Source: an uncultured Hormoscilla sp. (GTDB lineage Bacteria; Cyanobacteriota; Cyanobacteriia; Cyanobacteriales; Desertifilaceae). From it: a stretch of DNA of 64,000 nt. The position numbers and the translations under genes are program-made. The notes under the pieces were generated by a model, which saw only the letters and a program-made list of their open reading frames with translations, was not told the origin of the DNA and ran no database searches. Position 1 is the first letter of the stretch; every line of letters begins with the position of its first letter. Shown here one piece after another: positions 1 to 64,000 of the stretch. The stretch covers positions 3,040,001 through 3,104,000 of the forward strand of contig OZ001293.3 of assembly GCA_963921275.4 (NCBI GenBank), in the 5' to 3' direction.

Positions 1-762
1 GTGGAACGGGGTTGTCTATTACTTCGGCATCAAGCAGGGAACTATCTAGTTATCTGAGTTCTTGCCTCGAACAGCTGGGTTAAGAGGCGATACACTAAGG
101 CACCAACAAGGCCCAAACCGCTATTGACACCTTTGAACAGCACATTCCCTCCTTTGTTGAAGGCATTCATGCTTGGTGGCCCTGAGGAAAGCCCCTGAGG
201 GCCAAAACCGATGATCTTGAGTTACAACAGTGGGTGCTGGAACTGTTGTTACCCTGGGCCTCTTGGCATCAACAAGCAGGCAAAAATCAACAAAAAGAGC
301 TCAAACTGGCCTATCAGGCGGCTGCCTCCCTGGCCTCAGATCCCTTGGAAGCCTACCCTCTGACTCAAGAACTGTCCTGTCAGGCGGCTGCCTCCCTGGC
401 CTCAGATCCCTTGGAAGCCTACCCTCTGACTCAAGAACTGTCCTGTGATGCACGTCCCTCTGTGGGTGGAGTGGGCAAACTGGATAGTTCTTAAATATGG
501 AAGGACGCAATGGCTATTTGTCTGGTCTCCATCATTCCTCTCGCGGCTTTTCGGGCTCAAAGCTTAGCGGTACTCACTGTCATTTACAATTTTGACATCA
601 GGCGAGCGGATGGTATTACAGCAGCGCCACAACTCTTTGGATACTATGCACGAGAATCTATTTGAGTGGGTTGTAGACCATATGGGTGAGATCCCCCTGC
701 CACGACAGTCATCAAAAACACAATCGCCCAATCCCTTACCCCGACTTACTGTCCCGGCTTAA
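1..762 (+). pseudogene. Degenerate DUF6399-like / IS-associated protein fragment, 5' end outside window
   Basis: Broken frames read ...EGRNGYLSGLHH...LTVIYNFDIRRADG...LFEWVVDHMGEIPLPRQS, resembling the cyanobacterial DUF6399 C-terminus; several stops and frameshifts. Confidence 0.55.
314..446. repeat. Perfect 66-bp tandem duplication (2 copies)
   Basis: TCAGGCGGCTGCC...GAACTGTCCTG at 314-379 and 380-445; encodes QAAASLASDPLEAYPLTQELSC twice. Confidence 0.95.
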
Positions 763-836
763 GTTGATAGCCACGCTCTAGACAATTTTCTCAGCATGGT
801 ATACAATATAAAAAGAGTAGATTAGGAGCAGTCCCA

Positions 837-1658
837 ATGCCCTCTCCATTTCCCGGAATGAACCCCTATCTGGAAAACCCCCGCTTTTGGCATCAAATCC
901 ATAAATGGTTAACGATATTGATTGCAGAAATCATGAATCAGAAAATCTGCCCCAAATATTTGGTATCTGTTGAGGAGCGAGTGTATCAAACAACTGAAGA
1001 TGGTGATGGCACGTTGCTCGTAGGAATTCCTGATAATGTAGTGATAGGACAAAGTAGAGTCAATATTGTCCCCCCCTTAACCGGAGCTGTTGCGGTCGCT
1101 GCCCCCTCTACCCAGCCAGTTCAGATTAACTTGCCAATGCCAGAAATAGTTAAGGAATGGTATCTGGAAGTGCGAGAAGTGGGGACAGATGAAGTCATTA
1201 CCGTGATTGAAATCCTCTCGCCGAAAAACAAACAAGCGGGAGAAGGAAGGAAAAGCTACATGCAAAAACGCGAAAAGATCCTGGGGAGTTCAACCCATTT
1301 GATCGAAATTGATTTATTGCGCCAGGGCAAACCCATGCTCATGTTAAACCAGGATCTGAAGACTCACTACCGCATTGTGGTGAGCCGCAGCCAGACCCGC
1401 CCTAGGGCAGACCTCTATGCTTTTAATTTGCAGCAAGAAATACCATCTATTCCTTTGCCCTTGCAAAAAGAAGATGAAGAACCGCTAATTCCACTCCAAT
1501 CATTATTACATACTCTGTACGATCGGGGCAGATACGATTTGAGAGTCGATTATCAAAAAAAGCCGATACCTGCTTTATCAACTGAAGATGATACCTGGGC
1601 AAATCAACTATTGTCTACATTAGGATTGCATAAAAATAACCCTTCTGACAATCCCTAA
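837..1658 (+). CDS. DUF4058 family protein (Uma2-like PD-(D/E)xK fold)
   Basis: N-terminal MPSPFPGMNPYLE and IEILSPKNK...HLIEIDLLR motifs; RBS AGGAG upstream. Confidence 0.85.
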   Translation: MPSPFPGMNPYLENPRFWHQIHKWLTILIAEIMNQKICPKYLVSVEERVYQTTEDGDGTLLVGIPDNVVIGQSRVNIVPPLTGAVAVAAPSTQPVQINLPMPEIVKEWYLEVREVGTDEVITVIEILSPKNKQAGEGRKSYMQKREKILGSSTHLIEIDLLRQGKPMLMLNQDLKTHYRIVVSRSQTRPRADLYAFNLQQEIPSIPLPLQKEDEEPLIPLQSLLHTLYDRGRYDLRVDYQKKPIPALSTEDDTWANQLLSTLGLHKNNPSDNP

Positions 1659-1707
1659 GCATAAACTGGAGAATTTATGGTATAATCAACAAGGGAGTAA
1701 TAAAACA

Positions 1708-2076
1708 ATGATTCTGAACATAGTAGGCGACAAATTGCAGATAGAGTGGGAATGGTACGAGCAATTATGGGGAGCAAACCTGGAGAAAACCTGGGAAATT
1801 CCCCTAAGTCATATCCAAGGAGTGACTACAGAGGAACCAGCCAGCAGTTGGACTGAAATCCGCGCTCCGGGAACTTTCTTTCCCGGTATAATCAAGGCGG
1901 GAACCTATTACAGCAATCGCGGTAAGGAGTTCTGGTACGTGACGAAGGATCGGGATTACTTGGTATTGTCACTCCAGGAGGAGTCTTTCAAGAAAATTAT
2001 CCTGATTTTGGAGCAAAATGAATATTGGCGATCGCGCCTCGTGGAAACCCTATCTGAGACTACCGAGTGCAGCTAA
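1708..2076 (+). CDS. Conserved hypothetical protein
   Basis: 122-aa ORF with RBS GGAG; IRAPGT..PGIIKAGTYY motif. Confidence 0.7.
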   Translation: MILNIVGDKLQIEWEWYEQLWGANLEKTWEIPLSHIQGVTTEEPASSWTEIRAPGTFFPGIIKAGTYYSNRGKEFWYVTKDRDYLVLSLQEESFKKIILILEQNEYWRSRLVETLSETTECS

Positions 2077-2123
2077 ATTGCTAATTGGTGAAGTGTTGCT
2101 GACAACTATCATTCTCCGTACAT

Positions 2124-2354
2124 TTACCACATAGTATTGAGGTCTTCTTTGAAGTCAGCAACATCGTAATGAACGCAGATGTCACGACTGGCAAGTAAAT
2201 GTTGAAATTGGATTAAATGCATTCCCAGTATACGACTTGCTTTGCCTATACTTAATTGATTTTGTCGGAATAGCATCAGCACAATTTCCTGCATGAACTC
2301 ATTTTCCGACATGAGTGCAGATTGGAGGATTTCATCTGAGATGACTAGGCTCAT
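2124..2354 (-). CDS. UPF0175 family protein (putative antitoxin)
   Basis: LSIGKASRILGM...FQHLLASRDI...HYDVADFKEDL pattern; RBS AGGAG. Confidence 0.75.
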   Translation of the reverse strand: MSLVISDEILQSALMSENEFMQEIVLMLFRQNQLSIGKASRILGMHLIQFQHLLASRDICVHYDVADFKEDLNTMW

Positions 2355-2405
2355 TTTTCTCCTGTAGTCCTTCGAGTCTACTTTAATCTTATAAGAGATT
2401 GCTTT

Positions 2406-2562
2406 CTAATCCCTTAGCCTCTTGGGAATTGCGATTGGGGAGCTGTGAGTGTATTATAATGTAGAAGAGGATCCCAAACCTCGCGTCGAGATCATCGCGA
2501 TCGGGGTTAAGGAACGCAACCAGGTAAGAATTGGCAATAAGGTAGTCTATGAAAACACTTGA
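2406..2562 (+). pseudogene. RelE/ParE-like toxin C-terminal remnant
   Basis: SNPLASWELRLG / frameshift / VYYNVEEDPKPRVEIIAIGVKERNQVRIG, overlapping the start of the downstream antitoxin-like gene; N-terminus missing. Confidence 0.55.
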
Positions 2563-2806
2563 ACTTACCCAAGCGACAGCAACACTGGTAGATTACTTGC
2601 AAAATATGGGTCCGGAAACCCATATACTCAGCATTGACGGTCAACCGGTAGCTGCTTTGATGCCACTGGAAAATCTTGGTATGGAGACAATCAGTCTCAG
2701 CACGAACCCTGAGTTTTTAGGTATTTTAGCAGAATCAAGGGCAAGTTTGAAAGCAGAAGGAGGAATTCCCCTAGCAGAAGTAAAGCGGCGCTTATATCTG
2801 GCTTAA
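2549..2806 (+). CDS. Phd/YefM-like antitoxin
   Basis: MKTLELTQATATL...GQPVAALMPL...SLSTNPEFL...GIPLAEVKRRL; follows toxin remnant. Confidence 0.6.
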   Translation: MKTLELTQATATLVDYLQNMGPETHILSIDGQPVAALMPLENLGMETISLSTNPEFLGILAESRASLKAEGGIPLAEVKRRLYLA

Positions 2807-2884
2807 ATAAGGTGCGATCGCGCGGCAAATTAATGCAAGCAATCTAGCCCGCGCAGGCGGGCTTCGTTCATGTAGCCGGACCTT

Positions 2885-4337
2885 TTAGGGTTCGGGCGGC
2901 TGTAGCTTGTTAACGATCGGATTTCCCAGGATAATAATCAGCGCCGAAAGAGCGACGATCGGGACAACTGGAAGAAAACCAAAGGTCAAGCTTGGCGGAA
3001 GCAGACCCAATTGAAAGCCCAGCAGAACCAGTTCTCCCGCTACAATGGAGATGATACAACTCAGGGGGTGAATGTTTTTGCCATATAAGGCAGCAATTAC
3101 CGTCGGGAATAGTACCGATAATCCCGTAAAGGCTTGGGTGGCGAAGCCCAAGATTGAAGCTGGCGGTTTGTAGGCGAGGATCAAACCAATGATGGCTGCT
3201 AAAACAATCAGCACTCGGCCTACAAGGGTTTGTTCTTTGAGGGAAGCATTTTTCCGGAAGTAAGAGATGTAAATATCCCGCGTCAGCATTGAACTGATCG
3301 CCAACAACTGGGAATCCATTGTTGACATAAATGCTGCCAAGGCCCCCCACCATCACAAAGGAACTCAGCCATATGGGAGCATATTTTTCCAGCATCATGG
3401 GCAAAATTTGATCGGCCTCTTTTCCTACCAGATCCGGAAAAGCTATATGCCCCCACATCCCAATCATCACCGGGCAAATAAATAAGATTGTGACAATTGG
3501 ATATAATACTGTAGAAACTTTTAGGGAATTGGCATTTTTAGCTGCATAAAACCGCATGAACATTTGCGGTAACATCATCAGGGCCAAGTTCCAGAGAATA
3601 ATATAGCTAAACAACTTTTTCGGAGTGAAAAAGTTATCTACCCCCTGTCGAGAGAAAAGTTCTGGGGAAATCTCGTAGACATTGCTGTTAGCTGTAGCAA
3701 AACCTCCAAGGCCATGGGCGATCGCTACCAGGGCGGCGATCATGAGTACAAACATTAACACTCCTTGCCAGATATCGGTTAAAGCGACGCTTTTCATCCC
3801 GCCCACGCAGACATAGAAAACAATAATCAATGTCAAAAGCGTCGCCCCCAAAAAGTAGGGAATTTGTCCGTTAGTCAAGGTTGATAGCAGATACCCTGCC
3901 CCGATCGGCTGTAAAGTTAAATAAGGCAGGGTAAAAATTACCATCACCGCCATCACCAGCAATTTCAGGGCTTTGCTATGAAAGCAAACATCAATCAATT
4001 CTGGGGGAGTTATTAATCCTTTTTTCTTGCCATACTGCCAGACTTTGTAGCCGATATAATAGAAACCCAGTGCTGCTAAGCCCGTGTCAAAGGCCATCAT
4101 CGGGTAATAACTCAGGCCGATGCGATAGCCAGATCCGGCAAATCCCAGAAAAAAGAAGGCGCTGAAATTGGTGGCACTCAGGGTGAAAAAAAGGACGATC
4201 GGGTTAATTTTGCGATCGGCTAGGAAATATCCTTCAACGGTATTCTGTTCCTTTTGATAACCCGCCAGTCCTACCCACAGCGTCCCTAACAAATATATGG
4301 CGATCGCCAGATAGGGCATCAGGTACTCTATTGACAT
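2885..4337 (-). pseudogene. Sodium:solute symporter (PutP/PanF-like), frameshifted near 3340
   Basis: Hydrophobic SSS sequence (YFLADR, ATNFSA, GGMKSVALTD) in one frame continues as AAFMSTMDSQLL in another; shift lies at a G6 run. Confidence 0.85.
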
Positions 4338-4561
4338 CAGTCGTTCTCCTCCGTCTTCCAAAATTGCAGCGTAAATATCAGCATAGCAAGAGTCAGGACA
4401 ATTTGCAAGCCGACCAAATATAAGAACCAGGTGGGCAGATTTAAGAATGACAAGGAAATGTCTTGTCCCCCAGACCAAGAATTAAGGGAAAGAAGCCCGA
4501 TCGCCGTAAAGCAGAAAAACCAGAATGATGAAGATTGAAAAACTTTCATAATGATATCCAA
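4337..4561 (-). CDS. Small membrane protein partner of the symporter (DUF3311-like)
   Basis: Two hydrophobic segments, LPTWFLY; stop adjoins the SSS start. Confidence 0.6.
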   Translation of the reverse strand: MDIIMKVFQSSSFWFFCFTAIGLLSLNSWSGGQDISLSFLNLPTWFLYLVGLQIVLTLAMLIFTLQFWKTEEND

Positions 4562-4591
4562 AGGAGGAGGTGGGCGGTGCCTACGCAGATA

Positions 4592-6961
4592 TTACCATTG
4601 GGGCATTTTGGCAAGCAAGGCGCTAGCAGCGATGCTATCGGTAGGCTTAGAAAAGAAATAGCCCTGGCCATATTCGCATTTTAATTCTCTCAGCTGACTT
4701 AGCTGTTGTGCTACTTCCACTCCTTCGGCGACAATATCCATACCTAAGTTGTGGGCCAGAGAAACGATCGTTCGCACGATCTCGGCGTTCTCCCGATCGA
4801 GGTGCATGGGACCCACAAAGGACTTGTCAATCTTTAAGGTATGTATTGGCAATTTGTGTAGGCGACTCAGAGAAGAGTAGCCCGTACCAAAGTCATCAAT
4901 ACTCAGTCCTATTCCCAAGGATTTTATCTTTTCCAAGGTGCCGATTATCAATTCATCATTTTCCACGATCGCGCTTTCAGTGATTTCCAGCCTCAGGCTG
5001 TGCCGATTGCACTTGGTCTGGCGCAATATCTGATTCAACCGCCAGATCAAATCTGCTTGATAAAACTGCTTTGTGGAAAGATTCATACTCATAGTTAATG
5101 GCGTCGAAAAGCGCTGTTGCCAATGGGCCAACTGCGTGCAAGCTTCTCGCAATACCCACCAACTCAAAGGAATAATCAACCCCGTCTCCTCTGCTATGGG
5201 GATAAACTGGGCTGGAGAAATTAAACCCCGACTGGGATGCTGCCAGCGTACTAGAGCCTCGAAGCCTGTAATTTGACCCGTCTTTAGGGACACAATGGGC
5301 TGATAATGAAGTAGTAATTGCTGCTGCTCAATTGCCTGTCGCAAGTCGTTCTCTAGGCGCAGGCGTGAGACACAGACATCGTGCATCTTTTGGTCGAACA
5401 CTACGGCCTTTGCGCCACCCTCTGCCTTGGCACGATACATGGCAATATCGGCATTCCGCAGCAATTTTTGTGACAGTTCTGAGTACATCTTTCCGGATAA
5501 ATCCAGGTTCCATCCAGATTGGGACATCTCGGACGAGACACCCAGAACTATACCAATGCTAGCAGTGGTGAATACTTCCTGCCCCTCAATCCGTAGGGGA
5601 ACGCTCAATTCCTTCTGGATTAATTCCGCTACCTCGATCGCCATCTCTTGATTGGCATTCTCTAGCAGGATCGCAAACTCATCTCCTCCTACTCGGGCCA
5701 CCATATCTTCTGGGTTGAGATAGAAATTCAAGCGCTTGGCAATGGCAATCAGCAGTTGGTCCCCTGCCAAGTGTCCCAGACTGTCATTAATCAGTTTGAA
5801 GCGATCCAGGTCCAAAAACAGCAGCGCTAGCTGATATCCTGGTTCCTGTTGGAGTCGCGTAGCTGCTGCCCACAGCTGTTTCCTCAACAATTCTCGGTTG
5901 GCCAACCCTGTCAGTCCATCGTGAAATGCTTGATAATATAATTGATCCTCTGCTTTCTTGCGATCGGTTATGTCCCGCTGAATGGCCAGATAGTGAGTTA
6001 CCTCCCCCTTACTATCGTAAATTGGCTCTATGTGCCACCCGTTGTAAAATGCTGTCCCATCTTTGCGGTAGTTGATCGTTTCTCCATAGAACACTCGTCC
6101 TGCTGATAAATCTTGCCGCAGTCTATCCAACACTTTCGGGTCTGTCTCTGGGCCTTGCAGCATCCGGGGCGTCTTCCCGATCGCCTCTTGAGCAGTATAG
6201 CCCGTCATCCGGGTGAAGGCGGGATTGACGAATACAATTTCGGGACCGGGTGACTTGAGGTTAGTGTTTGTAATCAGGATCGAATCTTGAGCATTGTGAA
6301 CTGCTGAGGCCAATAGTCGCAGTTCTTCCTGGGAACGGTGCTGCTCGATCGCCTGGGACAGGATCTTGGCGATCGCCTCCAGGAATTGTAGGTCATAATC
6401 GGTAAATTTTTGCCTTTGTCTGCTGCAAGCTAATAATACCCCAAAAGGCTGTGGCTGTTCCGTCCTGGGAATCACCACCCCCGCACAACTGACGAACCCT
6501 TGACTTAGCAATTCTTGCTCTGCTGCACCGGGCATCTGCCACAAGTCTGAGATCGCCACTGGCTTGTTCAACTGAAGAATATAGTCGGCCATCTGAGCTT
6601 CTCCAGATCCCAAAGGTAACAGACAAAAATCATATTCTTTTTCTTTCTCTGTAGCAGTTTCTCTTTCCCTTCCTACTATATTTGGATATTTCCGGCCTAC
6701 ACTGCTACGTACTTCCCACAGCTGAGAGTCCCGTTCTAGCACCTTTACCAAAGATACCTTTAGGGTCTCCATCACCATATCTGCCCCTTCCGACAGCAGC
6801 GTTGCCAGGGGTATTCTACTCAATGCCCGCCCTGATAGCTGTGCGATCGCTGTCTGTCTCACTAGCTGTCCTTGCAGAGACCCGATCGCCCTTTCGTCCG
6901 ACTGTAGCACCCCGTCACAGCCCGTTCTCTGTGTTTCTCTCTCGAGCGTCTCTTTTGTCAA
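4592..6961 (-). CDS. GAF-PAS-GGDEF-EAL diguanylate cyclase/phosphodiesterase
   Basis: PAS (VFVNPAFTRMTGY), RVGGDEF, EALVRWQHP, DDFGTGYSS motifs. Confidence 0.95.
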   Translation of the reverse strand: MTKETLERETQRTGCDGVLQSDERAIGSLQGQLVRQTAIAQLSGRALSRIPLATLLSEGADMVMETLKVSLVKVLERDSQLWEVRSSVGRKYPNIVGRERETATEKEKEYDFCLLPLGSGEAQMADYILQLNKPVAISDLWQMPGAAEQELLSQGFVSCAGVVIPRTEQPQPFGVLLACSRQRQKFTDYDLQFLEAIAKILSQAIEQHRSQEELRLLASAVHNAQDSILITNTNLKSPGPEIVFVNPAFTRMTGYTAQEAIGKTPRMLQGPETDPKVLDRLRQDLSAGRVFYGETINYRKDGTAFYNGWHIEPIYDSKGEVTHYLAIQRDITDRKKAEDQLYYQAFHDGLTGLANRELLRKQLWAAATRLQQEPGYQLALLFLDLDRFKLINDSLGHLAGDQLLIAIAKRLNFYLNPEDMVARVGGDEFAILLENANQEMAIEVAELIQKELSVPLRIEGQEVFTTASIGIVLGVSSEMSQSGWNLDLSGKMYSELSQKLLRNADIAMYRAKAEGGAKAVVFDQKMHDVCVSRLRLENDLRQAIEQQQLLLHYQPIVSLKTGQITGFEALVRWQHPSRGLISPAQFIPIAEETGLIIPLSWWVLREACTQLAHWQQRFSTPLTMSMNLSTKQFYQADLIWRLNQILRQTKCNRHSLRLEITESAIVENDELIIGTLEKIKSLGIGLSIDDFGTGYSSLSRLHKLPIHTLKIDKSFVGPMHLDRENAEIVRTIVSLAHNLGMDIVAEGVEVAQQLSQLRELKCEYGQGYFFSKPTDSIAASALLAKMPQW

Positions 6962-7209
6962 TTATTCTGCCTTACCAGGCTTGATGCCTGTCCTCACATT
7001 CCAGAATTCTTAAGATAATCTCAAGACTATGTTACTAAATGTAAAGCTACATGACAATCATCTGCTCATCTCCTCTGGGAGTTCTATGGACAGCTTTAAG
7101 TATATATACTGATTAGAAGGTATGAACCCACCGTTCCGGAAAAATCGGAGATGACTCTAAAAAGTGGTGCTAAGATTTAAGTTAACTGGCATCTATATAA
7201 AATCGAGTC

Positions 7210-7590
7210 GTGAATTCAATAACTCAAAGGGAACGGGATTTTTCTCCCAGCAGCAAAGCACCACATCCCAAAGCTGATGCCGAACATTCTGTATTGGTTT
7301 GTCAGTACCGGTCTTGTAAAAAAAACGGTTCGGCAGCAGTGCTAGCAAAGTTTAAGTCTTTGGCAATAGAGGGAGTGGATGTGGCCGAGAGTGGCTGCCA
7401 GGGACAATGTAGCACGGGCCCAACGGTGCGGGTGCTGCCTACCGTTCCGGAAAAATCGGAAACCTGGTATTGCCGAGTTCGGCCCCAAGACGTGCCAGAG
7501 GTGATAGAACAGCATTTACTCAATGGTAAACCCGTAGCCAGACTGCTGCATCCGAGATTTCATCTCTATGCTCAGTATTACAGTCCTTAG
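7210..7590 (+). CDS. Thioredoxin-like (2Fe-2S) ferredoxin
   Basis: VCQYRSC...[13 protein letters not shown]; carries a 15-nt repeat insertion (TVPEK). Confidence 0.85.
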
Positions 7591-8417
7591 AGGACAAACT
7601 GGAGCAGCATGGAGGCTACCGATCCGATCGCATTCATAAAGCGCTGGCGTTTGGCTGCCCGGCGACTTTCTGCGATCGCTTCTTCGGTCTTGGCGACCAA
7701 CTCCTGGGAAATTTCGTAGCCCTGAGTATTCTGTTGAAGTTCAAACAGTTCGCTAGCTTTCTGCCAATCTGCTATGGCGTTGGGGGCATCTCCTAACTGG
7801 AGGCGACTAATGCCCCGACCTAGGTATGCTGGCGCAAATTCGGGATTGAGATCTAATGCTTGCTCGTAATTGGCGATCGCGCTTCTATGGTCTCCCAGCT
7901 GCACGTCTGCCACAGCCAATTTATAATGGTCTTCAGGCTGGAGGATACCCCTGGGAAGGGCAATTGTGCCGCGCCAAATCGCCCCCTCTAAAACAGCATC
8001 CTGTAAAATTGCATTTCCGAGAAAGGCATGACCGAGGTTGGCACCTGCGAGGTTAGCACCTGTAAAATTGGCATTGGCCAGGTTAGCGCGACTGAGGTTG
8101 GCACCCATGAGGTTAGCACCGCTGAGGTTGGCACCGCTAAGGTTGGCGTTAAAGAGAACTGCACCCGACAGGTCGGCATTGCTTAGGTTGGCACGGCTGA
8201 GATTTGCCCGATCCAGATTAGCTCCTGACAGGTCGGCACCAGCCAGATCGGCTTTGCGCAAGTTTGCCAAGTACAAACCTGCATTCGATAGGTCGCATCC
8301 GGGACAGGTTTTTGTACCTAGCAACTGGGTGAGTTCAACGAGATTTTCGGCGGCCACGGGGGCTGATAAGGCTATACTTGTCAACAATGTCGCCGCTGCT
8401 ATCATTTTCCTTTTCAT
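7587..8417 (-). CDS. Exported pentapeptide-repeat protein with TPR
   Basis: Signal peptide, CPGCDL, A(D/N)LXX repeats, C-terminal TPRs. Confidence 0.9.
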
Positions 8418-8855
8418 GAAATCTATACGCTAGTGTTGGGATCTTCTGATATCTTGCACTATTTTTTGAACTCTCTTCGCAGGAGGCCCGCCGGGGGTTT
8501 TAACCCACGCTATCAAAAGGGAGCGCTAATCGCACTACCCGGGGGATAGCGCCGTCTAATAGCTAAAGTCGGTTAAAACCGACTATAACATTTATAAAAA
8601 ATAATACCAATTTATTAAAGTTGTGATAGAGAAAAAACCTACCATCTCGTTCCCAGGTTCTACCTGGGAACGGTCTTCTGAGGCTCCCGCCTCCGATTTT
8701 TCCGGAACGGTGCGAATCCGTGCTACCGTAAAGTATATCATATCTTAAAAAAATGGTAGAATGCTACAAATGATCCTATGTAAGTCTTTTCCAGGGTGGC
8801 TTTCCCGTCGCGTTTTTTTTAATGGTATTACCATGATCCATGATCCACGATCCAT

Positions 8856-9776
8856 TTGCCAACTGTGACAGGTTTTCTCAACTTAAATAAACCAGCGGGT
8901 TTAACTTCTCATGACTGTGTCGCCCGGGTGCGGCGGTTGCTGCGCCTCAAGCGGGTGGGACATGCTGGCACTTTAGACCCGGCGGCCACTGGGGTTTTGC
9001 CGATCGCCCTCTCTAAGGCGACGCGACTATTACAGTTTCTCCCTCAAGATAAGGCTTATCATGCCACTATTCGCCTGGGAGTTACTACTACTACTGATGA
9101 TACCCAAGGGGAGGTTATTTCCTCTCAGGCCGCAGACCATGTAACCCTCGATACTGTGCGATCGGCCCTGGAGCAATTTCAGGGTAAGATTCAGCAGGTG
9201 CCTCCCAATTATAGCGCTATTCAGGTCCAGGGGAAACGCCTTTATGAAATGGCCCGGAGTGGCGAAAAGATTCAGGTTCAGGCCCGTTCTGTGGAGGTTT
9301 ATAATATAGATGTTTTGACTTGGCGCCCTGGGGATTTTCCCGAACTGGATCTGGCGATCGCCTGCGGTCCGGGCACCTATATTCGGGCGATCGCCCGGGA
9401 CTTGGGTGCTGCTTTGCTGGTTGGTGGCACCCTCGCTGCACTCGCTCGCACTCATAGCAGTGGCTTCAGTTTATCAGATAGCTTGACCTTTGAGGAGTTT
9501 GAATCTCAGCTGCAACAGCAGATCTTTACCCCCATATCCCCCGATGTCGCCCTGGCACAACTTGGGGCGATCGAACTCCGGGCCGACCGTCGCTGGTGTA
9601 ATGGTCAACGTTTAAGGGTAAAAAATGCAGCAGAAATTTATAATATATCTGATGCAGATGGCGATAAAATAGTGAGAGTAAAACATGAGGATGGACGTTT
9701 GTTGGGCATTGGCAAGCTGGGCAATGAAGATGATAATATCCTGTTAATTCCTCAAGTTGTGATTGAGCAGTTGTAA
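8856..9776 (+). CDS. truB: tRNA pseudouridine(55) synthase
   Basis: [37 protein letters not shown]. Confidence 0.95.
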
Positions 9777-10699
9777 AACTACCACGCCCTCACCCGTTCC
9801 CAGGCGGAGCTGTGGGAACGAGGGGGCCGTGTCTCCTGGGTAGTGCGACTACATCGTATTCGCACTGATTAATGTGCTCTGCTCGCGCACTGCGCGGAGC
9901 ACATTAATCGCACATCGCGGAGACATCGATGGCTAGATTACAAAATTTAGATGCTCCTGCTCAGACCTCTTCTTTTTGTTCAATCTATAACTCCTGTTTA
10001 AGTTATTCTATAGTTTGAGGCTGAATTTTTCCTGAATTTGATTCGGGAGCATCTCAATGCATGTATTTGCGAAGATAAAATTGCTAATTGCGAAGGTAAA
10101 ATTGCTAATTGCGAATAGTCGGGCAATTCTCAATTTGGGTCTCCTGGGTTTTGGGTGATAAGTAAAGCTTGGCACTGGAGAGCGTCTAGTTAAATAGAAG
10201 CCCGAATGCCCGACACAGTCAGGGTTTGATCCGATGGGTTAAAAATACGTCAAGCCTTTGACTGGCAAGGGATTGAGCTAATGCATATTAATCGGGCGCT
10301 CATCAGTGCCTAATAGACAAAATGGAGGTTGGGTTTGAGGCACGGATACGGTTGGCGAATGTGCTACCAAGCATCTTACATTGAGTATTACTAATCGCCC
10401 AAGTAAAGATTTCTCGTTCTTGTAGCACGCTCTTATTCGTCTTTCGAGATGGATTTCGCCAACAGGATCGAGGCACGAAACCCAACCCAACTCGTAGCAT
10501 CAGCAGTAGGGTGTTTAGCGATCGCCTTAACTAAGTCGCGCTTATACGCTTGCTCGCCTGCTATGCTATGATAGTTTAGTACTAATCTAGTATTAGCGTC
10601 GTAGGCGATCAGTACCAGGCCTGTACCAGTGCTTTGGCATTGGGTAGAGATGTCCCGCCGCGCTGTGGCATGCTGGTAATATATTTTCGCCGTGCTGAA

Positions 10700-11600
10700 C
10701 TAGGGCGTGTCATCAGTTAGATTAACGATATGGGTCCCCACCAAAAATATATAACAAGATGATTGAGTTGACAACCAGGATATATTGGTGTGATCTAAGA
10801 GGGTAAAGGTTAGAGCAGGAGAATTTGAGAAATGCGTCGCTATGCTTTAAGAGATGACCAGTGGGAGAGAATCAGGGACCTATTGCCAGGTCGGGAGGGT
10901 TATGTGGGGGGGACAGCTAAGGATAACCGCTTATTTGTCTATGCTGTCTTGTATCGATATAGAGCTGGGATACCTTGGCGGGACTTACCCGAGCGATTTG
11001 GGGACTTGAGGGTAATTCATACGCGCCATAGTAGGTGGTCAAAATCCGGGGTATGGGAAAGAGTATTCAAGGTACTTGCGTCCGATGCCGATAACGAATA
11101 TGCGATGATTGATGCCACGATATAAAGGGCTCATCAACATAGTGCAGGTGCTCAAAAAAAAGATTGCGACCAAGCCATCGGACGCCGTAAAGGGGGTTTG
11201 AGTACCAAAATTCACGCGACCTGTGACGCATTGGGGAACCCAACGGGTTTTCATTTAACAGCCGGTCAAGCTCACGATTTGGAAGGGGCTGATGTGTTAC
11301 TTGATAATATTAAGGCTGATGCGTTACTCGCAGACAAAGCTTCTGATGCTGACGAACGGGTTTTGAAACGTCTTGAAGCCCAGCAATGCGAACCTGTGAT
11401 TCCGCCTAAATCCAATCGAAAAGAACAACGCCGTTATGACAAATATCTATACAAAGCACGTCATTTGATTGAGAATTTTTTTGCCAAACTCAAGCAATAT
11501 CGAGCCATTGCCACCCGTTACGATAAGAGGGCTCAGAATTTCTTGGGTGCTATCTACCTGGCTGCTACTGTTGTTTGGCTTAACTGATGACACGCCCTAG
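10700..11600 (+). mobile_element. IS5-family element with split transposase (10832..11587) carrying an in-frame TAA at 11123
   Basis: Perfect 20-bp terminal IR CTAGGGCGTGTCATCAGTTA / TAACTGATGACACGCCCTAG; WRDLPERFG, IENFFAKLKQYRAIATRYDK; A-run near 11155 fits a programmed frameshift. Confidence 0.9.
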
Positions 11601-11755
11601 CATAATTATACCATAATCGCTCATAATTGCCAGTCAAACTTGTCTAAACCGGGCTTCTGGGATTATGCTAGTTAACAAAATTTAACATACTGGACAAAAG
11701 GGAAAGAGTTAGAATAGCAGCAGACTTCCATTAGGTGAGATCCAGGAGTGTGATT

Positions 11756-12054
11756 ATGAATAGCAAATATAAATCATTGATGGCGGTACTAGCAGCAGGA
11801 GTGCTGGCAGTAATAGAGGTTTAGCACGCAGTAGATGGCGAGACTACTCCGGGGAGATCGCAGATGCAAATAAGGCGATATAAATTAAGCTAGACTATGC
11901 CGAAGCTTACCTATTACGTGGGGGGATATATGATTCATTAAAAGATCCACAAAAAGCGCTCGAAGATATACAGAAAGCTGCTATTCCGCGATCAAGGGAA
12001 GATGGCTGGCTGCCAACTAGCACAATAATTCCTCAGAGAGGTTCAGCAGCAGTG
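11756..12054 (+). pseudogene. TPR protein remnant
   Basis: Broken frames: GDYSGEIADANKAI*IKLDYAEAYLLRGGIYDSLKDPQKALEDIQKAA. Confidence 0.55.
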
Positions 12055-12182
12055 AAACAGGGACTGACTCCTGGGACGCCACGCGACAGAGGAAGAAGCA
12101 CGATCAGCTGCGGTAACTCAAACAGATCGAGCCAGGAATTTGATACCCTAGCAAAAATACTCTTGGGAATGGGACAATCAAG

Positions 12183-13346
12183 GTGGACATTCAAATTGGG
12201 CGGGGCAAAACGGCTCGTAGAGCTTACGGAATCGATGAAATAGCCTTAGTGCCAGGAACTCGGACCTTAGATCCGAAGTTGGCAGACACCAGCTGGCGCA
12301 TCGGTGGCATCAAGCGAGAAATTCCCATCATCGCCAGTGCGATGGATAGTGTAGTAGATGTGAAGATGGCAGTCTCCCTATCTCAGTTGGGGGCATTAGG
12401 CGTGCTGAACTTAGAAGGAATTTATACTCGCTACCCCGATCCAGCACCAGTGCTAGACAAGATCGCTTCTGTAGGAAAAACAGAGTTTGTCTCCCTGATG
12501 CAGCAGCTATATGCTGAACCAATTCAACCAGAACTAATACGAGCGCGGATTGGAGAAATTAAAAGTCAGCATGGAATAGCAGCAGTCAGTGCGACTCCAG
12601 TAGGAGCGAGCAAATATGGCTCAATAGTAGCAGAGGCGGGTGCAAATCTATTCTTCGTGCAAGCAACGGTAGTCTCAACGACCCACCTGTCGCCGGAGTC
12701 AGTTACACCCCTAGACTTGGTCAAACTTTGTCAGGAAATGCCAGTACCAGTGATTGTGGGCAACTGCGTCACCTATGAAGTCGCCCTGAATTTGATGAAA
12801 GCAGATGCAGCAGCGGTGCTGATCGGTATAGGGCCTGGTGCAACCTGTACCTCTCGCGGCGTACTGGGTGTGGGAGTCCCCCAAGCAACGGCGATCGCCG
12901 ACTGTGCTGCGGCCCGGGATAGCTATTACCAGGAAACCAGCAACTACATCCCAGTAATTGCCGATGGCGGATTAATTACCGGAGGTGACATCTGCAAATG
13001 CATAGCCTGCGGTGCTGACGGCGTCATGATCGGTTCACCCCTAGCCAGAGCCAAAGAAGCCCCCGGACGGGGTTATCATTGGGGCATGGCCACTCCCAGT
13101 CCCGTTTTACCTCGGGGCACGCGCATTAGCGTCGGCGCAACCGGTACCTTAGCAGAAATCCTCACTGGTCCAGCAAGACTGGATGACGGCACCCATAACC
13201 TCTTGGGGGCCTTAAAAACTAGCATGGGCACAGTGGGAGCGAAGAATATCAAAGAAATGCAGCAAGTAGAGGTAGTGATCGCACCCTCCTTGCTGACCGA
13301 AGGAAAAGTCTATCAAAAAGCCCAGCAGCTAGGCATGGGTAAATAG
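12183..13346 (+). CDS. guaB: IMP dehydrogenase family protein (cyanobacterial GuaB3 type)
   Basis: [41 protein letters not shown]. Confidence 0.95.
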
Positions 13347-13411
13347 ACTTACCGGCTGACCAGATTGACAGAATCGGGGGCAAAACTAAATCCGTAGTCT
13401 AACATGGAGAT

Positions 13412-13486
13412 AGCGGAGACGCATGTTTCCGTTCACTCCTCACACCACACTCCGTCTGAACTGCGGTTCGGGCGGTTCTTTCTTTT
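13412..13486 (+). ncRNA. yfr1: Yfr1 small RNA
   Basis: Ultraconserved ACTCCTCACAC (13435-13445) between a 5' hairpin and a terminator hairpin, in the canonical guaB-trxA position. Confidence 0.93.
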
Positions 13487-13918
13487 CTAGGGGCGATCGG
13501 CTGCTTTCAGGGATCGGTGCTGATATAAACAAACCACTTTGCTAAAATATGCTAAAGTGGAAACATGACGATGGATAGAGGAGTCCCGCTCCAGCTATCG
13601 GCAGTCAAACTCCCACCGAATATATCATCTCTTTGTCTGGGGCAATAGATTGCGACTGCCCCCAACAAGGGGATAATGGTTGTGGAATCTACCGGTGACG
13701 GGAGAAGCCGGTTGGGGGCCTGATGTGCGATCGGGCCAGTAACCCTAGATGCCGCAAGCGCAAACAAAAGTCAAGAGTGCCATCAGACTCTTGACTTTTC
13801 CCGGTCGCACAGGTTAGAGTGAGAAAAAGCCTATTCTTAGGTTTTCACCAAGCCCCTTCGATCCAGGGAAATGTCAAGATAAACCTTATAAGTGCAAGAT
13901 AGGAAAGGATTGCCAGAA

Positions 13919-14257
13919 ATGTCAGCAACCACACAAGTTACAGACGGAAACTTTCAGGAAGAGGTACTAGACAGTGGAATTCCCGTTTTAGTAGATTTTT
14001 GGGCTCCTTGGTGCGGACCATGTCGGATGGTGTCACCTGTGGTAGATGAAATAGCAGAGCAGTACGACGGAAAGGTGAAGGTCGTTAAAGTTAATACAGA
14101 CGAGAATGCCAACATCGCTACCCAGTATGGGATCCGCAGTATTCCCACACTCATGATCTTTAAGGGTGGTCAACGAGTGGATATGGTAGTAGGTGCTGTG
14201 CCCAAGAGTACGCTGGCGGATACTTTGGAAAAGCATCTTAAAAAAGATGAGGAGTAG
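13919..14257 (+). CDS. trxA: Thioredoxin (m-type)
   Basis: WCGPC active site; start chosen at MSATTQ. Confidence 0.97.
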
Positions 14258-14409
14258 CTACCATCAGTTTGGTCGGGAAAGAGTGCTTCTAACTCGCCCA
14301 GTTGCGTAAGCGCCTTGAAGCTATACAGCGCATTCGAGGCGATTTTCGGCTCGGAACTGTCACAGAGTAAAATCATCATCTAATTCTCAGGAACTGGCAT
14401 CTCTCCAGG

Positions 14410-14556
14410 CGGATGTGGCCCAATTAATTAACTAGCTGCCTTCCTTACAGCATGGCAAATGGATCCAGCGGGCCCTAGTCACACTGGTGCAGATGGCTGG
14501 ATCCGAAATAGACCGGTTGGATTGGAAAATCCTGACAGCATCCATGCAAGAGCAGT
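14410..14556 (+). pseudogene. LOG-family protein, N-terminal remnant
   Basis: DVAQLIN*LPSLQHGKWIQRALVTLVQMAGSEIDRLDWKILTASMQ; typical gene downstream of trxA; cut by the IS607 element. Confidence 0.65.
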
Positions 14557-14559
14557 GAC

Positions 14560-16475
14560 TAAGTGCGCCGAAACTTACGCATCTCTCATATTCAGGCCAA
14601 ATTTCAGTACGAGAGTCAGGAGATATAGGTAGCGAAAGTAATCTATTATTTCCGTGTTTATGCTAGACAAGGCGGGCACTTGAAGGGAGTAGAGTTTCAA
14701 AGTATGAAACTAACTAAACTAATGAGGTCAAGTAGAAGAGGAGCATAACTGCAGGGAAAGGAAAATCACGTCGTACCGGACGTCAAGAAAGCAGTGCCGC
14801 TTCCTCAAAAAAGAAATTGCGCATATTACTCTGGAGCAAACTGCCAACTACAACTGTCAGCTATAGGAGAGTCTCAAATTATTCCCAACGTAACGCTCTT
14901 GAGCGACAACTTGCACACCCTGTGTTTCTACTATGCAACAGCGGAGTTCATTTAAAAAATTGTCGAACGGCTTAATTTTAGACGGCGACAATTTTGAGCC
15001 ATTCCGGAACGAATTGTTATCCAGGATATCCAGCGGATTGTCATTACCCACACCAGATAACTCTACTGGTTCAGATGAGAACTGGTTGAGCACTTATGTC
15101 AACACAATGGGGTCTTCATCTTGGTTCTCAACTCGTGCGGTCTCAGTCCAAAGCATGAGCAAGTACCGGATATGCTGTCCATCGGAAGTTGCTTCAGTTA
15201 AGGGCTATACGGCACAGAGCAGTATCGAAAAGAAGAAATCCATGAGCTACGGAAAGAATCCGTTTAAGCGCAGCAAAAATATTACGCCGAACAGCGTTCT
15301 CAAAATTCCGTTGTTTCCAGAACCAGAATTGCATAAGATTTGGAAAAAATGGCTAGCAGTATACCGTTGGGTTTACAACCAGTGTGTGGAATTCTATAAC
15401 AATGGACGAGCGCTGTCAGAGAGGCAATCTTTAGACCAGTACATACAGCAGTTGCAAAATTTGCCCGAAAACGACTGGACTAAGTGCCTCGGTAATACTA
15501 GGCAAGAAGCTGTTTGTGAAGCTCAAAATGCCAGTCGTCAATCACGCCAAGCTAATGGCGGCAAGTGTTTCCTGAGTTTCCGCTCTTGTAAAAACAAGTC
15601 CCAGGCTATCCAGTTCAAGAACAGTGCATACAAAAATGGAACGTGGTTCCGCTCGGAGATTAGGAACTTACAATTCGCAATTGCTAAAGGCTACGAGTTA
15701 CCAGCTAACTGTGTATACGGAACTGAGTTACTCTATCAAAGAGGACAGTGGTTTGCTTGCTTTCCGCAATACATCCGGGAGGTAACGACAGGCTCTGATC
15801 GCGTAATTGCTCTAGACCCAGGTAACCGTACTTTCCTAACTGGCTACGATGGAGAGAACATCTTAGAGATTGGCAGGGAAGACATCGGGCGGCTGACGAG
15901 GCTCTGCCTGCACCTCGACAAACTCGTTGGAAGAAAGATGAAAGCCACGGGTAAAGTAAACAAGCGGTTTCGGTACAAGTTGAGCAAAGCAATTGATCGG
16001 CAGAGGTCTCAGATTCGAGCGCTGGTGGATGACCTACATCGGAAGGCTGCTAGCCTGCTTGTCAACAGTTACAAACTGATATTTTTACCCACTTACAAAA
16101 CTTCTCAAATGGTTGTTAAAGCCAACCGCAAGATTAATCGGAAGTCGGTTAGAAATATGTTGACTTGGGCTATGAGCAGATTTGCCTCTCATCTGGAGCA
16201 AGCAGCTAAGAGAAAAGGAGTGCTGGTCGTCCGCTGTAACGAGGCTTATACTAGCAAAACTTGCCCCAAATGTGGTCACATCCACAAGCAACTTGGTGGC
16301 TCCAAAGTTCACAAATGTCAGGCTTGCGGTCATAAAGCACCGCGAGATTGGGTAGGCGCTCTCAACATAATTTGAGAGCTTTGCAGGCTGTCTCCTTCGA
16401 TGTTAGAGATGGCGTTATCACCATTTCTGATGCCGATGTTGTACTTGCACAGGGCGTTTATTAGCTTTGTGAGGG
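14560..16475 (+). mobile_element. IS607-family element (degenerate serine-recombinase tnpA + tnpB); ends approximate
   Basis: TnpA remnants GKITSYRT...TVSYRRVSNYSQRNALERQ at ~14758-14915, then tnpB; lies between the two halves of the LOG gene. Confidence 0.75.
14933..16375 (+). CDS. tnpB: TnpB RNA-guided endonuclease, IS607 type; true start uncertain, last residues possibly frameshifted
   Basis: RWVYNQ, IALDPG, CNEAYTSKTCPKCG, CQACG, RDWVGALNI. Confidence 0.9.
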   Translation: MQQRSSFKKLSNGLILDGDNFEPFRNELLSRISSGLSLPTPDNSTGSDENWLSTYVNTMGSSSWFSTRAVSVQSMSKYRICCPSEVASVKGYTAQSSIEKKKSMSYGKNPFKRSKNITPNSVLKIPLFPEPELHKIWKKWLAVYRWVYNQCVEFYNNGRALSERQSLDQYIQQLQNLPENDWTKCLGNTRQEAVCEAQNASRQSRQANGGKCFLSFRSCKNKSQAIQFKNSAYKNGTWFRSEIRNLQFAIAKGYELPANCVYGTELLYQRGQWFACFPQYIREVTTGSDRVIALDPGNRTFLTGYDGENILEIGREDIGRLTRLCLHLDKLVGRKMKATGKVNKRFRYKLSKAIDRQRSQIRALVDDLHRKAASLLVNSYKLIFLPTYKTSQMVVKANRKINRKSVRNMLTWAMSRFASHLEQAAKRKGVLVVRCNEAYTSKTCPKCGHIHKQLGGSKVHKCQACGHKAPRDWVGALNII

Positions 16476-16488
16476 TTAAAGACAGCAC

Positions 16489-16863
16489 ATGGACCCTGAT
16501 GAGGATTTAAGTTTGTATAAGATTACAGATAAATTGGATGTCGCCTGTGAGACAATCAGCCATTTTTACCGGGTCTTTCACTCCAGCCGCTACGTGAAAG
16601 AAAAATTAGTCATCCGGCTGAAAGAAGAACTAAAAGATGTCGATATTGAGCAGTTAAATGCTGAGTTTAGCGACATCCTCGTATCCGGAGCCATAGAAAA
16701 GACTAAAGCCTTACCAGCAGAATCTCAAGACGATACCATTGATTTACCCCGCCTGGTTTTACATTTTAATCAGCGAAATTTTGGACGCTTATACCATCTG
16801 ATTGCTAAGATAAATCAGATGGGAGTTCCCTCACCGGCATTGGAGCATCCAGAAAAAAAATAA
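16489..16863 (+). pseudogene. LOG-family protein, C-terminal remnant
   Basis: DLSLYKITD...FYRVFHSSRYV...FNQRNFGRLYHLI; the central catalytic part of the gene is missing. Confidence 0.7.
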
Positions 16864-17016
16864 CTCAAGTTGCTACCTATAAAAATTTCTACGTCCGAAA
16901 CAGCCATTTTTTGCAAATTTATCCACAAAAATGCCATTTTGGGGTAATTTACAAGGTAATATCGGATCATATAGGTTGATTTTGACGTTGATTTTCTATC
17001 TTGTTGCAACTTAGGT
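16863..17016. mobile_element. 154-bp MITE with IS982-type ends
   Basis: Ends ACTCAAGTTGCTACCTAT...GCAACTTAGGT match the IS982 at 30374-31385; near-perfect 8-bp TSD AAAAAATA/TAAAAATA. Confidence 0.85.
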
Positions 17017-17213
17017 TAAAAATAATTTTGCACAACTACTTACCTAATCTATCTGAGAAACGCTATATTTCAGATACATCAGTAGACCATTGCCGAAACT
17101 AGGGTTCGTAGTTGCGCACATAGCGCCTATATGCTCTGCGGTTGGCGCTAAAGCGCAACAACTTCCCTTAGATTACAGGTATTACCAGGATTTGATATCA
17201 CTGGTCACTGACA

Positions 17214-18896
17214 CTAGGGATGGATATGACCATTGGGCAAGATGGCACCTTTAATATGAGCACCTTCAAGGTCAGCACCCCGGAGGTAGGCATCTTCGAG
17301 GTTAGCACCCTGGAGACGAGCACCCCATAAGTGAGCACGCCGCAGGTCTGCACCCTTAAGATCGGCATTGCTGAGATTAGCCCGCTTGAGATCGGCACCC
17401 CGCAAGTCGGCACCAGAGAGGTCCGCATTCCCTAGCTGGGCACGCCCTAGTTTAGCACCCTCCAGATGGGCCCCCTCCAAGTTGGCACGCCATAATTTGG
17501 CATCTCCTAAGTATGCTTCCTTCAGGTAGGCATCTTCTAGGTAGGCATCTGGGAGTTTAGCATGCCCGATGTAAGCACCCCGGAGGTCAGCATTTCCCAG
17601 ATCGGCACCTTGGAGGTTAGCATTTCCCAGATTGGCACCTGTAAGATAGGCCGATCCCAGGTCAGCACCCTGCAGGTTGGCGCCAGCAAGGTCAGCGCCT
17701 CGCAGATTAGCGCCTCGTAGATTAGCTCCAGCGAGGTTGGCACCCGCTAGTTTCATACCCCGGAGATTAGCACCTCTGAGATCGCAGTTGGTACATTGAC
17801 GATTATCCAGCAACCGGTGATGGATATTTTTAGAAGTTGTCAGATGCCTGTGATGTTGTTGGATGTTGTGATGATGCAGCGCTGTTTCATATAAAGCAGG
17901 TTCGTTTCGCAACAGGATCGGAGCTCGACCCATAAGAGATAAACTACCCAGGGTGGCTAGTGCGACCACAGCTGCTCCGGTAGAGAATTGAAGGCTGTTG
18001 ACTAGCATGCCTCGGGAAGTGCTTAGGCCGACAACATCAATAGGTCGCAGTGCTTTTAGGGCAATTGCGGCATTGGCAAAGCGATGTTTGGGGTTAGGTG
18101 CCGTCATTTTTTCTAGCCAGCGGATAAACTGACGATTTACCCTTGGCACCAAATGCTTGAAGTTGAGGCGAAAAGACCCATCAACTAAATTGCCGATTTC
18201 CGTTGATTTCGTGTTAGTCAGCAAGCAGATCATGGTCGCACCCAGACTGTAAAGGTCCGATGCTGCCGTCAGCTGGCGATTAAACAGCTTTTCTGGAGGC
18301 ATAAATCCTAAAGTGCCTTTGACAGCGCTGCTAGCGGCCACTTCCGATTTTTCCGGAACGGTGCCTCCATTGCGGGCAAAGCCAAAATCTACCAGGTAAA
18401 CCTTGAGGTTTTGCCAACGATCGACCAGGATATTTTCAGGTTTAATATCTTGATGGATGATGGGAGGGTTCAGTGATTGTAAGTAAATCAGCACTTCTAA
18501 GATAGCACAGCCAATCTGCTTAATTTCCTGGGGGGTCCAGGGGTAAGGTTCGGCTAAAGAGGGTGCCTGTTTGTATTCCTGCACCATACAGAAGCCCGTT
18601 GGGGTGGCGAAAGAATCCAGATAGCAGGGGATGCTGGGATGATTGAGTTGTTGCAGTACCCGAATTTCCTGCTCATAGGCGTCGTAGTCTGACCAGCTGG
18701 AGGCTGCCTGAGCAAAATTGAACTGTTTAATCACCACGGCTTCAGCACGGGAGCATCTCCGGGCCAGTGCTTGTGGGGTCTCTGGCGAAATGGGACTTCT
18801 ACTCGCCAGGTAAGTAACGCGACCACAGGTGCGATTTTGCCCCAGTTCCCGTTCGACTTGATAGTTGTGGCTGGAGAAATCTGGTAAGTTATTCAT
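17214..18896 (-). CDS. Ser/Thr protein kinase with C-terminal pentapeptide repeats
   Basis: VVIKQF, IIHQDIKPENIL, VDFG, GTLGFMPPE; TM segment; A(D/N)L repeats. Confidence 0.92.
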   Translation of the reverse strand: MNNLPDFSSHNYQVERELGQNRTCGRVTYLASRSPISPETPQALARRCSRAEAVVIKQFNFAQAASSWSDYDAYEQEIRVLQQLNHPSIPCYLDSFATPTGFCMVQEYKQAPSLAEPYPWTPQEIKQIGCAILEVLIYLQSLNPPIIHQDIKPENILVDRWQNLKVYLVDFGFARNGGTVPEKSEVAASSAVKGTLGFMPPEKLFNRQLTAASDLYSLGATMICLLTNTKSTEIGNLVDGSFRLNFKHLVPRVNRQFIRWLEKMTAPNPKHRFANAAIALKALRPIDVVGLSTSRGMLVNSLQFSTGAAVVALATLGSLSLMGRAPILLRNEPALYETALHHHNIQQHHRHLTTSKNIHHRLLDNRQCTNCDLRGANLRGMKLAGANLAGANLRGANLRGADLAGANLQGADLGSAYLTGANLGNANLQGADLGNADLRGAYIGHAKLPDAYLEDAYLKEAYLGDAKLWRANLEGAHLEGAKLGRAQLGNADLSGADLRGADLKRANLSNADLKGADLRRAHLWGARLQGANLEDAYLRGADLEGAHIKGAILPNGHIHP

Positions 18897-19180
18897 AGGC
18901 CGATGGATGCTGGTTGCGATTAGGCTTATTTACCATTTTGCCAGGAAAATCCCGATCTGGCACCAAAAATTTTCTTGGTTTAGCGCCAGGGGTGATGCTG
19001 GGGCTAAACCAAGCGTATTTTTCCTGCCTGAGCGGAGTAATTCAACAAACCTATGTCAAGTTTTGTTAACAACCGCCACATACATCTTCCAGAAAGACGT
19101 TCATTTATGTTTACACTTCTTAACATAGACCTGTTTATTTTCACCTGTCTACTTAGGGCGAACAGAGAAAAATCGCTCTA

Positions 19181-21395
19181 CTATAGCCAAAACTGCCGAT
19201 CGCCCTCCAGCATGCCGGTGGGATTTATACCGTGTAACCGCAGATAAGCCATGCGATCGGATCCATAGAGTGGCATGGGCAAGCGTGGCGATTTTAACGC
19301 GCCATGATGCAACAATGTCAGTTTCAGGGTAGCTTCTACTACAGTTTCGATCGATACTTGGTGTCCTTGTTCATGCACCGTCAAACGCAGGGGACGCGCC
19401 AAACCAACATTAGCAGAAACCTCAGTCGTTATGACAATAGCTTCCCGATCGGATAAGCGAAGTGCCAATCCCTTTTTTGGTGCAGTCACTACTTTCTGGT
19501 TCAGATTGTACAGTCGAGGAACGTAAGACTTTCTGCACTCCACTAAAATAAACTTCGAGTCAATTGCCTTTGCCCATTCCAATAAATTATCAACTTCATT
19601 GCCACAAAAACGTCCGTCCCGGTAGATCAGAACAGTTTTGCGTTGCAGTTGAGATGCAGGTAGCAAGGTGTTCAAAAGCTGTGCTGGAATTTCTTCTCCT
19701 TCAATTATCGCATCTTCCAGATGGTAGCGAATGAACTCTCCTCGCCGTCCATAAACACGAATGCTTGCACAGGCATTTTGACTTCCGGATACGTTCTTTT
19801 TGGCAACTCGGGAAATATCCAAGCCAACGAAATAATCCGCGACCTCTAAAGGTTCAGCTAGAATGAAAGGCAAGTTCCCCAGTTTTGCCAGAACCCCTGG
19901 AATCACCTGATTGAGAACGTAGTTGGTTTGCACCTTCAAGGTTTCCTCATAAATCACTTGGCTCAATCCCGCGTCGAAGCAACCGCGAGTATACCCAATA
20001 ATATAGACTGCCGTCCTCTTCCCGATCGGAGTGGCGATCGCTCTCGGGCAAAAAGGTAAAAACAATGTCAGGGGTCGGCACAAGCAATTCATCAAGCGCT
20101 TTTTCAACTTCCGCTTTTGCCTTTGCAGCACTCAACTCCTTGACTGACAACTGCTTCGTATTAATAATTTTGCTCTCAAAATCATAGCGTTTTAGCTGTT
20201 CTTGAACTTTCTTGAGAAATGGAGTTAGCTTGCGATCGCATAATTTCAGAGCTGCAATACGGATTTGTTGCTGATTATCTCGGTATTCATCGTGACGGCG
20301 ATAAACACCTCCTGTAGACAAACCATTGAGAATTTTACCTGAGGCGCGAGTAACCTTTTTCCCGAAAAGAAGTGGGGTTTGCTCCAGGGGAGTCGATGGT
20401 TGCCAGAATAAAGATGGGGAATCTTTGCTGTTGATACTACGCTGTAGCTCAAATCCATAGGCTGCTAGAGCAGGATTCGCTATTTTCTTGGAGGAGTCAA
20501 CCAATAGTTGTTGCCGCTGTTCATGGGAAATTTTAGTTTTCTCGATCAATTTTCCATATTCCACCTCAAAACTCGCAGCTGTTTCAGAGGTAATGCAAGG
20601 ACGTAAAGCCGCCATCGCATAGTAATACGGCTTCCCATTCTTGCCAAATTGTACCCCCACCAAGGGTTGATTGTCAGGCGCATCTCGCAGTGCTTGTTTG
20701 CTGACTGCACCTGTCGCCTTTTCGATTAATTTTTCCCGGTGTTCTCCAATTTTGCCGACAATAGCGCCAATAGTACCGCTACCTCCAGATTCAATGTTTT
20801 GAACTTTCAAACCAATTAAAAGTTCTTGAGGATTTTGCCGGAAGGGATGATTATTGTAGAAATCAGCCAAGTTCCCCTTATAGAGGATACTGCTGCGAAC
20901 CGTTATAGTTACAGCAGGCCGTAATTTACCGTCGAGTTCGATGGTTTCTGACCAAATATCAACCTCGCGCCTGACTTCAACTCCTTTGTCAGAGAAAACC
21001 ACAGGTTGCTCGAATTTTGTTTCCCTTAAGACTTGAACGGCCAGTTGAGCTATAATTAAAGGAGTTTCCTTTGGCTCGCGCACCCCTTGAAATGACCAGT
21101 AGCGATCGCCAATCTCATCTTTTAAATCTTCTTGGATATTTTCGAGTGCCTTTTTCAATTCAGCTTTGTCTGGCATAGTACTACCTGGTTTGGCTAAAAT
21201 CCAAAAATATGATTTTTCCCAGATAGCAACTATATCGGGAAACTGGCGACTAAACCGGAAAGCTAAGCGGTTTCCCTCCTGCCGTTCCACTTCAGGTGTC
21301 AGTCGAAAACAGATTAAATTCGGCTGCGAGATAGTTAAGGGGAAAATCTCGCTCAAAAAGATGGGAGATGTCTGAACTTGAACTTGAGTAGTCAT
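19181..21395 (-). pseudogene. ago: Long prokaryotic Argonaute (N-PAZ-MID-PIWI, ~738 aa if repaired), frameshifted near 19964
   Basis: ...LLRRGI|SQVIYEE joint across two ORFs; AKLGNLPFIL, VGLDISR, IIEGEEIP, IYRDGRF, RLPMPLYGSDRMA give a candidate DEDD tetrad. Confidence 0.9.
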
Positions 21396-22206
21396 GCGGA
21401 AACCTCAGAAACAGAAAATTTACAAATGGAATTAAAGGCACAGTAGCGACAAGCAAAACCGGGGTTTGGTGGAAAAACGTTTGCGAAGCAAGCAGAGTTT
21501 TGTCGGTAACGTCTCAAATCTTGCTGATGCTGTTTGGCTATTTGTGTCAACTCGCTCTGAATGGCTCGCAGTTGGGCATTTGTCGCCTTAATATCCTCAG
21601 ACGCTTTACCGGTTTCCAAGTTATAGAAAGAGGCGATCGCTGGTTGTTGCGGATAGAGATAGCGGGCGGCTAGCAGGTAAACAAATGCCTGTCGGCGGTC
21701 AAAATCTGATTTACCCGTCTTGAAGTCTAAAATATGCAGCGTGCCGTCAGGCTCAGTAAAAATACAGTCGATCGCCGCAAAGAGGTTAAAGAAATAGTTC
21801 CCTTCCCGGATTAAAATAGGTGTGGGATATCCCTCATCACCTCGACGATGTTCTTCCCAAGGAGAATAGGATTTTCACGGTACTTTTTGAGGATGGCAGT
21901 CACTCGCGCCTGAACTGTAGCTGACTCTTGAGACAATTGCAAAATCTCTGCCACTTGCTCGACAGCATCTTTTCTGTACAAGATCGGGGAGTTCTGATGA
22001 AACTCGTAAACCCCCTTTTGGGCGAGAATGCCAATCCGCTGAGCTGTGTTGTCTTGCTCCAAGAGCGCTTTAACTTGGGGTTCTTTCTTGCGAGCCTTAG
22101 TGAAACCCCGCTTCATATCACAGTGCCAGTATTCCTGTCCTACTGGTGGAGAAAACAAAGACCAGAGATTATAACTGGCAAATTGCCAAATTTTATTTTC
22201 GATCAT
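21392..22206 (-). pseudogene. Cas4-like PD-(D/E)xK nuclease with Fe-S cysteines (Argonaute-associated, ACE1-like), frameshifted near 21848
   Basis: N-terminal HCDMKRGF; after the shift RGDEGYP...AIDCIF...ILDFKTG...QAFVYLL...[10 protein letters not shown]; stop overlaps the ago start (ATGA). Confidence 0.85.
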
Positions 22207-22291
22207 ATATCACATCTCACTTTTTTTGTCAACCAATTCTGCTGAACAGCTGAACAGACGCTCCAGCATGAAAAGGAGAGGGTTTCGGTCT

Positions 22292-22906
22292 CATAGGGCC
22301 AAGTATGAGCTGCCCTGGCCGAGGTAGCAAACCACCGGCGTTACGTTGACTGATTTAGCCAACCAACGACGATGCTAACTTATGTTGACTAATATCGTCA
22401 ACTCAGAGGATGAAAACCTTGCCATAGGGCCAAGTACAAGCTGCCCTTGCCGGGGTAGCCACCGATTTAGTTGACTAATTTAGCCAACCCGCTTCGATGC
22501 TAACTTATGTTGACTAATATCGTCAATCCAGAGGATGAAAACCTTGCCATAGGGGTTAAGCACAAGCAGCCCTGGCTGAGGTAGCCACCGGTTTAGTTAA
22601 CTAATTTAGCCAACCCGCTTCGATGCTAACTTATGTTGACTAATATCGTCAACCCAGAGGATGAAAACCTTGCCATAGGGGTTAAGCACAAGCAGCCCTG
22701 GCCGAGGTAGCCACCGGTTTAGTTGACTAATTTAGCCAACTCGCTCCGATACTAACTTAGGTTGACTAATATCGTCAACCTAGAGGATGAAAACCTTGCC
22801 ATAGGGCCAAGCACAAGCAGCCCTGGCCGAGGTAGCCACCGGTTTAGTTGACTAATTTAGCCAACTCGCTCCGATGCTAACTCATATTGACTAATATCGT
22901 CAACCC
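22292..22906. repeat. Tandem array of five ~125-bp units (131, 125, 126, 126 and ~107 bp)
   Basis: Units start CATAGGG at 22292, 22423, 22548, 22674, 22800; each has GTTGACTAATTTAGCCAAC and GTTGACTAATATCGTCAAC (minor variants) 20 bp apart. Confidence 0.97.
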
Positions 22907-22916
22907 TTAGTATGAT
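22887..22916 (+). promoter_or_regulatory. Putative sigma70 promoter for the XRE/ImmA operon, overlapping the last palindrome
   Basis: TTGACT-N18-TATGAT. Confidence 0.6.
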
Positions 22917-22929
22917 TAGTAAGTAAGTA

Positions 22930-23083
22930 ACCTAGGTTGCTACCTATAGAACCTCAAAACCTTGCATTAGCCAAAATTGGCAAAAATTGCCTTGTGATTT
23001 ACCCTAAAATGGCATTTTTGCGGAGAAATTCACCAAAAATGGCTGTTTGGGACGTAGAAATTTTTATAGGTAGCAACTTGAGT
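22930..23083. mobile_element. 154-bp IS982-type MITE, inverted relative to 16863-17016
   Basis: Ends ACCTAGGTTGCTACCTAT...ATAGGTAGCAACTTGAGT; interior is a diverged reverse complement of the 16.9-kb copy; no clear TSD. Confidence 0.85.
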
Positions 23084-23112
23084 TAATGATTTAAGTAAGT
23101 AGGGAAAAAACC

Positions 23113-23478
23113 GTGAATCAGACGTTTGGCAAGGTTATTCGTCAAGCCCGCAGGGACAAGGGATACAGCCAGCGCGAGCTAGCCAAGTTGATAGGGGTGA
23201 ATTATACCTACCTATCCAAGCTAGAGAACGACCACGCTGGGTATCCTCCTAGCGAGGAGGTCATTGAGTGCTTAGGGCGTCATCTAGAATTGGACGAAGT
23301 CGAGCTAAAATACTTAGCTGGCAGGATTGCGCCGGAAGACGAGGAAGTTTTTAAGGAACTTGTCAAGAAGTATAAACAGATGCCTGCTTTGCTCCGCCGC
23401 ATGCGGGACAATCCTGATTTTGTCCAAAAATTACTTCAGGAAGTAACCCAAGTAGAAAAGGAGGAGGAGCCGTTTTGA
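23113..23478 (+). CDS. XRE-family HTH transcriptional regulator (CapH/ImmR/DdrO-like)
   Basis: FGKVIRQARRDKGYSQRELAKLIGVNYTYLSKLEND; GTG start. Confidence 0.92.
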   Translation: MNQTFGKVIRQARRDKGYSQRELAKLIGVNYTYLSKLENDHAGYPPSEEVIECLGRHLELDEVELKYLAGRIAPEDEEVFKELVKKYKQMPALLRRMRDNPDFVQKLLQEVTQVEKEEEPF

Positions 23479-24119
23479 ATGTAATCAAGCCCTATCGCTT
23501 CATTCCCAAGCAGGAAATTGAGCGTCAGGCTAACAACCTTCTCAAGCAAATGGAGGCGACGCCAAATTTGGCACCCAAATGGCCTTTTGATGCTACTCGC
23601 GTGGCTGACTTTTTGGATCTAGGTGTTGTCTGGGACACAATAGAGCCTGATGAGGAAGGGCCAATTGCAGCTATGATTCTGCCGCTTCAAAGTGAAATTG
23701 TAATAAATGAAAATATTTCAGCAATACATGGAGGCTTTGGCGAATCAACATTAGCCCATGAAATTGGACATTGGGAACTTCATATTGACCATAACGCGGT
23801 TGGTAAGTTTTTATATCGCAGAACGGATGGGATCGAAAAAACTATTATCGCGCCGTTTTTATGTCGTAGCGATACCATTCAGAAAGGGATTGAATGGCAA
23901 GCTCAGTATTTTGCTAGTTGTTTACTGATGCCTCTTGATAAGTTAGAAGAAGTGCGCATAGGGCGCGTTCTAACGAAATGGTCTCACCTTTACGCTATAA
24001 AAGATGAGCTTGGTATCACTATATCTAATCTGACAAACCGTTTGCAAGATATTGATTGGATTCACATTCCCAAAAATTCTAAGCAAATTTATCTGGGAAA
24101 AGCTGCGCCTGGTCGGTAA
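23475..24119 (+). CDS. ImmA/IrrE-family Zn metallopeptidase (CapP-like)
   Basis: TLAHEIGHW (HExxH), EWQAQYFASCLLMP; start overlaps the XRE stop. Confidence 0.92.
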   Translation: MNVIKPYRFIPKQEIERQANNLLKQMEATPNLAPKWPFDATRVADFLDLGVVWDTIEPDEEGPIAAMILPLQSEIVINENISAIHGGFGESTLAHEIGHWELHIDHNAVGKFLYRRTDGIEKTIIAPFLCRSDTIQKGIEWQAQYFASCLLMPLDKLEEVRIGRVLTKWSHLYAIKDELGITISNLTNRLQDIDWIHIPKNSKQIYLGKAAPGR

Positions 24120-24153
24120 CAGGGGCGATCGCGGCGATCGCCCCCCGATCGTA

Positions 24154-25680
24154 CTAATCAGTCTTAGCTATCACCCAATTTACCAGAGTCCGGACCGGGA
24201 AACCCGTAGCGCCAACGCCATTGTAGCCATTTTCCTTATCTGTCCAAACCGGTCCAGCGATGTCTAAATGTACCCAAGGAGTCTCCTTAACAAATTGCTT
24301 CAAAAACAGGGTTGCTGTAATGGAACCACCGGGACGCGGACCAGTATTTTTCATATCAGCAACCACGGACTTCATGCCTTCAAAATACTTCTCCTCCATT
24401 GGCATGTGCCAGAACTTTTCCCCGGAAATTTCAGCAGCTTTACTCAGCTCTTGTGCTAAAGTCTCGTCTGTACTCCACATCCCGCCAATATCATTGCCCA
24501 AAGCCACCACACAGGCACCTGTCAGGGTCGCCAGATCTACTATAGCATCAACGCCCAACTTTTCGGCAAACACCAAAGCATCTGCTAGAGTTAGACGCCC
24601 TTCCGCATCAGTGTTGTTAACTTCGATCGTCTTGCCATTAGAAGCTTTAAGAATGTCACCTGGGTGCATCCCATGACCACTAATCATATTCTCAGTCGCC
24701 GCTGAAATGAAGTGAACCTCCACATCTGGTTTCAGCTGACCAATAGCTTTTGCTGCACCGAGGGTAGCCCCAGCACCACCCATGTCCGTCTTCATCATTT
24801 CAATGCCGCTACCGCCAACTTTAATGTTATAACCGCCAGAGTCAAATGTCAGACCTTTGCCCACAATTGCTAACTTGCAGCGGGGCGTATCTTTAGGCTT
24901 ATAGGTGAGGTGGATAAACTTCGGGGGCAGATCCGAAGCCTTCGCTACACCCAAAAACGCACCCATCCCCAACTTTTCACAATCTTCTCGTTCCAAGATT
25001 TCTACATCCATGCCATAGGCTTGGGCCAGGTCTTGGGCCGTTTGGGCTAAAGTTATCGGCGTTACCTCATTTGCCGGTGCTGCCACCAATTGCCGTGCCA
25101 GAAACACCCCAGAACAGATAATCTGCCCACGGGATATGGCCTCTTGCTGACCGGCAAGCCCGAGCAAATCTATTTGCTCTAATTTGCTCGGTTTATCTTC
25201 CGGTTCTGACTTAAAACGGTTATCCTGGTATAAAGCCAACTCTATACCTTCTACTATTGCCTGAGTGGTGGCCTCTGGGTCATCATTCCACACTGGCAGG
25301 CTCATCCCCAAGGTTTTACACCGTTCCTTTTCCGCCCAGGTGGCCCCAGTAGCAGCAACACGACGCCAGGCATCCAATTTTCCTTCGATGTGCTCGGGGT
25401 CGTGCGAGTAGCGCGCCCCGAGCACATCGGAGTCGGGTTTACCCATACCCACCAGCATAATTTTCCGGACTCCGTCGCGCACACCCGTGCGGGTGCAAGC
25501 GCTGGTGCCTTCTTTACCCTTAAATTCCGTCTCCTGCAACAGTTCGCTGATGGTCCCGTTCAGCCGCTCGTCCATCTGCCGGAGATCGCCTGTCAAATCA
25601 ACGGCATCCTCAAAAAAACCAATTACCAGGGCGTCCCCAGTGCAGTTAAGCCGTGGCGTGTCAATTGCTCTATATTCCAT
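24154..25680 (-). CDS. pepA: Leucyl aminopeptidase
   Basis: [34 protein letters not shown]; ~15-aa palindrome-derived insertion. Confidence 0.96.
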
Positions 25681-26095
25681 CTGTTTATCTGTATCTCTTT
25701 CGATCGTTTGCCCTGGGATCTAGCCAGTCCCAATTGTAGATCGTCTATTAGAGAGGATAAGACAGCTAATGACAAAAGTTAAGTCGGCAGCGGGTGTGGT
25801 CATGCATTTGTTGGCAACGGAATGTTTGCTCTCCGTATCAACGGGTTTTGACCACACCCGTCGGCAGCAGCTGTCAGAAACCAAACTCAAGAGCGGCAAT
25901 TAGGGCCAATTGGCTGCTCGTGGCTGAGTTGATGAGTAAAAGTATGGCTCGAAAAATCCATATAGTTGTAATCTAACAGCTTAGCTTTCGTCAAGAGGAA
26001 AGAGCAAAAATCAGACCTGATATCCCAGAGGTTGAACTTTATCAGCTCTGTTAGAGTCTCAAGGGGATCGAAGTAGACCTTCTGTGTGAAGAGCC

Positions 26096-28339
26096 ATGTT
26101 TAAGGAGAAGCGACAGAGAAATAATCAAGTTTCTTGGGCGGCTTGTGCCGGTATTGGCGTATTGTTGATGGGAGTAACCCTACACAAAACGCCAGTAGTA
26201 GATGGACTACGCCAAAGGCTGGCTCAATGGTCGGCATCGGCTGAGCAGTCGCGGCAGTTGCAGCTGACACCCATTGGGGAAAATTCGGTAATAGGTCTGT
26301 TGGTGCAACTGGCACCCAGGGACAGGGAGCAGAAACTGCAAGCGCTAGCCCAAGAGACAGGCTCTCATGAGAGCTTACGCGCTCGTTATTTGCTGGCATC
26401 AGACCTGATAGAGCAGCAGCAGGGCCAACAGGCGCTCGCCCTGCTAGAAAAACTAGAGCGGGACTACCCAGTTTTAGGCTCTCACATCGCTCTCAAACGC
26501 GCCCAAGCTTACGAGGTAATGGGCGATCGCCTGAGTGCGATATCGGCCTGGAAAGATTTGCGGCGTCGGTACTCCCAAGACCCAGTAGCAGCGGAAGCAC
26601 TGTTGGCCCTGGGCTCTACAGATCCGAAATACTGGGAAAAAGCGATCGCACAATTTCCAGCCCATCCAGGGACAGTGGAAATGGCCTACCGAAGACTCTC
26701 TCAAGAGGATACCGACCAACTGCCGCTGTTGCTGCTATTGGCAAAACATGCCCATTACAGACAGGATTATACAGAGCTACTCAATCAGCTAGTGAGCAAA
26801 TATAAGGAGCAGCTGACCGCCGCAGATTGGGAGGCGATCGCCTTTGGTTACTGGGAAAAAGAAGCCTACGGAGAAGCCGGTGTAGCCTATAGGAAAGCCC
26901 CAGCAACGCCAGTAAATCGTTACCGTGCGGGTAGGGGGCTGCAACTGGGAGGGAAAAAACACTCAGCGATCAGAGCATATAAACAACTAATAGAAGAGTT
27001 TCCCGACGCTAAAATAACCGCCCGAGGCATGCTGCACCTCTCAAGACTCTCGGAGCCGAAATATGCCCTAAACTATCTGGAAAAAGTGCAGACACAGTTC
27101 CCTGACTTCGCAGCAGAGGCTCTATTAGAGAAATCAAAAGTTCTCAATAGTCTGGGAAGTGCTAAAGCAGCTTTTGTGGCCCGGGAATCGCTCCTGACTC
27201 AATATAGCAATTCCGACGAGGCAGCTCAGCTGCGATGGAGACTGGCACAAAAGCGAGCACAAGGTGGAGAGTTGACGGAAGCGTGGGAATGGGCCCAGCA
27301 GCTGACGGCGGAAAACCCTGATAGTCCCCTGGCCGCAAAAGCAGCCTTTTGGGTGGGGAAATGGGCTTCACTTCTGGGGCGGACCGACGATGCCCAGCAG
27401 TCCTTTGCTTATGTAATAATGCGCTACCCAGAGTCTTATTATGCTTGGCGCTCGGCGGTGTTATTGGGCTGGGATGTGGGGGACTTTAAGACTATGCGTA
27501 AGCTCAAACCCCAATTATATCGGCTCCCAGTCCGATCGGTATTGCTGGCAGGCTCAGACACCCTCAAAGAACTCTATCACTTAGGTCAAGACACCGATGC
27601 TTGGAAACTATGGCAGGTGGAATTTACTAATCGCTCTAGCCGCACCGTAGCAGAACAGTTTACAGATGGGCTCATACGTTTAGCGATCGAAGATCACCTG
27701 GAAGGCATTTTTATGATTAATAGCCTCAGTTGGCGGGACGAACCGGCAGACCGCGAACAGGTAAAGATGCTCAAGCAACAACTGGCTTATTGGCATGCCC
27801 TCTATCCCTTTCCCTATCTAGAGCAGATATTATCCTGGTCAGAAAAATACCATCTCAATCCCCTCTTGGTGGTCGGTTTAATCCGTCAAGAATCGCGATT
27901 TATGGAAAAGATCGAGTCCCCTGTTGGTGCCACTGGCTTAATGCAGGTGATGCCAGAGACCGGAGCATGGATTGCCGATCAAATCAATCTGACTGACTAC
28001 AAATTAAACAAGGCCAATGACAATATTCAACTGGGCACCTGGTATCTGGATTTCACTCACTGGCAATATCAAAATAACTCCATGTTAGCAGTTGCTAGCT
28101 ACAACGCGGGAACGACTAATGTGGACAGATGGATAGAAAGATTTGGTTTGCGCGACCCAGACCGTTTTGTCGAGTTCATCCCCTTTGGCGAAACCAAAGG
28201 CTATGTTAAATCGGTATTTGGTAACTACTGGAACTACGCCAGACTTTACGACCCCATGATTTCCCAGCAGCTAGCCCAGCTGCAATCAGCAGTGGCAGCC
28301 TCTACCATTCCGGAAAAATCGGATGAGTCAGGAGACTAA
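26096..28339 (+). CDS. slt: Soluble lytic transglycosylase with TPRs
   Basis: IRQESRF, GATGLMQVMP, ASYNAG, ETKGYV. Confidence 0.9.
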   Translation: MFKEKRQRNNQVSWAACAGIGVLLMGVTLHKTPVVDGLRQRLAQWSASAEQSRQLQLTPIGENSVIGLLVQLAPRDREQKLQALAQETGSHESLRARYLLASDLIEQQQGQQALALLEKLERDYPVLGSHIALKRAQAYEVMGDRLSAISAWKDLRRRYSQDPVAAEALLALGSTDPKYWEKAIAQFPAHPGTVEMAYRRLSQEDTDQLPLLLLLAKHAHYRQDYTELLNQLVSKYKEQLTAADWEAIAFGYWEKEAYGEAGVAYRKAPATPVNRYRAGRGLQLGGKKHSAIRAYKQLIEEFPDAKITARGMLHLSRLSEPKYALNYLEKVQTQFPDFAAEALLEKSKVLNSLGSAKAAFVARESLLTQYSNSDEAAQLRWRLAQKRAQGGELTEAWEWAQQLTAENPDSPLAAKAAFWVGKWASLLGRTDDAQQSFAYVIMRYPESYYAWRSAVLLGWDVGDFKTMRKLKPQLYRLPVRSVLLAGSDTLKELYHLGQDTDAWKLWQVEFTNRSSRTVAEQFTDGLIRLAIEDHLEGIFMINSLSWRDEPADREQVKMLKQQLAYWHALYPFPYLEQILSWSEKYHLNPLLVVGLIRQESRFMEKIESPVGATGLMQVMPETGAWIADQINLTDYKLNKANDNIQLGTWYLDFTHWQYQNNSMLAVASYNAGTTNVDRWIERFGLRDPDRFVEFIPFGETKGYVKSVFGNYWNYARLYDPMISQQLAQLQSAVAASTIPEKSDESGD

Positions 28340-28489
28340 AGGAGAGAAGGTGAAAAATAGTTATAGGAAATCAAGGGATGATGCTTTAATGGAAGAGAAG
28401 GCGGTGTAGCACTCCCAATGGGATGATAGGAAGACTATCTTCCCTGTCATCCTAGGAGATCAGGGCGAGATAGTGGTGAATAACTAGTT

Positions 28490-30352
28490 ATGAATGATAG
28501 AAAGGCCCGCAAACAAGCGGAAAAAACTCTCCAGGATCTTTTCCAACAAAAGATGTTGCTGTCGATGATGCATTCTTGCATCCACTCTCAGGAAAAAATG
28601 CAGGAAATTCTCAGCATAACTGTTCGGAAAGTCCGGGAGTTCCTCAAGGCAGATAGAGTCATGATCTACAGATGGAATCACCGAAAAAGCGGGTTTGTGG
28701 TGATAGTGTCAGCCAGCACAACAGCTAGGGAAAGTATGTTAGGATTGCAGGTAGATGAGAGATTAATACCAGCAGCAGAGGTGCAGGAATACCAGGAAGG
28801 AAAAATCAAGGCGATCGCGGATATATATAGGGCAGGGTTGCAAGAGTCTCAAGTTCAGTTACTCTCGGATTTTCAGGTAGTGGCAAAGGTGGGCGTGCCC
28901 CTGCGGGTGGGAAATGCGTTGTGGGGTTTGTTAATGGTACATCAGTGCAATGGCCCCAGAAAATGGCAGCCCTTGGAAATAGATGCCCTGGAACAATTGG
29001 CAACACAGGTGGCGATCGCCATTCAGCAATCGGAACTTTACCAACAGGTTCAAAACCTGAACAGCGCTCTAGAAAACCAGGTACGGGAACGCACGGCCCA
29101 ACTGGAACAAGCACTGAACTTTGAGGCGATGCTCAAACGCATCACGGATAAGGTCCGCGATAGTCTGGATGAAACCCAGATTTGGCAAGCAGCAGTGCGG
29201 GAAGTAACTGAAGTTCTGGGCATCCGAGGTTGTAATGCAGCTCTGTACGACCAAGAAAAAGAAACATCCATTATCAGTGCAGCCTATAGTAAAAGTCCTA
29301 TGGTTAATCAAGAGCGGGTCGGACGAGTTGCTGCGCTGAAGAAATTCCCGGAAATCTACCAGCAGCAGCTCTTGCAGGGTCAGTATTTTCAGTTTTGTTC
29401 TTTGCTCCCTAACCCAGACAGGGGTAGGGTGGCAATGCTCGCTTGCCCCATTTTTGATAACCAAGGTGTTTTGGGCGATCTCTGGCTGATCAATCATGCA
29501 GATTATGTATTTAGTGAGTTGCAGATTCGCTTGGTGCAGCAGGTCGCCAATCAATGCGCGATCGCCCTCCACCAAGCGAGACTCTACCAAGCTGCCCAAA
29601 CACAGGTAGAAGAACTACAAAAGCTCAGTCGCCTCAAGGATGAGTTCGTCAGCACGGTGCAACATGAATTACGGACGCCGATGACCAACATGACCATGGC
29701 GATTAAAATGTTGACGATCGGTCTGCGTCAGGCGGGAGTTTTGCCCGCACCAGGGACAGAAGCTCCAGAGGGTAAGCCTTCAAAGGTGGCTCATTATTGG
29801 AAGATTATCCAAGATGAATGTAAACGAGAAATTAGTTTGATTAACGATCTGCTAGATTTGCAGCGACTGGAGAATCAATCACAACCTATAGCGTCCGAAG
29901 CCATAGAATTCCAGTCCTGGCTCCGAACCCTGGTAAAACCGTTTATCGATCGGGCCAGCAGCCGTCAACAAGTCCTAGAGGTAGATCTGGACGACCAACT
30001 GCCTCCTGTAATCTCCGATCCGGCTATTCTGGAAGGGGTAATACGCGAGTTGCTCAATAATGCTTGCAAATATACTCCACCCGGAGAACGCATTCTACTT
30101 TCTGCACGCAGTCACCAGGATAAAATTATTCTCAGAGTGACTAATTATGGGGTGGTCATTCCTGCCAATGAACTGCCACGCATTTTTGATAAGTTCTACC
30201 GCGTCCCCAGTACTGACCCCTGGAAGCAGGGCGGCACTGGCTTAGGCTTAGCTTTAGTTCAGAAACGTGTTGGTCACTTAGGTGGGATGATCGAGGTGGA
30301 AAGTGGAGAGGGTAAAACCTGCTTTATGATTGAGTTGCCCATTAAAATTTGA
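28490..30352 (+). CDS. Double-GAF sensor histidine kinase
   Basis: LKADRVMIY GAF, HELRTP, LLNNACKY, GGTGLGL. Confidence 0.93.
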   Translation: MNDRKARKQAEKTLQDLFQQKMLLSMMHSCIHSQEKMQEILSITVRKVREFLKADRVMIYRWNHRKSGFVVIVSASTTARESMLGLQVDERLIPAAEVQEYQEGKIKAIADIYRAGLQESQVQLLSDFQVVAKVGVPLRVGNALWGLLMVHQCNGPRKWQPLEIDALEQLATQVAIAIQQSELYQQVQNLNSALENQVRERTAQLEQALNFEAMLKRITDKVRDSLDETQIWQAAVREVTEVLGIRGCNAALYDQEKETSIISAAYSKSPMVNQERVGRVAALKKFPEIYQQQLLQGQYFQFCSLLPNPDRGRVAMLACPIFDNQGVLGDLWLINHADYVFSELQIRLVQQVANQCAIALHQARLYQAAQTQVEELQKLSRLKDEFVSTVQHELRTPMTNMTMAIKMLTIGLRQAGVLPAPGTEAPEGKPSKVAHYWKIIQDECKREISLINDLLDLQRLENQSQPIASEAIEFQSWLRTLVKPFIDRASSRQQVLEVDLDDQLPPVISDPAILEGVIRELLNNACKYTPPGERILLSARSHQDKIILRVTNYGVVIPANELPRIFDKFYRVPSTDPWKQGGTGLGLALVQKRVGHLGGMIEVESGEGKTCFMIELPIKI

Positions 30353-30373
30353 CAGTCTGTTAAATTAATATTA

Positions 30374-31385
30374 ACTCAAGTTGCGACCTATAAAAATTGG
30401 ATACAAAAAGCTATGATAAAGAGAATTATTTTCAACTCTAATCCCTTAGATGTAACAGCATGAATTGACTTGGGAAACAAATTGGTGATTCGACTAAAAC
30501 AGGTTTCAACTTGTTTTCTTGTTACTTTTTGTATATATTCAAAACAAGAAGATTCTTTTCTTTTTGAGTTCTTTTTTCGCAAAGGTTTTAACATTATACT
30601 TGACGACTCTTTTAGTAAATCCTCTAATTGATAATCATTATAAGCTTTATCTCCATAAACTATTGAATTTGATGGTAAGTCAAAGCCAAAAGATTGCAAA
30701 ACTTTAACATTATTATAACTACCAGGATCTAGATAAAATTCTATTGGCTTTCCATTTTTGTTTACCAACATATGAACTCTTAATCCATAAAAATAACGTT
30801 TTTTACTGGCAATATACCCTCGATATTCTTCCTTGTTATAAATTTGGCATCTATCAATCCTAATATTATCACATACTGGCACCGGGAAACTATCAAGAAT
30901 ATATTCTTGACCCGGATTGAGCTCTTTAAATGTTTGAGCTATAACTTGGAAGAAAAACATCCAAATTGGTTCCTCAATATTGTGTAATCGACGATTGAAC
31001 CTACTTTTACTTAACAGATTTTTTATATACTTGTGTTGGACCATAAATTGACAAGAGCGATCGTGGTGTCCTCCGAAAAAATATGCAGCAACTAATCCGA
31101 CTGTCATCACTTCGGCATTGTTCATTTTTACTTGTGGATCTTCTTTTATATTTAACGCTTTTAGTAGCTCGTCACAAAGAACAAAAATTGTTGTAATCAT
31201 ATCTTCCATCATCTACATCCCCCAGCAATTAACTATTATTTTAGTACATTATAACCTATAAACAGCCAACCCGCCGTCTAGCACAAAAAAAATATAATTT
31301 TGTATCAAAAGCTACGAAATATCCCAAATATCTGTAAAGTCTAAGTGGGTAATTCATATTTTTTTTAATAGGTCGCAACTTAGGT
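30374..31385 (-). mobile_element. IS982-family element
   Basis: TIRs ACTCAAGTTGCGACCTAT / ATAGGTCGCAACTTAGGT; 8-bp TSD TAATATTA; empty site visible at 31826. Confidence 0.93.
30388..31212 (-). CDS. IS982 transposase
   Basis: SRFNRRL, DSFPVPVC, YFYGLRVH, GDKAY, RKQVETCFS; open frame. Confidence 0.9.
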   Translation of the reverse strand: MMEDMITTIFVLCDELLKALNIKEDPQVKMNNAEVMTVGLVAAYFFGGHHDRSCQFMVQHKYIKNLLSKSRFNRRLHNIEEPIWMFFFQVIAQTFKELNPGQEYILDSFPVPVCDNIRIDRCQIYNKEEYRGYIASKKRYFYGLRVHMLVNKNGKPIEFYLDPGSYNNVKVLQSFGFDLPSNSIVYGDKAYNDYQLEDLLKESSSIMLKPLRKKNSKRKESSCFEYIQKVTRKQVETCFSRITNLFPKSIHAVTSKGLELKIILFIIAFCIQFL

Positions 31386-31394
31386 TAATATTAA

Positions 31395-31559
31395 CTGGAC
31401 AGTGCGAAGTTCTTTGGATAACGGCTTGTCATAAGCGGGTTTGGGTCTGATCGACCGACCATGGGCAATAAGCGGGTCACTACTGGCTGTAAGCTACTCC
31501 CAGCAAGGGTTTCAGCTTTTAGACTAGGTCTTTTTTCAGGAGAACTTCGCACTCTCCAG
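31395..31559. mobile_element. 165-bp MITE, copy 1
   Basis: TIR CTGGACAGTGCGAAGTTCT / AGAACTTCGCACTCTCCAG; TAATATTAA flanks. Confidence 0.8.
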
Positions 31560-31834
31560 TAATATTAAGTAATTTTATGGTTTATTGTGCTCGTGTTATC
31601 ATAATAAACCATAAAATTACTTGCTAAATCGGTTAATTACATGCAAATTTTGAGGCGAAAGATAAGGCAAAAAGCAATGTTGAGCAAATTTTTTGAAAAA
31701 AGTATGTATAATCAAGGCTAAGTATAAATTAATTAACCTCGATACCATATTCCGCACCACAAGTGGAGAGGGTAAAACCTGCTTTATGATCGAGTTGCCC
31801 ATTAAAATTTGACAGTCTGTTAAATTAATATTAA

Positions 31835-31999
31835 CTGGACAGTGCGAAGTTCTTTGGATAACGGCTTGTCATAAGCGGGTTTGGGTCCGATCGACCGACC
31901 ATGGGCAATAAGCGGGCCACTACTGGCTGTAAGCTACTCCCAGCAAGGGTTTCAGCTTTTAGACTAGGTCTTTTTTCAGGAGAACTTCGCACTCTCCAG
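31835..31999. mobile_element. 165-bp MITE, copy 2
   Basis: Same TIRs; 9-bp TSD TAATATTAA on both sides. Confidence 0.85.
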
Positions 32000-32070
32000 T
32001 AATATTAAGTAATTTTATGGTTTATTGTGCTCGTGTTATCATAATAAACCATAAAATTACTTGCTAAATT

Positions 32071-33424
32071 GGGTACATTTCAGTTAGGCGATGAGTAATT
32101 ATACATAGTGCTTGTCTCCCTCAAAACGGTACATAATTTAGGCACTGTTGACCACCCTTGACCCATGAACTCCCAAAAGCAGGCTGAACTCCAGCAACAT
32201 CTTGACGCGATTGCCGCGATTCTCTACCAGGAAGCCGACCCCACTGAACTCACCACCCTTGAAGGCATTGAGAAAAACGTTCGTGCGCTTGCCCAAGAAC
32301 ACGTCTGGCCTCAACTAGGAATTTTTTTATCAACACGGCGACTTCCCGCCGCACCGGAAAACAGCGCACCCTGACCAGTATCCTGGGCAAACTAACCCTC
32401 ACCACTGCTCAAGCCCAACAACTGCAAGTTAAACCGGGAACTCGTTGGAGTCCGTATGTGGAAAAATGTTGTTGGGTCGTCAGTGCCAATGCCTCTTACC
32501 AGAGAGCCGATTTTTCGGGCCGTCCGCGGACCGTACAAGATCTCGCGATGCTGACTGGGGTGAGCATCTCCCACAGTACGCTCCAACGCTTTGTTCAACG
32601 AGAGGACTGGTCTGAGGTAGAGATAGCTGAACCGATTCAGGAGCTCAGCTTGGATGGCGGCATGATTCGCCTTCGTACCGATTTTTCGGGCCGTCCGCGG
32701 ACCGTGGAGGGTCAACCTGGTGAGTGGCGAGAATACAAAGCCTTAAATGTCCATGAGCAAGGCAGTGTGGCTTTCTTCAAGGATAATCAAGGGCTGCTTG
32801 AGTGGGTGAATGCCCAGCCCCTCGGGGCGCAGTTCACCGGTCTCGGAGATGGTCATGATGGGGTGTGGAACATTTTCAGTGGTATCGGGACACCAGAACA
32901 ACGTATCGAAGTGCTCGATTGGTATCACCTAATGGAAAATGCCAATAAGGTGCAAGGGACACCGGCTCAATCCGATTTTTCGGGCCGTCCGCGGACCGTG
33001 CAGATCCGATTTTTCGGGCCGTCCGCACTCCTGTGGCGAGGGGAGACCCAGAGGGCGATTAGTTATCTGCGCCAACAGCAATGTCGGGGAGCCACAGATC
33101 AACTACTTGAAGCACCATCAGACGCGCATCATTGACTACCAGGCTAGCCCTCCTGGCGTCGGGCCGCTGCGCGAACGGGCAGGCAGCTCGGCACTCGATT
33201 GGCTCTGGTCGGGTTGAGTCCCTGGTGAAACAAATTGGGTTAAGGGTGAAATTACCGGGGGCACAATGGCGAGCCGAGAATGTGCCGATTTTTCGGGCCG
33301 TCCGCGGACCGTAGGTGTTGAAGCATCGCTGTGCCTACCTGAATGGCGCATTAGTTGCCTAATCAGACTCAGTAAATCCACTTGTGCTGAGTAAATATAC
33401 TCATCGCCTAACTGAGATGCACCC
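32071..33424 (+). mobile_element. ISKra4-family element, transposase degenerate
   Basis: TIR GGGTACATTTCAGTTAGGCGATGAGTA / TACTCATCGCCTAACTGAGATGCACCC; 8-bp TSD GCTAAATT; SLDGG, GDGHDGVW, LDWYHL, IGSGRVES. Confidence 0.9.
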
Positions 33425-33546
33425 GCTAAATTGGTTAATTACATGCAAATTTTGAGGCGAAAGATAAGGCAAAAAGCAATGTTGAGCAAATTTTTTGAAA
33501 AAAGTATGTATAATCAAGGCTAAGTATAAATTAATTAACCTCGATA

Positions 33547-33753
33547 CCATATTCCGCACCACAAGCTGTAACATGCTATGTAATACGTGATTGCTCGGGA
33601 AGATTGCCATTGCACTACATTTCGTAAGACATATATCTAGCAATTTGGCAAACACAAGGTATAAATATTTATACTGATATCAGCTTTTCGGTTTGCAAAA
33701 TCACCAAGCGTTTGTAATCAGTGCGTAATACATTTAGTCGTGCGGAATGTAGG
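33547..33753. mobile_element. ~207-bp MITE with IS1634-like ends
   Basis: CCATATTCCGCAC...GTGCGGAATGTAGG; the right ~40 bp resemble the IS1634 end at 61296-61334. Confidence 0.6.
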
Positions 33754-33989
33754 TTGATTAATTTGGACTGGAGGCAAATAGTCTGCTTAGTAAAGGTAGA
33801 GCAATTTTGGCTCTCTGTTGACGATCATATGCCTCAAGCATGGCGATCTGGACTCATGTATGGCGGACCAACGCTAGCCAGTAAACACTAAAGTGTTTAC
33901 TACGAACGGCGGTAAACACTAAAGTGTTTACTACGAACGGCGAGACTTACAATGGTAACAAATCTGGAGATAATACTATAGCCGAGCTG

Positions 33990-34790
33990 ATGACCCCTGA
34001 GATGAAATCTGCAACTACCCCCGATCGAGACAGTAACACAGAATCGACTGCTAACCCTGAGATTGACGATGAATATCTTGATGAACTGCCAGATGATGTG
34101 GAGATGTCCTTGTTTGACCATTTGGAGGAGTTGCGCCAGCGGATTTTTTATGCTCTAATTGCTGTTCTCCTGGGAGCGATCGCCTGCTTCGCGACGGTAA
34201 AGCCGATCGTCGGGTTGCTCGAAATTCCCGCCCAAGGTGTAAAATTCCTCCAGTTGGCCCCGGGTGAATATTTCTTTGTTTCTCTGAAGGTCGCAGGTTA
34301 CAGTGGCCTCTTGGTAGCTAGCCCCTTTGTCCTCTACCAAATTATTATGTTTATCTTACCCGGACTCACCCGCCGGGAACTAAGGCTCATAGGACCGGTG
34401 GTTTTAGGATCCAGCGTGCTGTTTGTCGCGGGACTGGTCTTTTCTTTCTTGGTTCTCCTGCCAGCTGCTCTGAATTTTTTCATTAACTATGGCTCCGGTG
34501 TGGTAGAACAGTTGTGGTCGATCGACCGCTATTTTGAATTTGTCCTGCTGCTGATGTTCAGCACGGGTTTGGCCTTTCAAATTCCCGTGATTCAAGCCCT
34601 ACTGGGCCTGCTGGGCATTGTCTCTTCTAAACAAATGCTCTCTGGTTGGCGCTACATTGTCCTAGGTGCAGTCGTTTTGGGTGCTATTCTCACTCCTTCC
34701 ACCGACCCGGTAACTCAAAGTTTACTCGCCAGCGCGGTCCTGGGTCTCTATTTTGGCGGCATAGGTTTGGTGATGGTGCTGGGACATTGA
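33990..34790 (+). CDS. tatC: Twin-arginine translocase subunit C
   Basis: [32 protein letters not shown]; start placed at MTPEM. Confidence 0.95.
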
Positions 34791-34831
34791 AATTTCCGAC
34801 GATGGGCGATCAATCTCGTCTGGACCCGGAC

Positions 34832-36142
34832 CTGGCTGCCTGACACAAGTGGCTGAAAGCTCGCAAATACGTGGTTTGTGAGAAAAAGGGCAGAGTGCTA
34901 TGCTTACGCTAGAGTCACTACACAACTAGCCATCAGAAGCATGTCTTACTCTACCCAACTTTACGATCAGCTATTGAGCTTTTTGCGTCAATACAGTCGC
35001 TACCGATATCTGCGTCATCTCAAAGCTCTAGCTTGGATGGTGACCGCCTTAATTTGTAGTGGTCAGTTGAGCCGCCTGGGAGCCCTATGTCCCCAGTCGT
35101 GCCAAGCAAGCCCAAAGTTTTGAACGCCGGTGGCACCGCTTTTTGGGTAATACGCTGATTTGTGTAAACTCGCTCTATATTCCACTGGTGCTACTAGCCC
35201 TCAAAGGTTGGCAGTCCCACCGTCTGTATCTTGCCCTCGATACCACAGTCCTGTGGAATCGTTACTGCATGATTCATCTATCGGTGGTCTGTTGTGGTCG
35301 CGCCTTGCCATTTCTATGGCGGGTGCTAGAGCACAGCAGCGCTACCGTAGCCTTCGATACATATAGACCCTGATTACGTCGAGCCCGGTGGCTATTGCGT
35401 CAACATCCCGATGTGATGCTGTTAGGAGACCGGGGCTTTGCCAATCACGATCTGATGAGTTGGTTACTTGCTAGTGGTTGGCACTACTGCCTGCGGCTGC
35501 CCTGTGATGTATTGCTGCATGGCCCTCGGCGCTATCCGATTGAAGTTAGCTATCTGTGACCACCTAAAGGCGAAGCAGTCTTTGATCGCAATGTCGGTCT
35601 ATGGCAAGATGGAGAACATCGCTGTAATCTTGTATTAGCCACTGTCAAAGGAGTCAAGGAACCCTGGGCGGTTATCACCGATGAGTCCCCCAGTTTACAA
35701 ACTCTGTGGCAATATGGTTTGCGCTTTCGGGTAGAGGAACTATTTTTGGATAGCAAGTCGGGGGCCTTTGAACTGGAAGACTCCCGCATCCGCTCAGTTC
35801 AAGCGCTTGAGCGGCTTTACTTAGTTGCTGCCATTGCCCTGCTTTACGCCACTACCCAGGGCATGGCTGTTCAACTTGAAGGCTTACGCCAGCAGGTAGA
35901 TCCCCATTGGCAACGAGGTCTCAGTTATCTCAAAATTGGTTGGCGCTGGCTCAAAGGAGTAGTCAATAAAGGTCGGCTACTTTTAATGCCAGTACCATTG
36001 TTGCCTAGAGATCCACAACCATGTTTTGCTTCCTTCAAAGCCAAGTATGATTACTACGACCAAATATGGTTTTCGCGTATCCGCTCAATACAGTGTAAAA
36101 CCTGATGCGCCTAGTTTTCATGCAGATGTGTCAGGCAGCCAG
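34832..36142 (+). mobile_element. IS4-family element, transposase with stops and frameshifts
   Basis: TIR CTGGCTGCCTGACACA; 9-bp TSD GACCCGGAC; ALDTT, GDRGF, RFRVEELFLDSKSG. Confidence 0.9.
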
Positions 36143-36565
36143 GACCCGGACAGCAAGCACGAAGCGTGCTTACTACAAACGGCAAGCACGCTTCGTGCTT
36201 ACTACAAACGATTTGTATTCCAGATCGGCTAAATTCCTGTTGGCCTCAAATGTAAATAATTTGACCATTTTCGATGAACGATTACCTGACGATCGCCGCA
36301 CCTCTGGTTGCCATGCGCCTTCAGAGGCTGTTTTAAAAGTCTCTAAGTGTGAAAATAGTGGCGAGCGCTCCTTCTAAGTAGATACCATACAATTAGCGAT
36401 TAGCCATAAGCCAACCATATGATGAGAGAAGATGTAGGCTCTAATTAGTCTTTGAGGGAGTCGATGGCGAGCGCTCATGGAGCCAAGTCAAAATGAGTAA
36501 AAATAACTATTGACAGGAGGAGAAGAGAAGATGTAGGCTAGAAAAAGCCAAGTTCGGAGTAGTGG

Positions 36566-37397
<832 letters not shown>

Positions 37398-37850
37398 GGA
37401 ATGAGGATTTAATAATTTGTCAAAATTACGTAGCGTATAGGTAAGAAACGGGGAACGGAGGGCGCTCCAGGGGCGATCGCGATAAGGTTGATCCTGTTGC
37501 ATTTTAATACTGTCAGATCCTTCCGATTTGGCGGGGGGCGATCTGGACCCTCAGGGGATCTAGCAGAGCCTTTTTTCCGTGATGCCTGATTTTTAGTGCT
37601 CCCTCAACGCTCTCTAGCGCCCTACATCGGTTGTGGCTTGGCTGTATAGTTCCATTGTGGGAGAATATTGTCAAAGACAATTTGCATATTTTCCTTAAAA
37701 CTTGAGCCAACTTTCATTCCTGTTTGATAAACCTTATCAATTACGATTGTAAATACCTTTAATCCTGTCTTTGTTGTCCTTGTGGCTATCAAATTTTTGA
37801 CCGTTTCCACCTTGTCGAATATTACCCCCTCACATGTCTGACATGGGGAA
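37398..37850 (-). mobile_element. ISAzo13-family 3' fragment
   Basis: CEGVIFDKVETVKNLIATRTTKTGLKV...VYQTG...LPQWNYTAKP. Confidence 0.75.
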
Positions 37851-37859
37851 ACAACCGAT

Positions 37860-38390
37860 ACTGATACTGTCCCAGCACTAGCAACCAGACCCGACCAAAG
37901 TAAGTCAATCTTCATCGCCAAGCAGCGTTCTCAAGATAAACCCCTGATTCTCATGGGAGATACTGTTAACACGTTACTTTCATTCTGTCAAGGGACGCCC
38001 GCAGAAATGGCAGTTTGGCAGCAGGTGGCGGAAAAATACTGGCCCGGTGCTTTAACCTTGGTGCTACCAGCGTCGGAACGGGTACACAGGGCCATGCACC
38101 AAAAGATCCAACCTCGATCGGGCTGAGGATCCCCAAGCACCCGATCGCCCGGCAAATTCTGGCCCAAACTGGCCCTCTAGCCACAACCAGTGCTAACCGG
38201 TCGGGAAGACCATCCCTGCTGTCAATGGCAGAAATAGCAGCAGAGTTTCCCCAAGTACTGACTCTATCCTATAGGAGATAAGCCAACTGTGCCACCAGCA
38301 ACCGAAGTACCCTCCACTGTGGCAAAATGGAACGGTTTGGGGTGGGAAATCCTGCGACAGGGAGCGGTCAAAGTGCTACCCTTACCCTAA
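37860..38390 (+). pseudogene. Sua5/YrdC (TsaC) family remnant
   Basis: TDTVPALA...KQRSQDKPLILMG, YWPGALTLVL, IGLRIP, GPLATTSANRSG, PSTV...WEILRQG across broken frames. Confidence 0.8.
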
Positions 38391-38413
38391 AACGATTAGC
38401 GAAGGGCATTTTT

Positions 38414-39325
38414 ATGGGCTGGAGCAACTTGGTTTATTTCCTAGTCGGACTGGGGCTAGGCTTAGGAAGTAGGAGTATATGGCAGAGCATCCGCAGCCAG
38501 TTGGGTCTTGGCCTTACTGCCAGCGTTGAGATGGAAACTTGCGTAGAGCAACTTATACAGACTCAGTTAGCCTACCAGATGGCCTCGGAAATGAGCAAAT
38601 TTAAGGAAGGGTTTCTGGCCCGGTGTCCCACGAACTGCGAGCGCCCCTCAATGGGATCGTCAGTATACACCAGCTGATTACCGAAGGTTTATGCCAATCA
38701 AAGTCCGAAGAGCAGGAATTTCTTGAAGAAGCTCACCACCGCACCCGAAAGCTGCAAATCGTTCATCGACGAAATGGTGCTAGTCGCCAAAACCGAGCAT
38801 GGCAGGGAAACACAAGAAATTCAGCCCATCGATCTGGCTAGTATATTCGGGGAAGTCTATAAATTGACCCACAACCAGGCCGCTAATAGGAACCTGCAGC
38901 TGCTCGTAGTCAACCCAGAGCAGCATATTTACGTGCTAGCAGACCAGCGCCGAGTTTGTGACAGGTACTGGTGCATCTAGTAGATAGCACGATACTGCTG
39001 CGCAGTCGCTGCGCGAACGGCCAGATGCAAGAGGGTAGTATTCATTTGTGGAGCGAACCAGAATCCTCTGCTGGGGTAGTCCGCATCTTACTGGAGGATA
39101 GTCGTCCCGCCAGTGCCTGGAGTGACGAGCGTGAATTTGTTGACTTCACAGCAGGGGAAAGTTGACGCCCAACTAGATCCTCCTTCCCCCGGACTGACAT
39201 TGATGGCAGATAAAATCCTCCTAGAACTGATGCAGTCCAGTCTAGAAGTCCTGGCAGTCCCCGATAGGCAGTCGGAGGTGAGTCGCATTCAATGCACTCT
39301 TCCCCTGGCGATGATAGATCCTTAG
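38414..39325 (+). pseudogene. Membrane sensor histidine kinase-like gene, multiple frameshifts
   Basis: MGWSNLVYFLVGLG...FKEGFLAR / SHELRAPLNG / ... fragments in successive frames. Confidence 0.75.
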
Positions 39326-39340
39326 CAGTCCGATATTGTA

Positions 39341-39808
39341 TTATTGAGAAACTGCTGTTGTGGCTGGAGTTTTGGGGATTTCTATGGCCTGATTGTACAG
39401 TATTATCGTAGTAGTGGAATTGCGCTGGAAACCGATGCGCTCGTAAAACTGTTGTTGATGGGTGGTCATCAGGTATACGCGCTCAACCCGACTCATCTTG
39501 GGGTGGCTCAAAACTGTCTCCACCAGCTTGCGCCCCAGTCCCGCACCTTGGTATTCTGGGTGCATGACTACATCCCAGATAGTGGCCCGGTATACTCCGT
39601 CGGAGGTAGCTCTGGCAAAGCCAATCAGGCGATCGCCATCCCAAACGGTAATCACCGGACAGCTGTTGGAGATCGCCTCCTGCAAATCGTCTGGCCGCCG
39701 CCCTTGGGCCCAAAAAGCCCCCAGATCGAACAGGTCCACCAGTTGAGTCAGGTCGAGCCCAGAAATATCGGCACAAAATTTAATATGGCTGCAATCCATT
39801 GCTGTCAT
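39341..39808 (-). CDS. GNAT N-acetyltransferase
   Basis: IGFARATSDG, HPEYQGAGLGRKL, FYERIGF. Confidence 0.92.
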   Translation of the reverse strand: MTAMDCSHIKFCADISGLDLTQLVDLFDLGAFWAQGRRPDDLQEAISNSCPVITVWDGDRLIGFARATSDGVYRATIWDVVMHPEYQGAGLGRKLVETVLSHPKMSRVERVYLMTTHQQQFYERIGFQRNSTTTIILYNQAIEIPKTPATTAVSQ

Positions 39809-39936
39809 ACCAAGTGGGATTTGATATGTGATATTTTAGGTGGGAGTGCCACCCCAGTTTCGGTAAGGTTTGATCGCAGATGCCCTGGCGCTGCTCGTTT
39901 AATTGCCTCTGAGACGATAACAGTAGATACGATCCT

Positions 39937-41320
39937 ATGCCTTCTAGACAAAATCTCGATCCCGTGCAGACCAGGCCCTTGCCAAAGTACCTGGTCTTGC
40001 TGTTTTGTCTGAGCCTGTCATGGAGTCTCGCCTTCGCGATCGCCCCTCGGACAGTAGCATTAGATCCAGTTCCCGAACGCTATCAGCTAGGACTGGAACT
40101 GTACCTAAAAAATTGTGGCACTTGCCATAGGGCCCTGCCACCAGCGGTGATGCCCAGGGAAACCTGGCAACAGCTACTACAAGATGAGCAACATTATGGA
40201 GTCGGTGCGATTCGTTCTAGCCTAACGTGGTCAAACACGGAACGCTAGCCCGGTTTCATTAGCCGGGAACTCTGACCGCATGGGGGTTAAATTCCCCTCC
40301 CCCCAGGTACGGGGGTGACACCGGTCCTCGGTGCTACGAAGCGACATCATCGTGGTGCTAAGCGAGGACTCAAATGTAGGATAACTGGCAGCCTAAGCCG
40401 GTGACGCCGCTAGGAAAGATATCCAAGGTTAGAGCAGGCAAACATGTGCAAGCCTCGTTATAAGGAACCAGCGAAATAAGGCTATATGCGCTGGCCTAAA
40501 AAGGAAATGGTAGCTAGTATTAGTTTTAGACTCTGGCTAATATAGTACTCAAATAGCTCCCGGGGTATAGTGTGGACCTAAAGGTATCGCGAAATGTTGT
40601 TAGGGAACGAAGTAACCTCTCGTGTGCTGTCCATCAGGACAAGTTAGATGTTAAGCGCAAGCCACGGGGGGAGGGATGGCCCAAGAAGCGAATGCCCGGG
40701 GTAATTCCTGGGATAACATCTACAGTAATGTAGATGATGCTGGGTAGCCAGCGCTGACGTGGGTCGGTGATACTAGGAAGCTGCTGGAATGAGTAATCCT
40801 AAAAAGCCACGGAACTAATCCGAAACGCAAGTGGAGGATAAGGTATGGATAACTGGTAAAACTGACTTGAAAATGGTGATACTAACGGTTATCAGAACAA
40901 CCACTCGCTAAACCAGGAAAGGGAAGAAAAGACAGGCGGCAAGGGCTAACGGAAGTAATTCCTATTAAGTCTACCTATGAAAAGGGCCTAGTACCCAGTA
41001 GCCGGATGCGGTGAAAATCGCAAGTCCGGTTCCTCAAGGGAGGGTCGGGAAGCGATTCCCGGCTCGACCCCATCCGACTGCAACTCCCGATCGACCCATC
41101 CCGCCTGCTAATATGGCAATACCTGCAATTTGCCTCTCGTCCCCTAGCATCAGAGGACGAGACTCCTTATAGACTGAGGAACTCTCGTTATTTTCAAGCA
41201 CTTCATCCCCGAGTCAAGTTCACCTCGCCCATTACCATCAGCAGTTGTCTACAATGTCATCCAGATGCTATGAAGTATGACTTCCGTTCCCTCTCCCCCG
41301 AATGGCTTGATGCCCAATAA
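39937..41320 (+). CDS. Diheme cytochrome c, interrupted by an ORF-less group II intron; frame restored on splicing
   Basis: Exon 1 has CGTCH and ...QHYGV; exon 2 ...LPIDPSRLLIWQYL...RYFQALHP...CLQCHP...EWLDAQ* in the same frame. Confidence 0.85.
40205..41078 (+). mobile_element. ORF-less group II intron A (874 nt)
   Basis: GTGCG start; D5 AGCCGGATGCGGTGAAAATCGCAAGTCCGGTT; D6 with bulged A; EBS1 AGACTC (40528) vs IBS1 GAGTCG. Confidence 0.92.
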
Positions 41321-41412
41321 GCTAGCATTACGGGCAGGCGATCCGCCCGCCCTACGCAACAAAAGTGGTAAGATAAAAAATAGTCTGCCCTTAAATGTAT
41401 TGATATGCTGCC

Positions 41413-44223
41413 ATGCTGAAGAAATTGCTCGGCGATCCCAACGAACGCAAACTGAATAAGTATAAGCCTTTCGTTAAAGAAGTCAACCTGTATGAGGAGG
41501 AGATAAGGCCCCTATCAGATGAGAATTTGATCGCTAAGACGGCTCAATTTAAACAGCGGCTGTCGAAAGCATCCTCAGATAATGAGTTGAAGGAGATGCT
41601 GGACGAGCTGTTACCCGAAGCATTTGCGGTGGTCCGGGAAGCAGGACGCCGGGTGTTGGGAATGCGACATTTTGATGTCCAGCTGTTGGGCGGGATGGTG
41701 CTCCACGACAGACAGATAGCTGAGATGAAGACCGGCGAGGGAAAAACCCTGGTGGCTACCCTGCCATCCTACCTGAATGCCTTGACCGGAAAGGGAGTTC
41801 ATGTAATCACGGTTAATGACTACCTGGCACGCCGGGACGCGGAATGGATGGGACAGGTTCACCGGTTCCTGGGATTATCGGTGGGTCTGATTCAACAGGG
41901 GATGGGACCGGCAGAACGCCAGAAGAACTATGGTTGCGATATAACTTACGCTACCAACAGCGAGGTGGGGTTCGATTACTTGCGGGATAATATGGCTTCT
42001 GGAATGGCGGAGGTGGTGCAACGGCCGTTCAATTTCTGCATAATTGATGAAGTAGATTCGGTATTGGTAGATGAAGCTCGCACGCCGCTGATTATATCAG
42101 GTCAGGTAGACAGACCGAGCGAAAAGTATATCCAAGCAGCAGATGTGGCCAGGGCCCTGAACAAGGAAAACCATTATGAACTGGATGAAAAGGCCCGCAA
42201 TGTTCTGTTGACAGATGAAGGGTATATTGCAGCAGAGGAGTTATTAGGGGTAACAGACCTGTTTGACCCGAAAGACCCTTGGGCCCATTTTGTCTTCAAT
42301 GGGATCAAGGCGAAGGAACTGTTTATTAAGGATGTTAACTATATTGTCCGCAATGATGAAATAGTGATCGTAGATGAGTTTACGGGACGGGTGATGCCCG
42401 GACGCCGCTGGTCGGATGGCCTGCATCAGGCGATCGAGGCGAAGGAACGGGTAGAAATTCAACCGGAAACTCAGACTTTAGCGACAATAACATATCAAAA
42501 TTTCTTTTTGCTGTACCCGAAACTGTCGGGAATGACGGGGACGGCGAAAACGGAAGAGGCGGAATTTGAAAAGATATATAGTTTGGAAGTGACGGTGGTG
42601 CCCACAAACATGCTGACGGGTCGGCGGGATCTGTCGGATATGGTATATAAGACGAAAGCAGGTAAGTGGCAAGCAGTGGCCCAAAACTGCGCGGAGTTGC
42701 ACCAGCAGGGACGCCCGATTTTGGTCGGTACCACAAGCGTGGAAAAATCGGAGGTAATCTCAAGCTTACTATCCCAGCTGCAAATTTCCCATCAGTTGCT
42801 GAATGCTAAGCCCGAAAATGTGGAACGGGAGTCGGAAATTATTGCCCAAGCAGGACGGAAAGGGGCCCTGACGATCGCCACAAACATGGCCGGACGGGGT
42901 ACGGACATCATACTGGGGGGAAACTGCGACTACATGGCCAGGCTGAAGTTGCGAGAATATTTTATGCCCCGCATTGTCCAACCAGAAGATGAAGATGGTT
43001 TGGGTGCCCTGGGGGTGCCGGGAACTAAACTAAAGGGTAAGAAGGCTCAGGGTTTTGGTCCGGGACAAAAGGTGAAAACATGGAAGGTATCGCCGCAAAT
43101 TTTCCCCACGAAACTGTCCCCAGAAACAGAAAAACGGCTGAAAGAAGCGGTAGACTTCGCAGTCAGGGAGTACGGGGAACGGAGTTTGCCAGAACTCCAG
43201 GCAGAGGATATAGTAGCAGTGGCAGCAGAGTCGGCCCCCACAGATGACCCTGGGATCCAAAAGCTGCGGGATGTTTTCCAAGCCATTCGGAATGAATATA
43301 AGGAATTTACCGATCGCGAACATGAAGATGTGGTGCAACTGGGCGGTCTCTACGTGCTGGGAACGGAACGCCATGACTCGCGCCGGATCGATAATCAATT
43401 GCGGGGTCGCGCTGGTCGTCAGGGAGACCCCGGTTCCACCAGGTTCTTCCTCAGTTTACAGGATAATTTGCTGCGCATATTTGGGGGAGATCGGGTAGCG
43501 GGGATGATGGATATGTTCCGGGTAGAGGAAGATATGCCCATCGAGTCAAAGATGCTCACCCGTTCCCTGGAAGGGGCGCAAAAGAAGGTAGAAACCCACT
43601 ACTACGATATCCGCAAGCAGGTATTTGAGTACGACGAGGTGATGAATAACCAACGTCGGGCGATCTACGCAGAACGGCGTCGGGTACTGGAGGGTCAGGA
43701 CCTGAAGGAACAGGTGATTACATACGCTGAGAAAACGATGGATGAAATCGTTGAGGCTTATGTTAACCCAGAATTGCCCTCGGATGAGTGGGACCTGCCG
43801 AAATTAGTAGGTAAGGTGAAGGAGTTTGTCAATTTACTGGCAGACCTGGAACCGGAACATCTCGAAGACCTCAGCTTTGGGGAAATGAAAACGTTCTTGC
43901 ACGAACAGGTGCGGATCGCCTATGATATGAAGGAGGCTCAGATAGATAAAGTGCAGCCAGGTATGATGCGGCAGGCAGAGCGCTTCTTTATTCTCCAACA
44001 GATCGATACCCTCTGGCGAGAACATTTGCAACAAATGGATGCCCTACGAGAATCAGTAGGTTTGCGCGGTTACGGTCAGAAAGACCCGCTGATAGAATAT
44101 AAGTCGGAAGGCTATGAGTTGTTCCTGGAAATGATGATTTCTATTCGCAGAAATGTGGTATACTCGATGTTCCAGTTCCAACCTCAGCCCCAACCAACTG
44201 TGCAAACGGCAGAAATGGTTTAA
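41413..44223 (+). CDS. secA: Preprotein translocase ATPase SecA
   Basis: [42 protein letters not shown]. Confidence 0.98.
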
Positions 44224-44560
44224 AATTGGAGGTCGTAGGGCGGACGGATCGCCTGCCCGGGAACGCTTTAGCGTTTACTACGAACGGCAAACGCTAAAGC
44301 GTTTACTACGAACAGGGAAACTCTGGGGTCCGAAAAGGGGAGGATAGCCTCTGGCACATCGCCCCAAAGCTTACCCCAAAATAATGGGCTAGGCGAACTA
44401 CATCTTCCGGTCTCCTGACTATCTTTACCCCTAGCTGGCCCAGGAGTTCCTGAGCGCCTCGGCACTGGTTCCGCTGAACAGGATAGCCCAAAGGCTTGCC
44501 CTCTATGAATTATAGATGATCATAGAGAGGCTGAGACTTTTCCGGAATTGGAGGTGTGTT

Positions 44561-46259
<1,699 letters not shown>

Positions 46260-46289
46260 TTCCCTAAATTCAGCTAGAAAGGAGCATGG

Positions 46290-46992
46290 AGATAAAACTC
46301 AAAAAGAGATGGCCATATTGTGGGGAGAGGAAGTTACGCAACCAAATATTAGTAGAACCATGCTTTGGTTAGGGATAAGCAGAAAAAAAAGACCTATGGA
46401 TATCGGGAAAGAGATGAAGAAAAACGTCAAGAGTTTTTGCGAAAACTAGATAATCTCGAAAAAAATAAGAGAATATACGTTGATGAGGCGATGTCTCAGG
46501 AGTAGTGCGATTAGCACTCTCCGGAGACATCGCAGGAATAGATAACAGAGAAGAATACCCCTATGGTTACTGCGATCCGAGGAGAAAGATTTTACGCAAT
46601 AAAATCCGGAAAACGAACCGAGAGAGTCAGTTGGATAGCGGCGCAGAGAGAAGATAAGGTCTTTGCTCCTTTAGTATTTAGTGGAGGTTGTAACAAGGAT
46701 TTATTTGAATTTTGGGTAGAATTCTGTTTAATCCCTCAACTTGAGGAGGGAGATGTAGTTATTATTGAAAATGCAAGTTTTCATAAGTCAATATTCGTTA
46801 GGGAACTAATTGAGTCGACTGGATGCGAGCTGTTATACTTACCAACCTCTTCTCCCGCTCTTAATAAAATAGAGCATTGGTGGTTTGTTCTCAAGAATTG
46901 GATGAAACAAAGGATAGACGAATTTGAGAATTTCTAAGACTTCATTGATGCTGCCTTTCGAAAATGTCCTAATGTATTTGCGTAATGCAATA
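46290..46992 (+). pseudogene. IS630-family transposase remnant
   Basis: IYVDE, SPALNKIEHWWFVLKNW; broken frames. Confidence 0.75.
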
Positions 46993-47390
46993 AAAACTCC
47001 TTCTCGGAAATCCTTCGGTCTAAACACTGTCGGCGTAAGACACTTAACTCGATTTCCGCCATATTCAACCAACTGCCATGTTTAGGAGTGTAATAAAATT
47101 CTAACTTATCCAGAATTCTACGAGCTGCCGATGGGCTAAAGGCTTTGTATAGGTGCGATTCGTTTAGCGTAAACTAACTTGACACAAGTCAAGGAGGGGG
47201 ACCGCTACCGGGATTTCGTAAGTCCCGAGAACTTACAGGTGATGGTGGTAAAAGCCCGCCCCTCCAGGTGCAGGAGTGACAGCACCCTCCCCACGGTAGC
47301 GATGGCATCAATCCGTGAAGCGGGAAGGAAAGGCGCTATGGCTGGGAGCCTAGACCGGTCATCGTCGAGCAAGTAACTATGATGAGCGTA

Positions 47391-48224
<834 letters not shown>

Positions 48225-48593
48225 TAAGCGAAGGTTTGCAACGTCGTAAAGCCTATCCAGTGTAATAAGGCTGATACACTGGCCCAAAAAGGGAAAGGAT
48301 ACTGGTCATTGGCGGATGTATACCCGACCAATAAGCACTGACAATAAACCCGGCGTAGAGAACCCGTCTAAGGTTACGACCAATCATCTGTAGGAACGAA
48401 GTAACCCGGTTGTAGCACTCTCCATCACCGGTCGATAGATGGAGTAGCCACCACAGGCGTAACATCTGCTCTCCGGAAGGCAGGACGCAACTGGGGGAGA
48501 TTGAGTGGAGAAGCAAATGCCTGTCTGTAATGGATAGAATAAGCTGACGCCCTCACGGTCTCGTCAATTGTGAAGTTGTAAGTAGTAGTGAAT

Positions 48594-51255
48594 ATGTCAC
48601 GGAACTTAGTCGAAAGACAAGAGTATGAATGGAAGACTGTCGCCTGGCGAAAGCTGGAAAGGATAGTTTTTAAGCTGCAAAAGCGAATTTACAGAGCGGC
48701 ACTGGAAGGTAATAAGCAGAAGGTTCGTAAGCTCCAAGGATTACTAAATAGGTCATGGTCCGCGAAGATGATAGCGGTACGGCAGGTAACACAACAAAAC
48801 CAGGGAAAGAAGACGGCTGGTGTGGATGGTGTGAAAGCACTGACCCCAAAAGAACGTATCGAACTGGTAGGTCAAATTAAAGTTACTCGAAAGGCGAAGG
48901 CAAAAGCCACACGAAGAGTGTGGATACCGAAGCCACGAAGGGAGGAGAAGCGGCCATTAGGAATACCAACGATGCACGACCGCGCACTTCAGGGATTGGT
49001 TAAAGAAGCGCTAGAGCCTGAATGGGAAGCGTATATGGAAGCCAATTCCTACGGGTTTAGACCAGGTAGGGGATGTCATGATGCAGTTGCAGCGATATTC
49101 GCTAGCATCAGTCAAAAATCGAAATGGGTGTTAGATGCGGATATTGCGAAGTGTTTCGACGAAATTGACCATTCCGCGCTCCTAAAGAAATTGAATACTA
49201 CGTCACCAATCCGTAAACAAATACGGGCATGGCTAAAAGCTGGGGTGATGGACCGGGGAAGGATGGAATCCACAGAAGCCGGAACTCCCCAAGGTGGGGT
49301 TATATCTCCATTACTAGCCAATATAGCTTTACATGGGCTGGAAGGGGTAGTAATGGGTCTCGCTCACACAAAAAGAGAGAAGGAGAAGTTAACCGTAGTA
49401 AGATATGCGGATGACTTTGTGGTAATACATAATGACCGGTCGATGATTGAGGAAGCTCAAGGAGTGATTGAGGAGTGGTTGAAGGGAATAGGGCTGGAGC
49501 AAAAAGCCGAGAAAACGAAGATATCCCACACATTGGAAGGAGAGAGCCCTGGATTTGACTTCTTAGGGTTCAATATCCGACAATATAAAGTAGGGAAACA
49601 CAGAAGCGGCAAACTCTGTAACGGAACCCCCCTAGGATTCAAGACCCTAATCAAGCCTAGCGATAAATCCATAAGGAATCATAAAGAGCAGCTATCAGAG
49701 ATAGTTCGCCGCCATAAAGGGGCACCGCAAACGGCCTTAATAGCAAGACTAAACCCGATGATAAGGGGATGGAGCAACTATTATAGGACGGTGGTAAGTA
49801 AAGAAACTTACAGCTCTATGGATAACTACTTATGGAAGTTGTTATGGCGATGGGCAAAGAGAAGACATCCTAACAAAACGGGCAAATGAATTGCTAGTAA
49901 GTACTGGGGTATGACCGGGAAAGACCGGTGGAGGTTCGCTGGCAAGTCTAAAGAAGATGGAGGAATGAAGCTAAACCGATACTCTGAAACTGAAATAATC
50001 GGATGGGGTCGAGCCGAAAATCGCTTCCCGACCCTCCCTTGAGGAACCGGACTTGCGATTTTCACCGCATCCGGCTACTGGGTACTAGGCCCTTTTCATA
50101 GGTAGACTTAATAGGAATTACTTCCGTTAGCCCTTGCCGCCTGTCTTTTCTTCCCTTTCCTGGTTTAGCGAGTGGTTGTTCTGATAACCGTTAGTATCAC
50201 CATTTTCAAGTCAGTTTTACCAGTTATCCATACCTTATCCTCCACTTGCGTTTCGGATTAGTTCCGTGGCTTTTTAGGATTACTCATTCCAGCAGCTTCC
50301 TAGTATCACCGACCCACGTCAGCGCTGGCTACCCAGCATCATCTACATTACTGTAGATGTTATCCCAGGAATTACCCCGGGCATTCGCTTCTTGGGCCAT
50401 CCCTCCCCCCGTGGCTTGCGCTTAACATCTAACTTGTCCTGATGGACAGCACACGAGAGGTTACTTCGTTCCCTAACAACATTTCGCGATACCTTTAGGT
50501 CCACACTATACCCCGGGAGCTATTTGAGTACTATATTAGCCAGAGTCTAAAACTAATACTAGCTACCATTTCCTTTTTAGGCCAGCGCATATAGCCTTAT
50601 TTCGCTGGTTCTTTATAACGAGGCTTGCACATGTTTGCCTGCTCTAACCTTGGATATCTTTCCTAGCGGCGTCACCGGCTTAGGCTGCCAGTTATCCTAC
50701 ATTTGAGTCCTCGCTTAGCACCACGATGATGTCGCTTCGTAGCACCGAGGACCGGTGTCACCCCCGTACCTGGGGGGAGGGGAATTTAACCCCCATGCGG
50801 TCAGAGTTCCCGGCTAATGAAACCGGGCTAGCGTTCCGTGTTTGACCACGTTAGGCTAGAACGAATCGCACAGACACGTAAAGGTTAAGGGGACAGCTAG
50901 CCCGTTTGACGGTAATCTGGTTTATTGGAGCAAAAGACTGAGAAAAAGCCCGGATGTGAGCGCTAGAGTTATCAGACTGCTAAAAGAGCAGGATGGTAAG
51001 TGTGTGCACTGCGGACTGAAATTCAAAGATGGCGACAAATGGGAGGTTGACCATATTCTACCAGTTTCTAAAGGAGGTAAAGACTGGTATACCAACCTAC
51101 AGTTGCTGCATGATTATTGCCATGATGTAAAGTCTGCCAGAGATGGTGACAAAGGCCGTATCCATGACAAGGATGGCGAAACTGAGGAGCCGGATGAGGT
51201 GAAAGTCTCACGTCCGGTTCTGAAGACGAGTCGGCGGGGTGACCCGTTGGCTTAG
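48594..51255 (+). pseudogene. ltrA: Group II intron reverse transcriptase/maturase/HNH, inactivated by TGA at 49887 and antisense intron B
   Basis: RPLGIPT, GTPQGGVISPLLANI, RYADDF, GFDFLGF, RGWSNYY; resumes RHVKVKG...CVHCG...EVDHILP...HDYCH. Confidence 0.92.
49998..50871 (-). mobile_element. ORF-less group II intron B, near-identical to A, antisense within the RT gene
   Basis: Reverse complement of 40205-41078 with only a few substitutions seen; IBS1 GTGTCT vs EBS1 AGACTC. Confidence 0.93.
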
Positions 51256-52351
51256 TTTAATAGAAGCTTTCACATGAGTATTAAGATGATCTTGAACGAC
51301 GAGAATTTTCCGCGCTTGAGGAAAACATTCATCAACCAAATACTTCATCTGGTGAGCATAGTCGTAAGAAGTCCGTTGGTCAGGGGTTCTCGTTTCTGAA
51401 ATTAACTGTTTGGAACATTCATCAAAACAAACCAAAGGGTAATCTGAATCATAAGCACGGGTGTACAGGTCTAAAACTTCTTCCATCTGACAGACAAATT
51501 CAGCACTTTCTTGAGGTGGAATTATCCAACATTCCTGAAACCAAGGTTTAATTTCGTTTTTTTTAATACCTGTCGTACCGTTTCATGGGAAAGGCTTTCT
51601 ACATATCCTAAAGCTACCATTTGATCGGCGAGGAGTCGTAAAGTCCAACGACTATACCCAGTCGGTGCTTGGCTGCAAGCTAATGCAATTAAATGAGCTT
51701 CGACTTCTCCATCGATACGCCGTAACTGAGATGAGAGGTGGGGACGGGTGGGTTATTGCTTTTTCTAAACCCTCTTCTACAAACCTTTGTCGAACTCTTT
51801 CAATCGTTCTGGTACTAATGTTCAAAGCTTGGCTAATTTCATTATCTGTCCACCCTCCATCGGTTTGATTAATATCGGCTTTAAGTAAGATGCGAGCATA
51901 ATTAATTTTCCTCGCCGCAGCTTTTCCTGTTGTAGTTAGCTTTTCTAGACTTTGGCGTTCTTCTTCTGTTAGGGAAACTATATATCGTTTGGCTGGCATG
52001 GTTTCTCACTCTTTGTTCTCTTCTCTTCTATTATCTGTCATTATTACTTGATAGACTAATAGCAATCGACAATATTTTTTGCAGACAACCCTTCTTTTTT
52101 TTCAATGCTGACCTGATGTACTATATTATTAAAAGGGAAAGGAGTAATTAGAGGATTGAAATTTATGAGGGGGCAAACCCCCTATTGTTGACAAAAACCG
52201 GGGTGATGGATTGAGGTAATTTTCAGATTAAACTCCAATTGAGAATTCAGGTGTCGGTAATACCCATAGCAGAAATCGTAAAGGTTGATCGCCCCCCGGC
52301 TCTGTGCCTAGAATAAACTTAAATAGACTAAGATGTTAGGAGTATTAAGCG

Positions 52352-54973
52352 ATGCAACCGAGTAATCCCAATCAGTTTACGGAAAAAGCCTGGGAGGCGA
52401 TCGCCCGCCTGCCGGACATTGCTAAGGCCAATGGCCAGCAACAGCTAGAAAGCGAACACCTGATGAAGTCCCTGCTGGAACAACCAGGACTGGCTACTAG
52501 CATTTTATCGAAGGCGGAGGTGAACGTGCAACATGTGCGCGATCGCACGGAATATTTCATTAAACGTCAACCGAAAGTATCGAACCCTGGTTCTGTCTAT
52601 CTGGGACGTTCTTTGGATATTCTCCTGGACGCTGCGGAAGCTTACCGCAAAGATTATGGCGACGAGTATATCTCCATCGAGCATCTGGTGCTAGCTTTCA
52701 TTAAGGACGATCGGTTTGGCAAAGAGTTATTGGGCTCATTTAAGCTAGATGAAGCTAAGCTGAAGCAGATTATCTCCCAAATCAGAGGCAACCAGAAAGT
52801 GACTGACCAAAACCCCGAAGGTAAGTACGAAGCGCTGGAAAAATATGGACGGGACTTGACAGAGGCAGCCCGCCAAGGTAAACTAGACCCAGTAATTGGT
52901 AGAGATGATGAGATTCGCCGCACGATCCAAATCCTCTCTCGCCGCACTAAGAATAATCCCGTACTCATCGGGGAACCGGGTGTCGGCAAAACCGCGATCG
53001 CCGAAGGACTGGCCCAACGGATTGTCGCCGGGGACGTACCCCAATCCCTCAAGGACCGCCGCCTGATCGCCCTGGATCTAGGGGCCTTAATTGCAGGGGC
53101 TAAATATCGGGGCGAATTTGAAGAACGCTTGAAAGCCGTTCTGAAGGAAGTTACTGATTCTCAAGGTAACATTATCATGTTTGTCGATGAAATTCACACC
53201 GTTGTTGGTGCCGGGGCGACCCTTGGGGCGATGGATGCGGGCAACTTGCTCAAACCCATGTTATCACGCGGTGAGTTGCGCTGTATTGGTGCCACCACCC
53301 TGGATGAATATCGCAAGTATGTCGAAAAAGATGCTGCCCTGGAACGACGCTTCCAACAAGTTTATGTGGATCAACCCACTGTCGAAGATACCGTTTCTAT
53401 TCTGCGGGGACTTAAGGAACGCTATGAAGTTCACCACGGAGTGAAAATCTCTGATAGTGCCCTGGTAGCAGCGGCGACTCTCTCTACCAGGTATATTAGC
53501 GATCGCTTCCTTCCCGATAAAGCGATCGACCTGATGGACGAGGCGGCGGCCCGGTTAAAGATGGAGATTACCTCTAAACCCGAAGAACTGGACGAAATTG
53601 ACCGGAAAATCCTCCAGTTGGAAATGGAACGCCTGTCCTTGCAAAAGGAATATGATGCTGCGTCCCAGGAACGATTGGAAAAATTGGAACTAGAGTTGAC
53701 GAACCTGAAGGAATCACAACGGGCCCTGAATGCTCAGTGGCAATCGGAAAAAGGTATTATCGACCAAATTCAGGGCATTAAGGAACAGATCGATCGGGTT
53801 AACATTGAAATTCAGCAGGCGGAACGTAACTACGACCTGAACCGCGCTGCGGAGTTGAAGTACGGTAAGTTAAATGAGTTGCAGCAGCAACTGAAGCAAA
53901 CGGAAACTCGTCTAGAGGAAACCCAAACAAGTGGAATTTCTCTGTTGCGGGAGGAAGTGACGGAAGCAGATATTGCCGAAATTATTTCCAAGTGGACGGG
54001 TATTCCCATTAGTAAGTTGGTGGAGTCGGAAATGCAAAAACTCCTCCACCTGGAAGAGGAACTGCATCAGCGAGTCGTCGGACAGGATGAGGCAGTGACA
54101 GCAGTGGCCGATGCCATTCAGCGATCGCGTGCGGGGTTAGCGGACCCGAACCGTCCCGTTGCCAGTTTTATCTTCCTCGGTCCCACGGGTGTCGGGAAGA
54201 CAGAGTTGGCAAAAGCACTTGCTGCTTACCTGTTCGACACGGAAGAAGCGTTAGTGCGAATTGACATGTCCGAGTACATGGAGAAACATACTGTTTCGCG
54301 GTTAATTGGTGCGCCTCCGGGATATGTTGGGTATGATGAAGGGGGACAGCTGACTGAGTCGATTCGCCGGCTTCCTTATGCGGTCATCTTGTTCGATGAA
54401 ATTGAAAAAGCTCATCCCGATGTCTTCAATATTATGCTGCAAATTCTCGATGACGGTCGCGTCACAGATGCCCAAGGTCATACCGTTGACTTTAAGAATG
54501 CGATCGTCATCATGACTAGCAACATCGGTTCCCAGTATATCCTGGATGTGGCAGGAGATGATAGCCAGTATGAAGAGATGCAAAAGCGGGTGATGGAAGC
54601 GATGCGATCGAGTTTCCGTCCCGAGTTCCTCAACCGCATTGATGAAGTGATCATCTTCCACTCCCTCAAGAAAGCACAATTGCGCGCGATCGTCAAGTTG
54701 CAAGTGCAGCGTTTAGAACAGCGGTTAGCAGAACGGAAGATGTCTCTCAAACTGGCCGAAGCTGCCCTTGACTTTTTAGCAGAAGTAGGTTATGACCCAG
54801 TCTATGGGGCGCGGCCCTTGAAGCGAGCAATTCAGCGGGAGTTAGAAACCCAAATTGCGAAAGCGATCCTGCGCGGCGAGTTTAAGAACGGAGACACTAT
54901 CTTTGTGGATGTAGAAAACGAACGTCTTTCCTTTAAGTGCTTGCCCGTGGGGTTACTAACTAAAGTAAATTAA
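52352..54973 (+). CDS. clpB: ATP-dependent chaperone ClpB
   Basis: [30 protein letters not shown], coiled-coil M domain. Confidence 0.98.
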
Positions 54974-55289
54974 TCCCTGCGTGGGCGGTGCCCACCGGGT
55001 GCGGTCAAAAGTAGTTGTAGTAGAAAAGCTGAAACTCTTGGCGTGACAAGGTTTCAGACAGGTCAGCTTCTAACCGTAAGCGCTCCATCGCCGCAGCGGA
55101 CAAAACGCTCGTGGCGTTGTTCGATGTGCTCTGCTGCTGTGTCTCCTGGGAGCTTGATTTCTCCCGGGAGCGCTAGGCGCACAAAAGGGAAGACATCATA
55201 GTCGCACAAAAGGGGAGACACAGCTCGCTACATGCGCTGCGCGCACACGGCTACGTCTGCGCGATCGCACTGCGCATCGCACATCCGCT

Positions 55290-55472
55290 GTTTCATTCTC
55301 GATCGCTGTGGTCAGACGCAGTAGGCGGTCTGTATTATTGATGGCAATTTCCAGCAGCCGCATATCTTGTGGAGGTAGGGAGCCTAGCTTGCCACTGAGC
55401 AAAAGACCCAAGGCTGCGCGAATTGAGGTCAGAGGTGTGCGCAGTTCGTGACTGACTAGTGAGGTTAATTCA
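55290..55472 (-). pseudogene. Histidine kinase HisKA fragment
   Basis: LVSHELRTPLTSIRAALGLLLSGKLG...NNTDRLLRL, flanked by palindromic repeats. Confidence 0.65.
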
Positions 55473-56002
55473 TCTTGCGATGTCTCCGGAGTAGTGCGAG
55501 TAGCGCAAGGCGTGGAGACATCCCCTCGGATAAGGGCGATAAATCCAATTGGTGCTTTTGGCAGGTGTCAATTTTTTTGGCCACGCCGATACTTGTCATA
55601 TTTGCTAATTTCCTATATTACCTGGACCCAGATCGGGCTGTTTTTGATCGTTACAAAAAGAATGTGAAAAACGAACAAGGCTATCCAATCATCAAAGCAG
55701 CTGCTGTCACCAGGTGAGTTATACTCCCACCAGGCGATCGGGCAATACTGGGCATCAATGCCTCTCCGGTAGTGCGAATACGATGTCTTCTGGGTAGTGC
55801 GATTAGCGCTCCCAGAAGACATCGAACTCCCGAGAGGCATCGAATACTCCAGTCCCACCGGTCAGATATTATCGGATCCAGAGCATTTTCTATTTTGCCC
55901 GCAGGATCTGCGAAGATTGTATCATATATTATTACGCATGTCAAGCGATACTTATGCCCGATATCCGCCGATTATCAATTGACAATTTTCAATTAACAAT
56001 TT

Positions 56003-56467
56003 TTAATTTGATTGCCAGTCAGGGCAATTTTCAGAATCCCAACCGTAGGGATGCATGGCGCAGATGAACATATTACCCCCGTAAACTTGACCGTGGTAAT
56101 GACGACAACCTACGCAGGCTGGATGGCTGTTCTGGATCGGGTCTCCCGTGTCGCCTTCGGGGTAGTATGGTTCTTCGATGTCTCCGGAGTAGTGCGAGTA
56201 GCGCTCTTCGGAGACATCGAAGGGCAGTTCGCCATCATATTCTATATAAAGAACCACGATTGGCTCGAATATATCGTTTAAAAATTCTTCAAACTCGTTC
56301 AACTCACTGGAGAATGCTGACTGGAGTTCTTCAGATATTTCTTCAGAAATCTCGGCTAACGCATCGACAAACTCTGTGACTTCTTCAGTTACTTCACTAA
56401 AAAACTTTTCTACCTCGCTAGTCACCACTTCTAGAAGCCAAAAAAAATCTTTTTGCCAATCTTCCAT
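56003..56467 (-). CDS. Conserved cyanobacterial hypothetical protein with C-terminal Cys motif
   Basis: ACVGCRHYHGQVYGGNMFICAMHPYGW; in-frame palindrome insertion. Confidence 0.75.
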   Translation of the reverse strand: MEDWQKDFFWLLEVVTSEVEKFFSEVTEEVTEFVDALAEISEEISEELQSAFSSELNEFEEFLNDIFEPIVVLYIEYDGELPFDVSEERYSHYSGDIEEPYYPEGDTGDPIQNSHPACVGCRHYHGQVYGGNMFICAMHPYGWDSENCPDWQSN

Positions 56468-56517
56468 AAGTTATCAGTTGTCTGTTGTCAATTGTCAATT
56501 TTTAATTTTGACTGACT

Positions 56518-56886
56518 CTAGTCCTGCTGAAGACGGCGGAGTTCTTCTTGCAGTTCTGTTACTTGATTGCGTAAGTCGTTCACATTTTCATCATCCTCTT
56601 GGGGAGAATCTTCATCTGAGATCTCAATCAAGCGAGGTTCCGATGGAATTTTTTTCTTGGGTGACTTTGGCGGCGGTACCTGTTGCTGCGCCGAAGCTAG
56701 CATCTCGTCAACTAGCTTACGGGCTTCTTCTGCAGTGATTTCACCCCGTTTTACCATTTCATCAGTAAGTTTTTGGGCTTGCTGTCGCAGTTCGCCTATG
56801 GTGCCACTTGCTTTCTCTCCCGCATAGGAAACTAGCCCCACTCCCAGGTAAAAAGCTTTTTTTACACTATCTCTTAAACCAGGCAT
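56518..56886 (-). CDS. Phasin-family protein
   Basis: KAFYLGVGL...LTDEMVKRGEITAEEARKLVDEM; RBS AAAGGA. Confidence 0.75.
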   Translation of the reverse strand: MPGLRDSVKKAFYLGVGLVSYAGEKASGTIGELRQQAQKLTDEMVKRGEITAEEARKLVDEMLASAQQQVPPPKSPKKKIPSEPRLIEISDEDSPQEDDENVNDLRNQVTELQEELRRLQQD

Positions 56887-56907
56887 ACCGACCGTCGTTC
56901 CTTTCAA

Positions 56908-57011
56908 GAGGTGACCCGGAGTCCACGCCTGCTACAAGCATCCCGTATTGCTGCCACCTTCCGGTCCTGACAAGGTTTGGGTGTTGTCACCGCATGAGTC
57001 CAGGTCTTCTC
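56908..57011 (-). ncRNA. ffs: Signal recognition particle (4.5S) RNA, copy 1
   Basis: Minus strand TGTCAGGACCGGAAGGTGGCAGCA in a long hairpin; extended -10 TGTTATGGT upstream. Confidence 0.9.
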
Positions 57012-57312
57012 TACCATAACATGGGAATGCCTTTGTTGTGCAACTTTTCCGAAAAATTTGTTGCACATTCTCACCGATGATGGTGGATAATTGTGCAACG
57101 GCAAATTTGTTTATGGGGATTTCTTTATTGGTGACTGGTGCTTCGTCTAAATTCTGCCGGTGCGTTCGACGCGGAAGTTTGATAATCTTTTCGACAACGG
57201 GCCGCTTGGCTTTCAGGCAGAAGCAGCACAAGGGCTGTTGTAATGGAGTCCCGTTCTGGGGTGACTTCGGATCTATCTGTTGCTGGACCGAAGAGCCCAT
57301 CGCGTCTAATGG

Positions 57313-57414
57313 GGAGACCTGAATTCCACGCCTGCTACAAGCATCCCGTATTGCTGCTACTTCCGTCCTGACAAGGTTTTGGCGTTGTAACCGCATGGGT
57401 TCTCCAGGTCTTCT
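57313..57414 (-). ncRNA. ffs: SRP RNA, diverged copy 2
   Basis: Minus strand TGTCAGGACGGAAGTAGCAGCAATACGGGATGCTTGTAGCAGGCGTGG; extended -10 TGTTATAGT. Confidence 0.8.
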
Positions 57415-57516
57415 CCACTATAACATTAGACTGCCTTTGTCGTGCAACTTTTCTGAAAAATTTGTTTGTGGGGATTTTTGTTTGGGTGCTGGCGAGCTAT
57501 TTTTCATATGCCGGTG

Positions 57517-58065
57517 CTAACTAGCAGGACGTTGGATAATCTTTTCGACAACGGGCCGCTTAGCTTTGGGGTCGATGCCAATTATGCGCACGTATTCGCC
57601 GCTGTGTTCGGACAAGATAGCTGAGACTGTTTTGATCGCGTCGGACTGTGCAGAGGCAGTAATTGATTGGGCGCTTTTCCAGGAACTGGTGCGGAAACGG
57701 CGTCGATCTGCGTATTCTATCCCAATGTGATAACCAGTGCTGAGTAGCTGTTGCAGCTGTTCGACTACTTCTGGACTGAGTTGTTTACTCTGTAACAATC
57801 CATTACTGCTGCTAACTTGATGGGTTGCCTCCGGTTGTGGTACTGGCGGGGGATTCCCTGGCGCCATATCTGGGCGATCACCCAAGTACAAGTTTTGGTT
57901 ATACTCTCGCGATCGCCCCATGGTCTCTACCCGCTGCTGTTCGCTGGTCATCTGCTGGCCAAACTCCATTAATCTTTGGAGGCTGAAATCGGGCTTTTGA
58001 AATTCTGGCGGTTTGTCGGCACTGTTGACAACGCGGGATCCAACTCTCTCTATGCCTACATTATG
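57517..58065 (-). pseudogene. rca: 3' part of Rubisco activase-like gene (AAA+ tail + RbcS-like domain)
   Basis: HNVGIERVGSRVVNS...PPEFQKPDFSLQRLMEFG...EQQRV, then GYHIGIEYADRRRFRTSSW...GEYVRIIGIDPKAKRPV; 5' part cut off by an intron end and IS4. Confidence 0.75.
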
Positions 58066-58229
58066 ATTAAACTAAGCCAGGGAGTCACCTCCCCGACTCG
58101 TCTTCAGAACCGGACGTGAGACTTTCGCCTCATCCGGCTCCTCAGTAATGCCATCCTTGTCACGGATACGGCTACTACCATCGCTGGCAGTCTTTATATC
58201 ATGGCAGTGTTTGTGCAACAGTTGTAAGT
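58066..58229 (-). mobile_element. 3' fragment (HNH tail, D5, D6) of a group II intron related to E
   Basis: Minus strand LQLLHKHCHDIK...GAGCCGGATGAGGCGAAAGTCTCACGTCCGGTTC...GGCTTAGTTTAAT. Confidence 0.88.
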
Positions 58230-58689
58230 CTGGCTGCCTGACACATCTGCATGAAAACTAGGCGCATCAGGTTTTACACTGTATTGAGCGGATACGCGAA
58301 AACCATATTTGGTCGTAGTAATCATACTTGGCTTTGAAGGAAGCAAAACATGGTTGTGGATCTCTAGGCAACAATGGTACTGGCATTAAAAGTAGCCGAC
58401 CTTTATTGACTACTCTTTTGAGCCAGCGCCAACCAATTTTGAGATAACTGAGACCTCGTTGCCAATGGGGATCTACCTGCTGGCGTAAGCCTTCAAGTTG
58501 AACAGCCATGCCCTGGGTAGTGGCGTAAAGCAGGGCAATGGCAGCAACTAAGTAAAGCCGCTCAAGCGCTTGAACTGAGCGGATGCGGGAGTCTTCCAGT
58601 TCAAAGGCCCCCGACTTGCTATCCAAAAATAGTTCCTCTACCCGAAAGCGCAAACCATATTGCCACAGAGTTTGTAAACTGGGGGACTT
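58230..58689 (-). mobile_element. Partial second copy of the IS4-family element
   Basis: Near-identical reverse complement of ~35684-36142 including the TIR. Confidence 0.92.
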
Positions 58690-59215
58690 CCGGACAGTTT
58701 TTAGACCCTAAAACGACCACAACACAAGGGTTGCAGCCCTTCGCGCCTTATTTTTTTCAATGTCTGCCCCAGGGCTAACTTGCCTAAAATTGCTCTATCG
58801 AGCAAAGGCTGACGCTGCAAGGCTTGCAGCTACGTACAGCCAAAACGGTCCGGACTATTGCCAAATCGGCACAACGACGGGATGATAAGGGTTGTTAATT
58901 GTTAATTGTCAATGGTCAATTGAAATAGTCATAAATAGCCATAGATGGATGTCTGAACGTTTTTCAATTTTCAATTTTCAATTTTCAACCCTTGACTGCT
59001 ATCATCCCAAAAATGTGCAACGCCGCCAAATCTAATCCGCACCGATGGATAGTCTCAAGAGGATTCTCGCCTCACTGCTGTTTCCAGCAGGCCATTTCTA
59101 CAAACCCCCTTGCCAGTTTCTTGACCATTGATAGCCACCATTTTCGTGGTTTGCGGCCAAGTCAACTACACAAACCTGAGTCGGTACAGCCACTTGTCAG
59201 AGGGTACCCATCGCC

Positions 59216-59335
59216 GATGTCTCCTGTGTGCCGTATGTCCCCTGGGACAAGAGCAAGGAGCAGAGATATAGAGATGTCTCCTGTGTGCCGTATGTCCCCT
59301 GGGACAAGAGCAAGGAGTAGAAATATCGAGATGTT
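59216..59335. repeat. 57-bp tandem repeat (2 copies), plus an expanded copy at ~59698-59797
   Basis: GATGTCTCCTGTGTGCCGTATGTCCCCTGGGACAAGAGCAAGGAG(C/T)AGA(G/A)ATAT. Confidence 0.85.
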
Positions 59336-60126
59336 TCCGAGAGCATCTCAATGCAAGCATTTTGGCATTAAATACTGCTAATTGTGAAGAGCTAATTGCG
59401 TATATACGCCGTGCGCGCAGCGCTATGGAAAATGGAAAATAGCCCAATTCTCAATTCTTAATTAACAATTGCTCAATTTTCGATTCTCAAGAAGCCAAAC
59501 AGGGGATGCACCCGCGGAGGCATGCGCCTCCAGCACAGAGGTGCAAAGGCAATCTCCCCAGACTTGGATCTGGGGCATTTGGCCTACAGGAGCGAACTAT
59601 TTCCCGACTGGGGTGCGCGGCAGTGGTCACGCCCTGGCTTCTACACCAAGTATAAGTGGGTTGAAGGGTTCGATGTCCCCATGTCAATGCTAGTCTCGAT
59701 GTCTCCTGTGTGCCGTTCGCGTATCGCGTAGCGTGGCGCAGCCATGCGTGGCGCAGCCATGTCACCACCGGACAAGAGCAAGGAGCAGAGATATCGAAAC
59801 GGCCAGTCATCTTGCCAAAACAGCTTGACAACAGTCCCAACCAGCAACCACGGAGTTGAGTTTCTCCATTGCCGACTCTAAACGCGCGATTGGGAGCATA
59901 TGCATGAACTTATTTATTTCCTTGTTTGACCTGGAGCCAACGAGGATTAAATCTCACCGGAACTAGCAGAACCTGCTTGCCTACGGGGCCATAGCCTCCT
60001 AATTTTGTCCGGAGTATTGATATAATATTGCTTAATTTTTCAGTATAAATACTTAAAAAAAGAAAAAAAATCTGCCCCAAAACCAGAAAATTGAGTTAAA
60101 GTAGGAAGAGAAGAAAGTTCAGATAA

Positions 60127-61334
60127 TTGTATATGGAAATTACAAATCTAGATCATCTGGGATTAGTGGCAGGGATAATCGATGAAATAGGAATAGAATC
60201 GATAATTAACCGGCGCTTGGGAGAACACTCATCGGAGAAAATTAGCTCTGGGAAAGTAGTCAAAGCAATGATAATCAATGCTCTCGGATTGGTATCATCA
60301 CCTTTATACTTATTTTATAATTTTTTTGAAGGAAAATTCATCGAACACTGGAAAAAGAGTTAAGCCAGAGGATTTAAATGATGATAAATTAGGTTTCTGA
60401 TAAATTATATGATAGCGGGACTGGAGAAATTTTAGTAGTTTGATCGGCTGTGAAAAAATATCAAATAAAAACAGAAACATATCATTTGGATGCAAGTTCA
60501 TGTTCATGGAGAGTACAAATATTCAGAAAATGAAGTTGGAGAACCTAGAGCAATAAAGATAACTCATGGATCCTCGAGAGACTATCGACCTGATTTGAAA
60601 CAATTTACAATGGAGTTAATTTGTTCGGGTGATGGCGATATTCCATTGCTATGTCCCTTGACAGGCTTTGGAAACAATGCTGTATACATATAAAAATAAA
60701 CAACAGTCAGTATAACGATGTTTTGCTTTTCTGAAAGACCCAATGTTTTTGGCAGATAGCGTATTTTTTAAATCCCCAAAGCGGATAGAAGCTTTAGGCT
60801 TAATTATGGCCTTATCTTTGTTAGTGTATAAGGTAGCAGAGAGGCAAATAAGAAAGACTCCGGACAGGTTCAGGAATAAAAAATCAGTTAGGTCACCTGA
60901 CTTCTCGACTAACGTTGGATATTTCAATGTTTTCAATCCATACATATCCGCGCTGCGTTAAACAAATTTCAAATATTAATGAGTCGCGTTTACACATTTT
61001 GAAATTCTTTCCTCCAGCATGTCAGCGGTACTATTTACTGATTTAAACCTTGTTAAAAAACGCTACAGAAAAAGTATTGCTTGGGAGAATTGTACCTCTG
61101 AGTAGCTTGATGGTGAGCAATTTTAAGTAAATTTTAGTAATTTTATATCAAGTAGAGGTTGATAGTTGAAGGTAATTATAAATTTTGAGGTTAAATAAGA
61201 GAATCAGGAGTCATATTTGTCTAGATTTAATATGATAGAAGGGTTGATAATGCCCAATGTTCAATATGTCATACATTTGGATTACAAAAATAACTTGTAA
61301 TCATTGCGTAATACATTGTCGTGCGGAATGTAGG
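60127..61334 (+). mobile_element. IS1634-family remnant
   Basis: NLDHLGLVAGIID, HGSSRDYRPDLKQF, FLKDP.FLADSVFFKSPKRIEAL; large deletion; end GTGCGGAATGTAGG. Confidence 0.8.
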
Positions 61335-61881
61335 TTATACCCGCCTACCTACCAGCGATCAGCTATTCGATTGCCGGTTAATCGCTGCCATCAAGCGCCG
61401 ATCCAGCAGCTGATTAACCCAGGTCATCACGTCCGTGGCCCCGTCGTACTTGTCGATCTTGTGGCAAACATCAGAGAAAGTCTGATAAAGGGCCTTGTTG
61501 TAGACATCGGATGGAACGTTATATTTCTCCTGGCAGGAGATTTGGCTCGAGTGCTGGATGGCACAAATCAGCTTGTGGAGGGCGAACCGCCTTCGATGTC
61601 TTCGGGATGCTTCGCAAAAACCCCTCAGACATCGGTGATTACTTTGGGTTGGGTGCTTTTGAGCTTCCAAAGCTAACGGTTCAAGTCTTTAAGGTAGTTT
61701 CATTGCGATCGCTGAACTCGATAATCCCATGACAACAGACCCATCTTGGAGTTCAAGAAGGACAAATGAGGAGTTGCCCATGACTTATTACTGACTTAGA
61801 TTGCGCGCAAGGGAAGACAGCTATAATTGGTATAAGCTGATTTTTCCCATAAATAAGCCATCCACATTAACAACATCGATC

Positions 61882-62162
61882 GTGGAAAAGCGATACCGAC
61901 TGGTGCCGGTGTACGGCATGAGTGACATAGGTAACACTACTGTCGTTAGGCAGCTAGTAGAATAGATTCAGGATGGGTTTGATTTTGTGATTTGGCGTTC
62001 CCTGAGAAATGCCCCAAGCTCAAAAACCTCCTGACTGACACGATCCAATTTATGGCCCAGCAGCGGAAAACGAATTTACCAGACGGGGAAGATGAACTAA
62101 TCTTGCGGCTGATGAAGTATCTGCGCAAATATCGATGTATCCTAGTAATTGAGGATTGGTAG
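61882..62162 (+). pseudogene. NB-ARC domain remnant
   Basis: RLVPVYGMSDIGNTT (decayed P-loop)...*IQDGFDFVIWRSLRNAP...LRKYRCILVIEDW. Confidence 0.7.
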
Positions 62163-62303
62163 ATGGCGATCAGCTGGGCAGCTGGCGATCGATGAACACC
62201 TTCAGTCCGCATGAAGTGAGGCTCATTCCCTTGAGACTTCCTCCTGTCTTTGTCTATTTGCTCAAATCTACCGATTCGATATATGACCGCACAGAATGTA
62301 AAG

Positions 62304-63561
62304 ATGAATAAACGAAATATAGTTTTAATAATAATTGCCGCCTGGTTGGGAATCGTAGGATTATCATGTAAACAAAAGCTACCAGTTGGTAAGAATGGAA
62401 AAGCTCATAATAAATATCATGTCGAACATGTTTGGTGTCCCCAAAAGTTTGGCGACAAGATCAGTTGTGGAGAAGAAATCCTATTTCCAGGAAATGCACT
62501 ACTAAAAAAGCAATCGGGGGTGTCAGCATTTGCGGCTGGTAAGTATAAAGAGGCCATTCGCTTATTAGAGGAGGCAATGAAAGAGCAGTCTAATGACCCG
62601 GAAACCCTAATTTACCTGAATAACGCTAGACTGGCAAAGGAAAAAGCAGAAGCTTATACGATCGCGGTAGCAGCCCCCCTCAACACTGGTGGGAATAGCG
62701 TGGACAATTCGGGGCTGGAAGTTCTGCGGGGGGTAGCTCAAGTCCAAAATCAAATCAATCAGGTACAAAAAATTAATGGCAAGGGTTTGAGAGTGGCGAT
62801 CGCGGATGATGCAGATAACTCTGACCAGGGTAAAAAAATAGCACAAGCTCTGACCGCACAAGATAATATAATAGGCGTCGTAGGTCACTTGTCTAGTGGA
62901 GTAAGTTTGCAGGCTGCTCCTGTTTACGCACAGGGTAAATTGCTATTAATTTCTCCGACAAGCACCTCGATGGAACTCTCAAAAGCGGGGGATTTTTTCT
63001 TTCGTACTGTCTCGACCGATCGGGACAGTGCGAAAGCTTTAATTACCATCCTGCCCAGAGTCCATTAAGGTAAAGTAGCAGTATTTTACAATTCCAATAG
63101 CGATCATAGTCGCTCTCTGCGGAATGAATTCCGCGATCGCTTTCGACCCGCAGGCGAGATCGTAGAGGAATTTGATTTATCTGACCCTGATTTTAATGCA
63201 GTCAGGGCGGTAAAGAAGGCACGCAGAGAAGGAGTCACAGCCCTGGGAAGGAGTCACAGCCCTGGTTTTACTTCCCAACACCTCGACTCGTGCTGAGGCT
63301 AGAGAGGTAGTCAAAGCCAATCAGGGCCGCTATTGTATGGTAGCGGGGGATAGCTTCTACAATTTTGATACTTTAACAAAGGTGGGCAAAGATGCCGTAG
63401 GCCGCCTCGTCTGTTTTTGGTTTGGGTGGATGGCGGCGGAGTGCGGCAATCCTTTCGGACAATGGGTGATGGATACGTTACACTGGGTTGTGATGGTTGT
63501 GTTGCGACCGGAACAGGCACCAATTGACAAGCAAGTTGTCGCCCACAACTTGGAGCAATAA
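62304..63561 (+). pseudogene. Branched-chain amino-acid ABC substrate-binding-like lipoprotein (TPR + LivK-like), disrupted after 63068
   Basis: Lipobox-like GLSC, NDPETLIYLNN, LRGVAQVQ, GVVGHLSS, FFRTV; TAA at 63066 and later frameshifts. Confidence 0.8.
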
Positions 63562-64000
63562 CTTCTGAACGAGTAGTGAAACCTGTACTTGCGTCAGACC
63601 TGCGGGAGCTATGGAAAAAGCTGAAACCTTTACTGTGACTGCCTTTTGACCAACCTGATTCCCTTATTTACTCAATGATATAGAGCATACAAACTAGATT
63701 ATACAAAGCGTTTATAAATTTTCAATTATGCGTCCAAATATAACTCATATTTATCGACTCAAAATTAAATTTTAAAATCTTATTATAGCAAAAATTTATA
63801 TTTTGGAGAGGTCTATTAGACCCATGGCTTAGCATAGTTTTTTACCTTCACAAACTTTTAAAACAGCCTCTAATATCTGGATGGCTTCAGCTTTCTCTGC
63901 GGGTGTTAAGTAGCTATGTTTCTAATTCTTTGACTGTCATCGGTACTGTTTGATTTGTGAATTATATCTCTCGTAAATTATATCTTATTATCGTCCCGAT

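Follow-up and report, generated by a model that had tools for sequence, protein, structure and literature searches.

A candidate operator/promoter bank, repeated in tandem between a decaying pAgo-Cas4 operon and a divergent XRE-ImmA pair in Hormoscilla

What are five tandem copies of one promoter-like segment doing between a cas4-ago operon and a divergently encoded XRE-ImmA pair in a cyanobacterium? We addressed this question in a 64,000-nucleotide stretch of Hormoscilla DNA, referred to here as the window. Tandem Repeats Finder (TRF) placed a tandem array between cas4 and xre at 22292-22906, with a period of 126, 4.9 copies and 90% matches. Cutting at the GATGAAA junctions delimited five units of 125-131 bp (22281-22916), the number claimed in a preliminary description of the locus. 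Its remark that unit 1 is the most diverged was also borne out, as this unit shares 79-83% identity with the other units of the window array; the substitutions that separate the five units are scattered. When an array unit was matched against the organism's own 7.03-Mb genome, five matches were obtained, every one within the array. Contigs from the organism's own runs covered unit-specific stretches with 0 differences (22373-22503, 22547-22629, 22721-22838 and 22846-23044) at depths of 41-43, compared to 43.6 and 41 in the flanks, which corresponds to single-copy depth, although the whole array is spanned by no single read contig and the runs may be the assembly's own source data. Thus, five variants exist at single copy, and the array is not an assembly artefact. 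The features of the locus are collected in Table 1.

Table 1. Coordinates (window positions), strand and supporting evidence for features of the array and its neighbors.
Feature	Position	Strand	Evidence or remark
Long pAgo gene, broken	19181-21395	-	Pfam Piwi 2.6e-12; tblastn
cas4-family (ACE1-like) gene, broken	21395-22206	-	PDDEXK_1; frame change near 21832-21844
Tandem array, five ~126-bp units	22281-22916	.	TRF, unit cutting and alignment
Unit boundaries	u1 22281-22408, u2 22409-22533, u3 22534-22659, u4 22660-22785, u5 22786-22916		
O1 predicted operators (GTTGACTAATTTAGCCAAC type), five	22345-22363, 22470-22488, 22596-22614, 22722-22740, 22847-22865	.	
O2 predicted operators (GTTGACTAATATCGTCAAC type), five	22384-22402, 22509-22527, 22635-22653, 22761-22779, 22886-22904	.	
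Leftward promoter-like TTGACG-N18-TAGCAT (TAGTAT in u4), five	-35 starts 22401, 22526, 22652, 22778, 22903; -10 ends 22372, 22497, 22623, 22749, 22874	-	Promoter scan
Rightward XRE promoter-like TTGACT-N18-TATGAT	22887-22916	+	Terminal unit only
GC hairpins, units 2-5	22416-22456, 22541-22582, 22667-22708, 22793-22833	-	Then U-run of 3-4 on minus strand
MITE-like insertion, ~160 bp	22928-23087	.	Between XRE promoter and XRE start
XRE-family HTH repressor, 121 aa, CapH-like	23113-23478	+	Pfam HTH_31 and HTH_3 both 1.4e-10; PADLOC capH 1.2e-9
ImmA/IrrE-type M78 metallopeptidase, 214 aa, HEIGH motif	23475-24119	+	Pfam PF06114 2.7e-6; PADLOC capP 3.7e-14

Each unit harbors two 19-bp palindromes, O1 and O2, located 20 bp apart, and all ten sites of the preliminary description were found at their positions. 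The pattern GTTGRC-N7-GYCAAC is exact in 7 of the 10 palindromes and has one mismatch in the other three (GTTAAC in u3 O1, GTCAAT in u2 O2 and ATTGAC in u5 O2). Across the 7.03-Mb genome, no strict match to this pattern lies outside the array. The predicted leftward start is closely followed by O1. In O2, TTGAC can be read on either strand, by which the site could act as a shared -35; its TTGACT and CAA are unchanged in 16/16 units of the three species that have an array. A promoter scan yielded six consensus sites, five on the minus strand and one on the plus strand, compared to 1.5 ± 1.0 in shuffles; these are the same five leftward and one rightward elements reported before, with the assignment of one promoter per unit being a consensus match only. 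At the position of the xre -10, the terminal unit has TATGAT and the internal units have GATGAA, which is, to judge from its placement, a degraded version of that -10. In relatives the XRE promoter is the same and lies 20-25 bp before the XRE start. The GC hairpin is followed by AAGGTTTT in units 2-5, as had been described, and part of its 5' arm is gone in unit 1.

The genes on either side of the array provide its context. On the right, xre and immA are co-oriented and overlap by 4 bases (23475-23478). Residues 1-99 of XRE align to positions 3-93 of the 103 in the PADLOC capH profile, and residues 56-180 of the 214-residue immA product align to positions 35-140 of the 242 in capP, which correspond to the peptidase part. 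On the left, gene identity was evident from orthologues in a relative, G003, as its cas4 product matched PADLOC Aga_Cas4-like_Nuc (1.8e-145) and its Ago matched pAgo_II. In the window, tblastn with the G003 Cas4 orthologue placed aa 2-123 and aa 123-272 in separate frames, and in the contig of a relative 10 additional bases follow 21843. The window ago is likewise split between frames, one encoding aa 1-476 and another aa 423-673, and a stretch of it is duplicated; its C-terminal tail is present. The preliminary description had overlooked the split in cas4, which accompanies that in ago, as well as the MITE-like insertion.

To place the array among related loci, we searched a phylum sample of 401 genomes with the G003 Ago and obtained 24 non-self matches. 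The upstream 5 kb was taken for 18 of these; one match was excluded for lying at the start of a contig, and five more as weak or fragmentary. All 18 homologous loci have cas4 upstream of ago and co-oriented with it. A divergent XRE gene lies beyond cas4 in 16 of them, and ImmA follows XRE in 15 of those 16. The cas4-XRE spacers (81-619 bp) contain a TTGA-N8-9-TCAA palindrome in 16/16 loci, many of which are congeneric, with five from one genus, and hence are not 16 independent cases. Ten spacers have two such palindromes and none has more; altogether there are 26 sites in 4043 bp, where shuffled sequence gave 0.23 and the flanks have 0.22 per kb. The palindrome adjacent to XRE reads TTGAnn on both strands, and TAnnnT is found 16-19 bp from the O2 TTGAnn in the leftward direction at 12/16 loci and in the rightward direction at 12/16. 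In one genus with a single module the spacer reads GTTGACTAAAATAATCAAC-N24-GTTGACTGAAATAGTCAAC-CCTTGATATAAT, an arrangement of elements that is clearly that of one array unit. In addition, 14/14 family genomes have a paralogous XRE-ImmA pair, which shows, within the genus, the single layout O1-GATGCTAAC-O2 with the same -10. Compared in this way, an array unit is, by its predicted elements, a single instance of a conserved module with divergent promoters and two operators.

The arrays themselves are confined to one genus. The unit is found in 3/14 family genomes and 3/401 order genomes, the window's own included, and at the same cas4-xre place there are three units in G004, five in the window and eight in G005. 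In G006 the entire 5.2-kb island (window 18974-24132) is missing and the flanks are joined. A genome-record scan returned 17 loci, with several O1 copies confined to two records, both titled Hormoscilla sp.; the other 15 are single O1 matches in unrelated bacteria, 11 of them Photobacterium. A metagenome scan with the O1 19-mer gave six single, unrelated matches and no array. Units cluster by position, not by genome. Specifically, the first units of the three species form a clade with support of 97/96, unit 5 of the window groups with unit 8 of G005 with support of 93/98, and the window units 2 and 3 share 94% and 95% identity with G005 units 3 and 4, respectively. This positional orthology across three species indicates that the array is older than the species split. 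The preliminary description had named, as a finding that would count against it, homologous loci with one unit together with a strain-specific expansion. The first part holds outside the genus, where there is one module and a tandem repeat in the cas4-XRE zone was found at 0/18 homologous loci; the second does not, as three species share the expansion.

Is any part of the unit conserved beyond what common descent alone would leave? Orthologous units of the window and G005 are 92-95% identical, compared to a dS of 0.076, and the neighboring M17 peptidase gene gave dS values of 0.076 and 0.16; divergence of the unit as a whole thus appears near-neutral overall. We then counted minimum substitutions per column-opportunity within four groups of orthologous units, comparisons that are few and share branches. 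O1 had 1/64 substitutions, compared to 34/246 in the background of all other columns (p = 0.003), and the leftward -10 had 0/24, which is borderline (p = 0.053). The O2 arms alone, with 4/48, did not differ from background (p = 0.36), and the O2 centre had 6/28. Combined, O1, the -10 and the O2 arms had 5/136 substitutions versus 34/246 (p = 0.0013). The hairpin stems, with 8/56, showed no difference from background.

On balance, we lean toward the array being an amplified operator/promoter bank for XRE, made of tandem copies of the control module of a pAgo-Cas4 operon of the APACE1 type. The ancestral module would have been single, containing a pair of palindromes to which the divergently encoded XRE would bind as a repressor. 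O2 would have provided the -35 for the leftward cas4-ago promoter as well as for the rightward xre-immA promoter, with the leftward -10 between O2 and O1 and with O1 over the start of the leftward transcript. A segment of ~126 bp, comprising the 5'UTR hairpin, O1, the -10, O2 and a degenerated xre -10, would then have been tandemly copied in one genus before its species split. XRE dimers on the ten sites would keep the five leftward promoters and the single xre promoter shut. A signal would activate the ImmA/CapP-like peptidase, leading to removal of XRE, and with XRE gone all five leftward promoters would fire towards cas4-ago; the extra operators would bind extra repressor. The preliminary description had offered such a bank, acting as a repressor sink or ultrasensitive switch, as one of two readings. 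Its anatomical and evolutionary side is supported by the palindromes in 16/16 XRE-bearing loci, by the -35/-10 geometry in both directions and by O1 and the -10 being conserved within single units. For its functional side, we infer that XRE binds the palindromes, that a signal induces the switch and that extra copies make it tighter or sharper.

It is possible, though we judge it clearly less probable, that the array is a neutral relic, a variable-number repeat that arose by slippage or unequal recombination and persists in a decaying island, its extra units having no selected regulatory effect. The differing copy numbers (3, 5 and 8 in three species) and the near agreement of whole-unit divergence with dS are in line with this, as are hairpin stems that change at the background rate. 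Units are also lost or damaged. Deletions in 4/8 units of G005 removed O1 from u4 and u5 and the leftward -10 from u2 and u7, and u1 of G004 has an altered -10, from which it follows that single units are dispensable. In G003, cas4 and ago are still there although the array, xre and most of immA are gone, so the control region as a whole is dispensable too.

The state of the genes points the same way. The ago gene is defective in 4/4 species with the island, and the lesion is different in each: a frame change with a duplicated stretch in the window, in-frame stops in G005, a frameshift in G004 and loss of the conserved C-terminal ~63 residues in G003. The last of these rules out an intact Ago in G003, as its 680-aa ORF might have suggested. 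In addition, cas4 is broken in the window, and immA of G005 contains an in-frame stop. A MITE was tolerated between the xre promoter and xre. This element has 28 genome matches of at least 140 bp, with ends that pile up at 22928 and 23085-23087, and its read depth is 760-1364 compared to ~42 in the flanks. It is missing from relatives, in one of which the contig skips from 22919 to 23092, and in relatives without it the xre start codon lies 35 bp after the array. Given this decay of the island in the genus, the array may have ceased to be of consequence to the organism.

Three observations argue against a purely neutral history, however. Conservation of O1 and the -10 markedly exceeds that of the remaining unit, as the combined count above shows. 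The positional order of units was held through two speciation steps. Finally, the reading frame of cas4, which comes first among the regulated genes, is uninterrupted in G003, G004 and G005, with a dN/dS of 0.20-0.31 among them. The corresponding ratio for XRE is unusable, with only one synonymous and three non-synonymous changes between the window and G005.

The other reading in the preliminary description, a set of inducible small-RNA cassettes of ~80 nt, fared worse, and we regard it as improbable. As we framed it, each XRE-controlled cassette would give an ~85-90-nt minus-strand RNA that ends at the GC hairpin, in the manner of NsiR1 and perhaps linked to Argonaute. Every unit does have a promoter-like site with a conserved -10, the predicted RNA would fold into a hairpin towards its 5' end (O1) and a GC hairpin towards its 3' end, and a passage on NsiR1 provides a precedent of 12 tandem copies, each with its own promoter (PMC4030482). 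When six putative minus-strand RNAs of ~92 nt were folded, z ranged from -0.7 to -4.7; two of the six reached -3.8 and -4.7, but z was between -0.7 and -2.6 in the remaining four, and two adopt another structure. The terminator scan called no terminator inside any unit, and the U-run of 3-4 is shorter still in G005. The reads of one RNA run cover 23652-23942 in immA alone, at a depth of 3, and none of the array. Moreover, the hairpin shows little sign of being maintained. Pairing is present in 88.9% of cells versus 87.9% in shuffles, with 34/500 shuffles reaching the observed value, and the stems change no more slowly than the background. A compensatory double change was seen in 1/180 hairpin cells, an A:U to C:G exchange in G004 u2, which is the one such change in favor of a selected RNA. 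Reading of the single-module loci elsewhere revealed no apparent equivalent of the hairpin, and a search of 21500-23600 against Rfam 15 with E up to 10 gave no match in the array, with three matches at 23289-23559 (E 1.5-9.3). Known APACE1 pAgos are described as using DNA guides (PMC12094033).

A more specific version, which we consider slightly more doubtful again, is a battery induced by damage or infection: upon cleavage of XRE, the 3-8 promoters would release short structured minus-strand RNAs that act with or on Argonaute-Cas4, for example as priming or decoy substrates, giving an NsiR1-style array wired to a defence switch. Since no terminator was called and the hairpin is unconstrained, this version is weakened as well. 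The least probable explanation, and a very improbable one, is false expansion of one unit in the assembly, as no read contig crosses the entire array, but contigs specific to single units match without a difference and have the depth of the flanks, scattered substitutions distinguish the units, and arrays with orthologous first and last units occur at the same place in the assemblies of two other species.

Two further candidates were rejected. A repeat protein, for which the period of 126 would correspond to 42 codons, was discarded, as no ORF of at least 50 aa crosses the array and the units of relatives differ by indels. Iterons, a centromere or a CRISPR-like array were discarded also, as the unit is confined to one syntenic chromosomal spacer, the array is without spacers, and the unit is homologous to single regulatory modules elsewhere.

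How, then, does the favored operator/promoter bank compare with known systems? CapH/CapP, DdrO/IrrE of Deinococcus and ImmR/ImmA of ICEBs1 are, in the passages that describe them, likewise composed of an XRE repressor and an adjacent HExxH metallopeptidase beside the genes that they regulate, and by its profile matches the regulator pair of the window is a member of this class. In passages of two preprints, CapH/CapP are regulators of anti-phage operons (bioRxiv 10.1101/2022.04.27.489752, 10.64898/2026.05.16.725639). A palindromic operator in the promoter, as predicted here, is likewise part of the CapH/CapP class, and PADLOC capH and capP match the window pair. In full CapP the peptidase is accompanied by a sensing domain of the GAF type and by a cysteine switch, according to passages of the second preprint (10.64898/2026.05.16.725639); the match of the window peptidase to capP is confined to the peptidase part. 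The signal for CapP and IrrE is given as DNA damage or single-stranded DNA (bioRxiv 10.64898/2026.05.16.725639, PMC10904395). The locus also differs from CapH/CapP in the operon that would be regulated, pAgo-Cas4: the words Argonaute and pAgo are missing from the main text of both preprints (10.1101/2022.04.27.489752, 10.64898/2026.05.16.725639), whose supplementary tables may list such pairs. The 3-8-fold amplification of the operator/promoter is a further difference, being undescribed in the preprint passages.

With APACE1, a cyanobacterial long-A pAgo with an ACE1 Cas4-family nuclease, the locus shares the gene pair, the gene order and the phylum, as described in parts of PMC12094033; in contrast, both genes are broken in the window. 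The terms HTH, helix-turn-helix, ImmA and IrrE do not occur in the main text of that paper as available in PMC12094033, which thus leaves aside the divergent regulators and their operators, and a passage of a 2018 study noted enrichment of HTH_3 proteins near pAgos (PMC6299218). In the literature searched, we found no description of the regular pairing of XRE-ImmA with pAgo-Cas4 in cyanobacteria or of the shared -35 operator. The usual partner of a cyanobacterial pAgo-Cas4 operon of the APACE1 type is a divergent CapH/CapP-like repressor-protease. This pairing, together with a palindrome that doubles as both -35s, predicts that these Argonaute systems are inducible and not constitutive.

For the repetition itself, two systems offer a comparison. 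NsiR1 of heterocystous cyanobacteria likewise consists of tandem intergenic direct repeats with their own promoters beside a regulated gene, and its units yield a defined 60-nt RNA, according to passages of PMC4030482; the array here, by contrast, is without a called terminator, and its hairpin is unconstrained. Unlike in NsiR1, the conserved parts here are palindromes, putative sites of protein binding, that are common to single-copy loci. Repeated decoy sites for a transcription factor are the second comparison, as tandem binding sites could sequester a regulator and sharpen its response (PMC3322331). That system is synthetic, in yeast, and concerns an activator, whereas the repeats here are natural, bacterial and promoter-bearing; by analogy, the extra repeated sites could act as response-sharpening decoys. 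The view of the preliminary description that no array of this kind had been described at pAgo loci agrees with the literature searched, in which we found none. The switch is therefore of a known kind, and its 3-8-fold tandem amplification is new, with loci of 1, 3, 5 and 8 module copies forming a natural series in which the number of operator repeats can be set against the tightness and sharpness of the switch.

Comparison with relatives revealed that the array and its flanking genes can be missing wholesale or in part. In G006, the entire ago-cas4-array-xre-immA island (about 5.2 kb) is missing, and the kinase and M17 peptidase genes that flank it meet within about 40 bp (locus L057, G006:C173 733-775, compared to window 18973 and 24133). 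With the whole island absent and its flanks joined, the module behaves as a single insertion/deletion unit. In G003 (L063, G003:C11, 5880-9220), neither the array nor xre remains, and immA is reduced to an 83-bp fragment. There, cas4 is open and preceded upstream by about 270 bp of unrelated sequence, and the 680-aa ago ORF is missing ~63 conserved residues at its C-terminal end. The window also encodes a TnpB-like ORF of 480 aa that carries a Cas12f1-like TNB domain and lies some 6 kb away from the island.

A MITE-like element is inserted with the xre promoter on one side and the xre ribosome-binding site on the other. It has 28 genome matches of at least 140 bp (median identity 82%), and, among the relatives compared, is missing from G004, G005 and one sponge-metagenome relative. 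The exact 19-mer GTTGACTAATTTAGCCAAC was found once in each of 11 Photobacterium records (L020-L035), at a position that looks conserved; these occurrences are probably unconnected with the array.

Coordinates of features in and outside the window
Feature	Location	Details
MITE-like element	window 22928-23087	inner inverted repeats GTTGCTACCTATAG; target duplication ~10 bp
TnpB-like ORF	window 14933-16375	
Conserved 67-83-aa gene	L093-L096, about 1050-1330	cas4 strand
Two immA-like genes	L095 and L096, about 2065-3470	
Paralogous XRE-ImmA pair	G000:C1:917788-919263 (L108)	XRE 62% identical to array-linked XRE

Four of the 16 XRE-bearing pAgo-Cas4 loci harbor a small conserved gene (MKKQ.SNPDQLCFSIGRPLP...) between xre and cas4, which may be an additional operon member. 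Two of the loci contain two immA-like genes in succession after xre, a tandem duplicate of the peptidase.

The paralogous XRE-ImmA pair is kept in all 14 family genomes. Its divergent neighbor is a conserved ~98-aa gene, for which no Pfam family was found. Within the genus, the pair carries one O1-GATGCTAAC-O2 module of putative operators, with a 6-nt rather than a 7-nt O2 center. The recognition-helix region of the paralogous XRE is nearly identical to that of the array-linked XRE, which makes cross-binding conceivable.

Follow-up and report, generated by a model that had tools for sequence, protein, structure and literature searches.

The window, a 64,000-nucleotide stretch of DNA from an uncultured Hormoscilla sp., contains four group IIB introns that lack an open reading frame (ORF). 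Elements A (40205..41075, plus strand), C (44573..45440, plus strand), D (47391..48225, plus strand) and B (50001..50871, minus strand) are 871, 868, 835 and 871 nt long, respectively. All four open with GTGCGATTCGTTCTAG and start where a first-pass annotation of the same DNA had placed them; A ends in ...CCCCATCC. Each element is closed by a match to the Rfam D5/D6 model RF00029 (44–48 bits, cut-off 40), including the AGC triad of domain V and a domain VI. The exact ends were taken from empty alleles within the same genome, which are available for D and B at their own sites and for C at five empty copies of the multicopy repeat in which it resides, and the end offsets of the families were upheld in 29 out of 29 A-family copies and 11 out of 11 D-family copies that have an empty allele. 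With the ends fixed in this way, GTGCG is found at the 5′ end of all four elements, in agreement with the GUGYG consensus, and insertion is precise, without target duplication. A tblastn search of the representatives of 41 families (see below) found no reverse transcriptase (RT) remnant (best E = 0.057), and the longest ATG-initiated ORFs encode 39 (A family), 44 (D family) and 45 (C family) amino acids. These data bear out the earlier description of four ORF-less introns that share their start and D5/D6.

Element A is inserted in sense and in frame within a dihaem cytochrome c gene. The 5′ exon (39913..40204, plus strand, a stop-to-stop frame in which the start codon is not fixed) matches PF09626 positions 1–34 (E = 2.2e-10) and the 3′ exon (41076..41320, plus strand) matches positions 42–116 (E = 4.1e-9). 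Removal of A leaves one open frame of 178 codons with two CxxCH motifs, and the gene is intron-free in genomes G001 and G004 and in run X6. Elements D and B are nested in an RT-bearing group II intron, R1 (47153..51261, plus strand, delimited by an empty site, 2403 nt without the inserts), which ends in its own D5/D6 (51184–51261, plus strand, RF00029). D is located in domain I after nucleotide 238 of R1, and B is antisense within the R1 ORF. The RT/maturase ORF (48588..49889, plus strand; Pfam RVT_N, RVT_1, and GIIM) is cut to 433 amino acids by a stop codon that is private to the window copy, and the detached HNH endonuclease part (50956..51255, plus strand; Pfam HNH, E = 5e-14) reads through D5 into D6. 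The local RT had been described as dead, which agrees with the premature stop and the insertion of B further downstream but not with the retention of RVT_N, RVT_1 with an intact YADD motif and most of the maturase domain. The host gene of A, the location of D and B within a single RT intron, the scale of the intron population and the EBS2 and EBS3 elements had been missed at that stage.

The EBS1 hexamers reside in the equivalent hairpin loop of each element, and the hairpin covaries (compensatory changes at six out of nine pairs among six sequences). In A, the hexamer AGACUC (40528..40533, plus strand) lies in the loop of the Id3 hairpin according to fold, covariation and pairing; its counterparts are GGUUAG in C (44901–44906, plus strand), UGCACU in D (47712–47717, plus strand) and the hexamer at 50548–50543 (minus strand) in B. 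Recomputed pairing between EBS1 and the element's own 5′ flank agrees with the five out of six pairs previously noted for each element, with Watson–Crick pairs only in A and B and one G–U pair included in C and D. EBS2 of A (AUAAGG, 40460..40465, plus strand) pairs with flank positions −8 to −13 (five out of six pairs, register scan peak at −8). Across the lineage, EBS1, EBS2 and EBS3 pair with IBS1, IBS2 and the +1 base, respectively, the arrangement of subgroup IIB. Element A is the consensus sequence of its family and has 100% matches elsewhere in the genome, and A and B differ at only three positions, in line with the earlier view of recent mobility with relaxed specificity.

The genome was screened with an HMM built from its own D5/D6 motifs, which yielded 492 matches. 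A total of 462 matches covered D5; 379 were assigned to the ORF-less type and 83 to the RT type. Among those with a paired 5′ end, RT sequence was enclosed by 0 out of 303 ORF-less-type matches as compared with 47 out of 53 RT-type matches. A contiguous 5′ end was required for the census, by which 311 out of 380 matches were kept, corresponding to 304 distinct full-length ORF-less elements, and 69 matches that are nested, truncated or carry a variant start were dropped. At a threshold of 94% identity, the 304 copies form 41 families with 139 (F0, including A and B), 72 (F1, including D), 16, 8, 8 and 7 (F5, including C) copies and smaller families. Overall, approximately four fifths of the ∼460 intron-like elements are ORF-less; ORF-less-derived DNA makes up 5.1% and all group II DNA 7.7% of contig C1. 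Sixty-one out of 140 A-like copies match the consensus exactly, and very recent bursts of F0 and F1 are the best explanation for these two families. The changes that the copies carry (G>A 35 and C>T 28 in A; G>A 21 and C>T 17 in D) were considered as a signature of RT errors, which was rejected as they are roughly strand-symmetric and more like post-insertion decay. An analysis in 14 bins for replication-strand bias displayed no clear GC skew or orientation pattern.

Very many near-identical copies on one long contig could in principle be an assembly artefact, a reading to which we assign a negligible probability. Short-read contigs cross the 5′ junction of A by 24 bases with no differences (three runs) and one short-read contig crosses its 3′ junction by 26 bases. 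The core of A is 227–266 times deeper than its flank, as compared with ∼145 copies in the assembly (a 1.6–1.8-fold excess), although depth is no copy number and the runs may include the source sample. The same lineage is moreover found in related genomes, and unique flanks obey the EBS code. It is confirmed that the assembly holds a real swarm of ∼300 protein-less group II introns.

The pairing between the introns and their target sites was tested by permutation in 38 out of 41 families; the remaining three have mixed or deleted EBS, and the families are related and not fully independent. Cognate pairing was 5.02 out of 6 for EBS1 (2.66 when permuted), 4.01 out of 6 for EBS2 (2.29 when permuted) and 0.90 out of 1 for EBS3 (0.45 when permuted), and none of 2,000 permutations matched the observed values. 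The EBS/IBS complementarity that had been described for the four window elements is a property of other families as well.

The first-pass annotation had further proposed that EBS1 is individually retargeted, that is, rewritten copy by copy to fit each new site. Diversity in the guide sequences is indeed high: 35 distinct EBS1 sequences are present across 38 families, the C family contains two EBS1/EBS3 variants that are only ∼21 changes apart and have flanks matching each, and a relative of A in G004 that is 92% identical carries the EBS1 UCUAGA and matching flanks. Within families, however, the guide is fixed. One and the same EBS1 loop is shared by 139 out of 139 F0 copies at 125 distinct sites, a change in the EBS2 region occurs in only 2 out of 139 F0 copies, and the F1 EBS1 hexamer and its immediate flanks are unchanged in 72 out of 72 copies at 63 distinct sites. 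The sites display a mean of 5.1 out of 6 pairs, indicating that mismatches are tolerated and not corrected. Copy-by-copy rewriting is refuted at the copy level and is highly improbable as an account of the swarm. Retargeting is a property of the family or lineage and not of the copy, and the window contains three EBS1 sequences because A and B, C, and D belong to three families. The changed EBS2 base of B was considered as an adaptation to its site and rejected, since the other seven copies at the same site carry the consensus; it is a private mutation.

Upstream of the paired region, three families that differ in their EBS have an A at position −15 with frequencies of 0.70, 0.67 and 0.57, and A/C recurs at −14; the flanks of the same three families display no clear base preference past +1. 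The flanks of the RT introns have an A/G preference at −15/−14 that is weaker than in the ORF-less families. Selection of A-14/A-15 has been reported for TeI3c, which is mobilized in trans by the TeI4c protein (Mohr 2010, PMC2882425).

A spread by DNA routes (gene conversion or carriage within other mobile elements) without retromobility of the copies themselves would be compatible with the finding that 64 out of 304 ORF-less copies are flanked by other intron DNA. It would also fit the nine full R1 copies of the genome, seven of which contain D and eight an antisense A copy, always at the same sites, such that the A copy in eight out of nine could be one carried insertion. Against this stand the 125 F0 and 63 F1 sites, each chosen by EBS pairing, and the presence of several D haplotypes within the R1 copies, which suggests repeated homing by separate insertions. 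Exclusive spread by DNA is accordingly considered very unlikely.

The ribozymes are clearly group II RNAs with an unusual 3′ boundary. The canonical D5 pattern is present in 135 out of 139 F0 and 71 out of 72 F1 copies (206 out of 211 combined) as compared with 52 out of 93 copies of the minor families. All 41 family representatives end in A-CCCC-NNNY, the motif by which their ends were set (with empty alleles as a check for A, C and D), and a conserved A, the presumed branch A, is located 9 nt from the 3′ end in all of them as compared with 8 nt in the RT introns; the minimum free energy fold, read by eye, does not display the branch-A bulge in domain VI. The AY typical of the 3′ end is missing in A and B (AUCC) and in C and D (GACU), and AU ends occur in 9 out of 41 families. 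In 40 out of 41 families the last base is nevertheless paired with the gamma base, so the non-AY end is a variant form of the boundary in an RNA that clearly belongs to group II. The cores of 32 ORF-less introns are 77.5% identical among themselves and 53.5% (47.5–58.8%) identical to the cores of 20 RT introns, such that recognition by the resident RTs is not a given.

Given that the elements encode no protein, an RT would have to act in trans, as the first-pass annotation had reasoned; we likewise infer mobility in trans from the sequences. A total of 21 near-full-length ORFs with YADD (at least 540 amino acids) were identified elsewhere in the genome. They fall into 12 clusters, with identities of at least 66% throughout, and the HNH motif was matched in 12 out of 21. 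One R1 copy (C1:2408108) contains an uninterrupted ORF of 598 amino acids that scores above the TIGR04416 cut-off. With these ORFs present, the puzzle posed by a dead local RT disappears. In the PDB, the R1-type RT best matches 6ME0 (E = 1.7e-114), which we take to be the T. elongatus enzyme. Domain IV of F0 aligns to the ORF start of one RT subfamily with a score of 45 (maximum of 36 in 100 shuffles), and a match of this kind is significant in 3 out of 12 families tested, F0 and F9 included, and absent in F1 (p = 0.46). The RT introns at C1:2537251, 2732012 and 839390, which form one subfamily, and their relative R1 are the best helper candidates; a degenerate version of the ORF-start region is kept in domain IV of F0, and the assignment of the helper is by sequence relationship.

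A dedicated helper, either a free-standing or non-intron RT or maturase or one absent from the assembly, could replace the intron RTs in this role. The deep divergence of the ORF-less ribozymes from all 20 RT-intron ribozymes compared and their different 3′ geometry point in this direction, the genome is 96.7% complete, and C1:1775405 encodes an RT-like ORF of 600 amino acids that is of another type and without YADD. In domain IV, F0 and F9 retain sequence from the ORF start of resident RT introns, which, together with the set of intact, related YADD ORFs, argues for the intron RTs instead. Furthermore, no RT-bearing member of the ORF-less lineage was found in the genome or inside the elements at 26 loci in relatives, with one genus represented among the matches listed. 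A dedicated helper is therefore judged improbable, and RTs of resident introns remain the preferred helpers.

Several minor-family copies split genes in frame, namely eno, zwf, prfC, a recJ and an iscA-like gene. The insertions in eno (C1:1800238), zwf (C1:6447684) and prfC (C1:2134479) are in sense, the three genes are the only copies found (tblastn identified no second close copy), and the eno insertion site is empty in four out of four relatives. In-frame insertions in the sole eno, zwf and prfC genes argue for splicing in vivo, as far as gene content can indicate it. In predicted single-copy ORFs, 44 insertions are sense and 18 antisense (p = 0.001), according to a conservative coding-context classifier, by which only 49% of random positions were classed as coding and the host gene of A was overlooked. 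The sense excess is contributed by F1 (13:0) and, among the rest, by the minor families (14:5, p = 0.06); for F0, with 17 sense and 13 antisense insertions in such ORFs, there is no bias of this kind (p = 1.0 vs. predicted empty targets).

We consider it highly probable that the swarm consists of non-autonomous group IIB retroelements with family-specific EBS that depend on the helper RTs of resident introns, a mechanism that is itself known. An ORF-less copy would be transcribed and excised by its own ribozyme activity, probably assisted by a borrowed maturase, and the spliced RNA would bind an RT made by one of the RT-bearing introns of the genome. The complex would reverse-splice into DNA sites that show loose pairing with EBS1 (−1 to −6), EBS2 (−8 to −13) and EBS3 (+1). 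At −15/−14 A is weakly preferred, probably through recognition by the protein, and the inserted copy would then be reverse-transcribed. An occasional change in the EBS loops may give rise to another family with a new set of targets. Splicing in vivo and the RNA-mediated route are, like mobility in trans, predicted from sequence features. A broader interpretation, to which we give slightly less than an even chance, is that the swarm is a SINE-like bacterial parasite of distant intron RTs, represents the highest bacterial intron load found reported and is still jumping, and that, in a symbiont prone to drift, core genes (encoding enolase, G6PDH and RF3) have come to rely on a common splicing machinery acting in trans. 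If true, this would provide a present-day model of the intron invasion that is presumed to have come before the spliceosome. The hundreds of natural target sites constitute a ready-made EBS/IBS code, and the split core genes together with the 12 RT clusters make it testable how ORF-less introns share one splicing and mobility machinery.

The lineage is genus-wide, with long matches in four out of four same-genus genomes, in which the 3′ motif occurs 16, 46, 77 and 123 times as compared with 3–5 control matches. All named records with the D5/D6 pattern are Hormoscilla MAGs, among the matches listed; in G005, six out of eight motif matches were retrieved and none contained D5. A D1–D3 query of 400 other cyanobacterial genomes, with two candidates scored per genome, gave one 56-nt match in a single genome. 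No description of the swarm was found in the article texts searched, although related genomes may be listed in the supplement of Miura 2022, and the main text of PMC6520454 does not contain the word "intron".

Bacterial ORF-less group II introns have been described as rare and short-lived (Zimmerly and Semper 2015, PMC4424553). Arthrospira platensis, likewise a filamentous cyanobacterium with a very high load of CL-type introns, contains 101 group II introns per genome, the largest number in the survey of Miura et al. (2022, PMC8919778), and "at least 150" are cited in PMC4649490; the 462 D5-containing matches of the present genome, ∼380 of the ORF-less type, are only approximately comparable with these numbers as the counting methods differ. 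In Trichodesmium erythraeum, ORF-less introns similarly reside in protein genes and need trans factors, an inner intron is found in domain I of its host intron, and 10 out of 17 introns shown to splice in vivo are ORF-less (Pfreundt and Hess 2015, PMC4649490). Unlike the T. erythraeum introns as described there, the swarm consists of hundreds of young near-identical copies, and its splicing is predicted from sequence.

The closest parallel is provided by the TeI3/TeI4 group IIB1 introns of Thermosynechococcus elongatus (Mohr 2010, PMC2882425), and the surprise is limited in that the mechanism is already known from this species. In both systems ORF-less copies outnumber RT-bearing ones, and as in TeI3-type systems the elements without an ORF share a genome with candidate helper RT introns. 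Families distinguished by EBS1/2/3, twintrons, an ORF-start remnant in domain IV and the A-14/A-15 preference are common to TeI3 and the swarm. The two differ in size (304 full-length ORF-less copies in 41 families vs. 17 in 4 families) and in the identity between ORF-less and RT-intron ribozymes (∼54% vs. 85–100%), according to the account in PMC2882425. By its ribozyme sequences the swarm is not a close deletion derivative of a resident RT intron and constitutes an independent, older lineage that would work like TeI3. In contrast to the T. elongatus introns as reported, it has a 3′ tail (A-CCCC-NNNY) that is one base longer and mostly ends in non-AY, and many of its insertions are in protein genes. 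Its host, judging from sponge-metagenome runs and the names of relatives, is presumably no thermophile, unlike T. elongatus. What is new in relation to these systems is the scale (more than 10 times that of TeI3), the divergence from the helpers and the 3′ geometry.

Contig depth over the core of intron A (window positions 40626-40915) reached 227-266 times that of unique flanking sequence in the short-read runs X1 and X3, against about 145 copies of A in the assembly, although a depth ratio of this kind is not a copy number. Segregating insertions or related strains may account for the excess.

Copies were also found inserted into or next to one another. Tandem arrays of A-family introns occur in which one copy has entered the 3' junction of its neighbour (G000:C1:824934-826675 and others), and some copies have landed in domain IV of members of their own family. 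A-family copies also disrupt genes. Six antisense copies on the Hormoscilla chromosome (G000:C1 2174755, 2454749, 4220306, 4604214, 4785388, and 6423952) occupy a single shared site within a repeated N-terminal domain and disrupt the large multicopy-repeat proteins to which it belongs. A further antisense A copy (G000:C1:4362037-4362907, locus L020) breaks a gene that we take, from its sequence, to resemble phosphoribulokinase and that has a paralogue with 45% identity at C1:5358172.

Among the 93 copies of the minor ORF-less families, 41 did not match the canonical domain V pattern as defined by us, and several of these deviating copies share a recurrent mispaired variant.

Several other elements were recorded. 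Within the window, the minus strand carries a 3' fragment of an RT-type intron (58066-58270; HNH end and D5/D6) without a paired 5' end, and an SRP RNA gene (56910-57006), of which a degenerate second copy lies some 400 bases from the first (approximately 57320-57410). Elsewhere on the chromosome, a 600-amino acid RT-like ORF of a different type (G000:C1:1775405-1777204, minus strand) lacks the YADD motif and is followed by a distinct D5/D6. An ORF-less group II-like element of approximately 455 nt and of a different lineage lies downstream of a gene stop in genome G017 (L061:123-577, minus strand), with an Rfam score of 30.9 bits, under the cut-off. In the relative G004, the enolase gene (L051) is split by a group II intron start located about 90 bases downstream of the insertion site used in the Hormoscilla genome studied here.
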